In this document: piece after piece, positions 1 to 64,000 of the stretch
How positions within the stretch are numbered: the first letter of the stretch is position 1
Layout of the letters: the number at the start of each line of letters is the position of its first letter
IMG/VR virus record: IMGVR_UViG_3300031088_000737
Location: 117,271-181,270 of that record
Reading direction: 5' to 3' (one strand)
DNA length: 64,000 bases
DNA from: a virus
The notes under the pieces: model-generated
Database searches by the model: none
The model's input: only the letters and a program-made list of their open reading frames with translations
Told to the model about the DNA's origin: nothing
Made by a program: the position numbers and the translations under genes

Positions 1-1
1 T

Positions 2-208
2 ATTTCGCTTAGCTTCATTTTTCTGGTTGGTTGATGAGTGTGAACGAATCCAGTTCAACAAGGTAACACCGTAGATAAGGTAGTCTTTGGAAGGTAGTTT
101 TCCTTCCTTGGTGATGAAATCGACAGCCGCATCATACATTTTCTCCCAACGTTGATCGGGACTTAATGTATTATACTGTTCAGTGCTGAAGGTGGGGTTT
201 AAGTCCAT
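2..208 (-). CDS. Partial gene running off the window edge, with a helicase-associated (HA)-like domain
   Basis: Hand translation MDLNPTF...QRWEKMYDAAVDFITKEGKLPSKDYLIYGVNLLNWIRSH; the W..Y...F...G..P...G..L..W pattern fits HA repeats; GAGGA SD upstream. Confidence 0.55.
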   Translation of the reverse strand, partial: MDLNPTFSTEQYNTLSPDQRWEKMYDAAVDFITKEGKLPSKDYLIYGVTLLNWIRSHSSTNQKNEAKRN

Positions 209-408
209 TCAATTATCCTCTATGGTGTACAAGTCAGTCCGATTATACCACAAAGTTGAATAAATGGCAATCTATTATTTAATTACTATAATATTTATTC
301 AAGACTTATCACCTTTTTGTAAATACAAATGTTATTATATTTCAAAATGTTTGAAAGAGCGTTAAAGCAATGGTAAATTGTAGAGATAAGACAATAGGAG
401 ATTGTTGA

Positions 409-2277
409 ATGGAAGGTCATACCGCGTCACTTTTAAAAAATAAGAAATTTTTACCCTTATTTTTAACTCAATTTTTTGGGGCTTTTAATGATAACGTTTT
501 TAAAAATGCGTTAATCATGATGATAGTATTCAAATTGGCAACAGATACCAATTTATACGTTAACTTAGCTGCAGCTTTATTTATTTTACCCTTTTTCTTG
601 TTTTCAGCGGTGGCAGGTCAAATTGCTGATAAGTATGAAAAGTCTTTTGTGATTAAAGTTAACAAATTTATAGAAATTCTTATTATGTTGATGGCAACCA
701 TGTTCTTTTACATGAATAGTATCAATGGATTGATAGCTGTTTTATTCTTGATGGGAACACAATCAGCATTTTTTGGGCCTTTGAAATACAGTATTTTACC
801 ACAACACTTACATGAAAAAGAAATCATGGCAGCCAATGGATTTATTGAAATGGGTACATTCTTGGCTATCTTGCTGGGTACCATGTTAGGCGTTGGTTTA
901 ATTGCTCAACAAAATGGTGAAGGCTTGGTGTCAGTTGTTATTTTAGCGATTTCTGTTATAGGCTTTGTAACGAGCTTGTTTATTCCAAAAGCTCAATCAT
1001 TAAATACAGCCACTAAAATCAATTACAATATATTTACAGCAACTTCTGGTGTATTTAAAATTATGAAACAACAACAGAAATCAGTAGTGATGTCTATTTT
1101 TGCTGTTTCATGGTTTTGGTTCTTGGGAGCTGTTTATCTGACACAATTACCACAGTTTGTAAAAAGTGAACTTGGGTATTCTGAGTCTGTTGTCACCTTG
1201 TTTCTTGTGGTGTTCTCTGTTGGTATAGGTTTAGGCTCCATGTTGTGTGAACGTATCTCAAAAGATTACATTGAAGTCGGTTTAGTAGCTTTTGGTTCAT
1301 TTGGTATTACTTTGTTTGGTATCCTAATGTTTTTTGAAGTTCAAAGCTTTGATTCATTATCGTTGGTGGTCAACAATACATTATTAACATTAGAACAATT
1401 TAAGCAAGACCCAAGAAGTGTTTATCTTTGCACTTATCTATTCTGTATTGGATTATTTGGGGGGTTCTATACAGTTCCTTTGTATGCAATGATTCAAACC
1501 AGAACCATTAAAGAACATATGTCACGTATTATTGCTGCCAACAACATCTTGAACTCAATCTTTATGGTAGCATCTGCAATTGTGGCTATCATCTTATTAA
1601 AGTTCTTAAAGATTAGTCAGTTGTTTTTAGCCCTATCGTTGTTTAACTGGGTAGTTGCTTATTACATTTATAAGAAGATACCAGAATTCTATCTACGTTT
1701 TATGACATGGTTTGTGTTAACGTTCATGTATAGAATAAAAACACACAATCTTTCTCATGTGCCAAGTGAAGGAGCGGCAGTAATTGCAGTGAACCATGTA
1801 AGTTTTGTAGACGCTTTAATTATCACCAGTGAAATTAAAAGACCAATGAGATTTATCATGTATTACAAAATATTTAACATTCCAGTGTTGAATTGGTTGT
1901 TTAGACAAATGGGTGGTATCCCTATTGCGGGTATTAAAGAAGATCCTAAGATTTTGGAAGAATGTTATGTAAAGATAAAAGAAGCCTTGGAAAACGGTGA
2001 ATTAGTATGCATATTTCCAGAAGGAGCCATTACTTATGATGGTGAACTCAAAATTTTTAAGAGTGGTATTGAGAAGATTATCGAAGCAACGCCAGTTCCA
2101 GTTATTCCAGTCGCTATCAAAGGGGTATATGGTAGCATGTTTAGCAGAAAACATAAAGTGAGATTGCCTCGTAAATTCTTTAGACGAATTACAATTGAAA
2201 TAGGTAAACCGATACCAGCAGCAGATGCGAAAAAGCAAGTATTGTATGAAAAAGTTAAAGAGTTGATTGAAAAGTAA
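409..2277 (+). CDS. MFS lysophospholipid transporter fused to a PlsC-type acyltransferase (LplT/Aas-like)
   Basis: N-terminal TQFFGAFNDNVFK and about 12 TM segments; C-terminal NHVSFVD and FPEG acyltransferase motifs; AGGAG SD. Confidence 0.9.
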   Translation: MEGHTASLLKNKKFLPLFLTQFFGAFNDNVFKNALIMMIVFKLATDTNLYVNLAAALFILPFFLFSAVAGQIADKYEKSFVIKVNKFIEILIMLMATMFFYMNSINGLIAVLFLMGTQSAFFGPLKYSILPQHLHEKEIMAANGFIEMGTFLAILLGTMLGVGLIAQQNGEGLVSVVILAISVIGFVTSLFIPKAQSLNTATKINYNIFTATSGVFKIMKQQQKSVVMSIFAVSWFWFLGAVYLTQLPQFVKSELGYSESVVTLFLVVFSVGIGLGSMLCERISKDYIEVGLVAFGSFGITLFGILMFFEVQSFDSLSLVVNNTLLTLEQFKQDPRSVYLCTYLFCIGLFGGFYTVPLYAMIQTRTIKEHMSRIIAANNILNSIFMVASAIVAIILLKFLKISQLFLALSLFNWVVAYYIYKKIPEFYLRFMTWFVLTFMYRIKTHNLSHVPSEGAAVIAVNHVSFVDALIITSEIKRPMRFIMYYKIFNIPVLNWLFRQMGGIPIAGIKEDPKILEECYVKIKEALENGELVCIFPEGAITYDGELKIFKSGIEKIIEATPVPVIPVAIKGVYGSMFSRKHKVRLPRKFFRRITIEIGKPIPAADAKKQVLYEKVKELIEK

Positions 2278-2280
2278 GAT

Positions 2281-2309
2281 AAAAAAAAGAACCTTCGGGT
2301 TCTTTTTTT
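2281..2309. terminator. Bidirectional intrinsic terminator
   Basis: AAAAAAAAGAACC-TTCG-GGTTCTTTTTTT between convergent genes. Confidence 0.9.
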
Positions 2310-2322
2310 GTTGACTTAATTC

Positions 2323-2757
2323 TTAATAATAGACACCATTAAAACCTAAGACGCATTTTACTGCGGGATTTTTATCAAGATAGTTCTGATTGTGTTCTTC
2401 GGCTGGATGAAATCTTTCCATTCTTAGAATCTTTGTTTTCGATTCACCAACACGCCCAGCGAGTTTTATCTTTTGGTTAAATCTATTCAATGCCATCACC
2501 ATACTGGATTGATGATCAATGTTGGTGTAGAAAATATAACTTTGATATTTTTCAGGAATTTCTTTTAAGATGAATGAGTGATTTTCAAAAAATGTTCCCA
2601 AGTAATGATCGAGATCTTTTAATGATGAGTAAGTAATTTCAAGTAGTTCTATTCCATCTGGATTGTAACCAACTCGTGTCTCTAATGTGGGATAATTGTT
2701 TTTAAATATGTATTGCGAACTCCAAAAGCATCCCATTCCTAAATATAATTTATCCAT
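2323..2757 (-). CDS. msrA: Peptide methionine sulfoxide reductase A, shortened
   Basis: GMGCFW catalytic motif, TRVGY, FHPAEEHNQNYL. Confidence 0.8.
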   Translation of the reverse strand: MDKLYLGMGCFWSSQYIFKNNYPTLETRVGYNPDGIELLEITYSSLKDLDHYLGTFFENHSFILKEIPEKYQSYIFYTNIDHQSSMVMALNRFNQKIKLAGRVGESKTKILRMERFHPAEEHNQNYLDKNPAVKCVLGFNGVYY

Positions 2758-2861
2758 TGTGAGCCTCCTTATGGTTTTAATACTATTATACTCGATATAA
2801 AAACCTTTACAAACAAACGCATATAGTGTATTGTAAGCAATTAATACAAAAGGAGGATATC

Positions 2862-3302
2862 ATGTCATTAAAAGATGAAATAACACAAGCACGAGTTAAA
2901 GCGTTGAGAGAAAAAGACAACCTCACAAAAACAGCGGTTGGCTATATCCTTGCAGCGATTAAACAAAAAGAAGTAGACACTAAGAAAGAAGTCACTGATG
3001 CTGATGTCATTAGTATTTTGAAAACACTCATACGTCAACGTAAAGACGCTATTGAAGAATACAAAGACATTAAGGAATTGGTTGAAAAAGACTCAGCAGA
3101 AATTGAACTGTTGTCTAAATACATGCCAACACAATTAAGTGATGAAGATGTATTAGCTATCATTCGGGCTGGTATTGTACAAGCTAAATCTGAAAATCCT
3201 GTTATTGCTTTTGGTGATGTAATGAAATTAATCAAAAGTCAATTGAATGGTAAAACAGACATGAGTAAAGTTAAAGGGATGGTTGAAAAAGAACTTGGTT
3301 AA
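2862..3302 (+). CDS. GatB/YqeY domain protein
   Basis: SLKDEI...ALREKD...ILAAIKQKEVD...KQRKDAIEEY...EIELLSKYMP...FGDVMK...DMSKV; start set at the ATG after AGGAGG. Confidence 0.85.
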   Translation: MSLKDEITQARVKALREKDNLTKTAVGYILAAIKQKEVDTKKEVTDADVISILKTLIRQRKDAIEEYKDIKELVEKDSAEIELLSKYMPTQLSDEDVLAIIRAGIVQAKSENPVIAFGDVMKLIKSQLNGKTDMSKVKGMVEKELG

Positions 3303-3324
3303 CAAGTTCTTTTTTTTTACTAGA

Positions 3325-4167
3325 TTATTTTTTAAATGTTATATCCACAAAGTCATCCGATTTGCAGGCTTTTGCTAGGTCTATGTTTTTAATTTCTTTG
3401 TAGTTGTTTAATGTCTTGTCTCCTACAGTCACAGAACTCCATCCAACATTTTTTTCTTTTTTAATAAAATCAATACAATTAAAATCAGCTTCAACGTGTG
3501 TGTATTTAACTTCAAATGCATTACTGGATGTTCCTGATATTAACACTTCTCCGTCCCAATTGTTCATTATCGTTTTATCAGCTATCGTCATTGTGTTTGG
3601 AATTAGTCCTTCTTTAATGGCCGTGGCATTGTCTAATTTAAAGTTTCCTTTTTGTTTATAGATGTCATTTATATTTTTGTATAAAGCTGAGACATGTTCA
3701 GATTCGTGTTGGACATTGAGTTTATCTTTAACAGTTCCATATACTGTTATGGTTATTGCAATCAATCCAACAATTAAAAAAATCAACATCATCATCGGCA
3801 CCATACTAGCTTGTGGGCTAACGAGATATTTACCAGCTTCTTCTGGTGTGTCACACCATTTAATTTGTTCAATGGCGGCTTGATTAGGAGTTAATCCTTT
3901 AACAAAGGCTTCCTCTAGCGTATTAATATCTTCTGGTGATAAGTCAGGTGAAATTGTTTTGTTTGATGACATGTCTTGGTATGTTTCAAGAACCTTAGCT
4001 AACATTTCAGAGTCTTCTTTATACATCATCTTTAATATTAAGGTAGGTTTTAATAAGAATGCATTCAATGTTTTAGCATCAGGAATCAAAAGATGTTCTT
4101 CAAATTCTATTAACAATGTTAATTTGTGTTTGGCGTCGTTTAGCCAGATATCTTTTTCAGTGGTCAT
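3325..4167 (-). CDS. Membrane-anchored protein with a PilS/type IVb pilin-like C-terminal domain
   Basis: TM helix MVPMMMLIFLIVGLI followed by LIPNTM...NNWDGEVLI...FEVKYTHV...C...ACK...ITF. Confidence 0.55.
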   Translation of the reverse strand: MTTEKDIWLNDAKHKLTLLIEFEEHLLIPDAKTLNAFLLKPTLILKMMYKEDSEMLAKVLETYQDMSSNKTISPDLSPEDINTLEEAFVKGLTPNQAAIEQIKWCDTPEEAGKYLVSPQASMVPMMMLIFLIVGLIAITITVYGTVKDKLNVQHESEHVSALYKNINDIYKQKGNFKLDNATAIKEGLIPNTMTIADKTIMNNWDGEVLISGTSSNAFEVKYTHVEADFNCIDFIKKEKNVGWSSVTVGDKTLNNYKEIKNIDLAKACKSDDFVDITFKK

Positions 4168-4274
4168 AGATTAGTTACCTTTTTTTAGTATTTAATCATT
4201 CGCCAAAAAACTGTCAACTTTATTAAAAAAAAAGAGCCATCGCTGGCTCTCTTTTATGTTACTTGACTACCTGA

Positions 4275-6551
4275 TTACTCAGTTGTTGCTGCTTTGGTTC
4301 TTGAACGGCGTGTGGTGGTTTTCTTAGCCACTTCACAGCCGATGACAAATTCAACTTTGCCATCTTTCATCACTGCTTGAATAACTGAATTTTCAGGCAA
4401 TTGAGTGAATGTTACAAGCTTGGCAAGTGGCAGAGCAATAAGCTCTTTCACAATACGAGCCACTGGACGGGCACCCATTGCTGGTTCATAACCCTTCACT
4501 GACAATTCATCCAATACTGCAGTTTCAATTTCAAGTGTAAAGCCTTTCTTTGCCGCTTCCGCATAGATTGGAGCAAGGTTTTTGTTAACGATGTTCAAGA
4601 TCATGTCTTTATCAATCGCTTTAAACTCGACCATACCATCAAGACGGTTACGGAACTCAGGAGCAAAGATTTTATTCACTTGTTCCCAGTTTACCAAGCT
4701 GCTAACCGCTTCTTTGTTTTGTACAAAACCGATACCGTTTTTCTCTTGTGAAGACAACTTGATACCTGCGTTTGAAGTCATGATAATCAGCGTATTACGG
4801 AAGTCAATCTTACGACCTTCTGAGTCCGTCATGAAGCCATAATCAAGCACTTGCAAGAAAGCGTTGAACACATCAGGGTTAGCCTTTTCAAATTCATCCA
4901 AAAGGATAACAGAGTAAGGGTTTTTGTTAACTTGCTCAGTAAGCAAACCACCTTTACCATGACCGATATAACCAGCCGGGGCACCAATCAACTTAGAAAC
5001 AGTGTGAGCTTCCATGTATTCTGACATGTCAAAACGTAGCAAGCTCATGTTCATTTCTTTCGCCAGTTGTTTAGCCAACTCAGTTTTACCAACACCAGTA
5101 GGGCCGATGAACAAGTAAGAACCGATAGGTTTATCAACAGAGCCAAAACCACTTTTGTTCAATACGATAGCATCAACAATCTTTTCAACAGCACCATCTT
5201 GACCGAAAATTTGTTTCTTAATGTTGGTATCAAGATTTTTCAATTGTTCGCTCAATACACCTTCAACTTCTTTCACCGGCTGTTTAGCCATTTTAGAGAT
5301 AACTTCTTCTACAAGAGCAACAGTTACCACTTTTTCAGTCATACGAAGTTTTGCATATGCACCTGTTTCATCAAGCACGTCAATCGCTTTGTCAGGGAAT
5401 TTCTTGTTGTGCAAGAAACGAGCTGATAGGTTCACAATACTCGCAATGGCTGCATCATCATACGTCACACCATGACCTTTTTCGTATTGACCTTTAACTT
5501 GCTTCAACACATGCAAGGTAGCTTCTGGTGAAAGTTCATCCAAATCAACCTTGTTGAAACGGCGAGAAAGAGCTGAGTTTTTCTCAAAAACCTGACGATA
5601 TTCCTCAGTGGTTGTAGCACCGATGCAGCGAATTTTACCAGAAGACAAGTAAGGCTTCAATGTGTTACCAATGTCCATACCACCTTCTGACTTACCAGAG
5701 CTGATAATGCTATGGATTTCGTCAATGAAAAGAATAGTGTTGTTGTTAGAAACAGCATCAATAATCTTTTTAACACGATCTTCCAAATCACCACGGAATT
5801 TTGTACCCGCAACCATACCGTTCACATCAAGAGAAAGCACTTTAAAACCTTTCAACGAGTCGTGAATGTTACCAGCCGCAATTTTTTGAGCCAAACCTTC
5901 AACCACAGCAGTTTTACCAACACCTGCATCACCAACGATGATTGGGTTGTTTTTCTTACGGCGTGAAAGAATTTCTTCAATACGATCAACTTCTTCGACA
6001 CGACCGATCATTGGTTCAAGTTTACCTTGTGCCGCTTGTTCAGTAAGGTCAGTCACAAAAGAACGAATCAATTGACTAACGTTGGTGTTGGTACCATGAC
6101 GATCTTCTTCCATAACCGCTTTGCTACGTTGGTTATCGTATTCTACCAGTTGTTCAATGTTAACGTTGCTCTTAGTCAAAGCTTCTTGGGCTGGCAAGTG
6201 TGATGTTTCAAGAATAGTAATCAACAAGTCGATTTCATCAAGTTCATTACGACCACTACTCAAAATTTTCATAATGGTACGTTGCATTGCTTTTTCCATT
6301 GTCGCAGAATGCTTAAGTTCTTTACTTAGTGTGCGAGGTTTGTTAGTATCAACAGTTGCCTTCAAGTTGCTTTTGAGTTCATGTACGTTGATTTTGTTGT
6401 TATTAAGGATATTTCGGAATTCTGTACTTAAGTCAACCATTTTAAGTATGAGATATTCAGGAGACAGGAGGCCGTTATTCTCTTCGAATACTTGACCACG
6501 GATTGCTTCAAAAATTTTAATTAGGCTTTCGGACATATTAGCATTGCTCAT
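4275..6551 (-). CDS. clpA: ATP-dependent Clp protease ATP-binding subunit, ClpA-like
   Basis: Two AAA+ modules ([15 protein letters not shown] and [16 protein letters not shown]), RRKKNNP, DMSEYME, GYIG, GARP; start at the ATG after AGGAG. Confidence 0.93.
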
Positions 6552-6799
6552 AGAATCTCCTTTTGTTTTCAATTCTTTCCGCTATTATATGATAGAAAAA
6601 TCACATATGTCAATCTTTTTTTTCAATTCATTTTATATCATTCCATGCTATATATAGAAGAAGAAAAATATGAACTAGACAGATCCTCTTCTTTTTCCCT
6701 TTTATAAAATATTTTTAAAAATTAAGTATTAAAGTATTGTCTTAGTTTAACTGTTGTGTTAGAATAGCCTCACTAAATTAGAAATCAGGAGTAATTAGT

Positions 6800-7186
6800 A
6801 TGAACACAGAAAATAACAACATCGACATCGAAGAACTTGAAGACACCATTGCTGAATTTGAAGCTGGCATTAAAGATGAACGTGGTCCAACCCGTAGACA
6901 ACTGGCTAAAATTGAATCTGATTACTCAGATGTGTTAAAAGGTGATGTTGATAACATTGATGATGAAAGTGAAATGAGTGCAGAAGATAAAGCTCTCATG
7001 AAACGAATTTCAAAATACATTGAAAACGTAAGACTGGGTAATCGTATCACATCATCTGAATACGTGCATGTTCGTAAATCACGCGAGGATGATGAAGACG
7101 ATGGTGAAGTAAAAGAGCTTGACTGCAACTTTGATCGTAATGCAGGTCGCCATTTGTCAAGAATGGATCGTATGTTCGATGAGTAA
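6800..7186 (+). CDS. Hypothetical acidic protein
   Basis: ORF with AGGAG SD, ends at a terminator. Confidence 0.7.
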   Translation: MNTENNNIDIEELEDTIAEFEAGIKDERGPTRRQLAKIESDYSDVLKGDVDNIDDESEMSAEDKALMKRISKYIENVRLGNRITSSEYVHVRKSREDDEDDGEVKELDCNFDRNAGRHLSRMDRMFDE

Positions 7187-7202
7187 ATATTCCTGAAATT
7201 TT

Positions 7203-7227
7203 AAAGAGGCTTCGGCCTCTTTTTTTT
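7203..7227. terminator. Bidirectional intrinsic terminator
   Basis: AAAGAGGC-TTCG-GCCTCTTTTTTT. Confidence 0.85.
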
Positions 7228-7963
7228 ATCTTTCAATTTTGTAAACGTCAAGTTCAGCATTTGTTAACGTTTCAAATTTTTTGTTATGCTTGTCAATGTA
7301 ATCCGTTAAACCTTTGATATCATACAAATGATTATTATAGTTGAGCACATCCATCTGTATTGGTGTTTTATGATATCCTAAATTGATTTGATTGGGTTTA
7401 TTTATTTTGAAAATTTCTACCAAATTATCAATGATTTTTTGAGGATCTTCAATCGAATCTGATATTCTTTTTGTAATCACTCTGTTAGTGGTTATATAAT
7501 GTTTGTATTCTTCTGGTATGGTTAATGGCTTGTTGTGGTAGTGCCATTCTTGACAAATTTCGTCAACAGTAAAAAATACAGTGAGTATGATTCTAGCAAT
7601 AGCAAACATTAATATAGCAAAATTGAGAACAAACATTATTCCAGTTACATGATACATAGAGAAAGCCACTGTAAAATATACACCAAATTCAACAACCTTT
7701 AAAATGTTAAATCCTAAAATTTCAGTCATCGCTGCTTTTAATTTTTCAGGATAAACTGAAATCACTCGGTGTCTTAATGAAATATGAAGATCATGCAGTC
7801 TAAATAAGACATCAATTCCGTAAAAACCACACAAAACCCATACAAATAAATTAATCTTTTCTCCATCTATACAAGAAATTGCAGCCAAAAATAAAGCTCC
7901 ACTGATGATGGTATTGTATATATATTTGTTGTTAAAGTATAACATGCTTGTTTCTTTCGTCAT
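7226..7963 (-). CDS. Multi-pass membrane protein; C-terminal domain resembles those of 45967, 46650 and 56741
   Basis: About 4 hydrophobic segments; tail LTDYIDKHNKKFETLTNAELDVYKIER. Confidence 0.65.
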   Translation of the reverse strand: MTKETSMLYFNNKYIYNTIISGALFLAAISCIDGEKINLFVWVLCGFYGIDVLFRLHDLHISLRHRVISVYPEKLKAAMTEILGFNILKVVEFGVYFTVAFSMYHVTGIMFVLNFAILMFAIARIILTVFFTVDEICQEWHYHNKPLTIPEEYKHYITTNRVITKRISDSIEDPQKIIDNLVEIFKINKPNQINLGYHKTPIQMDVLNYNNHLYDIKGLTDYIDKHNKKFETLTNAELDVYKIER

Positions 7964-8057
7964 TAGGAAGACTCCTTTAATAATCATTTATTGTAGCCTT
8001 CCTAATTTAAAAGTCAAAAAAAGCCTACGAATAGGCTTTTGTTTTATTTTACATGTA

Positions 8058-8351
8058 TTAATCAACTTCTTTTTTGATAACTTCACCTGTTGCAGCGTTG
8101 ATTTTAACATTGAAGTCTGCTTTGTTAGCGTCTACTAAATCGACATCATAAACATAAATACCGTTATCAAGATCGAGTTCAGTTGATTCTACAGTTGTAC
8201 CGGGATATTGTTTGATGGCAATATCATTGAGTTCTTTAACATCTTTGATGGTTCCACTTTCTCGTAGTTTTATCGCTTCTGAATCGCTGACATCTGCAAA
8301 TGCTACACCTGAAACCATGATTGCTGCTAACGCTAGTATGATCTTTTTCAT
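8058..8351 (-). CDS. PepSY domain secreted protein
   Basis: Signal peptide; YPGTTVESTELD..GIYVYDVDL...VKINAATGEVI. Confidence 0.85.
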   Translation of the reverse strand: MKKIILALAAIMVSGVAFADVSDSEAIKLRESGTIKDVKELNDIAIKQYPGTTVESTELDLDNGIYVYDVDLVDANKADFNVKINAATGEVIKKEVD

Positions 8352-8553
8352 AGGATATCCTCCGGTTAATTGTTATATATCATACATGAAAAAACACAAA
8401 AATCAAGTTTTTGGATGGAATTTAACAATATGGTTAAGGTTTGATATTATGTTTTTAGATAGTTTACAGGATAACATCATTAAAAAATAATTCGCTTTCT
8501 TTTTATCTTCTGTATGCTATGATGAAAATAAAGTCAACTATATTTTAAAACTC

Positions 8554-8763
8554 ATGCATACGATACATATAGAAAAAAGTTTACAGCAGCAACACATTTG
8601 CGAAAAATTCCTCAATTCGGTTAGCCACAATCATCCAGAACTTCAACTTGCTTACTCTTATGAACAATCCACAGACCTTTCAGTGGTCTTTGAAATCAAC
8701 TTCTCTTTGGAACATCCAGCTTTGGCAGAAGAGTTAGTTAAAAAACTATACGGCATAAATTGA
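8554..8763 (+). CDS. Small hypothetical protein
   Basis: 69-aa ORF; weak SD. Confidence 0.45.
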   Translation: MHTIHIEKSLQQQHICEKFLNSVSHNHPELQLAYSYEQSTDLSVVFEINFSLEHPALAEELVKKLYGIN

Positions 8764-8813
8764 CTTTTATTCTTTATAAATTAAACTAATAAAATATATT
8801 TCAGGAGAATTTT

Positions 8814-9881
8814 ATGAGAAAAACAATTTTGGCACTCGCTATATTGAGTGGCATCTCTTTACAAGCGAATGCTCAATTGTCTGGTGATGATTTAATGGAT
8901 ATTACAGATATTCTTAATGATACACCTACCGCAACTGCAAAAACACCAGAAAAAACAAAACCTGTTGAACAGAAAAAAGCGGAGCCTGTCAAAGCAGAAA
9001 AGAAAACCACTACACCTGTAGTCGAAACAAAAACTTCAAAACCAGAAACAACTGCAGTGACAGATAAAGATGTAAAACCTGCTGATGTCCCTGTTGTTGA
9101 AAAGTCCAAAACTAAACCAACACTTGTCGTTCCTGTTTCTGCTACTAATTTTGTCTTGAATGTTAAACGATTAAACAAAAGTATCATCACTAAAACATTG
9201 AGTAAAGATGAAATTGGATTAGGTTTAATGACTGATGTCGCTAATGACCATAAAACAGATAAAGAGGTTGTCGAGTTTATTGATGAAGCAAACAAAAATA
9301 AACTGGTTAGTTTTTCAAACTTTGTTGAAGAACCTAGTGTTTATGTAGGTAGTAAGACGACTGTTGATAAAGAAACAGGAAAAGCAACAGTTAAAGAAGA
9401 ATTGGGTACGTTAGTCTATGGTTATGGATATATTGTTCAAATCAAAGAATATGATAAGAAAAATAATAGAGTTTCTATTCGTTTAGATTACACTAACAAA
9501 GCAATTTCTTCTTATGAAGAACATGAGGTTGTTACTACCGAAGGTGTTTTAACTAAAGTGAAGATCCCTGTTATAAAAACATCTGTTACATCTAACGTAT
9601 TCTGGATTAAACTCGAAACAGATTCCAAACAATCTATAAAAGTAGATGACAAACATTATTTAGATATTACAATGGGTCGTGTGTTACCTTATGTTAAACC
9701 TGTTATTGCTGTTGACTTCAAAAAGATGGCGGCAGATGAAAAAGCAGCTAAGGAAGCAGAAATTAAAGCAAAACAAGATAAGATAAAAGCGGATGCGGCT
9801 GCAAAAGAAGCTGCAAAGTTAGAAGCCATTAAAGCAGAAAACAGTTTATATGATGATTTAGAAAAAGATTTGAAAAAATAA
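8814..9881 (+). CDS. Secreted/periplasmic hypothetical protein with a K/T/P-rich linker and an Ala/Lys-rich coiled tail
   Basis: Signal peptide MRKTILALAILSGISLQANA; AGGAG SD; terminator follows. Confidence 0.75.
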   Translation: MRKTILALAILSGISLQANAQLSGDDLMDITDILNDTPTATAKTPEKTKPVEQKKAEPVKAEKKTTTPVVETKTSKPETTAVTDKDVKPADVPVVEKSKTKPTLVVPVSATNFVLNVKRLNKSIITKTLSKDEIGLGLMTDVANDHKTDKEVVEFIDEANKNKLVSFSNFVEEPSVYVGSKTTVDKETGKATVKEELGTLVYGYGYIVQIKEYDKKNNRVSIRLDYTNKAISSYEEHEVVTTEGVLTKVKIPVIKTSVTSNVFWIKLETDSKQSIKVDDKHYLDITMGRVLPYVKPVIAVDFKKMAADEKAAKEAEIKAKQDKIKADAAAKEAAKLEAIKAENSLYDDLEKDLKK

Positions 9882-9950
9882 AATAATCGATAATAGAAAA
9901 ATAAGCCTGATGGCTTATTTTTTTTGTCTTAAAATTAATATTTTCTATTT

Positions 9951-10661
9951 TTAGTAAGTGAATTTTAGTTGAAAATTAAGGCCACTGGTTTTCAATCCAG
10001 CATCTTTATTAGCTGAGTAATCATCAGCAAAAGATAAGTTTGATAATGCATAAGTAGCAATAAAACTTAAGTTATCAACCTTTGTAATATTGTTTTTATA
10101 ATAAAGTCCCGACTCTTGTATTTTCTCAGTTGCCAATTGTGACTCTTTGGTATACAAACCAACATATTCATTTTTATCCAAGCTATAAAACATATCTAAA
10201 TAGGTTAATGGGATAGTAGAATTAAGTGATTCAGATCCTAATTGAGCTGTTTCAATTTCTCCAACATACTGTCTAAGACCACCACCTAAATTGACACCAA
10301 AATTGTAATTATCTGCAAATAAAGTGTAATAACTGACTGCATCACCATATTGAAGGTTAACATCAACAAAGTTAGCTTGGTTATTGATGTAGTTTGCGTT
10401 AACTTCACCGTAATTAGTTGAATAGGCATTACTGGTGTATTCTAATTTCAAATTAGGCATACCAACTTTTGTTTTGAGATCAAGGTAGAATGATTGAGCA
10501 ATGGTGTTGTAACTTAATTTTGAATTACTGGTACCTTGTGCAGTGACATTACTTAAATTGGTTGCAGCCCCACCTTCCACTTGAATGGAATCATCAGCCA
10601 TTGCGACCGTTGACAATAATCCAGCTATCGCTGCTGGTAATATTAATTTTAGGCTAAACAT
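9951..10661 (-). CDS. Outer-membrane beta-barrel protein (TIGR04219-like)
   Basis: Signal peptide, MPNLKLEYT, D.VSYYTL, alternating strands, C-terminal FQLKFTY beta-signal. Confidence 0.65.
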   Translation of the reverse strand: MFSLKLILPAAIAGLLSTVAMADDSIQVEGGAATNLSNVTAQGTSNSKLSYNTIAQSFYLDLKTKVGMPNLKLEYTSNAYSTNYGEVNANYINNQANFVDVNLQYGDAVSYYTLFADNYNFGVNLGGGLRQYVGEIETAQLGSESLNSTIPLTYLDMFYSLDKNEYVGLYTKESQLATEKIQESGLYYKNNITKVDNLSFIATYALSNLSFADDYSANKDAGLKTSGLNFQLKFTY

Positions 10662-10736
10662 GGTTTACTCTTTTTATTTGTTTTTACATAGTAGACCAAA
10701 AAAAGTTATAAATCAACGTTATATGTCGTTTTTTTA

Positions 10737-11399
10737 TTAAATTTTTAATCTAGATGTTCTTTTCGTTGGAGTGTCAGAACTAATATCTGTAATTATTTTA
10801 TGATCTTTTTTTAAATCCTTTTCCTTCATTTCTTCAATCCAGTTCAAAATTCTTAATTTATGTTCTGGACGTTTAAGGTTGAAGATTGGCACTTGAAAAT
10901 GACAGGCTAATCGCATAGCCGTTCGAGTTCCACCTGTCCCTCTTGTCATCTCAGATAAATCGATGGCTCCATCATTGGTATAGCAAACTAAAAATTTAGA
11001 AGGATTTCTTAAGTTATCACCTAAAACTTGAAAAACATTTCTGGTGTGTAGCTTGACGGTCATTAACCCACCATCGCCACGACTGTTTAATAAATTATCC
11101 CAATCCTCATGTAAATCAAATTTTGAAACAATATACATCGCTTCTCTGACTAATTCAGTGTCATCAATGAAGCGACCTACAATACCATCTTCTTTTCGCC
11201 AGTTTAAGCGAGGTAAAAAGATATTTGAATAGTTAGACACACCTTTTTGAAAAGCTTCGTCAGCTCCCCATGATCCACCACTTCGTAATGTCCAGCCAGT
11301 TTTGTTGAGATAGGTGGCTAGTTCAGTCATGATAGCTAAGTATTCAGCAGGTGTTTCTCGTGAACCTACCCCTGTATAAAATTTCTCTGGACTTGTCAT
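10737..11399 (-). CDS. SLOG/DprA-like protein
   Basis: YTGVGSRETP, LRSGGSWGADEAF, GTGGTRTAMRLA. Confidence 0.8.
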   Translation of the reverse strand: MTSPEKFYTGVGSRETPAEYLAIMTELATYLNKTGWTLRSGGSWGADEAFQKGVSNYSNIFLPRLNWRKEDGIVGRFIDDTELVREAMYIVSKFDLHEDWDNLLNSRGDGGLMTVKLHTRNVFQVLGDNLRNPSKFLVCYTNDGAIDLSEMTRGTGGTRTAMRLACHFQVPIFNLKRPEHKLRILNWIEEMKEKDLKKDHKIITDISSDTPTKRTSRLKI

Positions 11400-11525
11400 A
11401 GTTTCTCAATTTGTCTATTATTACATTATACCACAATAAAGCATGATGACCAAAATAATAAAGAGATTAAAAAGAAAAATGGCCTACTGTTTAAAGTAAG
11501 CCATTGTTTTTATTTTAAAAGCAAT

Positions 11526-12038
11526 TTAAACGTAAGCTGCTTTTTCTTTGATGTAGTAGTCTTTAACCAACACGTACAAATTTTTACCATTTGTTTCAAG
11601 TGTTGTATCCACTTTATCTTTGTTGCTATTGATGATAACCACTGCACTGTCTTTCATAACATTAATGGTTCTGCCTAATCTTAGTTCTTGACCATCAGTA
11701 AATAAGACTTTATCACCATCAAGAACACCTTCACCATAAATAGACTTAGCTACAGACAATTGACGAAAAAAATCACGTTCAGTTGGTTTCTTTTCTCTTT
11801 TTTCAAATTTCATGTCAAAGACTTCTTCCAAATCAATTGGGTCTGGTATGACATAAATACTTTTGGATGGTGTTTTCACTACACTTAACTTTGTAGTGAG
11901 TGAATCTTCGACTTGTACATGGCCTATTTTATTGAAGGCTTTAATAACACCTTTGTAAACAACACCATTTTCGCTTACAAAGACAGCTTCTTTTTCTTTT
12001 TCAATAACTTTACCAACAATATCGACTATTTCGTTCAT
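11526..12038 (-). CDS. Hypothetical protein
   Basis: ORF; start moved to the ATG after GGAG. Confidence 0.65.
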   Translation of the reverse strand: MNEIVDIVGKVIEKEKEAVFVSENGVVYKGVIKAFNKIGHVQVEDSLTTKLSVVKTPSKSIYVIPDPIDLEEVFDMKFEKREKKPTERDFFRQLSVAKSIYGEGVLDGDKVLFTDGQELRLGRTINVMKDSAVVIINSNKDKVDTTLETNGKNLYVLVKDYYIKEKAAYV

Positions 12039-12143
12039 AAATATCTCCATTTCATTTTGTAAAATTTTAACTTGACAAGCGGTAAATGTCAAATTATTAA
12101 CACATAGCAAAAAACCCGCATCGGCGGGTCTTTGCATTAAACG

Positions 12144-12380
12144 TTAAGCAGCACGTTTTTTAACTCTGGCATAGTAGCCTTTCGAAACAAGATAAACCTG
12201 TTTATCTGACTCTTTGATGGTAAGTTCTCTTTTATTTCCCTTACCGATTACCTTCAATGATCCATCTTCTGTTATCTCCAACACTCGACCTATTTGTAAG
12301 GTTCCGTGAGTAGTAGCATACAAGATTTGATCGTCTTTTAATAATTCCTTGCCTTTTATATCTTTAATTTCTGTATTCAT
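12144..12380 (-). CDS. Small hypothetical protein (possible SH3/KOW-like fold; resembles the C-terminus of the neighbouring gene)
   Basis: ORF with AGGT SD; beta-rich pattern. Confidence 0.6.
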   Translation of the reverse strand: MNTEIKDIKGKELLKDDQILYATTHGTLQIGRVLEITEDGSLKVIGKGNKRELTIKESDKQVYLVSKGYYARVKKRAA

Positions 12381-12477
12381 AACATATACCTCTATCTGTT
12401 AATTGTCTAAATATTAGCATAGAATAATGATATTGTCAAATTATGTACAATACCGTTCATCGTACAGTAATCTCGAT

Positions 12478-13359
12478 TTATTTATTTTTACCAACGAACA
12501 TTCCGCAAGAAGCTTGTACATCAAAGCCTACTTTGGGTACTACCCTATATTGAGCTGGTTTTAAAAGATCGACCAAGATAGATACGTTTCTATGTATAAC
12601 AGACTCATCAGACTCTTTACCATACTTATCAGAATATGGATTGTATCTAACAATATTCAAGTTGACTTTAAGGTCAATTTTATTAATGGCTTCAGCCATA
12701 TTGATCATGTCTTGTTCAGAATCATTTTCACCTTCAATGAACGCAAAGTGTATTTTTGGCACCTTACCATTGTAATCTTGCCATTCTTTTAAAAGTTCTA
12801 AACTTCTTTCGTAAGGTAGTGCTCTAGCTAACCATTTTTTTCTAAATTTTTCATCTGTACTGTAAAGAGAATAATAGATCTCTGGCAATGTATTTGGAAA
12901 GATATCAACTAAGGTACGATCACCCATACTTTCAGGCATGATAGTAGAAATAAGGTATTTTGCTTCCAATCCACGACTTTGAGCCATAGCCGCATAAGTC
13001 CCTAACAAACGTTCGTTATCATTAAGAACCACTGGGTTGTTTAATGCTTCACCTCTTGCCATGAAGTTATAATGAACTAATTTTGCTTTGATTGGTTGAA
13101 TATCATAATGTTCGTAAACAAGAGCAGCTTGTTTTACTAATTCTTCATAGGAAGCATTTTCAAGTTTGTTTTGACCAGTTGCGGTTAAGTGGCACATTCT
13201 ACAAGCTTGATCACATCCTGATTGAGAAGAAACATAAATAATGAAATAATCATTTTCACGACGCACAAACCGAGCTTCGTATTGTCCGATTTGAGATGCG
13301 GGATAGATAATGTTTAATGATTGGTCAATTTGACTTTGTTTTTTAATAATATCGCTCAT
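12478..13359 (-). CDS. RlmN/Cfr-like radical SAM RNA methyltransferase, atypical
   Basis: VSSQSGCDQACRMC (CxxxCxxC), MARGEAL (cf. MGMGEPL), SLYSTDEKFR, NLNIVRYNP, ASCGMF. Confidence 0.85.
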   Translation of the reverse strand: MSDIIKKQSQIDQSLNIIYPASQIGQYEARFVRRENDYFIIYVSSQSGCDQACRMCHLTATGQNKLENASYEELVKQAALVYEHYDIQPIKAKLVHYNFMARGEALNNPVVLNDNERLLGTYAAMAQSRGLEAKYLISTIMPESMGDRTLVDIFPNTLPEIYYSLYSTDEKFRKKWLARALPYERSLELLKEWQDYNGKVPKIHFAFIEGENDSEQDMINMAEAINKIDLKVNLNIVRYNPYSDKYGKESDESVIHRNVSILVDLLKPAQYRVVPKVGFDVQASCGMFVGKNK

Positions 13360-13436
13360 TCTAGAACTCCTAGTTATCTATAAATTATAACACTTTGTTT
13401 ATATTTTATCAAACTAGTTTTTCAATAATTGATTGA

Positions 13437-14030
13437 TTATTTATTTTCTATTTTGTCATCAAAATAAGAGAATGGTAACAATCTAGCAATATTTTTAGCA
13501 TCATCAATGCCACGGTGTTGAGTACCGATGAATTGTAATCCAGCTCGACCTAATGCACGACCTAGGCCGATTTCGCGTCCTATTTTTTGTTTTTTCGCAA
13601 ACAAGTTTTTTAAATTGACACCAGAAGCAAAATGAAACCTTTGGTTATTTCGTTCACAAAACTTCTTCAATTCGTAAAAATCGTATCGGCCCCATGAACA
13701 GAATTCAGGATTAGGATATTGTATAAACCAATCTTCGAAAGACTGATAGGCTTCTTTGTATAAGGGAGCATTATCGACATCTGATTGCTTTATTTTGGTC
13801 AACTGTTTACAAAACGCAGTCAGTTCTGATTGGTAGTTGAGTGGTTTGATAAAAGTTTGGAATTCACCAACGATTTCAAATCGTTCGTTTACCGCAACCG
13901 CACCAATTTCAATAGGTTCTGAAAATTCACGGTTAAAGGTTGATTGAGTGTTGGCTTGGTCATCACAAGTGGCTTCGATGTCAGTAATGATGAATGTTTT
14001 TTGAGGTGTTTCTATTATAGTATTTTTCAT
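13437..14030 (-). CDS. DEDDh 3'-5' exonuclease (ERI1/KapD-like)
   Basis: DIEATC, EPIEIGAV, FQTFIKP, SWGRYD, HRGIDDAKNIA. Confidence 0.9.
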   Translation of the reverse strand: MKNTIIETPQKTFIITDIEATCDDQANTQSTFNREFSEPIEIGAVAVNERFEIVGEFQTFIKPLNYQSELTAFCKQLTKIKQSDVDNAPLYKEAYQSFEDWFIQYPNPEFCSWGRYDFYELKKFCERNNQRFHFASGVNLKNLFAKKQKIGREIGLGRALGRAGLQFIGTQHRGIDDAKNIARLLPFSYFDDKIENK

Positions 14031-14160
14031 GGCGATGATTATAACATTGTTTGTTTAAAAAAGCAACATTTTAAATTCATTTTTTTTTAACATTTTTTTT
14101 GACAAATTATGAATTTCGATTATCATATAAAGGATTTTTATTGACATTAAGGAGATTAAT

Positions 14161-14907
14161 ATGAATACAACAACTATACAAGAAAAACCTAATTTAATGG
14201 CTTGGTTTTTTACTTTATTTCTCAGTCTTTCAGGAACGTTAGGAATTATTTACGCTCTATCTATGTTCCTTGATGGAATTAATACCTACAGACTTAAAAG
14301 CGAAGGTTTTGATTTGACAATAAGTTTAATCAAAGCAGATCCTATGTATTTCTTTTCGCTCGGCTTTCTTGTTCTAGCTTTAGTAATTACGTTTATTTTC
14401 TTTGCTCTTGCTATTTTTAAAGAAAATATTAAATCATATTCTAATAAATTTTTAATATCTATTTCAATAGTAATGGCAATCTTTGCTGTTTTTGTAGTTA
14501 AATTTGAAACTAAAAATGAATTGTTGGTTAATTTTAGTGAAGAAGTTTATAATAATATTGCAAAACAATATGAAGATCCAGCTATATTTACTAATTCGAC
14601 CCCTGCAAAAGAATTCAAGTTAGCTTTAGATAATAACAATTTTGAAGCACTTAAACCTTATATCAACAATCCAAAAAACATTAGAGGTCTAAGCGAAGCT
14701 GACATGTTTAATAAGCTGTTAACGGTTCAAAACATCTCTAACCAATCAGTAAGAAATGAATTTGATTCTATCTATGCTGATCGTTATATCACCATTGAAG
14801 AATATAACAAATTTAAAAATAATGCAACTAACAGTATTCTGCATTCATTAACAGCCGAGATTAAATCAAACACTGATAATGATAAAATTTTGGCAGCCAA
14901 TCTTTAA
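14161..14907 (+). CDS. Membrane protein (3 TM plus soluble domain)
   Basis: Hydrophobic N-terminal half; AGGAG SD. Confidence 0.7.
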   Translation: MNTTTIQEKPNLMAWFFTLFLSLSGTLGIIYALSMFLDGINTYRLKSEGFDLTISLIKADPMYFFSLGFLVLALVITFIFFALAIFKENIKSYSNKFLISISIVMAIFAVFVVKFETKNELLVNFSEEVYNNIAKQYEDPAIFTNSTPAKEFKLALDNNNFEALKPYINNPKNIRGLSEADMFNKLLTVQNISNQSVRNEFDSIYADRYITIEEYNKFKNNATNSILHSLTAEIKSNTDNDKILAANL

Positions 14908-14926
14908 TTATAAATAAGCAGACAAT

Positions 14927-14953
14927 AAAAAACCACTTTCCAGTGGTTTTTTT
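14927..14953. terminator. Bidirectional intrinsic terminator
   Basis: AAAAAACCACT-TTCC-AGTGGTTTTTTT. Confidence 0.85.
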
Positions 14954-14968
14954 ACTTTCGTAGATTAC

Positions 14969-16099
14969 TTATTTTTCATTGTATTCAGCTTTCAGTTGTT
15001 CATACAATTTTTCAATATCAGACAATTCACTGGCAGTGTTGTTAAATTTGACAATTTTACCAAAGTGTACACTGGCAATGGCTGACTTGATTTGTGCTTT
15101 TTTAGCTCCATTACTTTTCATGTGTTTGATACGGTTCTCAGCGACAACTGGATCGATGTTTCTGAATTCGACCAAACGAGCATGGCGAACAGACTCTTCT
15201 GCATCAACCAGAATGACATGGTTATTGCAAAGGTTTAGCATATCACTTTCCACCAGCAACGCAGAGTTAATCAGTACAATACCTTTTTTACCACGAAGTT
15301 CTTTACGAAGTAGAACCATTACAGGTTCTTTGAAGATTTCATTCAAGAAGTCAACGTGTTCTTTACTGTCTTCTGTACCAAAAGCAATTTGACCAATTTT
15401 AGCACGGTCAAGTGTGCCGAAACGTTTACGAATGCGTTCACGAATTTCTTTGTAACGTGGTTTATCTGAACTGTATACTTGATGTGCAAGCTTATCTAGC
15501 TCGATGTTAAATACCAGTGGATTATCTTCGGATTCGGCATGTTGTTTTTCAGAGAACAATGCGAGTTGGTCAGCCACATACGACTTACCAGAACCCATTA
15601 CACCCGTAATACCATAGACCAGTTGACTTGAAATTTTACGTTCAAGCAGTTTTTTAACTGGGAGTGGAACATACTCATGAATCAGACCATTCTCAGCTTG
15701 AATTGCTTTGACATTGCTAGAACTCACATGAGCGAGTTTAGAGCGTGAAAACATAAAGAAAGTATCAATATCCATTTGAGAACCGTTGATCTGATCAAGG
15801 GCTTGTTCATCCACAGCATCAGAAGCATTTCGAATGCCACGAACAATAATGCTTGCACCTTGTTCAAAAGCAAAGTCAACCAACAGACCTTCAAAGAACA
15901 TAACGGTGACGTTATCCAGATGGGACAGCGATTGCTTGGCAACGGTCAAACGCTCATCAGGGGTTAGCATATACTTTTTGTTAGGGTTTACACCTAGACC
16001 CACAATAAGCTTGTCAAAGCCTGCCGCAGCACGGTTAATGATGTCAATATGACCGAAGGTGATAGGGTCGCCAGATAGTGCGTAAACAGCAGTAGTCAT
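14969..16099 (-). CDS. coaD-coaE: Bifunctional phosphopantetheine adenylyltransferase / dephospho-CoA kinase (CoaD-CoaE fusion)
   Basis: AVYALSGDPITFGHIDII, VRGIR, VSSSNVK (CoaD); YGITGVMGSGKS and ALLVES..CNNHVILVDA (CoaE) in one ORF. Confidence 0.9.
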   Translation of the reverse strand: MTTAVYALSGDPITFGHIDIINRAAAGFDKLIVGLGVNPNKKYMLTPDERLTVAKQSLSHLDNVTVMFFEGLLVDFAFEQGASIIVRGIRNASDAVDEQALDQINGSQMDIDTFFMFSRSKLAHVSSSNVKAIQAENGLIHEYVPLPVKKLLERKISSQLVYGITGVMGSGKSYVADQLALFSEKQHAESEDNPLVFNIELDKLAHQVYSSDKPRYKEIRERIRKRFGTLDRAKIGQIAFGTEDSKEHVDFLNEIFKEPVMVLLRKELRGKKGIVLINSALLVESDMLNLCNNHVILVDAEESVRHARLVEFRNIDPVVAENRIKHMKSNGAKKAQIKSAIASVHFGKIVKFNNTASELSDIEKLYEQLKAEYNEK

Positions 16100-16171
16100 G
16101 ATATGTCTCTCCAATTTGTTTATTAAAAAATGCTCTCTTTCGAGTGCATTGTTTTTTCTGTTAAATCGTGG

Positions 16172-16342
16172 TTATTGAGTTTTAATTTTTCTTTGACTTT
16201 GTTTTTTGTGTTTTCCATTGTCTTTTAACTCTTCAATTGCTCTTTGACTTTTCACAACTCTTTCTTTGGAGTGGAAGTAATCATCAGCAGCAAGTTCATC
16301 AAGTCTGTCAAGGTCAATGTCCTTCACATCAATTTTACTCAT
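16172..16342 (-). CDS. 56-aa hypothetical protein (not in the ORF track)
   Basis: Hand translation MSKIDVKDIDLDRLDELAADDYFHSKERVVKSQRAIEELKDNGKHKKQSQRKIKTQ; GAGG SD; terminator follows. Confidence 0.6.
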   Translation of the reverse strand: MSKIDVKDIDLDRLDELAADDYFHSKERVVKSQRAIEELKDNGKHKKQSQRKIKTQ

Positions 16343-16438
16343 AGATTTTCCTCATTTATAGCCTTTTAAAAGGCTTCGAAATGATTCGCTTCCTTTTATA
16401 TTATATTACACTACTTAGATATTTAATTCAATACCTTT

Positions 16439-16816
16439 CTAATGGAATATCTTACTAATAATGCTTGAAAAACCTAATCTTCTATTTTGACTCAACGCTA
16501 ATTTAATCTCACTCAAAATATCTTCATATTCTTTATATTTTGGCTCTTTATCTGTCTTTATTATAGCACACATTATACCTAGAATGCCACTAATAATTTC
16601 AGAATCTGAAAAACCTTGTAATAAAGTACCTTCGTCAGTCTTGGTGACGGTGATGTGAACAATGCTCATACAACCAGATATCTTGTTGTTGTGGGTTCGC
16701 TCAGCTTCTGGTAAGATATTGAGATCTCTTTTTCTGGATAATATGTAGTCATACAACAATTCGTCATCATTGCTGTAGGTTTGCAGTTCGCTTAATATTT
16801 TCTCTTTTGGTGTCAT
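16439..16816 (-). CDS. sufE: SufE-family sulfur-acceptor protein
   Basis: YDYIL...L..LPEAERT..NKISGCMSIV..., FSDSEIISGIL, LSQNRRLGF. Confidence 0.85.
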   Translation of the reverse strand: MTPKEKILSELQTYSNDDELLYDYILSRKRDLNILPEAERTHNNKISGCMSIVHITVTKTDEGTLLQGFSDSEIISGILGIMCAIIKTDKEPKYKEYEDILSEIKLALSQNRRLGFSSIISKIFH

Positions 16817-16899
16817 TAATGAGTTCCTTATAGAATGCTATAAGTTTACCGCTTTAAAAAAATTAATCAATTGTAAAAAAAATAAAGCACCTGAGTGCT

Positions 16900-17049
16900 T
16901 TATCTTTGTTCCATCTTATAATAACTTTCTTTTTTACGTTTGTTCTCTATTGATTCCATCTTATTGTACGGTGTAGCTGGAAAGAAAGATTCAAAAATTT
17001 TACTTATAAAGTCACAAACATAGTTTGTTTCTTTTTCTTGGCGTTTCAT
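16900..17049 (-). CDS. Small hypothetical protein
   Basis: Start at the ATG after AGGAG; terminator-like hairpin downstream. Confidence 0.5.
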   Translation of the reverse strand: MKRQEKETNYVCDFISKIFESFFPATPYNKMESIENKRKKESYYKMEQR

Positions 17050-17217
17050 TTTAAAGCTCCTAATTGTATATCTATTTATCAACGATATTACCATTTAGGC
17101 AAAAAACTGTCAAGTATATTGCACATATATATTTAATTGAACGATACTGTCTTGTCTAGTTTTTTGTTTTTGCCCATGTTAAACTCCTGTAAAATAAGAA
17201 TATTACTATTTATATCT

Positions 17218-17847
17218 TTAATTCAGCTTTAAATTGTTGTTGGTATTTTCAATAATGTACCGTTTGTATTCTTCATCAATTAATGCCTCTATTTTACTGT
17301 CTTCATAAGTGATTGTTACTCTCTCATTTGAATCAGAGAAATTAGTTCCGCAGTTAATGTAGACTGTACGATTTTCTTTAATTATTTTTTTGATATGAAA
17401 AGCAGCGTCGAAAAAGTTATATTGACCTAAACCATATTTATGTCTTAATGAATCCATTGTAATGTCTGCTACATCACAAGCATCTGTAACATAATTTTTA
17501 TACACTATTTTGTAAATAGTTCCACTTTCTTTTGTTGCGTAAACAGTTATTTTATTAGTTTTCAATATATTACTATCAGCGTTATCACTGGCAACGCTTG
17601 CAGTGAGAAGGTTATATTTAATATCTCTAAAATTGTAAGTGTCAAGTCCTTTCAATTCTGTATTTTTTGATAATGTATCAATATTATCACCTAGATTAAC
17701 ACCATATATACCACCGATAGGTTCATTTTTTGTGACTTCTGATTGGAGTCTATTAAGTCGATTGATACCATATCCTATTGTGATGATAGCTAAAAATACT
17801 ACAAACAAACTCATCCCAGTGATAATAACTTTTTCTCTTGATATCAT
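17218..17847 (-). CDS. Membrane-anchored periplasmic hypothetical protein (similar to 58444..59028)
   Basis: N-terminal TM; IYGVNLG...VYATKESGTIYKI...LRHKYG. Confidence 0.65.
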   Translation of the reverse strand: MISREKVIITGMSLFVVFLAIITIGYGINRLNRLQSEVTKNEPIGGIYGVNLGDNIDTLSKNTELKGLDTYNFRDIKYNLLTASVASDNADSNILKTNKITVYATKESGTIYKIVYKNYVTDACDVADITMDSLRHKYGLGQYNFFDAAFHIKKIIKENRTVYINCGTNFSDSNERVTITYEDSKIEALIDEEYKRYIIENTNNNLKLN

Positions 17848-17926
17848 GTTAAACTCCTGTAAAAAAGTCAATAATACTACTTATATAATTTTTTGTCAAT
17901 GAAACAAAAAAAGAACCATCAGGTTC

Positions 17927-18529
17927 TTATTGTATTTGGTAGGATGTATAGAAACTGCTGTAAGTGTCAAGGGCTTTAACATCACATGGACTGATATAGA
18001 TTTCTTTATCAACTTTAATGGGTGTAGCAATTTCATACACTAAGTATCCATTATTAATATTGAAGACTTGTTCATATTCGTAACCTTCTCTATGCGTGAT
18101 ATTGAATACATAATCAGCGTTGCTGTCTTTAATAGAATCTCGATGTATCCATTTATCTACATAGTTAGTATTTTTATCGTTTGTTTTTTTACCTGTCATG
18201 CTGAAAATTCGGTTTTCAGCTTCATTGTAATATTTAATTTCTGTAAACTGAGGGTCTTTACACATGAATAGCTTACAAGTCGTACATGGATAAGTTTTAC
18301 ATTCTTCTACACCATCAATTTTACCTGTTAACAGAACAGATTTATTTTTTTGGCTTTTAAATTTTAAGATTTCTACTTCATCATATTTGAAATGTTTAAC
18401 AAAACCAACACCGCAAGATAACTTTGTAAAGTCAAATGATGTTGTTTTACTTGGGGTGGAACACCCTGTTACTGTTAAAAATGCAAAAGTGATTAGCAAG
18501 GGATTTAAAAATCCTTTAACTATTTTCAT
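17927..18529 (-). CDS. Hypothetical lipoprotein
   Basis: Lipobox-like TVTGC. Confidence 0.65.
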   Translation of the reverse strand: MKIVKGFLNPLLITFAFLTVTGCSTPSKTTSFDFTKLSCGVGFVKHFKYDEVEILKFKSQKNKSVLLTGKIDGVEECKTYPCTTCKLFMCKDPQFTEIKYYNEAENRIFSMTGKKTNDKNTNYVDKWIHRDSIKDSNADYVFNITHREGYEYEQVFNINNGYLVYEIATPIKVDKEIYISPCDVKALDTYSSFYTSYQIQ

Positions 18530-18613
18530 TTTGATACTCGTTTATTGTTTTGAGTTATTATACAACAAACTGAAATTATATCAATTAGACTTGCCTATTA
18601 TTTTAAAAATATT

Positions 18614-18904
18614 TTAAGAGAAATTAAAATAGTCATCATACCTTATCCAGACGACTCCTTTTTTATAAATTTTATTTTGAATGACTGTATGCATTCTGGG
18701 TACGTTCGCTAAGATAAATTTCAAATCATTTTCAGTCAGGTCATCGACATGAATAAATTCAGCACACTGCATAAAGTAGCTATCAATTCCATCTTCTATA
18801 CATTTATCATAGAGATCTTCTTTGCTACTGGCATTCGCTAATACATAATAGTTTCTGGCCCCTTCCCCTGTTGCTGCATATTGTATTTTCATAAAGTAAG
18901 TCAT
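18614..18904 (-). CDS. Hypothetical protein
   Basis: ORF with GAGG SD. Confidence 0.6.
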   Translation of the reverse strand: MTYFMKIQYAATGEGARNYYVLANASSKEDLYDKCIEDGIDSYFMQCAEFIHVDDLTENDLKFILANVPRMHTVIQNKIYKKGVVWIRYDDYFNFS

Positions 18905-18967
18905 ATGATTACCTCAAATAGTTAAAGAAGTATACAACGATTTATATGTAGTGTCAATTTAGAGTAA

Positions 18968-18996
18968 TTGACTTAATTGACGTAAAGCGATATAAT
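18968..18996 (+). promoter_or_regulatory. Sigma70-type promoter
   Basis: TTGACT-N17-TATAAT upstream of the Sir2 gene. Confidence 0.75.
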
Positions 18997-19019
18997 ACAA
19001 AAATATAAAAAAAGGGCAC

Positions 19020-19832
19020 ATGATGATCACAAAAATATTAAGTATCAAGAAAAAATATGAGAAACATTTAGCCGAAAATGCAAGCATTGCAGACTATAAA
19101 CCAAAAATCACCATCTTTACAGGTGCTGGTATTTCTCGTGACAGTGGACTTGAAACATTCAGGGACAGTGATGGTTTGTGGAATAATCATTCTATTGAAG
19201 AAATTGCTACTGCGAGTGCTATTCGAAAAGATTTTCCAAAAGTTAACAATTTCTATAACATGAGAAGACGTGAAGTGCTGGCGGCTGAACCTAATCAAGC
19301 TCATCTTATTCTAAAACAACTGGAAGAACATTTTGAAGTTGTTATTGTTACTCAAAATGTAGACAACTTGCATGAGAAAGCAGGCAGTTCAAAGGTTTTG
19401 CACCTTCATGGTGAAATTATGAAATCTCGCCCTGTTGCTAATACTAAGATATTTTATGAGCAGACTGATGATATCAATGTAGGTGATAGATGTCCAGCCA
19501 CCAATTCACAATTAAGACCTCATGTTGTTTTGTTTAATGAAAAATTAGATGAAGACATCTTTTATGAAGCAAGAAGACACATACGAGAATCTGATTTGTT
19601 TATTGTTGTAGGTAGTAGTTTGCAAGTCAATCCAGCGGCTTCTTTGGTTGCTGAAGGCAATGGCATGAGAGAGTTCTATTTGGTTGACCCGAGTGATGTA
19701 GAAACTATGTATCGCCATAAATTTAAGCATGTCAAAGACACTGCAGTTAATGGATTGGCTGAATTGTTACCTACGTTAATTGAACAAGCCAATGAACTGG
19801 TTAATAAATTTAGAGACAAAAAAGGAGCTTGA
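19020..19832 (+). CDS. cobB: Sir2/CobB NAD-dependent protein deacylase
   Basis: TGAGISRDSGLETFR, TQNVDNLHEKAG, HLHGE, LRPHVVLF, VGSSLQVNPAA. Confidence 0.93.
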   Translation: MMITKILSIKKKYEKHLAENASIADYKPKITIFTGAGISRDSGLETFRDSDGLWNNHSIEEIATASAIRKDFPKVNNFYNMRRREVLAAEPNQAHLILKQLEEHFEVVIVTQNVDNLHEKAGSSKVLHLHGEIMKSRPVANTKIFYEQTDDINVGDRCPATNSQLRPHVVLFNEKLDEDIFYEARRHIRESDLFIVVGSSLQVNPAASLVAEGNGMREFYLVDPSDVETMYRHKFKHVKDTAVNGLAELLPTLIEQANELVNKFRDKKGA

Positions 19833-19839
19833 TAGCTCC

Positions 19840-20709
19840 TTATAGTTTTATTCCGCTGTCTTTTAATTTCTTCTTAGCCAATAGTTCTATATCCATTGCG
19901 TAGTTGCTTAACTCAGCTTCTTTTTCTTTATACCGTTTGGTATGTTTATCATTTAAGTTTTTAACCAGCTTATAACTGCCGTGAATAACTGATAGTGTAT
20001 TATTGATTGTAGGTATATTTTTGTTAGATGCCGTCATGTTATCTTGGAGCACAATTTCTTCTGATTTATCATCGCTAATAATATTCATTAGAGGTTCGTA
20101 ATAAGCAACATCGGCTGTTGAATCATAGGTTAAAATTTGTTCTTTACTATACTTAATTGACTTTTTAAACCTTGAAACCGCCGCAATGGCTTCACCAAAA
20201 TTCTTGTTGATGTCAACCATCAATATTTGATAGTTTTGTTCATTAATACCATTATGGTATCTAATATTTAACTCATTGAGTAATTTAACACCGTGTTCAA
20301 GTGCATTGATAGAAATTATACAAATATCTTCAATTTCTTTGGTGACACGATTGATTTCAAAATACATTTCTTTTTCAGATAGTAATCGTTTATTTTTCAA
20401 TGAGCTTTCATCACTTCCAGAAATAATGCTATTTTTAGCATATTCGATAATATGAGTTTTGCGTTCTTCTATTTCTTTTTTAATTTCATTTATGGTATGA
20501 GTCGATAATTGGATAGACTCAACAATCTCATTGACACTAGAATGCTCATTTTTATCAAAAAATTTTTTCATGAAAGATCGCTTAACGTGTTCAGACTTTT
20601 TTACTAATAATAATTGTTCGTATTCGACTATTTTGTATTGTTCATTACTAATGATTTCCTGTTTTTGTTCCAGAAATTCTTTGTAATTTTCTATATGCAG
20701 TTCTAACAT
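19840..20709 (-). CDS. Hypothetical coiled-coil protein
   Basis: Long helical ORF. Confidence 0.65.
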   Translation of the reverse strand: MLELHIENYKEFLEQKQEIISNEQYKIVEYEQLLLVKKSEHVKRSFMKKFFDKNEHSSVNEIVESIQLSTHTINEIKKEIEERKTHIIEYAKNSIISGSDESSLKNKRLLSEKEMYFEINRVTKEIEDICIISINALEHGVKLLNELNIRYHNGINEQNYQILMVDINKNFGEAIAAVSRFKKSIKYSKEQILTYDSTADVAYYEPLMNIISDDKSEEIVLQDNMTASNKNIPTINNTLSVIHGSYKLVKNLNDKHTKRYKEKEAELSNYAMDIELLAKKKLKDSGIKL

Positions 20710-20820
20710 TCTTATAGCCCCTAAAAAAGTCTCTTTAGTTTAACACAAGGCAAAAAATAATTCAATAAAAAAGGTGATGTCTTTTTTATTTTTCTGTAAT
20801 ACTTGAACTACACTTTAAAA

Positions 20821-21330
20821 TCATTCTTCGTTAAAGTACTCTTCCATGATATACCAAAGGTAATCACGAGCACTATTTAACACGTTATGGTAGATATCTT
20901 TCTGGACTTCTTTTCGGACGTGCTCATCTTTTGACTTCTCGTATATTTTAGCGAGGGCTAAATGACAAGTGTATTCTTGAATTTTTACAAAGTTCTCTTT
21001 TGGATGTAAAGAATGTTTACCATCTGGTACCGATGAATGTTCTGATTGTTCTTGATAAACTGCGATGTTTCTATATACTGGCAGGATATCACTCTCATGA
21101 TACCCATAAATTTCAGAGTTCAGTTCTTTAAATTTATCTCTCACTCCCACTACAAAAAAGACATTTCTTACTTTAACCAAAAGCTCTACATCAATAGGTT
21201 CTTCTGAATGTGTATAAGCAACAGTCTCCATTCTTTTTATTTCTTCGGTAATATTATCATAGACTGATAACACCAATAATTTAACTTCGAGGTTTGCATT
21301 GATAGTGAAGACACCATTATTGTTTATCAT
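20821..21330 (-). CDS. Hypothetical protein
   Basis: ORF with GGAG SD. Confidence 0.65.
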   Translation of the reverse strand: MINNNGVFTINANLEVKLLVLSVYDNITEEIKRMETVAYTHSEEPIDVELLVKVRNVFFVVGVRDKFKELNSEIYGYHESDILPVYRNIAVYQEQSEHSSVPDGKHSLHPKENFVKIQEYTCHLALAKIYEKSKDEHVRKEVQKDIYHNVLNSARDYLWYIMEEYFNEE

Positions 21331-21424
21331 TTTAGAACTCCAAGTTTATTACTATTATACTAGAAGATTTACAAAAAATGTCAATTTTACACTATTTAAG
21401 CACACATCAAATCATTAAATTATA

Positions 21425-22084
21425 TTATATATTGATCATTTCTATAAGTTTATTATAGCTTTTTATATTTCTTACAAATGATTCATTAGTTTCATTTTTT
21501 AAATCAATTGATAATAAATCAGATACAAGTATCTTGAGTGAGTTTATATTTTCCTGCGATAATTGTGCTTTGGATCTATCAAGGTGGTCTAATATAATAT
21601 GTGTAATGAGATGCCATTCAGTGGTCTTAGTGTATCGGTTGAAGCGTAGTTCGATATCACCACCATGTGGTTCAGCCCTACAAGCATAAGATTTGTATTC
21701 TAATTCACCAAAATAAGGAATGGTTAATTTTTTGTTGTTATTGTAATTGTTGTAGGTTTCAAATCCATTTTGAGTGAGCAGTATATCACTAATGGTTTTA
21801 ATTTCTCCCGGTTCAAAAAGGAGTTCATCTGCTATGATGACTGATTGACCATTAGCCATGTATTCAAGTAAGGCGACTTCGTTCAGTTTTCCATTAATAC
21901 GAGTTCGTATAGGAATTGTCTTCTTATTTCTAAATTCGAGCGTTAAATTAAATGGATAATATTTTGAAAACATGTAAAATAAAAACTTTTCTGGAAATTT
22001 GTTTGATGGATTCATTGTCATGTTTTGAGCAATGTCTAACAGGTTTGAATGTTCTTCACACTCAGCTAAGGTTTTAAAAATCAT
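21425..22084 (-). CDS. Hypothetical protein, MxxI-tail family
   Basis: Ends LIEMINI; AGGTGG SD. Confidence 0.65.
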   Translation of the reverse strand: MIFKTLAECEEHSNLLDIAQNMTMNPSNKFPEKFLFYMFSKYYPFNLTLEFRNKKTIPIRTRINGKLNEVALLEYMANGQSVIIADELLFEPGEIKTISDILLTQNGFETYNNYNNNKKLTIPYFGELEYKSYACRAEPHGGDIELRFNRYTKTTEWHLITHIILDHLDRSKAQLSQENINSLKILVSDLLSIDLKNETNESFVRNIKSYNKLIEMINI

Positions 22085-22235
22085 AAATTACCACCTTTTA
22101 TCAATGTCATCATTTGGCGATCCTTCTGTTTACAATTTCATAATATCATAAAAAAATAATAATCAAATAGTTGTTTACTTTTTGACTTTTAAGTATTTTA
22201 GTATACAATTTTATATAAACTCATATAGAAAAATA

Positions 22236-22967
22236 ATGTTAAAACGCATATTAATTACAAGTTTATTTTTACTTTCAACCACTTCATTTGCTCAAGACAA
22301 TAGACATCAAAGAATTACATCTCAGGAAGAATTAGATCGAGAGATAGTGTATTTAATGAAAAAATTTGACTATGAAAAGCCTGATACTTTAATTCGATTA
22401 GTTGATTATGTTAACCGCAACTCAGAGGTGAGAGGTTATGTGATCAATAAATTTTCAATGAGTGCTACTAAAAATGATAAGAAAGGTAAAAACATTAAGT
22501 TTATTGTTGATTATATCAGTCAAAATATTGTTGAATTAGACACCTCTAATATCCCTAAAAATGGTGAATGGCAAGGACAATCAGGACACTCGCTGTTCTT
22601 TATTAATGGGAATACCCATTCTTATTCCACAGAAGAGATGAGACAAGCAGCTCCCTATGGTATTCCATTTGAATATGGATATCCTAACTTTACCAGTTTT
22701 AGAGTGGGAGACTTAATTCCAATTCAAAATCCAACCGCCTCCTATCCACATGATTATGAGAAAGTTGTCAATCAAATCATTATGGAAAAGAAACCTATCA
22801 ATGGCATTGTTTTCAATAATGCTGCTGAGTTTAAAGAATATCTGCAAACGAACCTTATTAACTTGCATTATGCTCATGATGAAAATGCGTTTGAATTTTT
22901 ACCCAATACTGTTGTGTCAGTCATCAACTATGAATTACCACACATATCAAAAAGAAAGCCTCATTAA
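22236..22967 (+). CDS. Secreted hypothetical protein
   Basis: Signal peptide MLKRILITSLFLLSTTSFA. Confidence 0.65.
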   Translation: MLKRILITSLFLLSTTSFAQDNRHQRITSQEELDREIVYLMKKFDYEKPDTLIRLVDYVNRNSEVRGYVINKFSMSATKNDKKGKNIKFIVDYISQNIVELDTSNIPKNGEWQGQSGHSLFFINGNTHSYSTEEMRQAAPYGIPFEYGYPNFTSFRVGDLIPIQNPTASYPHDYEKVVNQIIMEKKPINGIVFNNAAEFKEYLQTNLINLHYAHDENAFEFLPNTVVSVINYELPHISKRKPH

Positions 22968-23398
22968 GAGGCTTTTCTTTCATCTACATACTGGTTAAGC
23001 AAGAACTCAAATTCGGCTGGTGATAAGCCAAAGAAGTATTTTACTTTTTCATTGACCGAATTTACTACATAATTACTCTTTGAGATGATTCTTACAGCCC
23101 CTTGACCATATTCAATTAAAATACCTGCATTGATATTAGCAACCTTTTCAATGTTGTATTTAAATACTGGATGGTAATCAAAAGGATTAACCCCATCTTT
23201 GTAGCGGTTATCTCTAATGGTGACATCGACATGTTTACCTTTAATAATCGCATAGAACATAAAGATTTCTAAACTGCAGTTGTGTTTGTTTTCTTGGTAC
23301 CCTTCTCGAAAGGTGACCACTGCTTTTTTTATTAAATCTCTTTTATTCATTTCAGTTTCAGTGACTTCGTTAGTTTTGTTTTGTTCAATAGCGTTCAT
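22964..23398 (-). CDS. Hypothetical protein, last gene of the pth2 operon
   Basis: AGGAG SD; coupled to the upstream stop. Confidence 0.65.
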   Translation of the reverse strand: MNAIEQNKTNEVTETEMNKRDLIKKAVVTFREGYQENKHNCSLEIFMFYAIIKGKHVDVTIRDNRYKDGVNPFDYHPVFKYNIEKVANINAGILIEYGQGAVRIISKSNYVVNSVNEKVKYFFGLSPAEFEFLLNQYVDERKAS

Positions 23399-23400
23399 GA

Positions 23401-24000
23401 TTATTCTCCTAATAGTTTATCATTAAATTTTTTGCCGATTTTGTTAATTTTTTTCCATTTGATTTTAAAGCTCGTTGATTCAATACCGCCAAACATGGAA
23501 GCATTACTATGAATCTCACAGAAGCCAGTAATCAAAAGGGTTGCAGCGAATGGTAGTGCATAGAACTTTTCAAAATCATCCATTTTAAGCAAATGAATGT
23601 CCATATCATGCTCCATCAATTGAGCTTGAAGTTCAGTGCCACCGATTTTACGCCAGATTAGACCAGATGCTTGTGCATGGTCAGGGAAGTGACGGTTACC
23701 ATTTTCATCAATAGTCAAACAGAAGGGTTTACCACAGTCGTGATAAATCTGATAAGTGTTGATGTCTTTTTCGTCTACTAAGTTATTCCAAATAGATTTG
23801 TTATAAATCCAATCAGGAAGTCTCCATTCGAGTGTTAATGGTTTTCCATCAATAATGTGATCTTTCAAATCTTGAAAGTATTTATTGACTGATAATCCAT
23901 GTTGAAGAACATTCATGCCTTGTGTTTGTTCACAGGCTTTCATCTCTTTAACAAGATCTTTGAAGCTAAGGTTTTTAATGTTATCAATCTACATAGTCAT
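23401..24000 (-). CDS. HD-domain phosphohydrolase-like protein with an in-frame TAG at codon 4 (track ORF 23401..23943)
   Basis: HG...YHDCGKP...HAQAS...HDMDIH; AGGAG SD precedes ATG ACT ATG TAG ATT GAT AAC, in frame with the ORF. Confidence 0.7.
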
Positions 24001-24028
24001 GGTCGTTCTCCTAATAAGTAATGTTGTG

Positions 24029-24391
24029 TTATTTTGAAGCTTTAAATGTTTCTATTTGGTTCTTTATTGCGTGCTCTAATTGTACCAAATCATCTACTGT
24101 AAAGTCAACACCTATTTTATATTTTAATGCTTTTAAATCCCAAGATTCTAAGTTATTAAGTTCTAGTTGTTTTCTGGATTTTTCAACAGCACTTAACCAG
24201 TCGAGAGCAATAGAAACAGCTTCCGATTTATCTGTTGCACATTTAGTAAAGTCTTTTGTTTCTCTTAATAAGGCATATAATACATAATCCTTCAAGAATA
24301 ATACTTTGACTTTGTGTCCATTATCATCACGATAAGGGCGTTCTGTTTTTAAAAAAGTTTTCATGGTGTTTATCATTGCTAATCTACTCAT
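24029..24391 (-). CDS. Hypothetical protein
   Basis: ATGA overlap with the upstream gene. Confidence 0.6.
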   Translation of the reverse strand: MSRLAMINTMKTFLKTERPYRDDNGHKVKVLFLKDYVLYALLRETKDFTKCATDKSEAVSIALDWLSAVEKSRKQLELNNLESWDLKALKYKIGVDFTVDDLVQLEHAIKNQIETFKASK

Positions 24392-25155
24392 TTTATTTCT
24401 CCTTTGAAAAAATGATTTATATCTTTATATTGGTTAAAGTTCTCTTTACTGACTTCTGTTATGTCATATTCAGGGGCTAAAAAAAACATTAATCCTTCTG
24501 GTGTAAATTCAATTTCGTGATGTGGTTGATGATCCATTAAAATAACCTCCAAAAAACCTTCATGTGTTAAAAATACGAGAATTCTTTCTGGCAGCACATC
24601 CAATGTGTCTATAAAATGAACAAAGGAATGTAAAGCTTCTGTATTCATCTCTAATTCATCGTTATGTTCTCCCCAACCGTAATCATAGGCAATCAATTCA
24701 ACTAAATTTTTAGCAGTATCCTGTTCTAATTTATACAATAATCCAGAAACCATCTCTAATTTTGTTTTGTAGTTAGCAAAACAGTTTTCTGGATCGGTAT
24801 ATTTAAAATGTTTAAACACTGATCGAGGGAGTGCAATACCATCGTCATAACCTGTCATGTAGAGATAAGTTGCTTCTGGTTCAAAACAAACGTCTACTAA
24901 CTGATTGTTTAATATCCAGTTGATACTCATCATCCCTTCATGGTTGAAGAAGAACCCGATATCATTGGGGATATTGTCATTGATCTTATTAAGAAAATAC
25001 AACATCTCTCTGCATGATGCTTCATTCATAGGTTCAGCATCACGACCATCCCAGTTGGCTTTAACTTCAGCCAACTCGATTAATCGTTGAATAGATGAAT
25101 CACTTAGTTTGATTGTGTGTTCATTGATTAGGGTTAATATTAATTCTTTATCCAT
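24388..25155 (-). CDS. Hypothetical protein built from two tandem copies of one domain
   Basis: NWDGRDAEPMNEASC...FFNHEGMMSI repeated as GWGEHNDELEMNTEAL...FLTHEGFLEV. Confidence 0.7.
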   Translation of the reverse strand: MDKELILTLINEHTIKLSDSSIQRLIELAEVKANWDGRDAEPMNEASCREMLYFLNKINDNIPNDIGFFFNHEGMMSINWILNNQLVDVCFEPEATYLYMTGYDDGIALPRSVFKHFKYTDPENCFANYKTKLEMVSGLLYKLEQDTAKNLVELIAYDYGWGEHNDELEMNTEALHSFVHFIDTLDVLPERILVFLTHEGFLEVILMDHQPHHEIEFTPEGLMFFLAPEYDITEVSKENFNQYKDINHFFKGEIK

Positions 25156-25164
25156 AAGTCCCCC

Positions 25165-25626
25165 TTATACACACTGAAATTTCTTGGTGATTTGTTTCAC
25201 TTCTTCTTTGGTGCAAGGCCCAATACCGAGAGCGGTAATGATAGGAGAACCATCAAAGTGTGGTGGCAAAATATGACCTTGATCGACAATAATTGAACAT
25301 GGCAATCCCGCAGCAATAGCTTGGTTGTATGCTTTAATTAAGTGATCTTCATTTTTGGCTTTTAACGTAACCTTAGATCCGCCTGATTGACGATTTCTAT
25401 AGAGCTTAACGTTTTCTGGGTGCGATTCTTGTGCGTTTGTTAATGCATCCGTATAAGCGTGACCAGCTTGAGCTGCAAGCTTACCCGTTGGCATGTTTAA
25501 ATCGCCGCGAATAATTGAATAGATGTAGTAATGTGAGTCTTTGTCCGAAGGAACAAATTGAGTGTATTGGCTAAGAATAGCCTCTTTGGTGATGAAGTCG
25601 AATTCGTTATTATCAATCTACAACAT
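25165..25626 (-). CDS. pth2: Pth2-type peptidyl-tRNA hydrolase with an in-frame TAG at codon 3 (track ORF 25165..25494 lacks the first strand)
   Basis: YIYSIIRGDLNMPTGKLAAQAGHA, KVTLK, IVDQGH, TALGIGP; AAGGAG SD precedes ATG TTG TAG ATT GAT AAT. Confidence 0.85.
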
Positions 25627-25850
25627 GATGTAATCTCCTTTGTTTGATTTACAGTTATAATTCTACGCTCTATTTTTTTAGAAGTCAACATTTTTTTTTA
25701 ACATTACTAAAATACTTTAAAATATTATCTGTTAAAAAATCTATAACATTTTAAAAATAATAGATAAAAGCATTGAAAAGAAAGTTTCAATCTGCTATCA
25801 TTTCACTCATCTGTTTTTGGTTAAACAGACATTGATAGGGAGTTTGTTTA

Positions 25851-26429
25851 ATGTTGCAAATAATTATAGCAATTTTGATCACAACAATTGTATCGATTGC
25901 TGGTTTTGGTCAGATAGAGAGATTAGCACGAGAGAATGCTGCAAAAGCGAGACATTGTGAGAATGTATCTTGTGTTGATGATAAATCAAAGACTATTGAT
26001 CCTAAAATACTTGCAGTAAAACCTATCGATTTTGTTAAAACTGCACCTGTTACAAATGTAGTTGTTGAAAATCATTATGATTTGAAGGAGTTAAACGATG
26101 GCTTGATGGCATTGTCTGGTTTGGGTGGTTTTGCTTTATTTGTTTTTATTATTTATAAATGTTTTGGTGTGGGACGTAGAACTTTAATGCTGTCAATCGC
26201 TAGAAAAAGAAGTCTTATGCTTATCAAAGCGTTTGATTCGATTGTTGATGATGTGAAACATTGTCTTGAACACAATAACAAAATTACAGAGCAAATAGAC
26301 TTTAACAATTTACTTATTCAGGTTAACAAAGAAAACCCTTCTATGAATTCTTTGATTTTAAGCAATCGAATCATGAAGGATCAATATAATTTTATTGAAA
26401 GGAAAATTTTAAATGATTTCAAAAAATAA
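25851..26429 (+). CDS. Two-TM membrane protein, tandem paralog 1 of 4
   Basis: Shared motif NHYDLKELNDGL+TM+basic stretch. Confidence 0.75.
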   Translation: MLQIIIAILITTIVSIAGFGQIERLARENAAKARHCENVSCVDDKSKTIDPKILAVKPIDFVKTAPVTNVVVENHYDLKELNDGLMALSGLGGFALFVFIIYKCFGVGRRTLMLSIARKRSLMLIKAFDSIVDDVKHCLEHNNKITEQIDFNNLLIQVNKENPSMNSLILSNRIMKDQYNFIERKILNDFKK

Positions 26430-27138
26430 ACAAAGAGGCAGCTCGTTATTCGAAATAATGATAATATTTGTTTTATTCTTCATTGTAACGTTTACTGTTG
26501 CAAGTTTTATTGGTAATGATAAAACAACGACTACTCCTAGCCAGTCACAAGCTATTGCGATTAAACCAGAAGTGAAAAAAGACGTTAAATATGAGCGTAT
26601 ACAGCCCATAGTGACTGAGATCATTGATTATAGAAGACAGCCTAAGCAAAATAAAGATTTCAAGTTAATGCCAGTTGTCAATCCTGAAATGAGAACAGAG
26701 CCTATTCAGCCTGTTGCTCCTGAGCCTGTTGTGGTCACACCACCACCAGCACCTATTATTGAGCAGACTGAAAATCATTATCATTTTGAAGATTTGAATA
26801 CAGGTCTTATGTATTTGGGAAGTATTGTTCTTACAATGTTTAGTCTGTTTTATGCATTTAAAGGTGCTGGTAAATTGATGGTGACGCTTACCATCAAGAA
26901 AGCTATAAAAAATAGTAAATTCATTCAAGAAGCATTCTCTAACGATGTAAATGATCATACAACTTATCTTGATTATAGTAGAAAGTATAATGACCAGTTA
27001 AGCTTAAATAGACTCATTATAGATCGATATAATGATAACTATTATGCTGGCGAGCTGAAAATTCATACTGAGCATTTGGCAAGCAGTCTTAGTTTTATTG
27101 AACGTATGTTTGTCGCTGATATGAATAACCCATCATGA
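26413..27138 (+). CDS. Two-TM membrane protein, paralog 2 of 4, with a prepilin-like N-terminus
   Basis: KQRG-SSLFEIMIIFVLFF; NHYHFEDLNTGL+TM. Confidence 0.75.
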   Translation: MISKNKQRGSSLFEIMIIFVLFFIVTFTVASFIGNDKTTTTPSQSQAIAIKPEVKKDVKYERIQPIVTEIIDYRRQPKQNKDFKLMPVVNPEMRTEPIQPVAPEPVVVTPPPAPIIEQTENHYHFEDLNTGLMYLGSIVLTMFSLFYAFKGAGKLMVTLTIKKAIKNSKFIQEAFSNDVNDHTTYLDYSRKYNDQLSLNRLIIDRYNDNYYAGELKIHTEHLASSLSFIERMFVADMNNPS

Positions 27139-28202
27139 TGAGTAATGAACAAGGGCAGATTATGAAAAAATACACTAAATACCACTATGCAAAAAAAGAC
27201 TTTCATTCAAAGAAATCTTTTTATGAGAATAGATGCGATATCGGCCATAAAGGTGTCATAGGTGAAAAAGTGAACTTAGATGTTAATAATTACGATTATG
27301 ATTTTGGTGATGATACAGGTTATAATGACTACAAAGTATCTGATGATAGTATGATGGAAATTGATACTGATATGGATGATCTTGTAGATGATTATTCTTA
27401 TAATGAACATTACGAAAATTTATTTGACACTTATCCTAAAAAGAAAAAATCAAATAAAGATTCTAAAAAATCAAAGTCGTTAATGCTTGATGAAGAAGCT
27501 GGTTTTGATCGTGTTAAACGCTATTATGTTGCTAACATGGAGGCTAATCAAAAGAAAAAAGAAAAAATGATTGGCCTTGCTATTACGACTGGATTACTAA
27601 TGGTGGGTATTGCTGTTGTCAGCATTTATGCCACGTTTTTCAACATGTCTGAAAAATCAACTGTTTATATTGCTCATGAAACTGGTAAGTTTATTACTAG
27701 CGATTTAAGTGTTAGTGAAATTCATAATTTAAGACAGCAAATAAGTAAAGATACAGCACTTATTGTCAATAAACCTTTGTTAGAATCTAATAAGGCTGCA
27801 GCAAAAGAAGAACCAAAAGTTGTGGCTCCATCCATTGTTAATAATTACAATTTTGAACAATTGAATACAGGATTGACAACATTAGGCTATTCATTACTGG
27901 GTTGTTTGTCGGCTTTTGTGTCGTTTAAAGGACTTTCACTTTGGGGGCGTTCACGTAGACTAAAAAAAGAAATCAAAAAGAGCAATGCATTGCTGACTCA
28001 ATTTAAATCATTAATTAATACTAACAACAACCAGTTGGAAACCAGTCAATTTATATCGGAACAAATTATATTGAACAATATTTTTATTGAACGTTTGTCA
28101 AGCAATAATAATGTAGTAGAATTAATAGCGGTTAATGAGAAATTAAAAGACACCAACAGTTTTATTAATGATCATTTAATCAAAAATTTAAAAGGTGAAT
28201 AA
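27135..28202 (+). CDS. Two-TM membrane protein, paralog 3 of 4, with a long acidic N-terminal extension
   Basis: NNYNFEQLNTGL+TM. Confidence 0.75.
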   Translation: MMSNEQGQIMKKYTKYHYAKKDFHSKKSFYENRCDIGHKGVIGEKVNLDVNNYDYDFGDDTGYNDYKVSDDSMMEIDTDMDDLVDDYSYNEHYENLFDTYPKKKKSNKDSKKSKSLMLDEEAGFDRVKRYYVANMEANQKKKEKMIGLAITTGLLMVGIAVVSIYATFFNMSEKSTVYIAHETGKFITSDLSVSEIHNLRQQISKDTALIVNKPLLESNKAAAKEEPKVVAPSIVNNYNFEQLNTGLTTLGYSLLGCLSAFVSFKGLSLWGRSRRLKKEIKKSNALLTQFKSLINTNNNQLETSQFISEQIILNNIFIERLSSNNNVVELIAVNEKLKDTNSFINDHLIKNLKGE

Positions 28203-28204
28203 AT

Positions 28205-28795
28205 ATGCTTGGTATAGTTGTCGCAATAACATTAGTGGCGTTGATTGCTTTACTCAGTATGTCTGCTGTATATAATGCACCATTACATCAAGATCAAAAA
28301 GAAATTGAATCTAATCGTATTAGTTCACAATCAGTGTCAAAACAAGCTGACATGAAAGAACTGAATGTTCAAAAACAGGAAGTTTTTCAACAACAACAAC
28401 CGATTCCAGAACCTGCTGAAGCTGTTGCACCTCAAATTAACAATTATGATTTTGATAAATTAAGTAAAGCTTTGATCTTTATTGTAGGTGGTGTGTTTTC
28501 AATTATTTCGTTAAAGCTTTTGATTAGATTTTTTAACTATTACAAAACGACTCGTAAGTTTAAGAAAAATACTAAAAAGACACAACTGCTGGTTGAGCAA
28601 TTAAAGACTGTTTTTGATAATGAAAAAGATTTTCTGTTAATCACTGATTCCATAGAATATCAACTTAAAATTAATGATTTGCTATTAAATTTAGACGAAT
28701 CAAAACACTATGGTTTAGAACTGGAAGTGGCTGATGATTACCTGTATGCATCTTATAAATTCATTAACGAAAAATTGATTGGCAATTTAAAATAA
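28205..28795 (+). CDS. Two-TM membrane protein, paralog 4 of 4
   Basis: NNYDFDKLSKAL+TM. Confidence 0.75.
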   Translation: MLGIVVAITLVALIALLSMSAVYNAPLHQDQKEIESNRISSQSVSKQADMKELNVQKQEVFQQQQPIPEPAEAVAPQINNYDFDKLSKALIFIVGGVFSIISLKLLIRFFNYYKTTRKFKKNTKKTQLLVEQLKTVFDNEKDFLLITDSIEYQLKINDLLLNLDESKHYGLELEVADDYLYASYKFINEKLIGNLK

Positions 28796-28812
28796 AACAA
28801 GCCCAGTTGGGC

Positions 28813-29430
28813 TTATTTTTTTCCTTTTGCGACATAGATGTATTTACATAAGTTTGGTCTATCTGTACAAAACTCTAAAGATCTTAATTTACCTTTTCTA
28901 TCAATTAAATTCCATTTATACTTGAGTAATGAAGGTTCACCATCACGAAAATCAATAAAAAATCTGTATTCTGATATTGGCGTTGGTTCACTTGAATATT
29001 GATCATTATTGTTTTTTTGTGGTATGAATATAGTGACATGTTTCCCTAGTGGATCTTCACTGATTCTTTTTATTTCATTACATTCTATAAAATTTATTTT
29101 CTTGTCTTCTGGTTTTAAAGTTAACTGACTTTTTTGATTGCAAAATTGACTATCATGTACTAGATAATTCCATGCGTATTCTGTTAACGCAATATCAACT
29201 TTTTGTTCTGGATGGTTATAGCCATAGGCTGTTTTCAATTCTAATGATTGTAAATAGCTTTTCAATATTGTTTGGTTAATACTTTGCTTGTAATTAATAA
29301 CGTCTCTTGTAATTAATATAGATGCTAAAATGACTAATAATAAAACTAACACAGACACTTTTATCATTGTTGCTTTTGTCATATCTTCATAAAAGCGTTT
29401 CTTTCTTACCTTGTAATGCTCGTAAATCAT
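28813..29430 (-). CDS. Membrane-anchored hypothetical protein
   Basis: One TM, Cys-containing soluble domain. Confidence 0.6.
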   Translation of the reverse strand: MIYEHYKVRKKRFYEDMTKATMIKVSVLVLLLVILASILITRDVINYKQSINQTILKSYLQSLELKTAYGYNHPEQKVDIALTEYAWNYLVHDSQFCNQKSQLTLKPEDKKINFIECNEIKRISEDPLGKHVTIFIPQKNNNDQYSSEPTPISEYRFFIDFRDGEPSLLKYKWNLIDRKGKLRSLEFCTDRPNLCKYIYVAKGKK

Positions 29431-29616
29431 ACTAACTATTTTTTTATTGTTTTATAGTATTATTATACTACAAAAAAACTAAAACAAAATATTAAAATAC
29501 TATTTAAATAATGATATTTATTAATTTACGTTGCACTTCTACTAAAAATAAATATAAGTATTTATTTAAAAAACAAAAGGCTAATAAAGAAATAATCCCT
29601 CTATTGAGGGATTATA

Positions 29617-30369
29617 TTAAACCATATACATTTTTAATACATTAAATACACTTAGATCTTTTATAACTTCTTTTATATCAAAAATTTCTTTTAATTTTTT
29701 ATATTTCGGATCATCCAAATACATATACATGATGGTATCTTCCATTGTCTCACACCATTCAGGAATTTCTCGCCTTTGCATATTTCTATAAAAGAATGAA
29801 ATAGTAGAGAACATAATGTTTGTATGTTTTTCATAATAAACATTAAAATTATACATCGAATTACGACCCATACCCCCTAAATCATGACCATCTACATCTG
29901 TAAATGGATTCATCACAGATATATTTACACTGCTTATTTTCGTTAAATCAAAATCTTTATAACTTATTGTTGCATATAATTCAAGATTATATTTATTCCC
30001 TTCATCAAAAAATTGTGCAAAGAACTCTGAATTATACCCATCTATTAAGTCTTTTTCTTTAATTTTAACATACACACACAATGCATCCACTTCTGCAGAT
30101 TGATCTCTTTTAACACCATCCAAGAACTCTCTGGTGAAGATGGTTTTCAAATTATAAATATTTTCATAAAACAGATGACTTCTTTTTTCCATATACTCAT
30201 ATTGCCATTCGTACTGGTCATCATTGTAATCATCGTCGTCATCATAACAACAACAACAAGGATAACAATCCATATCGTCATACCAGATTTCGTGTGCTAT
30301 ATTATTGGTGAATTTTTTATTGAACTCTTTGAATTTAGAGTTGCCGAGGTGTCTTACTGCATTATACAT
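29617..30369 (-). CDS. Hypothetical protein, MxxI-tail family
   Basis: Ends VLKMYMV; start at the ATG after AGGAG. Confidence 0.65.
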   Translation of the reverse strand: MYNAVRHLGNSKFKEFNKKFTNNIAHEIWYDDMDCYPCCCCYDDDDDYNDDQYEWQYEYMEKRSHLFYENIYNLKTIFTREFLDGVKRDQSAEVDALCVYVKIKEKDLIDGYNSEFFAQFFDEGNKYNLELYATISYKDFDLTKISSVNISVMNPFTDVDGHDLGGMGRNSMYNFNVYYEKHTNIMFSTISFFYRNMQRREIPEWCETMEDTIMYMYLDDPKYKKLKEIFDIKEVIKDLSVFNVLKMYMV

Positions 30370-30575
30370 GTGAAATCTCCTAATTATTAAGCAATAAATG
30401 GCGTTTATGTGTAATAGATAATCTTCCAAATAATGGATGTAAAGTGATTACTATTGTAGTTATGCTTTCGTCATTTATTAGCGTGATATAATTAGTTACA
30501 TGAGATTTCTCCATTAAATTTGTGAATATTCTACTATCTTAAAGCATTTTTTAATAAATATCAAGTTAAATTTTA

Positions 30576-31604
30576 CTAAAAATTCAACATAGCTACCAAA
30601 TCAAAAAACGCTTGTGGGTTATCTTCTAATTCATCCAGTTCCATTTCTATTTCATATTTTTCAAAATACTTTTTAAACTGATAATGGAAAATAATTTTTT
30701 TGAAGAATTCTTTTGAGTAAGTTTTCTTTAAACGAAGATAGCCATGTGGTGTCATTGAAATTGCATAATAAGCCGGATTGTTTAAAAAATCAAACTTACG
30801 AATCTCAACGGTAAAGTGTTTATAGCCACTGGATGTAATGTAACGTTGATTAAATCGTTTTGACGTAATATTACCCGCCTTATCCTTAACGTCTTTGTCA
30901 TAGGATTCGGATTGTTGTAACCTTACTTCAAGTTTTAAATTAGGTATAAGTTCGCCATTTTTTCCTATTTTAAACTCTTCTTTTTGAGAAATTTCTAAAA
31001 TAAAGTTGATCGAGTTCTTAATAAAGTAATTAAGCACTTTACTATTTTTGCGTGGTGGTGACAACTCGACTTCACCGTATTGAGCAAAAACTTCCAAGAT
31101 TTCTTTAATACAATGCTCAGCAATAGGTTTAATTTGTTCAGCAAATATTTTTCTATGCTCTTCCGTCTTATTGTGTTTATATTTGGTCATGTAATCCAAT
31201 GTGATATTGTAATTATATTCTGGTATTAAGTCCGATTTATAGGTAGTCTTGAAGACATCTTTGGCTAATAGAATATTAGGACTTGATTCTAATTGTTCTC
31301 TAAACCCATAAATTTTAGAAGTCGGAAACTTACTATGATTTTTGTTGATAGCAAATGTATAGCTCATGTATTCTATTTTACTTTCGGCTGGCGTCGGATT
31401 GAATGTCAACGCATTTTTATTTGCTGATGTGATATACACCATGTTTTCCAAAATTTGAATGGAGGCTTTGGGAATAAGAAAGTCACGGTTCTTATCATTC
31501 TCATAAAGACTTTGGAAGATGTTTTGAACATTTACACCTACAGATGAATTCTTCCAGTCCATTGGCATTTGTTTACTTAATTTTTCAAATTCAATAAAAT
31601 ACAT
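30576..31604 (-). CDS. Hypothetical protein, MxxI-tail family
   Basis: Ends LVAMLNF. Confidence 0.65.
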   Translation of the reverse strand: MYFIEFEKLSKQMPMDWKNSSVGVNVQNIFQSLYENDKNRDFLIPKASIQILENMVYITSANKNALTFNPTPAESKIEYMSYTFAINKNHSKFPTSKIYGFREQLESSPNILLAKDVFKTTYKSDLIPEYNYNITLDYMTKYKHNKTEEHRKIFAEQIKPIAEHCIKEILEVFAQYGEVELSPPRKNSKVLNYFIKNSINFILEISQKEEFKIGKNGELIPNLKLEVRLQQSESYDKDVKDKAGNITSKRFNQRYITSSGYKHFTVEIRKFDFLNNPAYYAISMTPHGYLRLKKTYSKEFFKKIIFHYQFKKYFEKYEIEMELDELEDNPQAFFDLVAMLNF

Positions 31605-31606
31605 AA

Positions 31607-32329
31607 TTAAAATCTCCACATATCATATATCGTTTTGTAACTGTCGAAGTTAGTTTCAAAATCTTTAAAACTTACGGTGTTTCCAATGTTTTTTGTCATT
31701 CTTTTATGCAATCTTTGTAGTATACATTTTGTCAATAGGTCATCTTGTTGCCTTGGACTTTCAATAAACTTTAAATCAGTCAAGAACTGAGCAAATTCTA
31801 GTCCTTTCACATCACTCAAAATAAAAGTCATTTTGGCATTGTAGACAAAAAGTTCAACCCACAAAAACTCAATCACCACATCCAGTTTTACATGATAAAA
31901 CATTTGAGAACGAGTAAAATTTTTATACATTTTTGTTTTACCATCAAAATCAAAAGGCATATGCATCACACTGACCGTAAAACAACTGTTCTCGGATAAA
32001 CCCCTTCGTTTAAATTCTCGTTCAAATTTTTCTGGTTGAATACAACCGAATTCTACCAGTTTATTGAAATACGTTGTTCGAATAGCTCTATTCATTTCAG
32101 TTTTATCTTTCAATCTGATGAAGTGTTTATTGTCGAGCTTTTTCAAGGCTACCATTTGAGCAGGAGTGATTTCTAATCGAATCAAGTCATTTTCATTAGG
32201 CAGTTTACCATTAAACGAAGGAGTTGCTATTTTGATTCCGTTAGTTTGATCATTATTGTTGTTCACATATAATCCACCTTCACTTCTACGGAAGGGAAAT
32301 TGTTCAGACAACAAAATAAATCTTTTCAC
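31607..32329 (-). CDS. Hypothetical protein, MxxI-tail family
   Basis: Ends IYDMWRF; GTG start after AAGGAG. Confidence 0.65.
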   Translation of the reverse strand: MKRFILLSEQFPFRRSEGGLYVNNNNDQTNGIKIATPSFNGKLPNENDLIRLEITPAQMVALKKLDNKHFIRLKDKTEMNRAIRTTYFNKLVEFGCIQPEKFEREFKRRGLSENSCFTVSVMHMPFDFDGKTKMYKNFTRSQMFYHVKLDVVIEFLWVELFVYNAKMTFILSDVKGLEFAQFLTDLKFIESPRQQDDLLTKCILQRLHKRMTKNIGNTVSFKDFETNFDSYKTIYDMWRF

Positions 32330-32456
32330 TCAGCAAACTCCTTAAATGTCCATTATTATACATTAATGTAGAAGGTAAGTCAAACTAATAGGTTTTCTTA
32401 TTTGACTTTTTTTATATTCGTAGTAAATTATTTTCATCAATAATGGTATATATTAC

Positions 32457-33050
32457 ATGAAAAAAATACAAGACTATTTGAAACAATCCTATGAGAACTC
32501 AGTGAATAAAGGTTGGTATGAAAGACCGACAACTTCTATTGAACGATTTGCTCTCATGTTGTCGGAAATATCCGAAGCCACCGAAGAAGTTCGATCATCA
32601 AAAGAAGACTTCTACCTCGTGGAAGGAAAACCAGAAGGTCAGTCTGTTGAATTAGTCGATGTCTTAATTCGTATATTTGATTATTCAGGTTATGGCAATG
32701 TCAACTTTTCTAAGTTTTTGGAAACTCAATTTTTTGTATCCTTTAATCCGATTGTTACGATTGATGATTTAATGAATGAAGTATCACAATTAAACAATAT
32801 TCGTTGCTATGAAGAGTTACAAAATTTGAAAAGTGATATAGAGTTCCACATATCGGTGGCAATCTCTATTTGTGATGCGGCTAAATCACACATGAAAAAA
32901 ACTGAGAAAGAGTTCTTGTTTTTAGCTGAAACGGTGGTTAAAATAGCATACTTCTTCCGTAAGAAAGGTTGGGATATGACAAAGGTTCTTGATATTAAAC
33001 ATGAATACAATGTGAACCGCCCACATAAACATGGTGGAAAAGTCTGTTAG
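32457..33050 (+). CDS. MazG-like nucleotide pyrophosphohydrolase
   Basis: LMLSEISEATEEVR, VELVDVLIRIFD, KHEYNVNRPHKHGGK. Confidence 0.8.
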   Translation: MKKIQDYLKQSYENSVNKGWYERPTTSIERFALMLSEISEATEEVRSSKEDFYLVEGKPEGQSVELVDVLIRIFDYSGYGNVNFSKFLETQFFVSFNPIVTIDDLMNEVSQLNNIRCYEELQNLKSDIEFHISVAISICDAAKSHMKKTEKEFLFLAETVVKIAYFFRKKGWDMTKVLDIKHEYNVNRPHKHGGKVC

Positions 33051-33061
33051 GAGTATAAACA

Positions 33062-33601
33062 ATGAATAAAATGATAATGGGTGCAGTATTGTGTGGTTCT
33101 CTATTAATGACAGCATGTGCTAGTCATACATCAACAATACCCCCAGCTTTTTTACTTGAAGACAATGTGACAATGAGCGTTGTCACCGACTATCAAGAAA
33201 AAATGCTAACAAAACAATTAAGTAGTAAATTCGATATTTCTAAAAATGCAACAAGTTTGGTATTAACCGTCAGTGATTTTGATGTATTTGAAAATGACAA
33301 TGAAACCATTAAGTCATCCATTAAGAAAGACTTGGATGTGATTGCAAACATGGTAGTCATTTCACCACACAGCCAGTTAAAAATTGTATCCCACACTGAC
33401 AATGAACTAGAATATTACTCAGGATTAGTGATTACAACACGTAAAGCATTAGAGTTAAAAGAATATATGCAAGCGAAAGATATTAGAGAAAAAAGAATTA
33501 GTTTTTACGGCGTAGGTAATGAATTCCCAATCATTAAAAACCCTACGAGTGAAGAAAAGATTAAAAATAGACGAATTGAAATACAAATTAACAACATATA
33601 A
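33062..33601 (+). CDS. OmpA-like C-terminal domain lipoprotein (divergent)
   Basis: Lipobox LMTAC; SHTDN, YGVGNEFPI, KNRRIEI. Confidence 0.8.
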   Translation: MNKMIMGAVLCGSLLMTACASHTSTIPPAFLLEDNVTMSVVTDYQEKMLTKQLSSKFDISKNATSLVLTVSDFDVFENDNETIKSSIKKDLDVIANMVVISPHSQLKIVSHTDNELEYYSGLVITTRKALELKEYMQAKDIREKRISFYGVGNEFPIIKNPTSEEKIKNRRIEIQINNI

Positions 33602-33627
33602 CCAACAAAATAATTAGGAGAATCAAT

Positions 33628-34281
33628 ATGCGTAAAATTACAATATCAGTATTAACAGCAGCCATTTTAATGGGTGGTTTGGCTGGATGTACAAACAATC
33701 CTTACACGGGTGAAAGTCAGGCAGCAAAAAGTGCTAAATATGGTGGTTTCGGTGCTCTCGGTGGTGCGGCAGTTGGTGCTTTGGTTGGTGGTAAAAAAGG
33801 TGCATTGATCGGAGCCGCTGTAGGTGGTGCTGGTGGTGCTGGTTATGGTTACTACACTGATGTTCAAGAAAAGAAATTAGCTGACCAACTTAGAGGTACT
33901 GGTGTTCAAGTTCAACGTGAAGGCGACAATCTTAGTTTGATTATGCCGGGAAATATTACATTTAAAACAGCACAATCAGATATTTCAGCATCATTCTATC
34001 CAGTATTAAATTCTATTGCTACTACATTGAAAGAATATAATACCAGTAACATTGTGGTGATTGGTCACACTGATAACACTGGATCTTTTGAAAAGAACCA
34101 AGTATTGTCTGAACAACGTGCCTATTCAGTGGCTAACTACTTTGTAGCACAAGGTGTTGCACAAGACCGCGTTCAAGCTTTTGGTTATGGCCCACGTCAA
34201 CCCATTGCTGATAACAACACAGAAGCTGGTAAACAAACGAATCGTCGTGTTGAGATTCAAATCATCAACAAACAGCAGTAA
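33628..34281 (+). CDS. OmpA-family lipoprotein with glycine zipper (YiaD-like)
   Basis: LAGC lipobox, GAAVGALVGG..GALIGAAVGG, GHTDNTGS, LSEQRA, NRRVEI. Confidence 0.93.
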   Translation: MRKITISVLTAAILMGGLAGCTNNPYTGESQAAKSAKYGGFGALGGAAVGALVGGKKGALIGAAVGGAGGAGYGYYTDVQEKKLADQLRGTGVQVQREGDNLSLIMPGNITFKTAQSDISASFYPVLNSIATTLKEYNTSNIVVIGHTDNTGSFEKNQVLSEQRAYSVANYFVAQGVAQDRVQAFGYGPRQPIADNNTEAGKQTNRRVEIQIINKQQ

Positions 34282-34287
34282 TTTAGC

Positions 34288-34893
34288 ATGAATAAGTTGA
34301 CCTTATTTATCTGTTCATCACTGGCACTTGCTGTCAGTGGATGTTCAGTGACGACCAGCTATTATACAGAACAAAGTGGTTACTCTGAAATTATCAGTAA
34401 TGAGCAAGTGGTTACACCACCCGTAGTAGCACCTGCACCTATTCCAGAAGAAATGAGCATTGAGAAAAGAGCTTATCTTGAAACTCAACAAGCTGAATTC
34501 ACAAAAGATTTGGATAAAACTGGGGTTATCATTAATAAACAGGGCAATGACTTATTGCTATACATTCCTGTTGCAGAAGCTTACAGTTACAATGGTTTTC
34601 AATTAACAAGTTATGGTTATACTGTATTAAATAAAATTGCTATCAATTTGTTAGATCAAGAATTTAGTGAATTTACACTAGGCGTTTATGATGGTTTAAG
34701 TACTTATCATAATCCTAATTTTAATATCATTGAAGCAAGAGCACGTATTGCGACTGACTATTTACTATCAAGACGAGTTAATCCTGATAAGATAGTGTAT
34801 AAACAAGAATCTATCCCAGTTCCACAATTGATTGATCCTACAATAAGCTACATTGAAATACGGATTAAAAACGATGTAAATAATTATAAATAA
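34288..34893 (+). CDS. Degenerate OmpA-like lipoprotein
   Basis: AVSGC lipobox; QGNDLLLYIP, RARIATDYL; lacks GHTD and NRRV. Confidence 0.65.
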   Translation: MNKLTLFICSSLALAVSGCSVTTSYYTEQSGYSEIISNEQVVTPPVVAPAPIPEEMSIEKRAYLETQQAEFTKDLDKTGVIINKQGNDLLLYIPVAEAYSYNGFQLTSYGYTVLNKIAINLLDQEFSEFTLGVYDGLSTYHNPNFNIIEARARIATDYLLSRRVNPDKIVYKQESIPVPQLIDPTISYIEIRIKNDVNNYK

Positions 34894-35028
34894 AAACTAA
34901 GACCACACTCAGTGGTCTTTTTTATTGATTGCAGTAAAATAATATCATTTAAAATCTATATCAAAACAGCCATAAGACTTGACTTTAAATCGTTAACAGT
35001 TAATATTTTATTATTATTGGAGATAAAA

Positions 35029-35562
35029 ATGAAACAAACCATAAAAATTTTTTCAGCACTTGCTATTGCACTATTAGGAGCAGGTTGTTCAAGCATTGAT
35101 AATCACTTAGCTCAACACGTTGAGAAGGAACCTACCTTGGGTAGTTTGAAATGGTCAACGAATGATTACAAAATTTATTTAAGAACTATGTATGTTCAAG
35201 CCGACTTTAATGAAAATGGCGACAAACGCCTATTCGCAGACTATGATTACACAATGGAATCCTCTCCATGTACTACAATCAGTAAATACAGCCCAAGAAC
35301 AAACATCTACTCATTCCAAAATAAAGGAGAGACATTGACATTTGAATGTAGACCTTATTTTAATTATGATCAACCTGACGCCAGAAGACTTTATTTGTTG
35401 GGATCTCAAAAAGATTGCGAAGATAGACAATTTGATTATAAGATAGCCGTTGTTGACAGTGGACAAGACAACTTAGCAGTCTGCGATAAACTACACCCAG
35501 AAGCATCTGAGAAAGTACAACAGCGTTATAAAGATTGGTTAAAAGCAGGTGTCTTTAAGTAA
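35029..35562 (+). CDS. Hypothetical lipoprotein
   Basis: GAGC lipobox; GGAG SD. Confidence 0.7.
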   Translation: MKQTIKIFSALAIALLGAGCSSIDNHLAQHVEKEPTLGSLKWSTNDYKIYLRTMYVQADFNENGDKRLFADYDYTMESSPCTTISKYSPRTNIYSFQNKGETLTFECRPYFNYDQPDARRLYLLGSQKDCEDRQFDYKIAVVDSGQDNLAVCDKLHPEASEKVQQRYKDWLKAGVFK

Positions 35563-35608
35563 TAAAGAGTGTTAATTTAGACAATAAAAAACCGCTTAGG
35601 CGGTTTTA

Positions 35609-36397
35609 TTATTTTAAGATATTATTAAGAATTTTGTATCTTTCATCCAAATCTTTTATAGACTCTTTCTTATCAACTACGGTGACAGGTTTAGGTTCCG
35701 TAATTTTACTGTAATTCTCTTCAATATCTTTTGTAGTTACTTTAAGGATTATCGTAGCAATCACATTGGTCGCGTTAATGTTTTGTTCTATGAGAACATA
35801 TTTTCGGCTATCAAGATTAACATATCCTTTATTAAAAAATTCTTTATTGTAATGTTTATCACCTAAAAAATTATTATATCGTGATTCCAAATAATCCAGT
35901 TCTTGTTTGACTTGACCATACGTGTCATCAAATTTGTATTGACTGAGTATTAGTCGGCTGCTTAGCACATAACCATCTATCAAATCATATTCCGTGATGA
36001 ATTTATTATCAGTCATATCTTCGGCAATTCTTAACGTTTGATGTTCAAGTCCTTTTAAATTAATGGTTACTAATTTGCCGTTATCCATCTCCACCACTTT
36101 ATTTATATGATCTTTTAAATCGTAGTTAGCTCTGGATGAACCCACTCTCTTTGTATTGATAGGAGGAAAATTTTCTTTACCTGCTGTTGTAGGAACGGTA
36201 TCAAATAAGGTTAAGTTTAAGTAGGATGTTTTTGGGATAAAAACATCAACACTGTCTTTGGCACCAACAGCCTTTTCCATCTCGCTAAATATGGTTGGGA
36301 AACTTTCTATTGTTTTTTTTGTTTCTGTCTTAGTGTCATCGGCATAAGCCGTTAATGAACACACAGCAAACAACGTTAATAATGTAGTTTTTAACAT
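35609..36397 (-). CDS. Secreted hypothetical protein (paralog of the next gene)
   Basis: Signal peptide; shared V.IP.TS, INL..L..QT and YKIL..ILK motifs. Confidence 0.7.
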   Translation of the reverse strand: MLKTTLLTLFAVCSLTAYADDTKTETKKTIESFPTIFSEMEKAVGAKDSVDVFIPKTSYLNLTLFDTVPTTAGKENFPPINTKRVGSSRANYDLKDHINKVVEMDNGKLVTINLKGLEHQTLRIAEDMTDNKFITEYDLIDGYVLSSRLILSQYKFDDTYGQVKQELDYLESRYNNFLGDKHYNKEFFNKGYVNLDSRKYVLIEQNINATNVIATIILKVTTKDIEENYSKITEPKPVTVVDKKESIKDLDERYKILNNILK

Positions 36398-36407
36398 GGT
36401 CTTTCTC

Positions 36408-37073
36408 CTATTTTAAAATGGTATCGAGTATTTTGTATTGTTTATCAATGTTTTTTTCTTTCATGCTATTTATTATCTTGTCATAGTTTTTATATGTATC
36501 TTTTTCAAGTATTGATAAATTTAAAAAGCAACATTTACCTTTAAGTATAACCGATATCTGTGCAATGTTTTTATCATTTTTGCATTTAGTCGAATAGAAA
36601 TGATATTTATAGCCAAGATCAATTAAAGCATTTTTACATTTCTTAGCTATATGTTTATTTTCTTCATATAACTCCATAATGCTTTTTTCGTTTTTATAGC
36701 TAAGTGTTAACATTTGTATATTGATTACATAACCATAGCCAACCGTGTATTCAAATACAAATGGATTCTTTGGATTATAGTCGTCACCGACTTGGATTGT
36801 TTGATATTTTATGTTTTCAAGATTAATTGTTACTGTAATAGATGTTTCATTTTTACTTATGTTTACAATATGTTCCTTAACATTTTTATAATCTATTGAT
36901 GAGCCAAGATTGTTTACAAACTGATTCTCAGTAATTCGGTAAAGATCGCCCTCTTCTTTTTGGAAAATATAATAGAGTTTACTTGTTTGGGGAATTACTA
37001 TTGTTAGTTCCTTTTGCTTACCAACTTGCGTTCCTAATTGACTTAGAATTGGTGGAAAATCGTTGACTGACAT
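36408..37073 (-). CDS. Hypothetical protein (paralog of 35609..36397)
   Basis: Shared motifs; AGGAG SD. Confidence 0.65.
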   Translation of the reverse strand: MSVNDFPPILSQLGTQVGKQKELTIVIPQTSKLYYIFQKEEGDLYRITENQFVNNLGSSIDYKNVKEHIVNISKNETSITVTINLENIKYQTIQVGDDYNPKNPFVFEYTVGYGYVINIQMLTLSYKNEKSIMELYEENKHIAKKCKNALIDLGYKYHFYSTKCKNDKNIAQISVILKGKCCFLNLSILEKDTYKNYDKIINSMKEKNIDKQYKILDTILK

Positions 37074-37187
37074 GTTATATCTCCTGAATTCCTGTAATAG
37101 TAACATTAAATAAATAATAATCAAACAAAAAATATAGATAATCTAATAGCATTATGATATAATAAGTCAAATTTAAGGACTTGTATT

Positions 37188-38453
37188 ATGATTAGAAATA
37201 CTGAATTGTCGCCCAATAAAAGCAAATCGTTGAAAACGAAAGCGGATCATTATCTTGAGATCGTTGCTATTGCCACAGAGAATGGTGGTGAATGTTTGGA
37301 TAATGAGTATGTGGCAAGCAATATTAAGATGAATTTTAGATGTGTTGATAGTCATGAATGGTCAGCACGACCTAACGATATTAAACGTGGCACATGGTGT
37401 CCATCGTGTCGATCTAACAAAACAGAAAACCTTGTTCGACAATTCTTTGAAACAGTTTTTAACCAGCCATTTAAAGTTTCTAGCCCAGAATGGCTTCAAA
37501 TTGAAGGCGAACGAAAATGTATTCTAGATGGTTTGAACACTGATTTGAAGATTGCCTTTGAGTATCATGGCGAACAACACTATCATTATATCCCGCATTT
37601 TCATGACCGGGCCAATAAATCATTTGAATACCAGCAGGAACGCGATAAGAAAGTCAGATCGCTTTGTGAATCAAATGGCATCAAACTTATTGAGATTAAG
37701 TATTTGGAAGATGGTTACTCTCGTGAAACCTTTATTTCATACCTTACTGATATCTTTAAAGCCGAATTGGATATTACAGTCACTGCTCAACAAATAACTA
37801 AATTTAAAAAATTGCCATTTGCAAGTTCAAAAATTAATGAATTAAAAGAATTGGCTAAAAAAATGAAAGGTGAATGTCTATCTGTTAAATATTTAGGAAC
37901 CCATTCAAAAGCTAAATGGAAGTGTGAAAAAGGACATGAATGGGAAGCGGTACCTAAATCTATCAAAAAAGGTCATTGGTGCCCTTATTGTAATGGACGA
38001 CTAAGAGAAGGCAACACTTTAGAAGAAATTTCAGCGATTGCACGTTCAAAAGGTGGTCAATGTTTATCAATCAGTGTTCAAAATTTAAAAGAGAAACTGA
38101 GTTTTATCTGTTCAAATGGACATTCTTTCGAAACATCCAGTGATGGCATCCTTTATACCAATAAATGGTGTCCATACTGTGCCAAGAATAAATTGGTTGA
38201 TCCTATGGCTGATATGCACGAGCATGCCAAGCTTAAAGGTGGTAAATTTCTTTCGACTGTTTATGTTAATTCAACAGCTCCTTTAATGTTTGAATGTGGT
38301 GATGGACATACATGGAATACAACTTATTCATCCATTCGACACAGAAAGTCTTGGTGCCCTAAATGCCATAATAAGAAAAAAGGTCAAAACTTGGCTGGCT
38401 ATCTCAACAAACCTAAGATTATTGAGACGACTATCGAAATTCAAATAAAATGA
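37188..38453 (+). CDS. Zinc-ribbon repeat protein with a PD-(D/E)xK/Vsr-like endonuclease domain (homing-endonuclease-like)
   Basis: Four C..GHxW...G.WCPxC repeats; LDG..TDLKIAFEYHGEQHY and SNGIKLIEI. Confidence 0.75.
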   Translation: MIRNTELSPNKSKSLKTKADHYLEIVAIATENGGECLDNEYVASNIKMNFRCVDSHEWSARPNDIKRGTWCPSCRSNKTENLVRQFFETVFNQPFKVSSPEWLQIEGERKCILDGLNTDLKIAFEYHGEQHYHYIPHFHDRANKSFEYQQERDKKVRSLCESNGIKLIEIKYLEDGYSRETFISYLTDIFKAELDITVTAQQITKFKKLPFASSKINELKELAKKMKGECLSVKYLGTHSKAKWKCEKGHEWEAVPKSIKKGHWCPYCNGRLREGNTLEEISAIARSKGGQCLSISVQNLKEKLSFICSNGHSFETSSDGILYTNKWCPYCAKNKLVDPMADMHEHAKLKGGKFLSTVYVNSTAPLMFECGDGHTWNTTYSSIRHRKSWCPKCHNKKKGQNLAGYLNKPKIIETTIEIQIK

Positions 38454-38463
38454 TCTTATTTCA

Positions 38464-38492
38464 TTGACTTTTTTTGAAAATAGGTTTATAAT
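38464..38492 (+). promoter_or_regulatory. Sigma70-type promoter driving the leader/attenuator
   Basis: TTGACT-N17-TATAAT. Confidence 0.85.
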
Positions 38493-38520
38493 TGAAAAAT
38501 ATTAAATAGGAATTTATTTT

Positions 38521-38562
38521 ATGAACATTCAATTAACTATAAGAGCCAGAGCGATATCTTAG
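38521..38562 (+). CDS. 13-aa leader peptide MNIQLTIRARAIS
   Basis: ATG AAC ATT CAA TTA ACT ATA AGA GCC AGA GCG ATA TCT TAG; AGGA SD 9 nt upstream. Confidence 0.75.
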   Translation: MNIQLTIRARAIS

Positions 38563-38655
38563 TGAGCTAATCTCATTGAGAGGGGTTAGCACACGCTAAA
38601 CCCTCTGGCAAACGAATGTGGAGCCTTTGAGGGTAATAACTCAAAGGCTTTTTTT
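38545..38655 (+). promoter_or_regulatory. Ribosome-mediated transcription attenuator (alternative hairpins)
   Basis: Mutually exclusive pairings among GCCAGAG, GCTAATCTC, GAGGGGTTAGC, GCTAAACCCTCTGGC, AGCCTTTGAGGGT and CTCAAAGGCT. Confidence 0.7.
38622..38655 (+). terminator. Attenuator intrinsic terminator
   Basis: AGCCTTTGAG-GGTAATAA-CTCAAAGGCT followed by TTTTTT. Confidence 0.9.
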
Positions 38656-38746
38656 ATGCCTGTTTGAGAAGGGTAGACTATTACCCTAATGAATGTATAT
38701 CATTGATTTTAAAGGAAAAATATTTTAAAATAAATTAAAATAGTTG

Positions 38747-38775
38747 TTGACAAAGGTGAAAAGAGTTGGTAAGAT
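38747..38775 (+). promoter_or_regulatory. Second sigma70-type promoter just upstream of the tRNA array
   Basis: TTGACA-N17-TAAGAT with an extended -10 TG. Confidence 0.7.
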
Positions 38776-38831
38776 GTTAAACATGAAGAGTTGAGAAGCA
38801 AAAAGAAAAACGCTTCATAAAGAATAAATAT

Positions 38832-38909
38832 GGGGGCACATGTTCCAAGGGATGGCGAGTTTGCCTTGCACGCAGACTGCGAAGAGTTCGATTCTCTTTG
38901 TCTCCACCA
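38832..38909 (+). tRNA. tRNA-Ala(UGC), atypical D arm
   Basis: G3:U70, loop CTTGCAC, TTCGATT T-loop, encoded CCA. Confidence 0.85.
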
Positions 38910-38950
38910 AATTTGTTGACTTGATGTGTTATAGAACAAACTTAAAATAT

Positions 38951-39025
38951 GGGCTGTTAGTTTAACTGGGAAAATACCTGCCTTGCACGCAGATGTTCAG
39001 AGTTCGATTCTCTGACGGTCCACCA
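38951..39025 (+). tRNA. tRNA-Ala(UGC)
   Basis: Cloverleaf, G3:U70, CTTGCAC, CCA. Confidence 0.9.
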
Positions 39026-39049
39026 GATTAGTTGTAGAAAGAGAATTAT

Positions 39050-39126
39050 GTCTGCGTAGCTCAGTTGGATAGAGCATCCGCCTTCTAAGCGGATGGTCGT
39101 TGGTTCGAATCCAACCGTAGACACCA
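39050..39126 (+). tRNA. tRNA-Arg(UCU)
   Basis: TCCGC-CTTCTAA-GCGGA, A20, CCA. Confidence 0.93.
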
Positions 39127-39146
39127 AATTAGATGTAACCAGATAT

Positions 39147-39221
39147 GGGCTGATAGTTTAACTGGGAAAACACTTGCCTTGCACGCAGGAGTTCAGAGTT
39201 CGATTCTCTGTCGGTCCACCA
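39147..39221 (+). tRNA. tRNA-Ala(UGC)
   Basis: Cloverleaf, G3:U70, CTTGCAC, CCA. Confidence 0.9.
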
Positions 39222-39238
39222 GATTTAAGTAATACAAT

Positions 39239-39313
39239 GGGGCTTTTAGTTTAACTGGCAAAACCTTGGGATTTCTCCTAAAGAATATGGTTCGAGTCCA
39301 TATAGCTCCACCA
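39239..39313 (+). ncRNA. tRNA-like RNA with an Ala acceptor (G3:U70, A73, CCA) and a TTTC tetraloop instead of an anticodon loop
   Basis: GGGGCT/AGCTCC acceptor, D arm GTTT/AAAC, TTGGGA-TTTC-TCCTAA, T arm TATGG-TTCGAGT-CCATA. Confidence 0.7.
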
Positions 39314-39328
39314 GTTTATAAGTTTCAT

Positions 39329-39405
39329 GGGCCATTAGTTCAGTTGGTAGAACGCCTGCTTTGCACGCAGGATGTCATGAGTTCAAATCTCATATGTGTC
39401 CACCA
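39329..39405 (+). tRNA. tRNA-Ala(UGC), one-base bulge in the acceptor stem
   Basis: CCTGC-TTTGCAC-GCAGG, G3:U70, CCA. Confidence 0.85.
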
Positions 39406-39422
39406 GTTTTAAAATTTTATAC

Positions 39423-39496
39423 GGGGTTTTAGTTTAACTATCGAAAAACAACAAGGAAACTTGTAAATGAAAGGTCGAAACTTTCAGACTCCACCA
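39423..39496 (+). ncRNA. tRNA-like RNA with an Ala acceptor (G3:U70, A73, CCA) and a GAAA tetraloop instead of an anticodon loop
   Basis: GGGGTTT/AGACTCC, GTTT/AAAC, ACAAG-GAAA-CTTGT, GAAAG-GTCGAAA-CTTTC. Confidence 0.8.
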
Positions 39497-39511
39497 AATA
39501 ATGTTTTTTAT

Positions 39512-39587
39512 ATTCTCATAGCTCAACTGGAAGAGCAATGACCTTCTAAGTCATCGGTTGTAGGTTCGAGTCCTACTGGGAATGCCA
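39512..39587 (+). tRNA. tRNA-Arg(UCU)
   Basis: ATGAC-CTTCTAA-GTCAT, G73-CCA. Confidence 0.9.
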
Positions 39588-39596
39588 AATTAGTTA

Positions 39597-39770
39597 GTTG
39601 ATGTTTCAACTGATTTAAACGCTACATGTTGCCTGATTAGCAACTAGTATACTGGTCAAGTATGATTGAAGCAGCTTAATCACTGCAGTCTGACCTCTGA
39701 TAAGTATATCCGGTAGGTATTTACCGTCACTTCGAAGCGTGGAGATATTTATTATCGTTGAAGCGTTAGC
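39597..39770 (+). ncRNA. Candidate multi-stem structured ncRNA
   Basis: 14-bp closing helix GTTGATGTTTCAAC/GTTGAAGCGTTAGC with several G-U pairs, enclosing about five hairpins. Confidence 0.6.
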
Positions 39771-39784
39771 GGAAATACTATTAT

Positions 39785-39859
39785 GGGCTGTTAGTTTAGC
39801 TGGGAAAATACCTGCCTTGCACGCAGGAGTGCTGGGTTCGAGTCCCTGACGGTCCACCA
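39785..39859 (+). tRNA. tRNA-Ala(UGC)
   Basis: CCTGC-CTTGCAC-GCAGG, G3:U70, CCA. Confidence 0.9.
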
Positions 39860-39871
39860 GTTTTGTTGTTT

Positions 39872-39948
39872 GTCCGTGTAGCTCAGTTGGATAGAGCGTC
39901 TGCCTCCTAAGCGGAAGGTCGTAGGTTCAAATCCTATCACGGACGCCA
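39872..39948 (+). tRNA. tRNA-Arg(CCU)
   Basis: TCTGC-CTCCTAA-GCGGA, CCA. Confidence 0.93.
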
Positions 39949-39978
39949 GTTTTGATATTTTATTTAGAGGATTAATCA

Positions 39979-40512
39979 ATGGTAATTGCTTATGTGGCAC
40001 CTTTGTTAAAAGATGATTATATTAACGCAACCGCTGATAATAAAACTATTAAAGAAAGTCATGATATTCGTGAAAAAATTGTAGCTCGCTCTCTTTATGT
40101 ATTTGATAAAATTGCTGAGTTGTTGAATTTAAAATATAATTGGGTTGCTTTTGATACTATTGATTTAGAAAAATATCAAGGTGCCGATAACGGAGAATAT
40201 GATTATCAGCGTTATTTTGAAACGTTTAAATTTTATAGTGATATTGACGAATTAGAATATAAAAATAAAATTATTGATGTTTATTGTAATCAATTTCCAT
40301 CAAGTTTTATTTATGAAGAATTTGAAGATGAAGTTCTTGGAACGGCTGAATCAATTAAGCTAGGTATTGATTTAAAAAAAGAAAGAGCAGATAGAAAACG
40401 AAAACATGATAAGGATAAAGAAAAAGAACGCAATAAGATTAGACCAGAAGTAATAGCTTCTATTAAATCTAAATTGAGTGAATTAGAATTATCTTTTGTT
40501 GATTTTAAATGA
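39979..40512 (+). CDS. Hypothetical protein embedded in the tRNA array
   Basis: GAGG SD, 177-aa ORF, basic coiled C-terminus. Confidence 0.75.
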   Translation: MVIAYVAPLLKDDYINATADNKTIKESHDIREKIVARSLYVFDKIAELLNLKYNWVAFDTIDLEKYQGADNGEYDYQRYFETFKFYSDIDELEYKNKIIDVYCNQFPSSFIYEEFEDEVLGTAESIKLGIDLKKERADRKRKHDKDKEKERNKIRPEVIASIKSKLSELELSFVDFK

Positions 40513-40593
40513 TTTAACAAAGAATAAGGGAGTTTTACTGTAAAGGTGAAACTGGATTGGAGCCGTGGTTTCCGGGGGGCATTCATTCACTAT

Positions 40594-40670
40594 GGGATTT
40601 TAGCTCAGTTGGTTAGAGCATCCGACTCATAATCGGCAGGTCGTAAGTTCAAGTCTTACAAGTCCCACCA
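40594..40670 (+). tRNA. tRNA with CAU anticodon, probably Ile2 (lysidine; reads AUA)
   Basis: CCGA-CTCATAA-TCGG anticodon arm resembles gammaproteobacterial Ile2; the Ile2 versus Met call is inference. Confidence 0.8.
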
Positions 40671-40686
40671 AATTAGATGTGTATAT

Positions 40687-40761
40687 GGTTCTGTAGCATA
40701 ACGGTAAATGCACCCCGCTCATAACGGGATGATTAAGGTTCGATTCCTTGCAGAACCACCA
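40687..40761 (+). tRNA. tRNA with CAU anticodon (Met or Ile2)
   Basis: CCCG-CTCATAA-CGGG, paired G1-C72, CCA. Confidence 0.85.
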
Positions 40762-40764
40762 GAT

Positions 40765-40893
40765 AGTAGAAAGGTAGCTTAACGGGAGAGCAGCCGGGAT
40801 GACCCGGTAACTTTAAATCTCATGTCAGATAAATTCTCGTAATTTATAGGCCATGTGGATAGTGGTAATGGTTCGAATCCATTGCTTTCTACT
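40765..40893 (+). ncRNA. Extended tRNA-like RNA (tetraloop anticodon arm plus a ~55-nt multi-hairpin insert; no encoded CCA)
   Basis: AGTAGAAAG/CTTTCTACT, D arm GCTT/GAGC, GCCGGG-ATGA-CCCGGT, T arm AATGG-TTCGAAT-CCATT. Confidence 0.7.
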
Positions 40894-40901
40894 TGCATTT
40901 T

Positions 40902-40977
40902 GGGGTTGTAGTTCAGTTGGTAGAACGCTTGTATGGCATACAAGAGGTCGTGGGTTCGAATCCCATCTTCTCCACCA
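40902..40977 (+). tRNA. tRNA-Ala(GGC)
   Basis: CTTGT-ATGGCAT-ACAAG, G3:U70, CCA; two U-U mismatches in the acceptor stem. Confidence 0.85.
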
Positions 40978-40982
40978 AATAT

Positions 40983-41009
40983 AAAGAGAACTTTCGAGTT
41001 CTCTTTTTT
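40983..41009 (+). terminator. Terminator ending the tRNA operon
   Basis: AAAGAGAACT-TTCG-AGTTCTCTTTTTT. Confidence 0.9.
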
Positions 41010-41010
41010 A

Positions 41011-41039
41011 TTGCTTGATTTTTGAATTTATGTTATAAT
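41011..41039 (+). promoter_or_regulatory. Sigma70-type promoter
   Basis: TTGCTT-N17-TATAAT with TG. Confidence 0.7.
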
Positions 41040-41068
41040 CAATCATTATTTTATTATGAGGAATTATT

Positions 41069-41899
41069 GTGATTAAAAGTTCATTAAAAGATATCAATAA
41101 ATCATTAAAAACACATTACAAAAGCCCTTTTAAAGTATCTAATTATAAAGAAGAACTTGAAGGAGAAATAGTCGATTTTGTTGTTATTGAAGATATTAAT
41201 AAGCGAACACTCGCTCGCTTTCAATACCTAAAAGAAGATGGTGCTATTATCTCTGGTTACAATGACTCTCCATTATATAAATCAGAACGCGAACAATATT
41301 TTCCAGCATATTATGATCAACAACACTTGGATATCTATCAAAAAGTATTCGATTTGTTTTATGATAATCCTATTGTAAAAGAATATGTTCAAAAATATTC
41401 GCTTGGCACCGTTAATAAAAATATGTTTGATATTAGCGATGATCATAGACGTGGCGTCTCATTAATCAAATGTTTCTATTTTTTAGGCAACAGCAGTCGT
41501 TCTGATAGTTCTATTGGGCTTCAATATTATATCAATGAACATGGTAAAATCACACCACGAATGAAAATTAAGTTTTCATTCATGACCTGTGGCAGTCTTA
41601 CTATCTATTATGATTACTCATCTAATAGCTTTCATTTTGGCAAAGCCAGTTTTAATGAATCCAATAAACTTGTTAAACTTGATGATGAAAAGACGACTGA
41701 ATTATTTAATATTAAGTCTGGTGAGGTATTCATTGATGATGAGCATTTAAATCTAATCTTCACTCGTTGGATGTTGGAAATGGGATATCGGTTAAACAAA
41801 CAAGCTTTTGTCGCTTACAAGATGGATGAATTCATTGAACTTGCTGACACAGCAAAAGTGATTGAACATCTAAGTTTGATAAAAATGGCACTTATTTAA
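41069..41899 (+). CDS. Hypothetical protein, MxxI-tail family (paralog of the next gene)
   Basis: Shared EDGAII.GY.DSP.Y and PRMK.. motifs; ends LIKMALI. Confidence 0.75.
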   Translation: MIKSSLKDINKSLKTHYKSPFKVSNYKEELEGEIVDFVVIEDINKRTLARFQYLKEDGAIISGYNDSPLYKSEREQYFPAYYDQQHLDIYQKVFDLFYDNPIVKEYVQKYSLGTVNKNMFDISDDHRRGVSLIKCFYFLGNSSRSDSSIGLQYYINEHGKITPRMKIKFSFMTCGSLTIYYDYSSNSFHFGKASFNESNKLVKLDDEKTTELFNIKSGEVFIDDEHLNLIFTRWMLEMGYRLNKQAFVAYKMDEFIELADTAKVIEHLSLIKMALI

Positions 41900-41925
41900 G
41901 ATTATTACAATATAAGGATAACAAC

Positions 41926-42867
41926 ATGATTCGCAATTCATTAAAAACTATTAAGAAAACAATTAGAAAAAAATATCCAAAACCTTTTGATGTATCAACG
42001 TTCATAAAAACTAAACCAGAAGTCGCTGGCACCTATATTGTTATTAAAGATTTCAATAAAGAAGCTATTGCGGAGTTTAAATATAATCAAGAAGATGGTG
42101 CTATTCTGATAGGTTATGACAATTCTCCTAAATATCGAGAGTATTATGAAAAGAATTTTCCAGAATTACATATCAAAGAACACCTTAATTACTATCAGGA
42201 AGTGTTTGATAAACTTCATGAGAACTCCATTTTTAAAGAACTTTTTGAAGTTGATTTGGAGCCTCTAAAAGTAACTGAAGATATGTTTTCACTCAATAAA
42301 GAATGCATTAAACGTTTGCATGTTAACAAAACATTTAAAAACCTAGTACCGGCTGGACTACATATTTCTATTTGCTTTCAATATTACGTTAATGATAACT
42401 TTATGTTAAAACCTCGAATGAAATTTAATTTTGAGTTTGATGATTTTGGGAGCTTGATTCTTTATTATGACTATGATACGAAATGTCTTCATTTCGGTGA
42501 AATTCAATTTGTAGACAGTGAAACATTTAAAGATTTGAATACTAATAATGTTACTTTTATCAATAACTTACCTTTTTACATCACTAAAAGACACTTACAG
42601 ATGTTAGGCTTAGATACAAAAAAAACAGATATTGAATTTTATGCTTTGAATAATGATGAAAGTTATTCTTTAATGAGTATTAACCAACAAGATCCAATTA
42701 AGACTTTTTCGAAGTTGAAAAGCATCTTTGATAAATGGATGATGGAAATTGGTGTACTTATTAACAAAAAGATAGCTGTTTTCTATAAATTAGATAACAC
42801 ATTTGAACCTGATGCCAAAGAAAATGTTGTTGATAACTTTAATATTTTAAAAATGACCTTAATTTGA
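41926..42867 (+). CDS. Hypothetical protein, MxxI-tail family
   Basis: Ends ILKMTLI. Confidence 0.75.
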   Translation: MIRNSLKTIKKTIRKKYPKPFDVSTFIKTKPEVAGTYIVIKDFNKEAIAEFKYNQEDGAILIGYDNSPKYREYYEKNFPELHIKEHLNYYQEVFDKLHENSIFKELFEVDLEPLKVTEDMFSLNKECIKRLHVNKTFKNLVPAGLHISICFQYYVNDNFMLKPRMKFNFEFDDFGSLILYYDYDTKCLHFGEIQFVDSETFKDLNTNNVTFINNLPFYITKRHLQMLGLDTKKTDIEFYALNNDESYSLMSINQQDPIKTFSKLKSIFDKWMMEIGVLINKKIAVFYKLDNTFEPDAKENVVDNFNILKMTLI

Positions 42868-42942
42868 TTTAAATATTTCTGTATTGACCTTGTAAACTGG
42901 CTTTTTAACAGTATTATTTATCTAAAATAAAGGAGATTAAAC

Positions 42943-43722
42943 ATGAGTGTGTTAAAAAATTTCATAGTAAAATATGATAAAACAATTGTAAAAGCATTGG
43001 TTATTGTTGTAACTTTATTTATACCAGCTTTACTACTATTACCACAATTAATAGAAAGTTACACTTATAATGCATATGTATCTGGTACATTATCTAATTA
43101 TATCGAATCCGATAATTCATTAAAATTTTTAAGACTATTCAGTTTCGCTTTAATAGCCATTTTTATTGTCTATAGTTTATTGCGAAAATATTCTTTAGGT
43201 GAAGAAAGACATACAAACTATAATCATAAAACTAAGCTTTGGATTTTGGTTATTATGTTGGTTTTTCCTGCAATTGCATTACATCTAATTAATTCGCATT
43301 ACGAAAATAAAAATAGTATTTTTATTGAAAATAAATTGAAAAGTATTAAACAAAGCGTTTTAGACGGTAAATGTTCACCAGCGGCAAATAAAGGAATTGG
43401 TTATTTTACTGATGTTTCAAGTTGTGGTATAGTGGAAGGAAATTTGCCGGGGACTATCTATTTATTGAAAGCAGGTCAGTATAGCACCACAAGCCATAAA
43501 GATGGTAAATCAACAACTATTACAGAAGAAAAACCTAATACGCTTACTTACAAAAATTATCTGGGCAGCTTTTGTAGAGACTTAACAGATTCTGAAAACC
43601 CTGTTTATAAAGAATTTACAGCAGTCGAAGTGCATGGTGTTAATCCTTTATCTGATAAGTTTGAAACAGCTTCTTGCGAAGAAAGAAAAACGGTTGGTCA
43701 AATTCAATTTATGTTCAAATAA
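42943..43722 (+). CDS. 3-TM protein with a Cys-containing, possibly pilin-like periplasmic domain (paralog of 57532)
   Basis: FIENKL..K.S...G.C, LPGTIY, Y..YLG.FCR.L, C...Q.F. Confidence 0.7.
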   Translation: MSVLKNFIVKYDKTIVKALVIVVTLFIPALLLLPQLIESYTYNAYVSGTLSNYIESDNSLKFLRLFSFALIAIFIVYSLLRKYSLGEERHTNYNHKTKLWILVIMLVFPAIALHLINSHYENKNSIFIENKLKSIKQSVLDGKCSPAANKGIGYFTDVSSCGIVEGNLPGTIYLLKAGQYSTTSHKDGKSTTITEEKPNTLTYKNYLGSFCRDLTDSENPVYKEFTAVEVHGVNPLSDKFETASCEERKTVGQIQFMFK

Positions 43723-43786
43723 TTGAAGACAAACAAAAAGAGAACTTCGTAGTTCTCTTTTTTTATATTTATTTTTTTTAACAATC

Positions 43787-44239
43787 TTAAAACTTGTCTT
43801 TAATATCAATAACGTCTGTAATCAAGTAATCAATATTACCTTTAAATATGGTATTCATCTTAAATACAATGCTCAAATCAATACCCGTATTTGGATTAAC
43901 AGCTATAAGAAATGATGTATCTTTGTATTCTGATACTTTATCATCCAACATTATATAGTTTTTTATTTTATTTTTCGAAACAAAATTTAAACATTCATGC
44001 TGGCGTGTATACTCTTTATATCGTTCCGATAGGTCATCAGTTATTCCTATCACTTTATTATTAAGGATCTGATTGAAGAATTCTAAATCTTTAAGAAATC
44101 GCCATGTGGATGAGATAACAATGTGAATATTATTATGGCTGCAGTAAGCATTTAAGCAGGAAATAGCCTCTGGATACCAGACATTTTGTGTCGGATGTTT
44201 TAAAACACCATCAATATCTAGAAATATTATATTATCCAT
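43787..44239 (-). CDS. HAD phosphatase of the Swiss-Army-Knife RNA-repair type (HAD_SAK_2-like)
   Basis: IFLDIDGVL, IVISSTWR, YIMLDD. Confidence 0.8.
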   Translation of the reverse strand: MDNIIFLDIDGVLKHPTQNVWYPEAISCLNAYCSHNNIHIVISSTWRFLKDLEFFNQILNNKVIGITDDLSERYKEYTRQHECLNFVSKNKIKNYIMLDDKVSEYKDTSFLIAVNPNTGIDLSIVFKMNTIFKGNIDYLITDVIDIKDKF

Positions 44240-44296
44240 CTTTTATATTTACCTTTATGTGCTACACTATTATATAGAAAACAATAGAAAATAACA

Positions 44297-45727
44297 ATGG
44301 ATTATTACAAATTAATTGGCGAAGAAATTGCTTATTATGATATAAATGGCAAGAAACAGACAATCGGCACAATAAGACACATCAATGATGACAAAGCAAA
44401 GATAGCTTTTACTATTGATGGTCAAAATGCATTTCGTGAATTGGCTAAAAAAGAATATTTAGACAGAAGCGATATCTTAACACTTATGAAAACAAGCAAA
44501 AGAGAAGTAGACGCTTACTATGGTAGACCAACTACCGATGTTGGCAGTGTTTTCGATTTCGTCAAACAAACCGCAAAGAAAGGTTTTACTGAATTGTCTA
44601 TCGGTGATAACTCCAATGAGCAAATATACCTCAGAAAAGGACAGTTTGTAACCAACAATGAATCTATTTCTAACGTGTTTGATAATGCTGTTAAATCGGA
44701 TTTGGATGGTGATAAAGAAAGCCTTGTTGTTAAATCTATTCAGTTAAGTAAAGAAGGTAATAAAGTAGTGGGCCGTCACATTATGATAAAAGCCGCTGCT
44801 GACCCTGCTAATGACTACAAAACTTTATTAGAATTCGCCGCTCTCGAAACCTTAAAAGAAAGTGGTCTTAATGTGCCTAAGTATAAATTAGAAACAATTG
44901 ATAATCGTCCTTACTTGATTATGGAAAATTTTAACAAATCGAATTCTTTTGAACTGAATGTGATTAAGGATGAGCGTGGCACAGCTATTCAAGTCGCTGA
45001 TACTGCTGCATTTTACAGCACCAAATTGTCTTATGACATGAATGACATGGCTAAATGTTTCTCAAACAATAAAGCCAAATTAAACGATGAGAACTATGAA
45101 CATTCTTACCTTGTAGCCATGAAGCTTGCGAATGCTGTTCATGATTCTTCAACTTTGGATGGTGATACCAAAGAATATGTTGAAGCCAGAAAAAATAAAG
45201 TTCAAAAAGATTTAATGAAAGCATTGTCTTTTAATATTCTTATTGGGAACACTGATATGCACGGTGGCAATGTTAAAGTCTTATTGAACCAAGGATCTAA
45301 CCCGTTAACTAATAAACCAGATTTTGAGTTTGCACCTTTCTATGACATTACACCGCACTCTATCAATCAGCCGGGTAATAACGAATTATTAAGACATGGT
45401 AAAAATTTAAATACCTTGGAAGCAAAAGATTTGTATAATAGCAGTTATCGTGGAGTGGCTAGAACTGAAATGTTCCAGAAAGAGTTTGAAGACGCTAAGA
45501 AAATGGTTAAATCCTACAAAGAAAAAGTAACCAAACTATTAGAGAAAACACCAGAGTTGTTGGCAATGTTTAAAAATCATTTTACAAAAACTAACGAGTT
45601 TAAACGTATTCAACGATTTGATGGTATGGATTATGACTTAAGTGTTCTAGACACGGATAACAGAAAGCGTCCTGATCAAGTTAATATACACCATCAAAAC
45701 TTTAAATCGAAAGCCAAACACGTTTAA
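44297..45727 (+). CDS. HipA-family Ser/Thr kinase
   Basis: HIMIK, E..AL..L...GLNVP, FNILIGNTDMHGGN, FAPFYDITP. Confidence 0.8.
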   Translation: MDYYKLIGEEIAYYDINGKKQTIGTIRHINDDKAKIAFTIDGQNAFRELAKKEYLDRSDILTLMKTSKREVDAYYGRPTTDVGSVFDFVKQTAKKGFTELSIGDNSNEQIYLRKGQFVTNNESISNVFDNAVKSDLDGDKESLVVKSIQLSKEGNKVVGRHIMIKAAADPANDYKTLLEFAALETLKESGLNVPKYKLETIDNRPYLIMENFNKSNSFELNVIKDERGTAIQVADTAAFYSTKLSYDMNDMAKCFSNNKAKLNDENYEHSYLVAMKLANAVHDSSTLDGDTKEYVEARKNKVQKDLMKALSFNILIGNTDMHGGNVKVLLNQGSNPLTNKPDFEFAPFYDITPHSINQPGNNELLRHGKNLNTLEAKDLYNSSYRGVARTEMFQKEFEDAKKMVKSYKEKVTKLLEKTPELLAMFKNHFTKTNEFKRIQRFDGMDYDLSVLDTDNRKRPDQVNIHHQNFKSKAKHV

Positions 45728-45894
45728 AGATTTAAAATAGGGATATCGCCGTATTTCTCTTCATACAAATCAACTAAAAGACTTTTTATTTTTATTAAGT
45801 CTTTTTGTTTTATCTCATCGACACCAAATATAAACTCTAATTTTTTATCTAGAATGGTTTCGTCGTTTAAACTGTTTTCATTTTTTTTACTCAT
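45724..45894 (-). CDS. 56-aa hypothetical protein convergent on the HipA-like gene (not in the ORF track)
   Basis: MSKKNENSLNDETILDKKLEFIFGVDEIKQKDLIKIKSLLVDLYEEKYGDIPILNL; AGAGG SD. Confidence 0.6.
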   Translation of the reverse strand: MSKKNENSLNDETILDKKLEFIFGVDEIKQKDLIKIKSLLVDLYEEKYGDIPILNL

Positions 45895-45966
45895 TGCGTT
45901 CACACCTCTTATTAAGCTCTTTATGATATATTTTTTTTAATTAACTGTCAATCAATATTATTAATC

Positions 45967-46635
45967 TTAAATACAATACATTTTAGCCACTACAAAGTCG
46001 TCATCATTCATTTGTTTAATGTCAATATTAAACTCTCTGATGTATTGAGTAAACCGTTCATAATTATAGACATGCTTTCGATAATAAAGTTGTTCTTCAT
46101 CCACTTTAAATTCACCGAGTCTAAAGTTTAATGATTCTAATTTTAAATCAATTACGATTTCAACATAACCATCAAAGTCCATTAGTCTTTTAACATTTTC
46201 TAAGTTATCAAAACGTTCCTTATAAATGTTTAAAGTCCCTAGTCTTTTGACAATAATGATGACTTGAATACCTAACACCAATACAGCCATCATTTGTAAT
46301 AAACTGTCATAGAAAGGATCAACAAATAGTCCTGAACCTATTAGATAGTAATACAATAAAGAAACAGGAATAAAGACTAAATTCATATAAGGTGAATACA
46401 GAGAAAAGATAATTTTATGCTGATAGTCTTTTCTAAGTGACCTAATGGTAAACTCTAAGGCAACACATTTAATCAATAAGATAATTAAACTTAGTCCTGA
46501 CCAACCCAGAGAGCCTTTCTCAGCCACTTTCATGGTGATTTGATAGAGCGTGTAAAGCACGTCTGGTATTAGAATCAACAACGTCAATGCCAGTGTGTTT
46601 TTGATTAAAAATTTAAATATCGGATAATCAAGCAT
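45967..46635 (-). CDS. Multi-pass membrane protein, MxxI-tail family
   Basis: About 4 TM; ends VAKMYCI. Confidence 0.7.
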   Translation of the reverse strand: MLDYPIFKFLIKNTLALTLLILIPDVLYTLYQITMKVAEKGSLGWSGLSLIILLIKCVALEFTIRSLRKDYQHKIIFSLYSPYMNLVFIPVSLLYYYLIGSGLFVDPFYDSLLQMMAVLVLGIQVIIIVKRLGTLNIYKERFDNLENVKRLMDFDGYVEIVIDLKLESLNFRLGEFKVDEEQLYYRKHVYNYERFTQYIREFNIDIKQMNDDDFVVAKMYCI

Positions 46636-46649
46636 CCTTTGTTCTCCAG

Positions 46650-47441
46650 TTATGAGATTAAATACATTTCAGCGACTTTCCAATCTTCATTAGACATGGT
46701 GTCTAATTTTAAATTAGCCGATTTTAAATAATGATAGAGTTCAACTTTTTTAAATGACTGCTTACCGTAATAGAAAAAGGTGTGATCAAGTTTATAATTC
46801 ATTTTGCTTTTTGTTAAAACGTTAAAAGAAATAAAAATATTTTTGTCTACAAAAAACATTATATCCGCAAATCTATGACGTACATTATGTTCAAATTCAA
46901 TACTTTTATCATTAAACATTCTAGACGTTTTTCTGAGTTCTTTTTCTATTTTTGTGTTGATACTGTCGTCATCATTGAGCAAAGTCATAAGATTATCAGG
47001 ATTCATGCTAAACATCAACAGAAATATGTATTTATCAATATTAGATATGGCATAAATAATGATTGTTAGAGCCGGTATAATTGAAAATTTTTCATTATAT
47101 TTAGTGATAAAATCATTATCAGGTAATAGATTGAGAGAGATAACAATAGAAAATAATGTTGATACTATGCTTATTGTTAGAATAAACAATGTCCATTTAC
47201 TTATTTTTTCATAAGCATTGTAACGACTGAGCAGTTTCTTTCTTTCCCATTTATATTTGAGTGACCATGCAAACATTACGATAAAGAGCGAATGCATAAT
47301 AATAAAACCTGCGATGTCGTTATTAATAAATTGAAACCCATTAATCATGCTGATGACAATAGTTGATATGAATAGTAGCGATATATTGTATTTATATTTA
47401 AAAAAATGAGCCATTTTCATTATTTTTTCCTTGAAAGTCAC
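46650..47441 (-). CDS. Multi-pass membrane protein, MxxI-tail family
   Basis: About 4 TM; ends VAEMYLIS. Confidence 0.7.
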   Translation of the reverse strand: MTFKEKIMKMAHFFKYKYNISLLFISTIVISMINGFQFINNDIAGFIIMHSLFIVMFAWSLKYKWERKKLLSRYNAYEKISKWTLFILTISIVSTLFSIVISLNLLPDNDFITKYNEKFSIIPALTIIIYAISNIDKYIFLLMFSMNPDNLMTLLNDDDSINTKIEKELRKTSRMFNDKSIEFEHNVRHRFADIMFFVDKNIFISFNVLTKSKMNYKLDHTFFYYGKQSFKKVELYHYLKSANLKLDTMSNEDWKVAEMYLIS

Positions 47442-47576
47442 TCGATTTTACATTTTTTGTAACTCACTGTCAATCAAAATAAAATGCTGTCTTCGATGTC
47501 AAACAATTCGCAATCTTCATTGACATTTCATCTATAATTTACTATAATAAAGGCATTAAATATAAGGAGTTTTATT

Positions 47577-48032
47577 ATGGGCGTAAAAACTTACACAAAC
47601 GAAAGACGAGTTTACTTTGACATGGATGGTGTCCTAGCCGACTTTGAAAAAGAAGCAATTGAACGCAACATCCCCTTTAATGAATTGAAAATGAAAGTTG
47701 ACGCTTATCGTCATCTCCCTATTATGGACGGTGCAAAAGAAGCGGTTCAACGCTTTATTGATGCTGGTTATGAGATTTTCATCTTGACCAAAATTCCACG
47801 AGATAACCCTTACTCTGCAACTGAAAAGATTTTCTGGGTGAATGACCACTTCCCTGAGTTCTCTGATCGCATCATGATTTCTCCCGATAAAGGTGCGTTG
47901 GGTTGTGAAGGACATATCCTCATTGATGACCATCCAGAATGGGCGAATGCTCACTCTTTTGCAAAACGTGGTGGACAAGTAATTGCGTTCAAACGTAATT
48001 GGGCTGATGTTTTCGCAGAAGCTGGTGTTTAA
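47577..48032 (+). CDS. 5'(3')-deoxyribonucleotidase-like HAD
   Basis: YFDMDGVLADF, EKIFWV, K..L....ILIDDHP. Confidence 0.85.
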   Translation: MGVKTYTNERRVYFDMDGVLADFEKEAIERNIPFNELKMKVDAYRHLPIMDGAKEAVQRFIDAGYEIFILTKIPRDNPYSATEKIFWVNDHFPEFSDRIMISPDKGALGCEGHILIDDHPEWANAHSFAKRGGQVIAFKRNWADVFAEAGV

Positions 48033-48082
48033 TTAACCAATAAAAGGACTTATTCGTAAGTTCTTTTTTTATAGGAGTTTAC

Positions 48083-49561
48083 ATGAGACGTTTAGAATAT
48101 GATGCAGATACACAAGAAGAAGTTATCAACTATTTCCAGACAAGAGCACGTCAGTTGCTGCCAGAAGGGTTTGTGTGGCAAAAAGATATTACACAAGCTC
48201 CCGGTGGTTTGATCACAACCTTTATAAAAGACAAAGAAGTCTTTAAGTCTTATTACTGCTATGCTTCATCCAGAGGCAAAGGGTTTTCAAGTCGTGTGAT
48301 TGGTTCCATTAAAGAACGTATTGTCACCACCACTGATTGTCATATTGAAGAATTTTTGATTGCTAAAAAGAAATCCTATGTTTTAGCGGGTGCCATAACT
48401 GAAACTGCTGAGTATAAAGCTATTCAGGAATTTTATCATGATAGAAAGGCCGCTCGTAGTCAATGTTATTTGATGAACCATATTGATGAAGCCTTATTTA
48501 TTATGACAGCTTTTAATGCCAGTGATGTAGCAAAACGTGCTTTCTGTATTCATCCATTGGTTCAAAATGATCAAGACCTTACCAAAAACTGGGAAGCGTT
48601 GAAAAATACTATGGACTCAGAAGTGCTTGCGTTAGCTATGGAGTATCGTAATATTGCCAATGCTTATTTGTCACATCGTAAGATTAAAAACATTGATGAA
48701 ATTGCACTCAGTCCTATTGCTGATGTCAATCAAATGTTAATTGGTGACAAAATTCAAAACTATAAAGACTTTTTAATCTATCATTATGAGACACATGAAC
48801 GTAGTGAAGAATTGAAAAAATATTTTAAAAACTGGCTAAAAAAACTCGATGTTGAAAAATCTACATTTGTCGCTCTTTGTGAATCACTGAAAGCGATTGA
48901 ATTGAAACCAATTAATTCTTCTCTCGAAAACAAAGAACATTTAAAAACACTTTCAAATTTGGTAGGCTTTAATTTAGCACAAGTTGATGGTGCAGTAGAA
49001 TTTGAAACACCCAGTGCTGGCTTTAGACGTTTTGATATGACGTTAGCTGATTTTAAATATATTAAACCCATCAATAAAGTATGTGATTATGTTCTTTCGA
49101 ATTCGATGAAGGTTAATCATAGACATTTTGATGACTTTTTGAAGAAGACACTTCATAAACAGTTGAAAGCAATTACACGGAATGATATTTTTTCCAAAAA
49201 ATATGCTTTATTCCAATTGAAAGAACAGGCAGTTAATTGGACAGACATTGAGTATTATGAAGTCTGCTATTCTACAAACTGGACAGCATCTGGTCATGCT
49301 TATTATCTGTTTAGATTTTATCTTGATCCTATTGAACCTTCATGTGTTCTTGAAAAAGGTATGTCTGAGTATCCTTATCATTCCGATCCACAAGAAGCTA
49401 ACAGACCAAAAATTATTATCTCAACACATTACAAAGATTTTTCTCAGTTAAGCCTTTTGTTCCTTCAAAACTACAAGAGAGAGATTAGTAAAACATTAGG
49501 TGTTACTACTGATGTTGTTGATAATGACACTGTTAAATTAATCAATATGTTGACCATTTAA
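48083..49561 (+). CDS. Fusion: GNAT-like region + HD-like helical domain + MxxI-tail domain
   Basis: YCYASSRGKG; RSQCYLMNHIDEAL...AFCIHPLVQ...MEYRNIANAYLS; ends LINMLTI. Confidence 0.6.
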   Translation: MRRLEYDADTQEEVINYFQTRARQLLPEGFVWQKDITQAPGGLITTFIKDKEVFKSYYCYASSRGKGFSSRVIGSIKERIVTTTDCHIEEFLIAKKKSYVLAGAITETAEYKAIQEFYHDRKAARSQCYLMNHIDEALFIMTAFNASDVAKRAFCIHPLVQNDQDLTKNWEALKNTMDSEVLALAMEYRNIANAYLSHRKIKNIDEIALSPIADVNQMLIGDKIQNYKDFLIYHYETHERSEELKKYFKNWLKKLDVEKSTFVALCESLKAIELKPINSSLENKEHLKTLSNLVGFNLAQVDGAVEFETPSAGFRRFDMTLADFKYIKPINKVCDYVLSNSMKVNHRHFDDFLKKTLHKQLKAITRNDIFSKKYALFQLKEQAVNWTDIEYYEVCYSTNWTASGHAYYLFRFYLDPIEPSCVLEKGMSEYPYHSDPQEANRPKIIISTHYKDFSQLSLLFLQNYKREISKTLGVTTDVVDNDTVKLINMLTI

Positions 49562-49650
49562 TATTGATAATAATAATACATAGAAAACCAGTTTAGGCTG
49601 GTTTTTTTTATGTCTTGTGGTATTATGATATTAACTATTATTAAATTACT

Positions 49651-50664
49651 ATGATACTTTATAACTTAACCGATGTTAAAAACCAAATAATTAACAATTT
49701 CAAAGGCACTGGTGAGGAAAAAAAACTCGCTATCAAAAAGATCAGTGAACTTTATTCTACACGCTATGCTATTGATCAATTGTCAGTAGACAAGGTGTAT
49801 ATGATTATCAGTGAAGATCCTCATTTTACTTTTCATATTGATGAAGACCATCTTTCCAAAATTAATTTGTTTGCAAAAATGAATATGGGACTAGGTTCAA
49901 ACATAGACCTGAGCAATATAAAAGGTTTTGAAGTTGATAATTATTATAGCCATAACGTCAAAAACTCTTCTGAATTAAAGGAAGCTGTATTAGCCTTTAA
50001 ACAGCTTGATGAGATTTCTGGCGTTATAAGAGAGATGGAAGAAGAAAGAGCACGTAAAAAGGCTAAATTAAGTGAGTTGAATACACGCTATGGTGTTGTA
50101 GATAATTCAGTTATGAATAAAAAGATTGTTTCCGTTGATTTTGAATTTGAACCCAATGATAAAGATATCTTTCAATTATCTCAAATTTCTGAAATTGGTT
50201 TTACTTTTTATGAAGATGGTATCACAACATCAAAACATTATCTTATTGAAGAAAACAGAAAATATAGCAGTAAGGCATTCTTACAAGAATTGTTTTTATT
50301 TGGTGAGACTGAAACCATTACCATTGCCGACATTGATTCATTATTAAGAAAAACGATGGCTGATAATGAAGTTCTTATTGTACACGGTTACTCTACTGAG
50401 TTGCGTTTTATGGACGTGAATGAGATTGATTATTCTAACTTGGAAGTCTATGACACTCAATTAGTATTTAAGCAGTATTTCGATGAAAAAGAACCTAATC
50501 TTAAACGTCTCTCCCATATGCTGCAGCATTTTGATATTCCATACACATTCTTACACAATGCGGGTAATGATTCTTATCATACCTTTGGTGTGTTTCAAAC
50601 CATGATGGAAAACATCCCTAAACCAGAAGTAGAATTGAAGCGAAAAATATCTTTAAGAGTATAG
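49651..50664 (+). CDS. DEDD-family exonuclease (Gfd2/YDR514C-like), paralog of 54681
   Basis: VSVDFEF, SEIGFT, LIVHG, DTQ, LHNAGNDSYHT. Confidence 0.75.
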   Translation: MILYNLTDVKNQIINNFKGTGEEKKLAIKKISELYSTRYAIDQLSVDKVYMIISEDPHFTFHIDEDHLSKINLFAKMNMGLGSNIDLSNIKGFEVDNYYSHNVKNSSELKEAVLAFKQLDEISGVIREMEEERARKKAKLSELNTRYGVVDNSVMNKKIVSVDFEFEPNDKDIFQLSQISEIGFTFYEDGITTSKHYLIEENRKYSSKAFLQELFLFGETETITIADIDSLLRKTMADNEVLIVHGYSTELRFMDVNEIDYSNLEVYDTQLVFKQYFDEKEPNLKRLSHMLQHFDIPYTFLHNAGNDSYHTFGVFQTMMENIPKPEVELKRKISLRV

Positions 50665-50729
50665 AGAAAGGACTTCACAATTCTGTTGACCATGATATAA
50701 TAGTAAATAACAATTAACGGACTTATATT

Positions 50730-51167
50730 ATGAAGAAATTATCCTGCGGGACACTCATAGTTAGGGATCGTATGGGAACAAAAGAACTTTTTATGGCTCA
50801 TGTTACTGGACAAAAATTCTGGGACATTCCAAAAGGTGGTAAGAACCTCCACGAAAACTACATTGAGGCAGCACTTAGAGAACTAGAAGAAGAATCTGGT
50901 TTTAAATGTAACCATCATGAACTTTTTGATTTAGGCTTATTTGAATACACCGAACGCAAAGATTTGTATTTGTTTAAATATGTGGGTGAAAAGTATTTAT
51001 GTGATCAAACTGCTATTTGTACCAGTACATTTTTTAGCAAAATTCATGAAACAAGATTACCCGAAGTAGACGATTTTAAATATGTCCCCTTTGATGATGT
51101 GTTAGCACATTGTAGCGAGGGCTTTAAAAATGTATTTCCACTCCTATTACAGAAAAGAATTATTTGA
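50730..51167 (+). CDS. NUDIX hydrolase
   Basis: WDIPKGG...E....AALRELEEESG Nudix box. Confidence 0.9.
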   Translation: MKKLSCGTLIVRDRMGTKELFMAHVTGQKFWDIPKGGKNLHENYIEAALRELEEESGFKCNHHELFDLGLFEYTERKDLYLFKYVGEKYLCDQTAICTSTFFSKIHETRLPEVDDFKYVPFDDVLAHCSEGFKNVFPLLLQKRII

Positions 51168-51214
51168 TAGTTCTTTTTTTTTATGTTAAAATCATAGGCT
51201 AAGAGGATGTAGCT

Positions 51215-51778
51215 ATGAATGGTAAAATTTATGTTGGCTTAGACATTGATGAAACACTCATCATGACCAAACGTTATGGTAGCCTGTATGACAGGCCAGA
51301 TGACGCTGAGTTTTATTTTGAGTGTGGCCCTTTCAAATATTGCCTATATAAGCGACCGTTCCTTGATCAGTTCCTGACGTATGTGCATGAGAACTATAAC
51401 GTGTTTTTCTACACCAGAGCAACACAAGAATATGCTCAACAAATTATTACCTTCTTGGGATATCCAAATACACCACTCTTTCATCGTGAAGATTGTCAAC
51501 GTATTGAAGAAATATTACCTTATGAAAAACAGAAGACAGTTTATCATAAAAAGAATTTGGGCATGGTTGCTGCTCAGTTAAACATTGACCTTCGTGATAT
51601 TGTATTCATTGATGATGTAGTGAATGACCGAGAAATTATGCCTACTGAACTGGTTATAACCATTCCAGAATTTGATGGCGAAGATGACTGTTGCCTCAAA
51701 ATCATCCATGACCACTTTGTTGAAAGTGAACAAACCCCACAACAAATTCAATACATGAAAACATTACAATTTCTTTGA
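51215..51778 (+). CDS. NIF/FCP1-like HAD phosphatase
   Basis: LDIDETLI, KRPFLDQFL, YT.AT.EYA, VFIDD. Confidence 0.85.
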   Translation: MNGKIYVGLDIDETLIMTKRYGSLYDRPDDAEFYFECGPFKYCLYKRPFLDQFLTYVHENYNVFFYTRATQEYAQQIITFLGYPNTPLFHREDCQRIEEILPYEKQKTVYHKKNLGMVAAQLNIDLRDIVFIDDVVNDREIMPTELVITIPEFDGEDDCCLKIIHDHFVESEQTPQQIQYMKTLQFL

Positions 51779-51839
51779 TTGTCTATTTTATTATTTTTGA
51801 TAAATGTTATTATATACTTATATTAACATTAAATAATTT

Positions 51840-53750
51840 ATGTCTAACTTAAAAAAGCACCTTGAAAAAATACAAAAAGAAGAAGCGGCTGATAATTTTG
51901 CTAAATGGGCACGAACTGACGCTATTCTAGATGATGACGATGAACCACGAGTCCTCTATTGTGGCACTTTATCCGAATTTGAGAAATTTGATATTACAAA
52001 GACCCGTCCAGAAGCTTATTTTGGTCAGGGATTCTATTTCAGTGATAGCCTTGCAGATGCGTCCGATAACTATGCTAGACGTGAAGGTCCAGATCATGTT
52101 GTTAATACAGACAATGAGCGATATAAACTTCATGATGATCTTGAAAACTTTTTAGAATCTAACTACAAAGACCAATTAGAAAACCCAGAAGCCTCTGAAA
52201 TGAGTCAGAAAATTAAACATATTTATGATTTGGCAATGGATGGTGAGGATATTGAACAATCTTTATTGGATGAGTTATTCGCATTTCATGAGAAAGAGAT
52301 ATTGAAAAGAACTCATGATGGATTTGTCATGCCTGTATTTCTTGTAGGTAGAAAAATAATGGACGTTGACAATCACTCGTTTGAGGCAGAAGAAGATTAT
52401 GGAGATTTTAATGAACTTCTTCAACAATTTGATGAGAGATTTTCAGATATATCTTCAGATTTTAGAATTGAGTTAGAATCTTTATTGTCATGTCCGGGTG
52501 ATGAATCATATCCTGATTTAGAAGAAGTTTTAGGTTTATTAGAAAGTGCTATTGAATCGAGCTGTATTGATACAGAAGATGAAGAAGAATTAGAAAAGAT
52601 TGAAGAGATGAAAGCCTGTATTGAACAATATTATGAAATAGACGATGAGCGTTGTTTAACTTATAAATTATCAGGAGAAGGCCCAGCATTAAGAGATCAC
52701 ATTGTTACTATATTAGAAAATAATGGATGTGATTCTGATGTTAATCGTTTTCAAGAAGCGTTTAACTCACACTTTGCAGATTTGAATGATACGTTTACTG
52801 CTGTCGATTTTATAGAAAATGAAGATATTCAATTAGCTCTTTGTGATAGCTATGTTGAAGTGGATAATATTTACAACATGCATGTATCGGGTTCACGAGC
52901 TTTATTTGCATTAGCCATTCAGGAAATGGGGTATGACACTATAAAAATGGACCCATCAGAACGATTTAAGGGGATGAACCATGTGGTGGGTACAACACAT
53001 TACATCTCGTTCAATCCGTTAAATATTAAAAGTGCTATCGGCAATAATGGTGAATATTCATTAACTGATCCCGATATTCTTCATCGTGTCTGTAAAACAG
53101 CTCACGACATCAATATAAAAGAAAGCTCTATTTCTTTCAAAGAAGCTTCTCATATTATAAAGGATATCGGACTTCATTATAAAAATATGCCTAAATGCCA
53201 TATCCATACCGATTTTGACGATGTTATTCATTCTGTTGTGGGTAAAGATAAAAATATTGAATCCTGTACTGGCTGGTATGACACCCATTCCCATTCTATT
53301 CATGTTTACTTACCTAATATTATGAACAGAAAAGAATTAGAAAAAACCATTTGTCATGAACTGTTTGGTCATTTGTCATTAAGAGATATTATGGGTAACA
53401 ATTATGAAAGAACTATGAATAAAGTTTATGATTACTATGAGAGCAAAGGGCAGCTTGATGATATTAAGAGCACTTATGTTGATAGATACAATCTTAACTT
53501 AAATAATAAAAAAGACCGAGCTATTATAGCGGAAGAGAAAATGGCTGAAGTTATTGAGTTACATGGCTTTAAACAGTTCCCTTTAAAAAACGTTATTATG
53601 GGAGCCATTCGAAACAGTATTCGTAAAGTGGTTAGTTCTCTCAATGTTACTGAGAATGACATTACTTATATGATGTATCAATCTCATAAAAACATGTTAG
53701 AATTTAATCATAAGAGTGAAAAGAAACGTATTAAAGTTAAACATCATTAA
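51840..53750 (+). CDS. Polyvalent-type protein: ART-PolyVal ADP-ribosyltransferase-like domain with a large acidic insert + zincin metallopeptidase-like domain
   Basis: EPRVLYCGT..F..FD, FGQGFYFSD, VMPVFL, GYD.I, F.P..IKSAIGNNGEYS..DPDI; C-terminal TGWYD...HELFGH (HExxxH). Confidence 0.75.
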   Translation: MSNLKKHLEKIQKEEAADNFAKWARTDAILDDDDEPRVLYCGTLSEFEKFDITKTRPEAYFGQGFYFSDSLADASDNYARREGPDHVVNTDNERYKLHDDLENFLESNYKDQLENPEASEMSQKIKHIYDLAMDGEDIEQSLLDELFAFHEKEILKRTHDGFVMPVFLVGRKIMDVDNHSFEAEEDYGDFNELLQQFDERFSDISSDFRIELESLLSCPGDESYPDLEEVLGLLESAIESSCIDTEDEEELEKIEEMKACIEQYYEIDDERCLTYKLSGEGPALRDHIVTILENNGCDSDVNRFQEAFNSHFADLNDTFTAVDFIENEDIQLALCDSYVEVDNIYNMHVSGSRALFALAIQEMGYDTIKMDPSERFKGMNHVVGTTHYISFNPLNIKSAIGNNGEYSLTDPDILHRVCKTAHDINIKESSISFKEASHIIKDIGLHYKNMPKCHIHTDFDDVIHSVVGKDKNIESCTGWYDTHSHSIHVYLPNIMNRKELEKTICHELFGHLSLRDIMGNNYERTMNKVYDYYESKGQLDDIKSTYVDRYNLNLNNKKDRAIIAEEKMAEVIELHGFKQFPLKNVIMGAIRNSIRKVVSSLNVTENDITYMMYQSHKNMLEFNHKSEKKRIKVKHH

Positions 53751-53866
53751 AAATAGGAGGCATTTGCCTCTTATTCTCTTTACATTCGTCAAAAACGAAT
53801 AATATTGATTGACATAAAAAGCATAAAAGTGTTATAATATACAAAATAAATTTAAGAGGAATTTCC

Positions 53867-54511
53867 ATGAAAATTGTAGATATGATTTCATATGATACAG
53901 ATTTAACAACACCAGATGGTACATATGTGAGGTATTCTCATGAGTTGCCAAGTATTGCATTGGCAATTACAAAGAACCAGAATCCAATTTTGTTTATTGT
54001 CACTGACCATGAACCTATTGGTAATCTGGAGAAGTCTTTAAAATTTAGTAAAGATGACCTAAGTTGCAACGTTTCCATCTTTGACAAAGGATTGGATTTA
54101 GATATTTTCCTTGCTTCTTACATGACACAAGGTCTTTCAGCTATTTTAGATGAGAAGCCAGTTGTTTCTGAGATTTTGAGCTATCCTATTGTGCCAGAAA
54201 AATATGATTTTATTCTGGGTGCTCTTGATGGTGCAACTAAAATAGATTTGGTTCGTATTGTTGTAGATGACATTGAAGATTTTAATGCTCAATTAGTGAG
54301 TAAATTAAAAATTATGTTGGCTAACGATGATGGCGATCTAACCAGCGATGATATTTCAGACATCGAAATGCAAGTGTTGTTGGGTAGTAATGAGTTAACT
54401 TTTTTTGATATCTGTGATGTCTATGAATGGTTAGATACTAGCACAGAGCTTGATTTTAAGAGCTTTCCACTCAACGTAAAAAGTATTCATCATCAAGAGA
54501 TAACATTATAA
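53867..54511 (+). CDS. Hypothetical protein
   Basis: Promoter TTGACA-N18-TATAAT, GAGG SD, terminator. Confidence 0.7.
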   Translation: MKIVDMISYDTDLTTPDGTYVRYSHELPSIALAITKNQNPILFIVTDHEPIGNLEKSLKFSKDDLSCNVSIFDKGLDLDIFLASYMTQGLSAILDEKPVVSEILSYPIVPEKYDFILGALDGATKIDLVRIVVDDIEDFNAQLVSKLKIMLANDDGDLTSDDISDIEMQVLLGSNELTFFDICDVYEWLDTSTELDFKSFPLNVKSIHHQEITL

Positions 54512-54680
54512 AAGGACTGAAAAGTCCTTTTTTTTGACCATCAAAAAATTGACGCAAGTCAGCAAATCCCTCTAAAATCAATGGTTTCGCCTTGACTATT
54601 CCTCTTTTGCATGTAGAATATTAACATAATGTAAATGATATATTTTACTATTATAATACCCTAAAAAGGAGTTTAAAAAT

Positions 54681-55598
54681 ATGGATGAAATTATAAAAGC
54701 TTATTCCATAAAAGATATGAGGAAAAAGGTATTCAACAGTCTCTCTGTCAAGAACAGACAAGACATTGCTGATTTCATATCTATTCGAAATTTATTTGTT
54801 GAAATTTCAATTCGCAACTATTATGTTGATATTGATAAAAAAGAATGTTACATCCCCTTCATGGATTTTGTGAAGTTGTGTAGCTATATCAATACGAATT
54901 ATGAGACAAATTATCACATTTCTTCATTTGTATCAGTCGATATCAATGGAACCGATTTTACTATTATTCGTTCTGCAGAACATGCTGAATATTTGGACGC
55001 TACTTTCCAATACATGACCAATCATAATTCTTACAAAAAACATTTTTTTGACAGTGTGTTTCTTAAAGAATTGAAAATGACCAAAACATTGACGGCTTTT
55101 GACTTTTCATATGATAAAGATCAAAACATTGTGGATGTTGGTATTTCTTACTTTGATAAAAACATTCAAAAGAACTATCATTTTATTGTGGAAGAGAACA
55201 TGCCTGCTCAGTTTTCTGAGAAGACTAAGTATTTCTCATTTAACTTTGGTAAGACAGAAGTAAAGAAACTTAGCACCATCAAAGACTTTATCAGTTTGTT
55301 TACTAATCAGGCTGATGTCATTTTGTTGCATGACAGCACAAATGATATGAAAGTGATAGAAGCATTAGGTATGGCTGAGTTGTTTGCCAGTAAGAAGATT
55401 ATTGATACTTCGTTATTGTTGTCTGATGTAGAGCCTGTTGTTGAAACTGGTCGTGTTGTCAACCCAAATGAAAGAGTTAGCTTGAAAAATTTGTTATTGA
55501 AAAGCAAAATTTCTTACAGTCAACTTCATAACAGTGGTAATGACGCTTTTTACACACTCAAAGCATTCCTCAAAAACATTAAGAACAAGGCTCTATAA
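54681..55598 (+). CDS. DEDD-family exonuclease (Gfd2/YDR514C-like)
   Basis: AFDFSY, DVGIS, LLHD, IIDTS, LHNSGNDAFYT. Confidence 0.75.
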   Translation: MDEIIKAYSIKDMRKKVFNSLSVKNRQDIADFISIRNLFVEISIRNYYVDIDKKECYIPFMDFVKLCSYINTNYETNYHISSFVSVDINGTDFTIIRSAEHAEYLDATFQYMTNHNSYKKHFFDSVFLKELKMTKTLTAFDFSYDKDQNIVDVGISYFDKNIQKNYHFIVEENMPAQFSEKTKYFSFNFGKTEVKKLSTIKDFISLFTNQADVILLHDSTNDMKVIEALGMAELFASKKIIDTSLLLSDVEPVVETGRVVNPNERVSLKNLLLKSKISYSQLHNSGNDAFYTLKAFLKNIKNKAL

Positions 55599-56198
55599 TA
55601 GAGCCATTTCTAATGTATTCAACTGGTCTATAAAAACTTCATCTAACAGATTATTGAAATCAATAATTTCACGAATAACTGGTAAATTAAAGACAATGAA
55701 GTCAGAATCAATAACTTTTTGTTTAGCTTCTATATTGACAATCAAATTATCACTTCGATGATGCATTAGAGGTAAATCAATAATCATAAATCCAAAATCG
55801 GTCATTCTTGTTTTAATCATAGGATAAATTATTAATGTAAAAACAGATAGATTGGGTTTCTTTTTCTTAATGTCAAACGCAATTTCAGTATAGATTTGTC
55901 CTTCTACACGAGTCGGCCAATCACTTATACGATTTTTATTTTCTACTTCGATGATCTTATGCATATTGTTGATATAGTTTCTTAACATAGGCTTCATCTC
56001 AGATACATGTTCTATCAATAAATCAACATTGGACACTTTGAGAATAATAGAAGATTCTTCAAATTGAATAAATACTCTATCTTTTACGGCATGGTAACTG
56101 TCTGCTTTACCATATATTGGCTCGTTCTTTCTTATTTTTACTTTACCTGTAAGAAATTGTTCAGCAAATGATTGCATTTCTTTTTTATTTAACATCAT
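55593..56198 (-). CDS. Hypothetical protein, MxxI-tail family
   Basis: Ends TLEMALL. Confidence 0.7.
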   Translation of the reverse strand: MMLNKKEMQSFAEQFLTGKVKIRKNEPIYGKADSYHAVKDRVFIQFEESSIILKVSNVDLLIEHVSEMKPMLRNYINNMHKIIEVENKNRISDWPTRVEGQIYTEIAFDIKKKKPNLSVFTLIIYPMIKTRMTDFGFMIIDLPLMHHRSDNLIVNIEAKQKVIDSDFIVFNLPVIREIIDFNNLLDEVFIDQLNTLEMALL

Positions 56199-56204
56199 TA
56201 TCTC

Positions 56205-56729
56205 CTAAATCTTATTCATATCAGCAAGGCTTAAATAATCGCTGATGGTGCCTATGTCACTGCTATACTCAATACCCGAAATCAGTTTAATAAACGAAAA
56301 CAAATAATTATAGATAACCGTAGTGTTTTTGATTGTTCCATCTCGTTCTATTTTAACAATAAATACCTTATTGAGTGATTTTATTGTATTCTCATTACTG
56401 GTTGGTTTTAATGGCGGTAACATATTAAACCTTTGATGATGAATAACGGAGAAGACATCATATTTATTAATTTGAACCACAGGATCAGTGAAATCAATCA
56501 CTAAATACGTGTTATTGTTATCAATGACTAATTTTATGGGTAATACATTAATAAGATTATAAATATCCGTATAGGAGAATTCATTGATGTATTCAATCAT
56601 TGAAACGATTTCATTAATTGAATTGAATACATTATTTTCGTAGTTCACTACATCAGACAAGAAGGCTTCTTTATGAAACCATTCTTTTTTATGTCGATTG
56701 TAATATAGGTGTATTTCTTTTTTCAACAA
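56205..56729 (-). CDS. Hypothetical protein, MxxI-tail family
   Basis: Ends LADMNKI. Confidence 0.7.
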   Translation of the reverse strand: MLKKEIHLYYNRHKKEWFHKEAFLSDVVNYENNVFNSINEIVSMIEYINEFSYTDIYNLINVLPIKLVIDNNNTYLVIDFTDPVVQINKYDVFSVIHHQRFNMLPPLKPTSNENTIKSLNKVFIVKIERDGTIKNTTVIYNYLFSFIKLISGIEYSSDIGTISDYLSLADMNKI

Positions 56730-56740
56730 ATTCTCTCCTA

Positions 56741-57406
56741 TTAGATATTAGCCATGTCAGCAACAGAAAAATGATCAACCGTGAGTTCATTGCATGGCGT
56801 TTCAGTTATTTCAGATACTTTTTCTACGTTCCTTTGATTGCTAATGCTCTCAACTGAAACAGTAGAATCCGCTACCTTATCTTGCCCAATAAAGACTTTC
56901 ATGTTTCCAAATACTTCATAGAACACATTATCACTAAAATTCATGACAATGGTATAGTCTTCACGCTTTAAGTGTAATGCACCCAAGATAGATCCTTTTG
57001 AACACAATGTTTCTAATGACTTAAAGATACATTTAAAAATACATGCCATGTAAACTAGCAGTGGCATCATCATGTAAATAGGAAACACATTTAAGATAAT
57101 TTTCATCGGCTCAAAATAATAGCTTGATACAATAATACCAACAGTAACGACTGGAATTAAAGCCACAAGATAAAGGAAGCTATTCATTTTTACCTTATAA
57201 CCTTCTTTAATCATTGTCTTTTTAAAGAACAAGGTGGCAACTGTCATGGACATTGCAATACTCAGTGATGATGAAAAACTTGTCCATTTGAATTCACCAA
57301 AGAAGATTTGCAAGAATGGTAAGATTACACACATAACAACCAGTGCATTCATGGCTAGTTTGAATTTATGATCATCCTTATCAATATTCTGTTCAGTGTT
57401 GTTCAT
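56741..57406 (-). CDS. Multi-pass membrane protein, MxxI-tail family
   Basis: 4 TM; ends VADMANI. Confidence 0.7.
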   Translation of the reverse strand: MNNTEQNIDKDDHKFKLAMNALVVMCVILPFLQIFFGEFKWTSFSSSLSIAMSMTVATLFFKKTMIKEGYKVKMNSFLYLVALIPVVTVGIIVSSYYFEPMKIILNVFPIYMMMPLLVYMACIFKCIFKSLETLCSKGSILGALHLKREDYTIVMNFSDNVFYEVFGNMKVFIGQDKVADSTVSVESISNQRNVEKVSEITETPCNELTVDHFSVADMANI

Positions 57407-57531
57407 GTGTCATCCTCTTAATTTCCGTAATTATATCATAATACTCAAAACGTATCAATGGATTTTTCATTTAAAAACATGTTGACATATTTATTTATTT
57501 ATTATATATTCCCGAATCTTGGAGATTTGTT

Positions 57532-58332
57532 ATGACAATGATTAAAGAATTTATATTGAATTATGATAAAAAAATAGTGGCGACTATTTTTATACTTTTG
57601 CCAACAGTAATTATTAGCTTAATGCTGATCCCTATGTTTGTTGATAATTACACTTTTAATAATTATATCAATGGGAAAACATCCAATTATATTGACCTTA
57701 AAGAAGCTTTTAAATATATGATGGTATTTTCCTTCATTTATATGGTTTTAATAGTCATCTATAACATGCTCAGGCAAGGCGTGATTGATATAAACCAAAT
57801 ACAAGAAAACTCTTATTTTAATGTGCCCCGTTTATTATTAAGTTTTATTATTCTCGCAGCTTTTTCAATACCACTTTATATAGCTAGTAGTAATTATGAA
57901 GCCAGTAATATAGAATTTATAGAAAATAAATTAGTTGATGTCAAAAACAGTATTAATAATGGCACATGTGTTATAGCTAATGAAATAAAAGACACAGCAG
58001 TTGAAGTTTCTAATTGTAGCACTATTACAAATAAAATGCCGGGAACTTTATATTACAGTAAAGGTGGACCATTTAATAGTGTTAACATAACACTAGATAA
58101 TAGTAAACCACCTACTTATTCAAGTGGAATAAAAGAACCTGAAATCGTCTATCGTGGATACTTGGGTGCTTTTTGTAGAGGATTAAAAAATCCCGACAAC
58201 AGATTACACGCAGAGTTTCTAGAAATAAAAGCTCTCGGAGAAAACCCATTGACTGATGATTTTAAACCTCGTTGGTGTGAACAATATAAAGGTATGTCAC
58301 AAATAGCTTTCATATTGAAAAAAAATGAATAA
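57532..58332 (+). CDS. 3-TM protein with a Cys-containing periplasmic domain (paralog of 42943)
   Basis: Shared motifs with 42943..43722. Confidence 0.7.
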   Translation: MTMIKEFILNYDKKIVATIFILLPTVIISLMLIPMFVDNYTFNNYINGKTSNYIDLKEAFKYMMVFSFIYMVLIVIYNMLRQGVIDINQIQENSYFNVPRLLLSFIILAAFSIPLYIASSNYEASNIEFIENKLVDVKNSINNGTCVIANEIKDTAVEVSNCSTITNKMPGTLYYSKGGPFNSVNITLDNSKPPTYSSGIKEPEIVYRGYLGAFCRGLKNPDNRLHAEFLEIKALGENPLTDDFKPRWCEQYKGMSQIAFILKKNE

Positions 58333-58443
58333 ATTTATTTTTTGTAATGGAAAAAAGAGAACTCAAAGTTCTCTTTTTTATTGTAATGGATTTGACATCG
58401 AATCAATTTATTATAACATATCCCCATATTTAAGGATTATTTA

Positions 58444-64000: not shown

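Follow-up and report, generated by a model that had tools for sequence, protein, structure and literature searches.

We propose that the leader preceding the Ala/Arg/Ile tRNA array in the window (the whole stretch of 64,000 nucleotides that was analysed) is a ribosome-mediated transcription attenuator. Lying between a promoter, P1, and the cognate tRNA genes, it would sense the speed at which ribosomes decode AUA, AGA and GCN codons. Judging from the sequence evidence, we put the probability of this reading at about 0.7. The element would then probably make more of these tRNAs when ribosomes read their codons slowly. The proposed mechanism is of a known kind, leader-peptide attenuation, with a new target, tRNA genes. 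A codon-sensing attenuator had been suggested at this site in an earlier note, and the suggestion is now supported by conservation among relatives, by permuted control codons, by a Leu-codon paralogue in the same record, and by folding of the RNA with ribosome masks.

The leader region (Table 1) combines the traits of such attenuators: a short ORF with a Shine-Dalgarno (SD) sequence and start codon close to the promoter, a cluster of codons cognate to the downstream genes, an intrinsic terminator, and an antiterminator that excludes it. When 5 kb were scanned, P1 ranked first among 37 promoter-like sites. The promoter, SD, 13-codon ORF, six complementary segments (S1 to S6), terminator and second promoter (P2) described in the earlier note were all recovered, each in its place. 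Four consecutive helices, namely S2:S3, S3:S4, the S4:S5 antiterminator and the S5:S6 terminator, are mutually exclusive. The minimum free energy (MFE) of the region is -49.3 kcal/mol, against -31.2 ± 3.6 for shuffled sequences (z = -4.97), and none of 200 shuffles folded as well. In the fold without a ribosome, part of the control codons is held in helix S1:S4 and part is single-stranded.

Table 1. Features of the leader, second promoter and tRNA array (positions in the window).
Feature	Position	Strand	Details
P1 promoter	38464-38492	+	TTGACT-17-TATAAT; 11/12 consensus positions
Shine-Dalgarno	38508-38512	+	AGGAA, read from sequence; ATG 8 nt further on
Leader ORF	38521-38565	+	MNIQLTIRARAIS; 13 sense codons; ATG at 38521; tandem stops TAG TGA at 38560-38565
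Control codons	38539-38556	+	ATA AGA GCC AGA GCG ATA
Segments S1 to S6	S1 38545-38551, S2 38566-38574, S3 38580-38590, S4 38595-38609, S5 38622-38634, S6 38640-38649		S6 followed by T7
Hairpin 1	38557-38581	+	UCUUAGUGAG / CUCAUUGAGA; in MFE fold; stop codons inside 5´ arm
Alternative hairpin S2:S3	38566-38590	+	GCUAAUCUC / GGGGUUAGC; excludes hairpin 1 and hairpin 2
Hairpin 2 (S3:S4)	38580-38605	+	GAGGGGUUAGC / GCUAAACCCUC; -13.8 kcal/mol; sequesters antiterminator strand
Antiterminator (S4:S5)	38600-38634	+	ACCCUC:GAGGGU plus GGC:GCC; -13.1 kcal/mol; overlaps terminator 5´ arm
Intrinsic terminator (S5:S6)	38620-38655	+	stem 38620-38651, 12 pairs, -17.8 kcal/mol; run of 7 T
P2 block	38700-38790	+	AT-rich upstream element; TTGACA-17-TAAGAT with TG (38747-38775); start of pre-tRNA leader
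tRNA array	38834-40977	+	Ala-UGC x5, Ala-GGC, Arg-UCU x2, Arg-CCU, two CAT tRNAs, tRNA-like mimics

The codons of the leader match the genes that follow it. Downstream lie tRNA genes and one 177-aa ORF, and nothing else, and the array holds a decoder for every control codon: an Ile2-like CAU tRNA, Arg-UCU, Ala-GGC and Ala-UGC. The first of these had been no more than a "probable Ile2-CAU" in the earlier note. The identification is strengthened by the CAT tRNA at 40594-40670, which shares 83% identity with an E. coli gene listed in RefSeq as tRNA-Ile with a CAT anticodon; this tRNA is thus Ile2-like and should read AUA. AGG codons are absent from the control cluster, despite the Arg-CCU tRNA in the array. 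Ala, AGR and ATA codons together make up 8.0% of the codons in the genome, and among 3473 small ATG ORFs in the six frames of the 181-kb record, the leader ORF is the only one with a run of at least six such codons. As a negative control, the inter-tRNA gaps of an unrelated phage tRNA cluster (L026) were searched for codon-matched small ORFs, and there were none.

In the relay that we propose, a ribosome stalled on the control codons would melt S1 and the 5´ arm of hairpin 1, allowing S2:S3 to form. S4 would then be free to pair with the terminator 5´ arm, and RNA polymerase would read into the array. A ribosome that has reached the stop codons would cover S2, such that S3:S4 and then the terminator could form, and transcription would end near 38655. 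When the leader is not translated, a predicted three-way junction (S1:S4, hairpin 1 and hairpin 2) would leave the terminator free, and transcription would again end. The attenuator would amount to negative feedback on the supply of the tRNA species that it samples.

We modelled this switch at equilibrium by folding transcripts that ended before the terminator 3´ arm and recording the fraction of the terminator 5´ arm that was paired upstream. With a ribosome mask on codons 5-11 of the leader in the window, S2:S3 belongs to the MFE fold, and the six-segment switch of the earlier note behaves as it had been described. The predicted response, in which a ribosome on the control codons gives antitermination and one at the stop gives termination, is seen in five of nine Ala/Arg leaders and in all five Leu-codon leaders discussed below. 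In clade A of the Ala/Arg leaders, the fraction is 0.02-0.14 with no ribosome or with the A site at codons 1-4, 0.4-0.58 on the control codons, and 0.05-0.38 at the stop; in leader L045 it falls from 0.63 to 0.01. In all five Leu leaders, a ribosome on internal Leu codons gives 0.6-0.99, and one on the last codons 0.06-0.09. Masked folding gave no clean switch for clade B (L029 and L035) or for L046, and a partial one for L044. When full-length RNAs were folded at equilibrium with masks, the Ala/Arg terminator formed at any ribosome position (P 0.93-0.99), so the predicted switch would have to be kinetic.

Comparison with relatives provides evidence of a different kind. Loss of the leader and hairpins where the array is kept, which the earlier note held would count against attenuation, was not seen: in each of the eight relatives with a retained upstream region, P1 and the SD precede a short ORF with ATA, AGA and GCN codons at its end, and tandem stops, hairpins, terminator and P2 follow. 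Across nine relatives, the -35 and -10 hexamers of P1 are invariant and the sequence of the 17-nt spacer is variable. The SD takes the form AGGAA, AAGGAAA, GAGGA or GGAG, with an ATG 7-9 nt later. The N-terminal leader codons, and the length of that part, drift between clades, and the C-terminal control cluster and tandem stops are kept.

The nine Ala/Arg leaders compared contain five versions of the control cluster: ATA AGA GCC AGA GCG ATA; ATA ATA GCG AGA GCA/GCG AGA ATA; ATA GCA AGA GCC ATA GCG AGA; ATA GCG AGA GCG ATA AGA; and ATA GCG AGA GCG ATA ATA. The order of the codons is shuffled across versions and the set is constant, with ATA as the only Ile codon, AGA as the only Arg codon, and GCA, GCC or GCG for Ala. 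Ile is never encoded by ATT or ATC in the cluster, though ATT is 2.4 times commoner in the genome, and Arg is never encoded by CGN. Identity kept through changes of order is a sign that selection acts on how the codons are decoded, and not on the RNA sequence or the order of residues in the peptide. We also considered whether the number of each codon in a leader follows the copy number of the matching tRNA genes, and set this aside as anecdotal: in L045, three ATA codons and a single AGA go with two Ile2-like tRNAs and one Arg-UCU.

The RNA helices are maintained in the relatives to varying degrees. Hairpin 1 keeps 10 of 10 pairs in six relatives, and where TAG has changed to TAA the pair survives, with G-U becoming A-U. 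S2:S3 keeps eight or nine of its nine pairs in all relatives, and a G-to-A change converts U-G to U-A. The two strands of the antiterminator differ in sequence between leaders yet stay complementary (ACCCUC:GAGGGU, UCCCUAA:UUGGGGA, UAAUCCCUAA:UUGGGGAUUA and UAAUCCCUUGAA:UUUAAGGGAUUA). Shuffled sequences matched the antiterminator duplex in 50 of 2000 trials for the window, 10 of 2000 for clade B, and 0 of 2000 for a third duplex. All relatives have kept the terminator, and in L046 one of its pairs is compensatory. Most of the conservation of the terminator and of hairpins 1 and 2 nevertheless reflects identical sequence, and RNAalifold detects just one pair in which both sides have changed. 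We dropped two candidate core parts, S1:S4 and a long-range helix that joins GAAUGU to the start-codon region, both of which were found in clade A only.

The 181-kb record has only one other tRNA array, and it also follows a codon-matched leader. The array consists of 11 tRNA-Leu genes (anticodons UAA, CAA, UAG, AAG and CAG), and the leader peptide, MFTTIRLSLLLLSSLLLSLG, is encoded by a 20-codon ORF with nine Leu codons in which all six Leu codons are used. At the genome Leu frequency of 9.0%, the probability of at least nine Leu in 19 codons is 1.6e-5. The layout is familiar: TTGACT-17-TGATAAAAT, GAGGA, the ORF, hairpins and T7, with the P2 block repeated after them. The hairpins include a perfect 10-bp antiterminator, GUCCAGAUGC:GCAUCUGGAC, which overlaps the terminator. 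Among relatives, the Leu leader is near-identical, with substitutions in loops, whereas the adjacent 237-aa protein is merely 52-54% identical. The Leu leader and its all-Leu array are an independent paralogous case of the same predicted logic with a different codon set, and the Leu-codon leader would act on its array by the same relay as the Ala/Arg leader.

The earlier note had cautioned that a second promoter lies past the terminator (38747-38775), and this promoter is indeed present and conserved in all relatives. The P2 block is approximately 90% identical to the block preceding the Leu array; the two leaders themselves are unrelated in sequence. Used as a probe, the 19-nt core of P2 matched promoters in 20 unrelated phage contigs, which marks P2 as a generic strong promoter. 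Since every relative has this strong promoter interposed between terminator and tRNA genes, the array is not dependent on read-through, and the P1 attenuator most likely tops up basal expression from P2 conditionally.

The placement of P2 also suits an arrangement without any sensing, in which the terminator insulates P2 and the array from upstream transcription, P1 drives an unrelated small-peptide or small-RNA gene, and the codon match has no regulatory meaning. P2 is strong, conserved and downstream of the terminator, the full-length RNA is stable with the terminator formed, and an independent role for the short transcript would have a precedent in rnTrpL, a terminated attenuator RNA that acts in trans in other bacteria (PMC6614838). 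We nevertheless consider this unlikely. Two unrelated leaders each match their own array (Leu in one, Ala/Arg/Ile in the other), control codons have been permuted but kept in five versions, and a co-varying antiterminator that overlaps the terminator has been maintained, none of which an insulator needs.

A second alternative keeps the attenuator and broadens its input, such that any slowing of ribosomes, whether by starvation, toxins or antibiotics, would tune tRNA output to global translation capacity. Leader-peptide attenuators, as established for trp and his, cannot tell low tRNA from uncharged tRNA, which leaves room for such a role, as do the genes for an RNA-repair-type HAD protein and a HipA-like kinase in the neighbourhood. 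The strict choice of codons (ATA only, AGA only, all six Leu) and the match of each leader to its array argue against a general sensor, and we regard it as quite improbable. A loosely T-box-like sensor, in which an untranslated leader would bind tRNA or another ligand (for example, by codon-anticodon pairing) and switch the terminator, would accommodate the strong structure of the region (z -5) and the partly helical (S1:S4), partly single-stranded state of the control codons in the absence of a ribosome, but is very unlikely in view of the conserved SD, correctly spaced ATG and tandem in-frame stops, the drift of the N-terminal codons and their length, the synonymous variation of the Ala codons, the lack of S1:S4 in clade B, and the failure to find a match to the T-box or another Rfam family.

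Codon-specific attenuation, our preferred reading, has clear counterparts in enterobacteria. Operons for amino-acid biosynthesis and one for a synthetase are known to be controlled by leader-peptide attenuation. The leuL, hisL, trpL, pheL, thrL and ilvL leaders share with the present one a promoter-proximal short ORF, a cluster of regulatory codons, and mutually exclusive antiterminator and terminator helices; as predicted here, they terminate both with a ribosome at the stop codon and without translation. The Ala/Arg/Ile leader is multivalent, as are thrL and ilvL, and the Leu leader is Leu-rich, as is leuL. In contrast to the enterobacterial leaders, the genes regulated here would be tRNAs that decode the control codons and not biosynthetic enzymes, an extra relay helix (S2:S3, or hairpin X in the Leu leader) follows the stop codon, the terminator is itself followed by a second promoter, and there is no similarity in sequence or to Rfam models. 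The E. coli pheST attenuator, with its pheM leader, acts on translation machinery for the very amino acid that its codons sample, but its target is a tRNA synthetase gene and it senses a single amino acid, whereas the present system concerns tRNA genes. T-box riboswitches also feed the state of a specific tRNA back to read-through by a choice between terminator and antiterminator; they bind the tRNA directly and are untranslated, unlike the present leader with its conserved SD, ATG and stops. Bacterial rRNA and tRNA operons have two promoters in series as well, of which the upstream P1 is regulated and the downstream P2 is more constitutive; in the present element, the output of P1 would be regulated by attenuation between the two. 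Since the downstream genes are tRNAs, and not the biosynthetic or synthetase genes that define the classical scope, we do not assign the element to any described leader family.

For both leaders, Rfam (including Leu_leader, His_leader, Trp_leader, Thr_leader and T-box RF00230, at E up to 10) returned only tRNAs and chance matches. No close relatives were found among GenBank phages by blastn or tblastn, none in IMG/VR by an exact 26-mer, the leader motif, the 276-aa neighbour or the 237-aa family, and no match for the 237-aa family in GTDB species genomes; a search with an Ala-tRNA pattern yielded unrelated tRNA clusters only. In the literature, we found no published attenuator that controls tRNA genes through their own codons. 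The earlier note had implicitly taken the element for a phage, which these data do not bear out: capsid, terminase and portal families were not found in it, and its relatives sit on contigs of 1.0-1.9 Mb.

If the attenuator reading is correct, the input of the sensor, the decoding speed of specific codons, would be set by its own output, giving direct feedback on individual tRNA species. To our knowledge, such a loop has not been described for cells or mobile elements. It would offer a testable answer to the question of how big tRNA sets are controlled in the large phages or plasmid-like elements that carry them, and it bears on whether such tRNAs respond to tRNA depletion or cleavage. The strict codon choice means that each leader can be read as a label of the tRNAs that the element treats as limiting.

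We also suggest, tentatively and at somewhat less than even odds, that the element sorts its tRNA genes into amino-acid-specific arrays, each with a codon-matched ribosome sensor, such that loss of a tRNA would be sensed as stalling and replacements made. The loss could result from host anticodon nucleases, for example, or from the element's own take-over of translation. Such a system would be a self-referential tRNA homeostat and possibly an inducible counter-defence. The scarcity of AGA and AUA tRNAs in a GC-rich host, which the earlier note had offered as a setting, finds no support in the element: its GC content is 32%, and AGA is its commonest Arg codon.

The element in front of the Ala/Arg/Ile tRNA array reads as a probable leader-peptide-type attenuator with a new target, an interpretation well supported by its sequence. 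The promoter, Shine-Dalgarno (SD) site, leader ORF, six complementary segments (S1-S6) and terminator described in the earlier note are all present, with the segments lying exactly where it placed them, confirming its observation on this leader (see table). The ORF reads ATG AAC ATT CAA TTA ACT ATA AGA GCC AGA GCG ATA TCT, and the 162-nt leader transcript has a minimum free energy of -49.3 kcal/mol, compared with -31.2 +/- 3.6 for shuffles (z = -4.97). The element has the structural hallmarks of the leu, his, trp, phe, thr and ilv leader-peptide attenuators and would work as they do, but differs from them in that its target would be tRNA genes and none of their Rfam models match. The Ala/Arg leader matches no Rfam family, and its counterpart before a Leu array, the Leu leader, matches none of the leader-attenuator models. 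Full-text literature searches turned up no description of tRNA genes controlled by leader-peptide attenuation.

Features of the two leaders, their relatives and the arrays (positions in the window unless a contig or locus is named; G000:C1 is the whole record, L002 its stretch with the Leu array, other L numbers are relatives' loci)
Feature	Position or source	Strand	Detail
P1, upstream promoter	38464-38492	+	TTGACT-17-TATAAT; 11/12 consensus positions; best sigma-70-type promoter in surrounding 5 kb
SD	38508-38512	+	AGGAA (sequence)
Leader ORF start	38521	+	ATG (sequence)
Tandem stops closing ORF	38560-38565	+	TAG TGA (sequence)
Hairpin 1	window		-9.7 kcal/mol
S2:S3	window		-9.7 kcal/mol
S3:S4, hairpin 2	window		-13.8 kcal/mol
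S4:S5, antiterminator	window		-13.1 kcal/mol
S5:S6, terminator	window		-17.8 kcal/mol
Terminator	38620-38651	+	12 pairs, then seven T (sequence)
P2, second promoter	38747-38775	+	AT-rich upstream element
First tRNA of array	starts 38834	+	ARAGORN/Rfam
ORF end, version 1	window, L037, L031, L038		ATA AGA GCC AGA GCG ATA
ORF end, version 2	L029, L035		ATA ATA GCG AGA GCA/GCG AGA ATA
ORF end, version 3	L046, L047		ATA GCA AGA GCC ATA GCG AGA
ORF end, version 4	L044		ATA GCG AGA GCG ATA AGA
ORF end, version 5	L045		ATA GCG AGA GCG ATA ATA
Antiterminator pairing			ACCCUC:GAGGGU + GGC:GCC
Antiterminator pairing			UCCCUAA:UUGGGGA + GCU:AGC
Antiterminator pairing			UAAUCCCUAA:UUGGGGAUUA
Antiterminator pairing			CCCUAA:UUGGGG
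Antiterminator pairing			UAAUCCCUUGAA:UUUAAGGGAUUA
Leu array with upstream region	G000:C1:77614-79930 (L002 1115-3431), outside window	minus	
Leu leader promoter			TTGACT-17-TGATAAAAT
Leu leader SD			GAGGA, 7 nt spacing, then ATG
Leu leader ORF			20 codons, MFTTIRLSLLLLSSLLLSLG
Leu leader hairpin set	after ORF		
Leu leader terminator			GGACCC-CAAAA-GGGUC, seven U
P2 block of Leu array	after Leu leader terminator		same as Ala/Arg array's
Enlarged-anticodon-loop tRNA	G000:C1:79232-79317; L039 54-139; L041 3031-3114; L042 3040-3123		

Behind the Ala/Arg leader, ARAGORN and Rfam identified five tRNA-Ala(UGC), one Ala(GGC), two Arg(UCU), one Arg(CCU), two tRNAs with a CAT anticodon and some aberrant tRNA-like genes. 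One CAT tRNA (40594-40670) shares 83% identity with an E. coli gene, a RefSeq tRNA-Ile with a CAT anticodon; the two agree throughout the D arm and in the greater part of the anticodon arm. We read this tRNA as Ile2, the probable AUA decoder that the earlier note had proposed. The other had no E. coli match. Among the aberrant genes, one (39239-39313) combines an Ala-type G3:U70 pair with a 6-nt anticodon loop (ARAGORN '???'), and another (40768-40891), matched to the Rfam tRNA model at 31.9 bits over 124 nt, contains a long insertion.

Of the codons in 164 long ORFs of the record, 8.0% are Ala, AGA/AGG or ATA codons, and a run of six has a probability of ~2.6e-7 per position. Such a run occurs in just one of the 3473 ATG-started ORFs of 8-40 codons in all six frames of the 181-kb record, namely the window leader. 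AGA is the element's commonest Arg codon (13.4 per 1000), and for Ala it uses GCC and GCG only rarely; thus, the sequence does not support the suggestion that the switch answers to rare AGA/AUA codons in a GC-rich host.

A whole-record scan found one other tRNA array (77,614-79,500, minus strand), with eleven tRNA-Leu (anticodons UAA, CAA, UAG, AAG and CAG), one tRNA-Gln and one odd tRNA. The region upstream of it (L002 ~3400 to 3170, minus strand) matches the Ala/Arg leader in layout. Its ORF has nine Leu codons (TTA, CTG, CTA, CTC, TTA, CTA, TTA, CTT, TTG) that use all six kinds, the probability of at least nine Leu in 19 codons being 1.6e-5, and has no ATA, AGA or GCN codons; the fold has z = -5.8. 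In an alignment of both upstream regions, the stretch from P1 through the terminator is unrelated, and that from the U-run via P2 to the first tRNA is ~90% identical. Thus each array has its own codon-specific leader module joined to a common promoter module, and a codon-matched leader precedes both tRNA arrays of the record. In this genome and three relatives, the Leu arrays also retain a tRNA whose anticodon loop is enlarged and which ARAGORN calls with a four-base anticodon (cgct, agct or agcg). Within the Leu array of one relative (L042 2645-2723) lies a tRNA with a CUA (amber-reading) anticodon, next to ARAGORN-called Leu(AAG) and Leu(UAG); the same flank accompanies tRNA-Gln(UUG) at G000:C1:78767-78842.

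Relatives, reached through the proteins adjoining the arrays, came from metagenome contigs with the same arrays; nine Ala/Arg leaders and five Leu leaders were recovered. Each of the nine Ala/Arg leaders retains both P1 hexamers, separated by 17 nt of variable sequence, and an SD that sits 7-9 nt 5´ of the ATG. The tandem stops, hairpins 1 and 2, the terminator and P2 are kept in all of them as well; leader and hairpins are therefore conserved in array-keeping relatives, a test that the earlier note had set. The N-terminal codons are unrelated across clades (MNIQL[T/I], MKDVKPF, MKNFNTYN), and the ORF ends come in five versions in which the order of the control codons varies and their set is fixed. 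Ile in this cluster is always ATA, although the genome prefers ATT by a factor of 2.4 and these ORFs themselves carry ATT for Ile nearer their start. AGA serves for every Arg, and Ala alternates between the synonymous codons GCA, GCC and GCG. Such a permuted order of a fixed codon set would result from selection on the tRNAs called during translation, rather than on RNA sequence or peptide order. The Leu leader is nearly invariant in relatives whose adjoining 237-aa protein is only 52-54% identical, and its few substitutions, one of them Ser to Cys, sit in loops. An unrelated phage tRNA cluster (L026), the negative control, had no codon-matched small ORF in its nine inter-tRNA gaps.

Two relatives have further peculiarities. 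In L045 (4340-4760), a repeated block, TGATATAAT...CAACAAATATG, that resembles a private promoter precedes each of three in-array tRNAs (two Ile2-like CAT, one Arg-UCU); this array includes a tRNA-Asn, and in its leader three Asn codons stand ahead of the control cluster. The Ala/Arg leader of L029 has an arginyl-tRNA synthetase gene (2121-3749) ~0.7 kb upstream of it.

The four helices from S2:S3 to S5:S6 overlap serially and hairpin 1 overlaps S2:S3, such that each helix excludes its neighbours. At equilibrium, the full-length transcript forms the terminator under every ribosome mask. In the trp attenuator the terminator is likewise favoured at equilibrium, and folding order sets the outcome. 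Because the full-length fold never discriminates, transcripts cut just 5´ of the terminator 3´ arm were folded with 28 nt masked per A-site codon, and the fraction of the terminator 5´ arm paired upstream was read out. In Ala/Arg clade A (four sequences), this was 0.02-0.15 with no ribosome or the A site on codons 1-4, where S1:S4, hairpin 1 and hairpin 2 form a three-way junction; 0.4-0.58 on codons 5/6 to 9, partly to 12, where S2:S3 and the antiterminator form; and 0.05-0.38 at the stop. L045 went from 0.63 to 0.01 on its last two codons, and all five Leu leaders gave 0.6-0.99 on internal Leu codons and 0.06-0.09 on the last two or three. In the Leu leader a small hairpin, X (-9.2 kcal/mol), begins directly behind the stop; a ribosome at the stop would melt its base, so that the long 1:2 hairpin (-20.4) could form and leave segment 3 free for the terminator; otherwise X would stay and segment 2 would make the 2:3 antiterminator (-22.4). 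By such equilibrium folding, the proposed six-segment relay is reproduced in the window itself and in most, but not all, family members: L029, L035 and L046 are predicted to hold a strong antiterminator in all ribosome states, and L044 to switch only partially.

The strand that pairs with the terminator 5´ arm differs among versions, with complementarity retained; in L046 the terminator is altered (CUUUAAGG/CCUUAGAG) and the antiterminator strand along with it. Shuffles of the upstream strand reached the observed duplex energy in 50/2000 cases for the window, 10/2000 for L029 and 0/2000 for the Leu leader. Sequence identity accounts for most of the conservation of hairpins 1 and 2 and the terminator, and RNAalifold found one pair changed on both sides and several on one (e.g., G-U to A-U where TAG became TAA), so that support from covariation is modest.

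The earlier note had cautioned that a promoter below the terminator might leave the attenuator to boost rather than gate expression. P2 is indeed present and conserved in all relatives and before both arrays, and tRNA expression thus cannot rest on read-through alone. Twenty unrelated phage contigs share its 19-nt core, in every case with a TATAAT-like box 17 nt downstream, so that P2 is a generic strong promoter with an upstream element. The most economical reading is an attenuator placed between two promoters in tandem: P2 would provide a basal level, and P1 would add transcription during slow decoding of the control codons. P2 may also be silent at some stage, or suffer interference from read-through.

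The source record (181,270 bp, ~32% GC), whose final 64 kb form the window, is classed as a provirus in IMG/VR, with a CheckV completeness estimate of 58%. No Phage_capsid, Terminase_6N or Phage_portal Pfam match was found in the 181 kb, the relatives' contigs measure 1.0, 1.5, 1.8 and 1.9 Mb, and the 237-aa neighbour family is absent from GTDB species genomes and IMG/VR. We consider the provirus label doubtful; the carrier may be a giant phage, a megaplasmid-like element or a small chromosome. Its promoters, SD sites and intrinsic terminators are of bacterial type, a prerequisite if transcription and translation are to be coupled as proposed. Encoded in the window are a ClpB-like ATPase, an MFS-acyltransferase fusion, a CoaD-CoaE fusion and ART-PolyVal, as well as a 'Swiss Army Knife' RNA-repair-type HAD domain and a HipA-like kinase (43787-45727), 3-5 kb downstream of the array. 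Directly upstream of P1 (37188-38453) is a gene for a 421-aa protein with DUF4379 treble-clef and zinc-ribbon domains that resembles phage homing endonucleases; relatives carry a 217-246-aa ORF in its place.

What the first reader, a model, noticed from the sequence alone, without database searches (positions are those of the whole stretch)
39423..39496. Anticodon-less tRNA-Ala mimic capped by a GAAA tetraloop
Seen: a complete cloverleaf with a 7-bp acceptor, G3:U70, A73 and encoded CCA, but the anticodon arm is a perfect 5-bp stem closed by GAAA. The D-loop lacks GG, the T-loop starts with G instead of T, and the T-stem has A51-U63. Established: AlaRS charges on G3:U70 without reading the anticodon; staphylococcal non-proteinogenic tRNA-Gly species also lose elbow and EF-Tu determinants; GNRA loops are stabilising. 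Inference: this looks like a designed rather than decayed RNA that can be alanylated but cannot decode. Possible roles are an Ala donor for non-ribosomal transfer (lipid, wall or protein aminoacylation), an AlaRS sponge, an uncharged-tRNA/stringent-response modulator, or a decoy immune to anticodon nucleases.
Basis: partly seen in the sequence, partly recalled or inferred. Interest (0 to 1): 0.82.

Follow-up and report, generated by a model that had tools for sequence, protein, structure and literature searches.

The report
Conserved anticodon-less alanine tRNA look-alike
A 74-base gene inside a phage-like tRNA operon folds like an alanine tRNA but has a sealed hairpin where the anticodon should be. 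Five related genomes keep the same sealed design, so it is a selected non-decoding tRNA look-alike and not a broken tRNA; its job is still unknown.

Summary
Window 39423-39496 (+) is a full cloverleaf with G3:U70, A73 and an encoded CCA. Its anticodon arm is a 5-bp stem capped by GAAA. ARAGORN and Rfam's tRNA model do not call it.

It is not a one-off deletion. I found orthologues in five other array lineages, from metagenome contigs of 8 kb to 1.5 Mb, one per array. All keep the bacterial alanine acceptor set. None has a 7-nt anticodon loop; the caps are GAAA, GCAA, GAAA, GUCAA, UUUAA and GUUAAA.

On the six sequences, 98.4% of pair cells are paired and five pairs show compensatory changes, three of them in the sealed arm. 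Against the closest relative, the sealed arm differs at 7 of 19 positions, a spacer-like rate, yet every pair and the GNRA cap are kept.

A second alanine-frame family (39239-39313) behaves the same way. The host element also carries RtcB, a Pnkp-Rnl1 fusion, aminoacyl-tRNA synthetases and PTH2.

So "designed, not decayed" is supported. The exact GAAA cap is not conserved. Charging, expression and function were not tested. My best guess is an off-ribosome decoy or sponge with an alanine tRNA body.

This scan has noted similar anticodon-less mimics in other phages. I found no paper describing them.

The parts
39423..39496 (+). Family-A anticodon-less tRNA-Ala mimic (whole unit, 74 nt)
   Evidence: Sequence; fold; 97.9 bits with model R1; orthologues; pair counts.
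39423..39429 (+). Acceptor 5' strand GGGGTTT. It pairs with 39486-39492 (AGACTCC) and contains G3:U70.
   Evidence: G1:C72, G2:C71, G3:U70 and G4:C69 are invariant in 6 of 6. Pair 5:68 covaries (UA x4, CG x2).
39432..39449 (+). D arm: stem GTTT/AAAC and a 10-nt loop AACTATCGAA without GG
   Evidence: pair 10:25 is G:C in 3 sequences and G:U in 3. One orthologue (L082) has GG in a 7-nt loop.
39451..39464 (+). Sealed middle (anticodon-position) arm: ACAAG-GAAA-CTTGT
   Evidence: helix 3: 3 of 5 pairs change on both sides and 92.9% of cells are paired. The caps in the orthologues are GCAA, GAAA, GUCAA, UUUAA and GUUAAA.
39469..39485 (+). T arm: GAAAG-GTCGAAA-CTTTC (G54, U55, C56; A51:U63)
   Evidence: helix 4: 100% paired. 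Pair 50:64 is UA x3, AU x2 and CG x1.
39493..39496 (+). Discriminator A73 and encoded CCA
   Evidence: Invariant in 6 of 6 sequences.
39239..39313 (+). Family-B alanine-frame tRNA-like unit. It has G3:U70 and a canonical elbow, but its middle arm is closed.
   Evidence: ARAGORN calls it 'tRNA-???' with a 2-nt anticodon. It scores 35.5 bits with Rfam. The orthologue alignment has a constant frame and an unalignable middle.
38834..40977 (+). The tRNA array that carries the mimic: Ala(UGC) x5, Ala(GGC), Arg(UCU) x2, Arg(CCU), CAU x2, plus odd units
   Evidence: Homologous arrays are shown.
38464..38651 (+). Upstream promoter-like site, a short leader ORF rich in Arg, Ala and Ile codons, and a hairpin followed by a T run
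   Evidence: 11 of 12 promoter match; 12-bp hairpin plus T run. The leader ORF is conserved in L080, L063 and L068.
38747..38775 (+). Second promoter-like site directly before the array (TTGACA-17-TAAGAT, with TG)
40983..41006 (+). Terminator-like hairpin closing the array

Best explanation
Shown: this is a gene for a tRNA-Ala-derived RNA that cannot decode, and it is kept by selection. It sits in one transcription unit with alanine, arginine and CAU tRNAs. It keeps the four helices of a tRNA, the full bacterial alanine acceptor identity set and an encoded CCA. The anticodon arm is replaced by a short closed hairpin whose sequence drifts freely while its pairing is preserved.

Inferred: it is cut out by RNase P and 3' processing like its neighbours, and AlaRS, which does not read the anticodon, can charge it. 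Its changed elbow (no G18G19; G54) and its A51:U63 pair would keep it away from EF-Tu and the ribosome.

Most likely role, inferred and about 1 in 3: a decoy or sponge with a tRNA-Ala body that cannot be cut in an anticodon loop. It would occupy a host factor that recognises the tRNA-Ala body or acceptor end, such as a defence tRNase or an enzyme that modifies the acceptor end, and so spare the decoding tRNA-Ala copies made from the same operon. The confidence given is for the whole statement. The 'selected, non-decoding, alanine-frame tRNA mimic' part alone I put at about 0.85.
For: There are orthologues in five further array lineages, one per array. The embedded 177-aa protein, a rough guide to how far the lineages have diverged, is 54-66% identical in the three that carry it.

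98.4% of pair cells are paired, five pairs are compensatory, and 0 of 500 shuffles reach the covariation score.

Against the closest relative, L080, the decoders are mostly 96-100% identical (two are 84% and 91%). The mimic's frame differs at 4 of 55 positions. Its middle arm differs at 7 of 19, close to the 60% identity of the spacers. All five pairs and a GNRA cap are nevertheless kept.

G2:C71, G3:U70, G4:C69 and A73 are invariant. These are the bacterial alanine determinants (PMC9976931).

A51:U63 stands in place of the decoders' G51:C63. The same kind of change weakens EF-Tu binding in non-proteogenic tRNA-Gly (PMC7826273).

A second alanine-frame family in the same arrays shows the same pattern.

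The context is a conflict over tRNAs. The element encodes RtcB, a kinase-phosphatase-Rnl1 fusion, AspRS, a class I synthetase and PTH2, and five diverged Ala(UGC) copies. A bacterial Schlafen defence nuclease is reported to cut tRNA-Ala(UGC) and tRNA-Met(CAU) in the anticodon arm (PMC13056530).

The leader ORF with Arg, Ala and Ile codons upstream suggests that the operon is switched on when those charged tRNAs run short.
Against: Charging by AlaRS was not tested, and the altered elbow might impair RNase P or AlaRS.

Anticodon nucleases that read anticodon-loop bases would not bind a mimic without that loop. The decoy idea therefore only works for factors that read the tRNA body or the acceptor end.

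A chargeable mimic would compete with the decoders for AlaRS, which sits badly with a rescue role. No partner protein was identified. The 177-aa ORF embedded in the array is absent from L080, which still has the mimic.

The sample is small, six distinct sequences, and they are related.
Confidence: 0.4

Rival explanations
1. Alanine carrier for a non-ribosomal transfer. The mimic is charged by AlaRS, escapes EF-Tu, and hands alanine to a transferase acting on the wall, a lipid or a protein. This would mirror how staphylococcal non-proteogenic tRNA-Gly feeds the Fem transferases.
For: The alanine acceptor set and CCA are invariant. A51:U63 and the loss of GG in the D loop parallel non-proteogenic tRNA-Gly (PMC7826273).
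Against: The 181 kb held contain no FemAB, no MprF C-domain and no AlaRS. No transferase-like gene is conserved beside the arrays. Known carrier tRNAs keep their anticodon loop. Only part of the genome could be searched, and a host enzyme is not excluded.
Confidence: 0.15
2. A cis-acting element of the polycistronic transcript. It is a tRNA-shaped module kept only as an RNase P / RNase Z entry point or as a folding and stability spacer for neighbouring tRNAs, with no function in trans.
For: It always lies inside the array, one copy per array. Shape is conserved, not sequence, in the middle arm. B. cereus tRNA-Other is a precedent for a tRNA-like module inside a larger RNA (PMC3399842).
Against: Its neighbours are themselves tRNAs with their own processing sites, so extra punctuation seems unnecessary. 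A pure processing module has no reason to keep the weak G3:U70 wobble, A73 and an encoded CCA unchanged in 6 of 6 sequences, and in the 5 family-B sequences as well.
Confidence: 0.15
3. Regulator of alanine-tRNA supply. The mimic titrates AlaRS, or feeds back on the leader-peptide control of the operon, and so tunes how much Ala-tRNA the cell or element has.
For: The alanine identity set is intact. The operon is preceded by a conserved leader ORF with Ala, Arg and Ile codons and a terminator-like hairpin.
Against: There is no direct evidence. A sealed arm is not needed for titrating AlaRS. The effect would work against the decoders made from the same transcript.
Confidence: 0.1
4. A decaying pseudo-tRNA left by birth-and-death turnover of the array, with no function.
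For: The arrays do gain and lose copies (one Ala copy is missing and another is added in L080). They also hold other degenerate units. The unit fails ARAGORN and Rfam.
Against: It persists in six lineages with 98.4% paired cells and compensatory changes in all but the D helix. The middle arm has changed at a spacer-like rate yet has lost no pair between the window and L080. The frame is 93% identical where spacers are 60%.
Confidence: 0.05

Closest known systems
Canonical bacterial/phage tRNA-Ala (Rfam RF00005)
   Same: A four-arm cloverleaf of 74 nt. It has a 7-bp acceptor with G3:U70, G2:C71, G4:C69 and A73, plus an encoded CCA. It lies in a tRNA operon. Its D arm (GTTT...AAAY) is shared with decoding Ala(UGC) copies in the same array and in other phages.
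   Different: It has no 7-nt anticodon loop and no U33 or anticodon. It has G54 instead of T54, and no G18G19 in 5 of 6 sequences. RF00005 does not match at E <= 10 and ARAGORN makes no call.
tRNA-like domain of tmRNA
   Same: It is an alanine acceptor (G3:U70) that does not decode through an anticodon, and its D region is altered (my own knowledge of tmRNA).
   Different: There is no mRNA-like domain, tag ORF or long P2 helix. ARAGORN finds no tmRNA. Here the anticodon-position arm is present but sealed, and the RNA is a free-standing unit of tRNA size.
Staphylococcal non-proteogenic tRNA-Gly (NP1-3)
   Same: These are tRNAs diverted from translation, with T-stem pairs that bind EF-Tu weakly, including A51-U63, and with changed D/T regions (PMC7826273).
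   Different: They keep a normal UCC anticodon loop, carry glycine, and have known partners (FmhB, FemA, FemB). No such partner was found here.
Bacillus cereus tRNA-Other (pseudo-tRNA)
   Same: A tRNA-derived RNA that does not work in translation and has taken on another role (PMC3399842).
   Different: tRNA-Other is a single chromosomal gene that acts as part of a larger regulatory transcript. It is not an alanine-identity unit in a tRNA array and has no sealed anticodon arm.
Alanine minihelix / microhelix substrates of AlaRS (Francklyn and Schimmel 1989, cited in PMC9976931)
   Same: They show that an acceptor-T helix with G3:U70 is enough for alanylation without any anticodon. This is the basis for predicting that the mimic can be charged.
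   Different: They are laboratory constructs. The mimic is a natural, full-size, conserved gene.
Anticodon-less, GNRA-capped tRNA mimics noted earlier in this scan in other phages, often directly behind a Pth2-like gene (AI notes)
   Same: These are tRNA-shaped units ending in CCA with the anticodon loop sealed, conserved among related phages. A PTH2 gene is present in this element too.
   Different: Here the unit sits in a decoder array 14 kb from PTH2, not behind it. It has explicit alanine identity. I could not compare its sequence with those families.

Membership tests
tRNA (Rfam RF00005) | Score at or above the family's gathering threshold (29 bits) | tested here: not met
   No RF00005 match overlaps 39423-39496 at the gathering threshold or at E <= 10. 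ARAGORN makes no call.
tRNA (Rfam RF00005) | Cloverleaf with 7-bp acceptor, D, anticodon and T helices | tested here: met
   21 pairs in 4 helices, with 98.4% of cells paired across six orthologues.
tRNA (Rfam RF00005) | 7-nt anticodon loop with U33 and an anticodon triplet | tested here: not met
   The loops are 4, 4, 4, 5, 5 and 6 nt in the six orthologues.
tRNA (Rfam RF00005) | Canonical elbow: G18G19 in the D loop and T54-Psi55-C56 in the T loop | tested here: not met
   The D loop lacks GG in 5 of 6 sequences. G stands at position 54 in 6 of 6. U55 is kept, and C56 is kept in 5 of 6.
Bacterial alanine tRNA identity (AlaRS substrate) | A73, G2-C71, G3.U70 and G4-C69 (PMC9976931) | tested here: met
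   All four are invariant in 6 of 6 sequences.
Bacterial alanine tRNA identity (AlaRS substrate) | G20 in the D loop (minor determinant) | tested here: inconclusive
   The 10-nt non-canonical D loop cannot be numbered with confidence.
Bacterial alanine tRNA identity (AlaRS substrate) | Actual alanylation by AlaRS | not testable with these tools
   This needs an in vitro charging assay or acid-urea Northern analysis.
tmRNA | A tRNA-like domain joined to an mRNA-like domain with a tag reading frame | tested here: not met
   ARAGORN tmRNA search of the window and of the 181-kb record found none. The unit is a closed 74-nt cloverleaf.
Pth2-linked anticodon-less tRNA mimics (earlier notes of this scan) | Position directly behind a Pth2-like gene | tested here: not met
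   PTH2 (PF01981, E = 6.6e-21) is at 25165-25494 (-), 14 kb away. There is no model R1 hit near it.
Pth2-linked anticodon-less tRNA mimics (earlier notes of this scan) | Anticodon loop replaced by a GNRA-capped closed stem; the unit ends in CCA | tested here: met
   GAAA here; a GNRA cap in 3 of 6 orthologues; CCA in 6 of 6.
Pth2-linked anticodon-less tRNA mimics (earlier notes of this scan) | Sequence or model homology to those families | not testable with these tools
   Their sequences are not released by the notes. The look-up by sequence found only this genome.

The most novel reading that the evidence does not exclude
Large phage-like elements encode a class of aminoacylatable but non-decoding tRNA mimics. 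The tRNA body and the alanine acceptor identity are held constant. The sealed anticodon arm is free to evolve, or is driven to. These RNAs would neutralise tRNA-targeting immunity, or another factor that binds the tRNA body, as nuclease-proof sponges made from the same stress-induced operon as the replacement decoders.
Probability: 0.3. Interest if true: 0.85.

Novelty: new variant of a known kind. Interest (0 to 1): 0.72.

Why it matters
Phage tRNA genes are currently explained by codon supply or by escape from anticodon nucleases. Both explanations assume the RNA decodes.

Here a tRNA-shaped, probably alanine-accepting RNA has been kept by selection although it cannot decode. It sits beside five diverged Ala(UGC) decoders, tRNA repair enzymes and synthetases. 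That points to a further layer in the conflict over tRNAs, such as a decoy, a carrier or a regulator.

It also gives a concrete, testable object: a 74-nt RNA with defined identity elements, six natural variants, and a second family built on the same principle. Similar units noted elsewhere in this scan suggest the design is widespread. I found no paper that describes it.

Tried and rejected
1. Exact-pattern scans of IMG/VR for the 3' half and the 5' half of the unit gave nothing or only chance matches in coding DNA.

2. The joint 5'/3' pattern found no family member in viral contigs. In GTDB genomes it found only an unrelated 84-nt unit.

3. blastn against GenBank phages gave only a chance AT-rich match upstream of gene 31 in RB69-like phages.

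4. The 17-nt D-arm motif pulled 43 IMG/VR loci. Most are ordinary phage tRNA-Ala genes or chance hits. One, L007:10148-10219, is another alanine-frame unit with a closed arm, but it scores only 26.7 bits with R1.

5. Protein-pattern scans of GTDB genomes and JGI metagenomes with the embedded 177-aa ORF found nothing.

7. The AlphaFold2 model of the 177-aa ORF was poor (mean pLDDT 58.5), so I ran no fold search. The ORF is absent from L080 in any case.

8. The 437-kb phage carrying a 51%-identical copy of that ORF has no family-A unit.

9. Reading the element as a giant virus of eukaryotes was considered, because it has UvdE, Fpg, Ogt, AsnB, synthetases and PTH2. I rejected this because 57% of ORFs have a Shine-Dalgarno core upstream, against 4% in the background.

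10. Four literature searches for such RNAs found no description.

Full report
**1. What is at the coordinates**

The 74 bases at 39423-39496 (+) read as a tRNA in every arm except one.
- The acceptor is GGGGTTT/AGACTCC, 7 bp, with G3:U70.
- The D stem is GTTT/AAAC. Its 10-nt loop has no GG.
- The T stem is GAAAG/CTTTC with A51:U63. The T loop is GTCGAAA, so it begins with G.
- A73 and an encoded CCA follow.
- Where the anticodon arm should be there is ACAAG-GAAA-CTTGT, a 5-bp stem closed by a GNRA tetraloop.

RNAfold recovers the acceptor, middle and T helices, with a modest z-score of -2.1. ARAGORN does not report the unit. Rfam's tRNA model gives no match even at E <= 10.

**2. Setting**

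The unit lies 18 nt after a tRNA-Ala(UGC) and 15 nt before a tRNA-Arg(UCU). The array runs from 38834 to 40977 and holds:
- five diverged Ala(UGC) genes and one Ala(GGC);
- Arg(UCU) x2 and Arg(CCU);
- two CAU tRNAs;
- a second odd alanine-frame unit (39239-39313);
- a tRNA-like unit with a long insert (40768-40891);
- a 197-nt structured spacer.

A promoter-like site, a short leader ORF and a hairpin with a T run precede the array. A second promoter-like site lies directly upstream, and a terminator-like hairpin closes the array.

The window is the last 64 kb of a 181-kb IMG/VR record classed as a provirus, with 31% GC. A second array in the record has eleven tRNA-Leu genes plus Gln.

The record also encodes:
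- AspRS and a class I aminoacyl-tRNA synthetase;
- RtcB;
- a fusion of a kinase, a phosphoesterase and a T4 Rnl1-type RNA ligase;
- asparagine synthase;
- PTH2.

No capsid or terminase family is among the 25 PHROG families listed out of 59 matched. 57% of ORFs have a Shine-Dalgarno core upstream, against 4% in the background, so translation is prokaryotic.

**3. Relatives**

Direct pattern scans for the unit's two halves failed. The 177-aa ORF embedded in the array (39979-40512) gave homologues at 54-72% identity. Their contigs carry homologous arrays. A joint 5'/3' pattern then found more in JGI metagenomes.

Six distinct orthologues result. The middle arm of each is:

| Source | Middle arm (stem-cap-stem) |
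|---|---|
| window 39423-39496 | ACAAG-GAAA-CTTGT |
| L080:7462-7535 | TTGAG-GCAA-CTCGA |
| L082:535-605 | CTGGG-GAAA-CCCGG |
| L063:3246-3318 | CGA-GTCAA-TCG |
| L067:33-105 (same sequence in L083) | CGA-TTTAA-TCG |
| L068:3490-3565 | CCGGG-GTTAAA-CTCGG |

Five further assemblies carry the window's unit unchanged.

None of the six has a 7-nt loop.

**4. Selection on structure**

I counted the cloverleaf on the six-sequence alignment.
- 98.4% of pair cells are standard pairs. With the partners slid by 1-3 columns the figure is 29-57%.
- Five pairs change on both sides: 5:68 in the acceptor, 50:64 in the T stem, and three of the five pairs in the sealed arm.
- 0 of 500 column shuffles reach the observed covariation score.

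RNAalifold predicts the same four helices independently. A covariance model built from the six sequences scores the family at 85-98 bits. Every ordinary tRNA in 273 kb of arrays scores 49 bits or less. Exactly one family member occurs per array.

The sample is small and the sequences are related, so these numbers are supportive. They are not a formal test.

**5. The sealed arm evolves like a spacer but stays sealed**

L080 is a close relative, and most of its decoders are 96-100% identical to the window's (two are 84% and 91%). Against it:
- the mimic's frame differs at 4 of 55 positions;
- its middle 19 nt differ at 7 positions, 63% identity;
- the inter-tRNA spacers are 60% identical.

Even so, all five pairs survive and the cap is still GNRA (GAAA to GCAA).

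The second alanine-frame family (39239-39313) shows the same pattern. Its frame differs at 1 of 56 positions and its middle at 7 of 19. Across five lineages its frame is constant, with compensatory acceptor and T-stem changes, and its middle cannot be aligned.

The arm's shape is therefore under selection and its sequence is not. Alternatively, the sequence may be under diversifying pressure. I cannot separate these two with six sequences.

**6. Identity elements**

A73, G2-C71, G3.U70 and G4-C69 are the bacterial alanine determinants (PMC9976931). All four are invariant in the six family-A sequences and in the five family-B sequences.

G3:U70 is a weak wobble pair that a single transition would turn into G:C. 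Its retention in all eleven sequences argues that alanine identity is itself selected. It is a less likely result if any helix would do.

AlaRS charges anticodon-free minihelices (Francklyn and Schimmel 1989, cited in PMC9976931), so charging is a reasonable inference. It was not tested.

The neighbouring decoders have G51:C63. The mimic has A51:U63 in five sequences and G51.U63 in one. In S. aureus the same kind of change marks tRNA-Gly species that bind EF-Tu weakly (PMC7826273).

**7. What it probably does**

I hold the following with about 0.85 confidence: this is a selected, non-decoding, alanine-frame tRNA mimic made from the same operon as the Ala, Arg and CAU decoders.

The mechanism is inference. 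The element invests heavily in a fight over tRNAs: repair ligases, synthetases, PTH2 and redundant, diverged Ala(UGC) copies. A bacterial Schlafen defence nuclease has been reported to cut tRNA-Ala(UGC) and tRNA-Met(CAU) in the anticodon arm (PMC13056530).

The conserved leader ORF reads MNIQLTIRARAIS in the window and has Arg, Ala and Ile codons in the relatives. It suggests the operon is induced when those charged tRNAs run short.

My preferred reading, at about 0.3, is a mimic that has the tRNA-Ala body but no cleavable anticodon loop. It would act as a decoy or sponge for a factor that reads the body or the acceptor end.

The rivals are:
- an alanine carrier for non-ribosomal transfer (0.15). 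No Fem, MprF or AlaRS gene lies in the 181 kb;
- a purely cis-acting processing or folding module (0.15). This fits poorly with the invariant alanine set and CCA;
- a regulator of AlaRS or of the attenuator (0.1);
- a decaying pseudogene (0.05). This is contradicted by sections 4 and 5.

**8. Comparison with what is known**

It is tRNA-derived but fails the tests for tRNA membership: the Rfam score, the 7-nt loop and the canonical elbow. It shares alanine identity and non-decoding with the tmRNA tRNA-like domain, but it has no mRNA-like part.

It resembles non-proteogenic tRNA-Gly in its T stem, but those tRNAs keep their anticodon. B. cereus tRNA-Other is a pseudo-tRNA with a regulatory role, but it acts within a larger transcript (PMC3399842).

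Notes from this scan report GNRA-capped, anticodon-less tRNA mimics in many other phages, often directly behind a Pth2-like gene. These are AI notes that I did not check. Here PTH2 exists but lies 14 kb away, and I could not compare sequences.

Four full-text searches found no paper describing such RNAs.

**9. Verdict**

"Designed, not decayed" and "alanine identity" are supported. The GAAA cap is one variant of a conserved sealed cap. All functional proposals remain untested.
- I rate it a new variant of a known kind (tRNA-like, non-decoding RNAs) and of high interest.
- The main gaps are expression, charging and a partner.

Noticed in passing
window 38834-38909: The first tRNA-Ala(UGC) of the array, with its aberrant D arm and only 30.8 bits with Rfam, is 97.7% identical over 87 bases, a few flanking bases included, to the annotated tRNA-Ala of Pseudomonas phages VCM, Kremar and Psxphi15. 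Other array members are 88-95% identical to tRNAs of unrelated phages. This looks like exchange of single tRNA genes between very different phages.
   Followed up: partly
window 38464-38651: A short leader ORF (MNIQLTIRARAIS) uses codons AGA, GCC, GCG and ATA, which match the decoders of the array, and is followed by a hairpin with a T run. ORFs with R-A-R-A-I or I-A-R-A-R-I cores stand in the same place in L080, L063 and L068. It looks like a leader-peptide attenuator for a tRNA operon.
   Followed up: partly
window 39239-39313: A second alanine-frame tRNA-like family has an E. coli-like GGGGCUU...AGCUCCACCA acceptor and a canonical elbow. Its frame is almost invariant across five lineages, but its middle arm cannot be aligned. 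In one lineage (L063) the loop could still be read as a 7-nt UGC loop.
   Followed up: partly
window 39590-39784: A spacer of about 195 nt between Arg(UCU) and Ala(UGC) is largely conserved in L080 and L070, with nearly identical stretches, while ordinary spacers are about 60% identical. It is probably another structured RNA of the operon.
   Followed up: no
window 40768-40891: A tRNA-like unit with an insert of about 50 nt and no encoded CCA scores 31.9 bits with RF00005 under permissive filters and is conserved in L080.
   Followed up: no
window 39979-40512 and loci L068, L072, L082, L083: The exact 177-aa protein of the window is on record on contigs of up to 1.86 Mb, and its relatives on contigs of 0.6, 1.04 and 1.54 Mb. 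IMG/VR nevertheless classes the 181-kb piece as a provirus. No relative was found in GTDB species genomes. What these Mb-scale, 31%-GC genomes are remains open.
   Followed up: partly
G000:C1:8791-10227 (L085) and G000:C1:95908-98259 (L089): RtcB, and a three-domain protein (AAA_33 kinase, metallophosphoesterase, T4 Rnl1-type ligase), make up a tRNA break-repair set. AspRS, a class I synthetase and asparagine synthase are nearby.
   Followed up: no
window 39329-39401 versus L080:7374-7446: Orthologous tRNA-Ala genes differ in anticodon: UGC in the window and GGC in L080. They are 84% identical overall.
   Followed up: no
L078:1934-2017 (-), L079:6978-7061 (-), L084:5301-5384 (-): An 84-nt tRNA has an alanine-type acceptor (G3:U70, A73), and ARAGORN reads its anticodon as UUA. 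It may be an alanine-inserting ochre suppressor. It occurs in two metagenome contigs and in a contig binned into a gammaproteobacterial MAG.
   Followed up: no
L007:10148-10219: A 48-kb IMG/VR contig unrelated to this lineage carries another alanine-frame unit with the same D arm. Its middle arm is closed (CTCAG-ACGT-CTGAG), and it has no encoded CCA.
   Followed up: no
L063:3422-3487 and L067:205-275: A third tRNA-like unit lies between two Ala(UGC) genes of these arrays. It has a closed CTGGG-CGATA-CCCGG arm (CCCAG in L067), a short T-like hairpin, and neither G3:U70 nor CCA.
   Followed up: no
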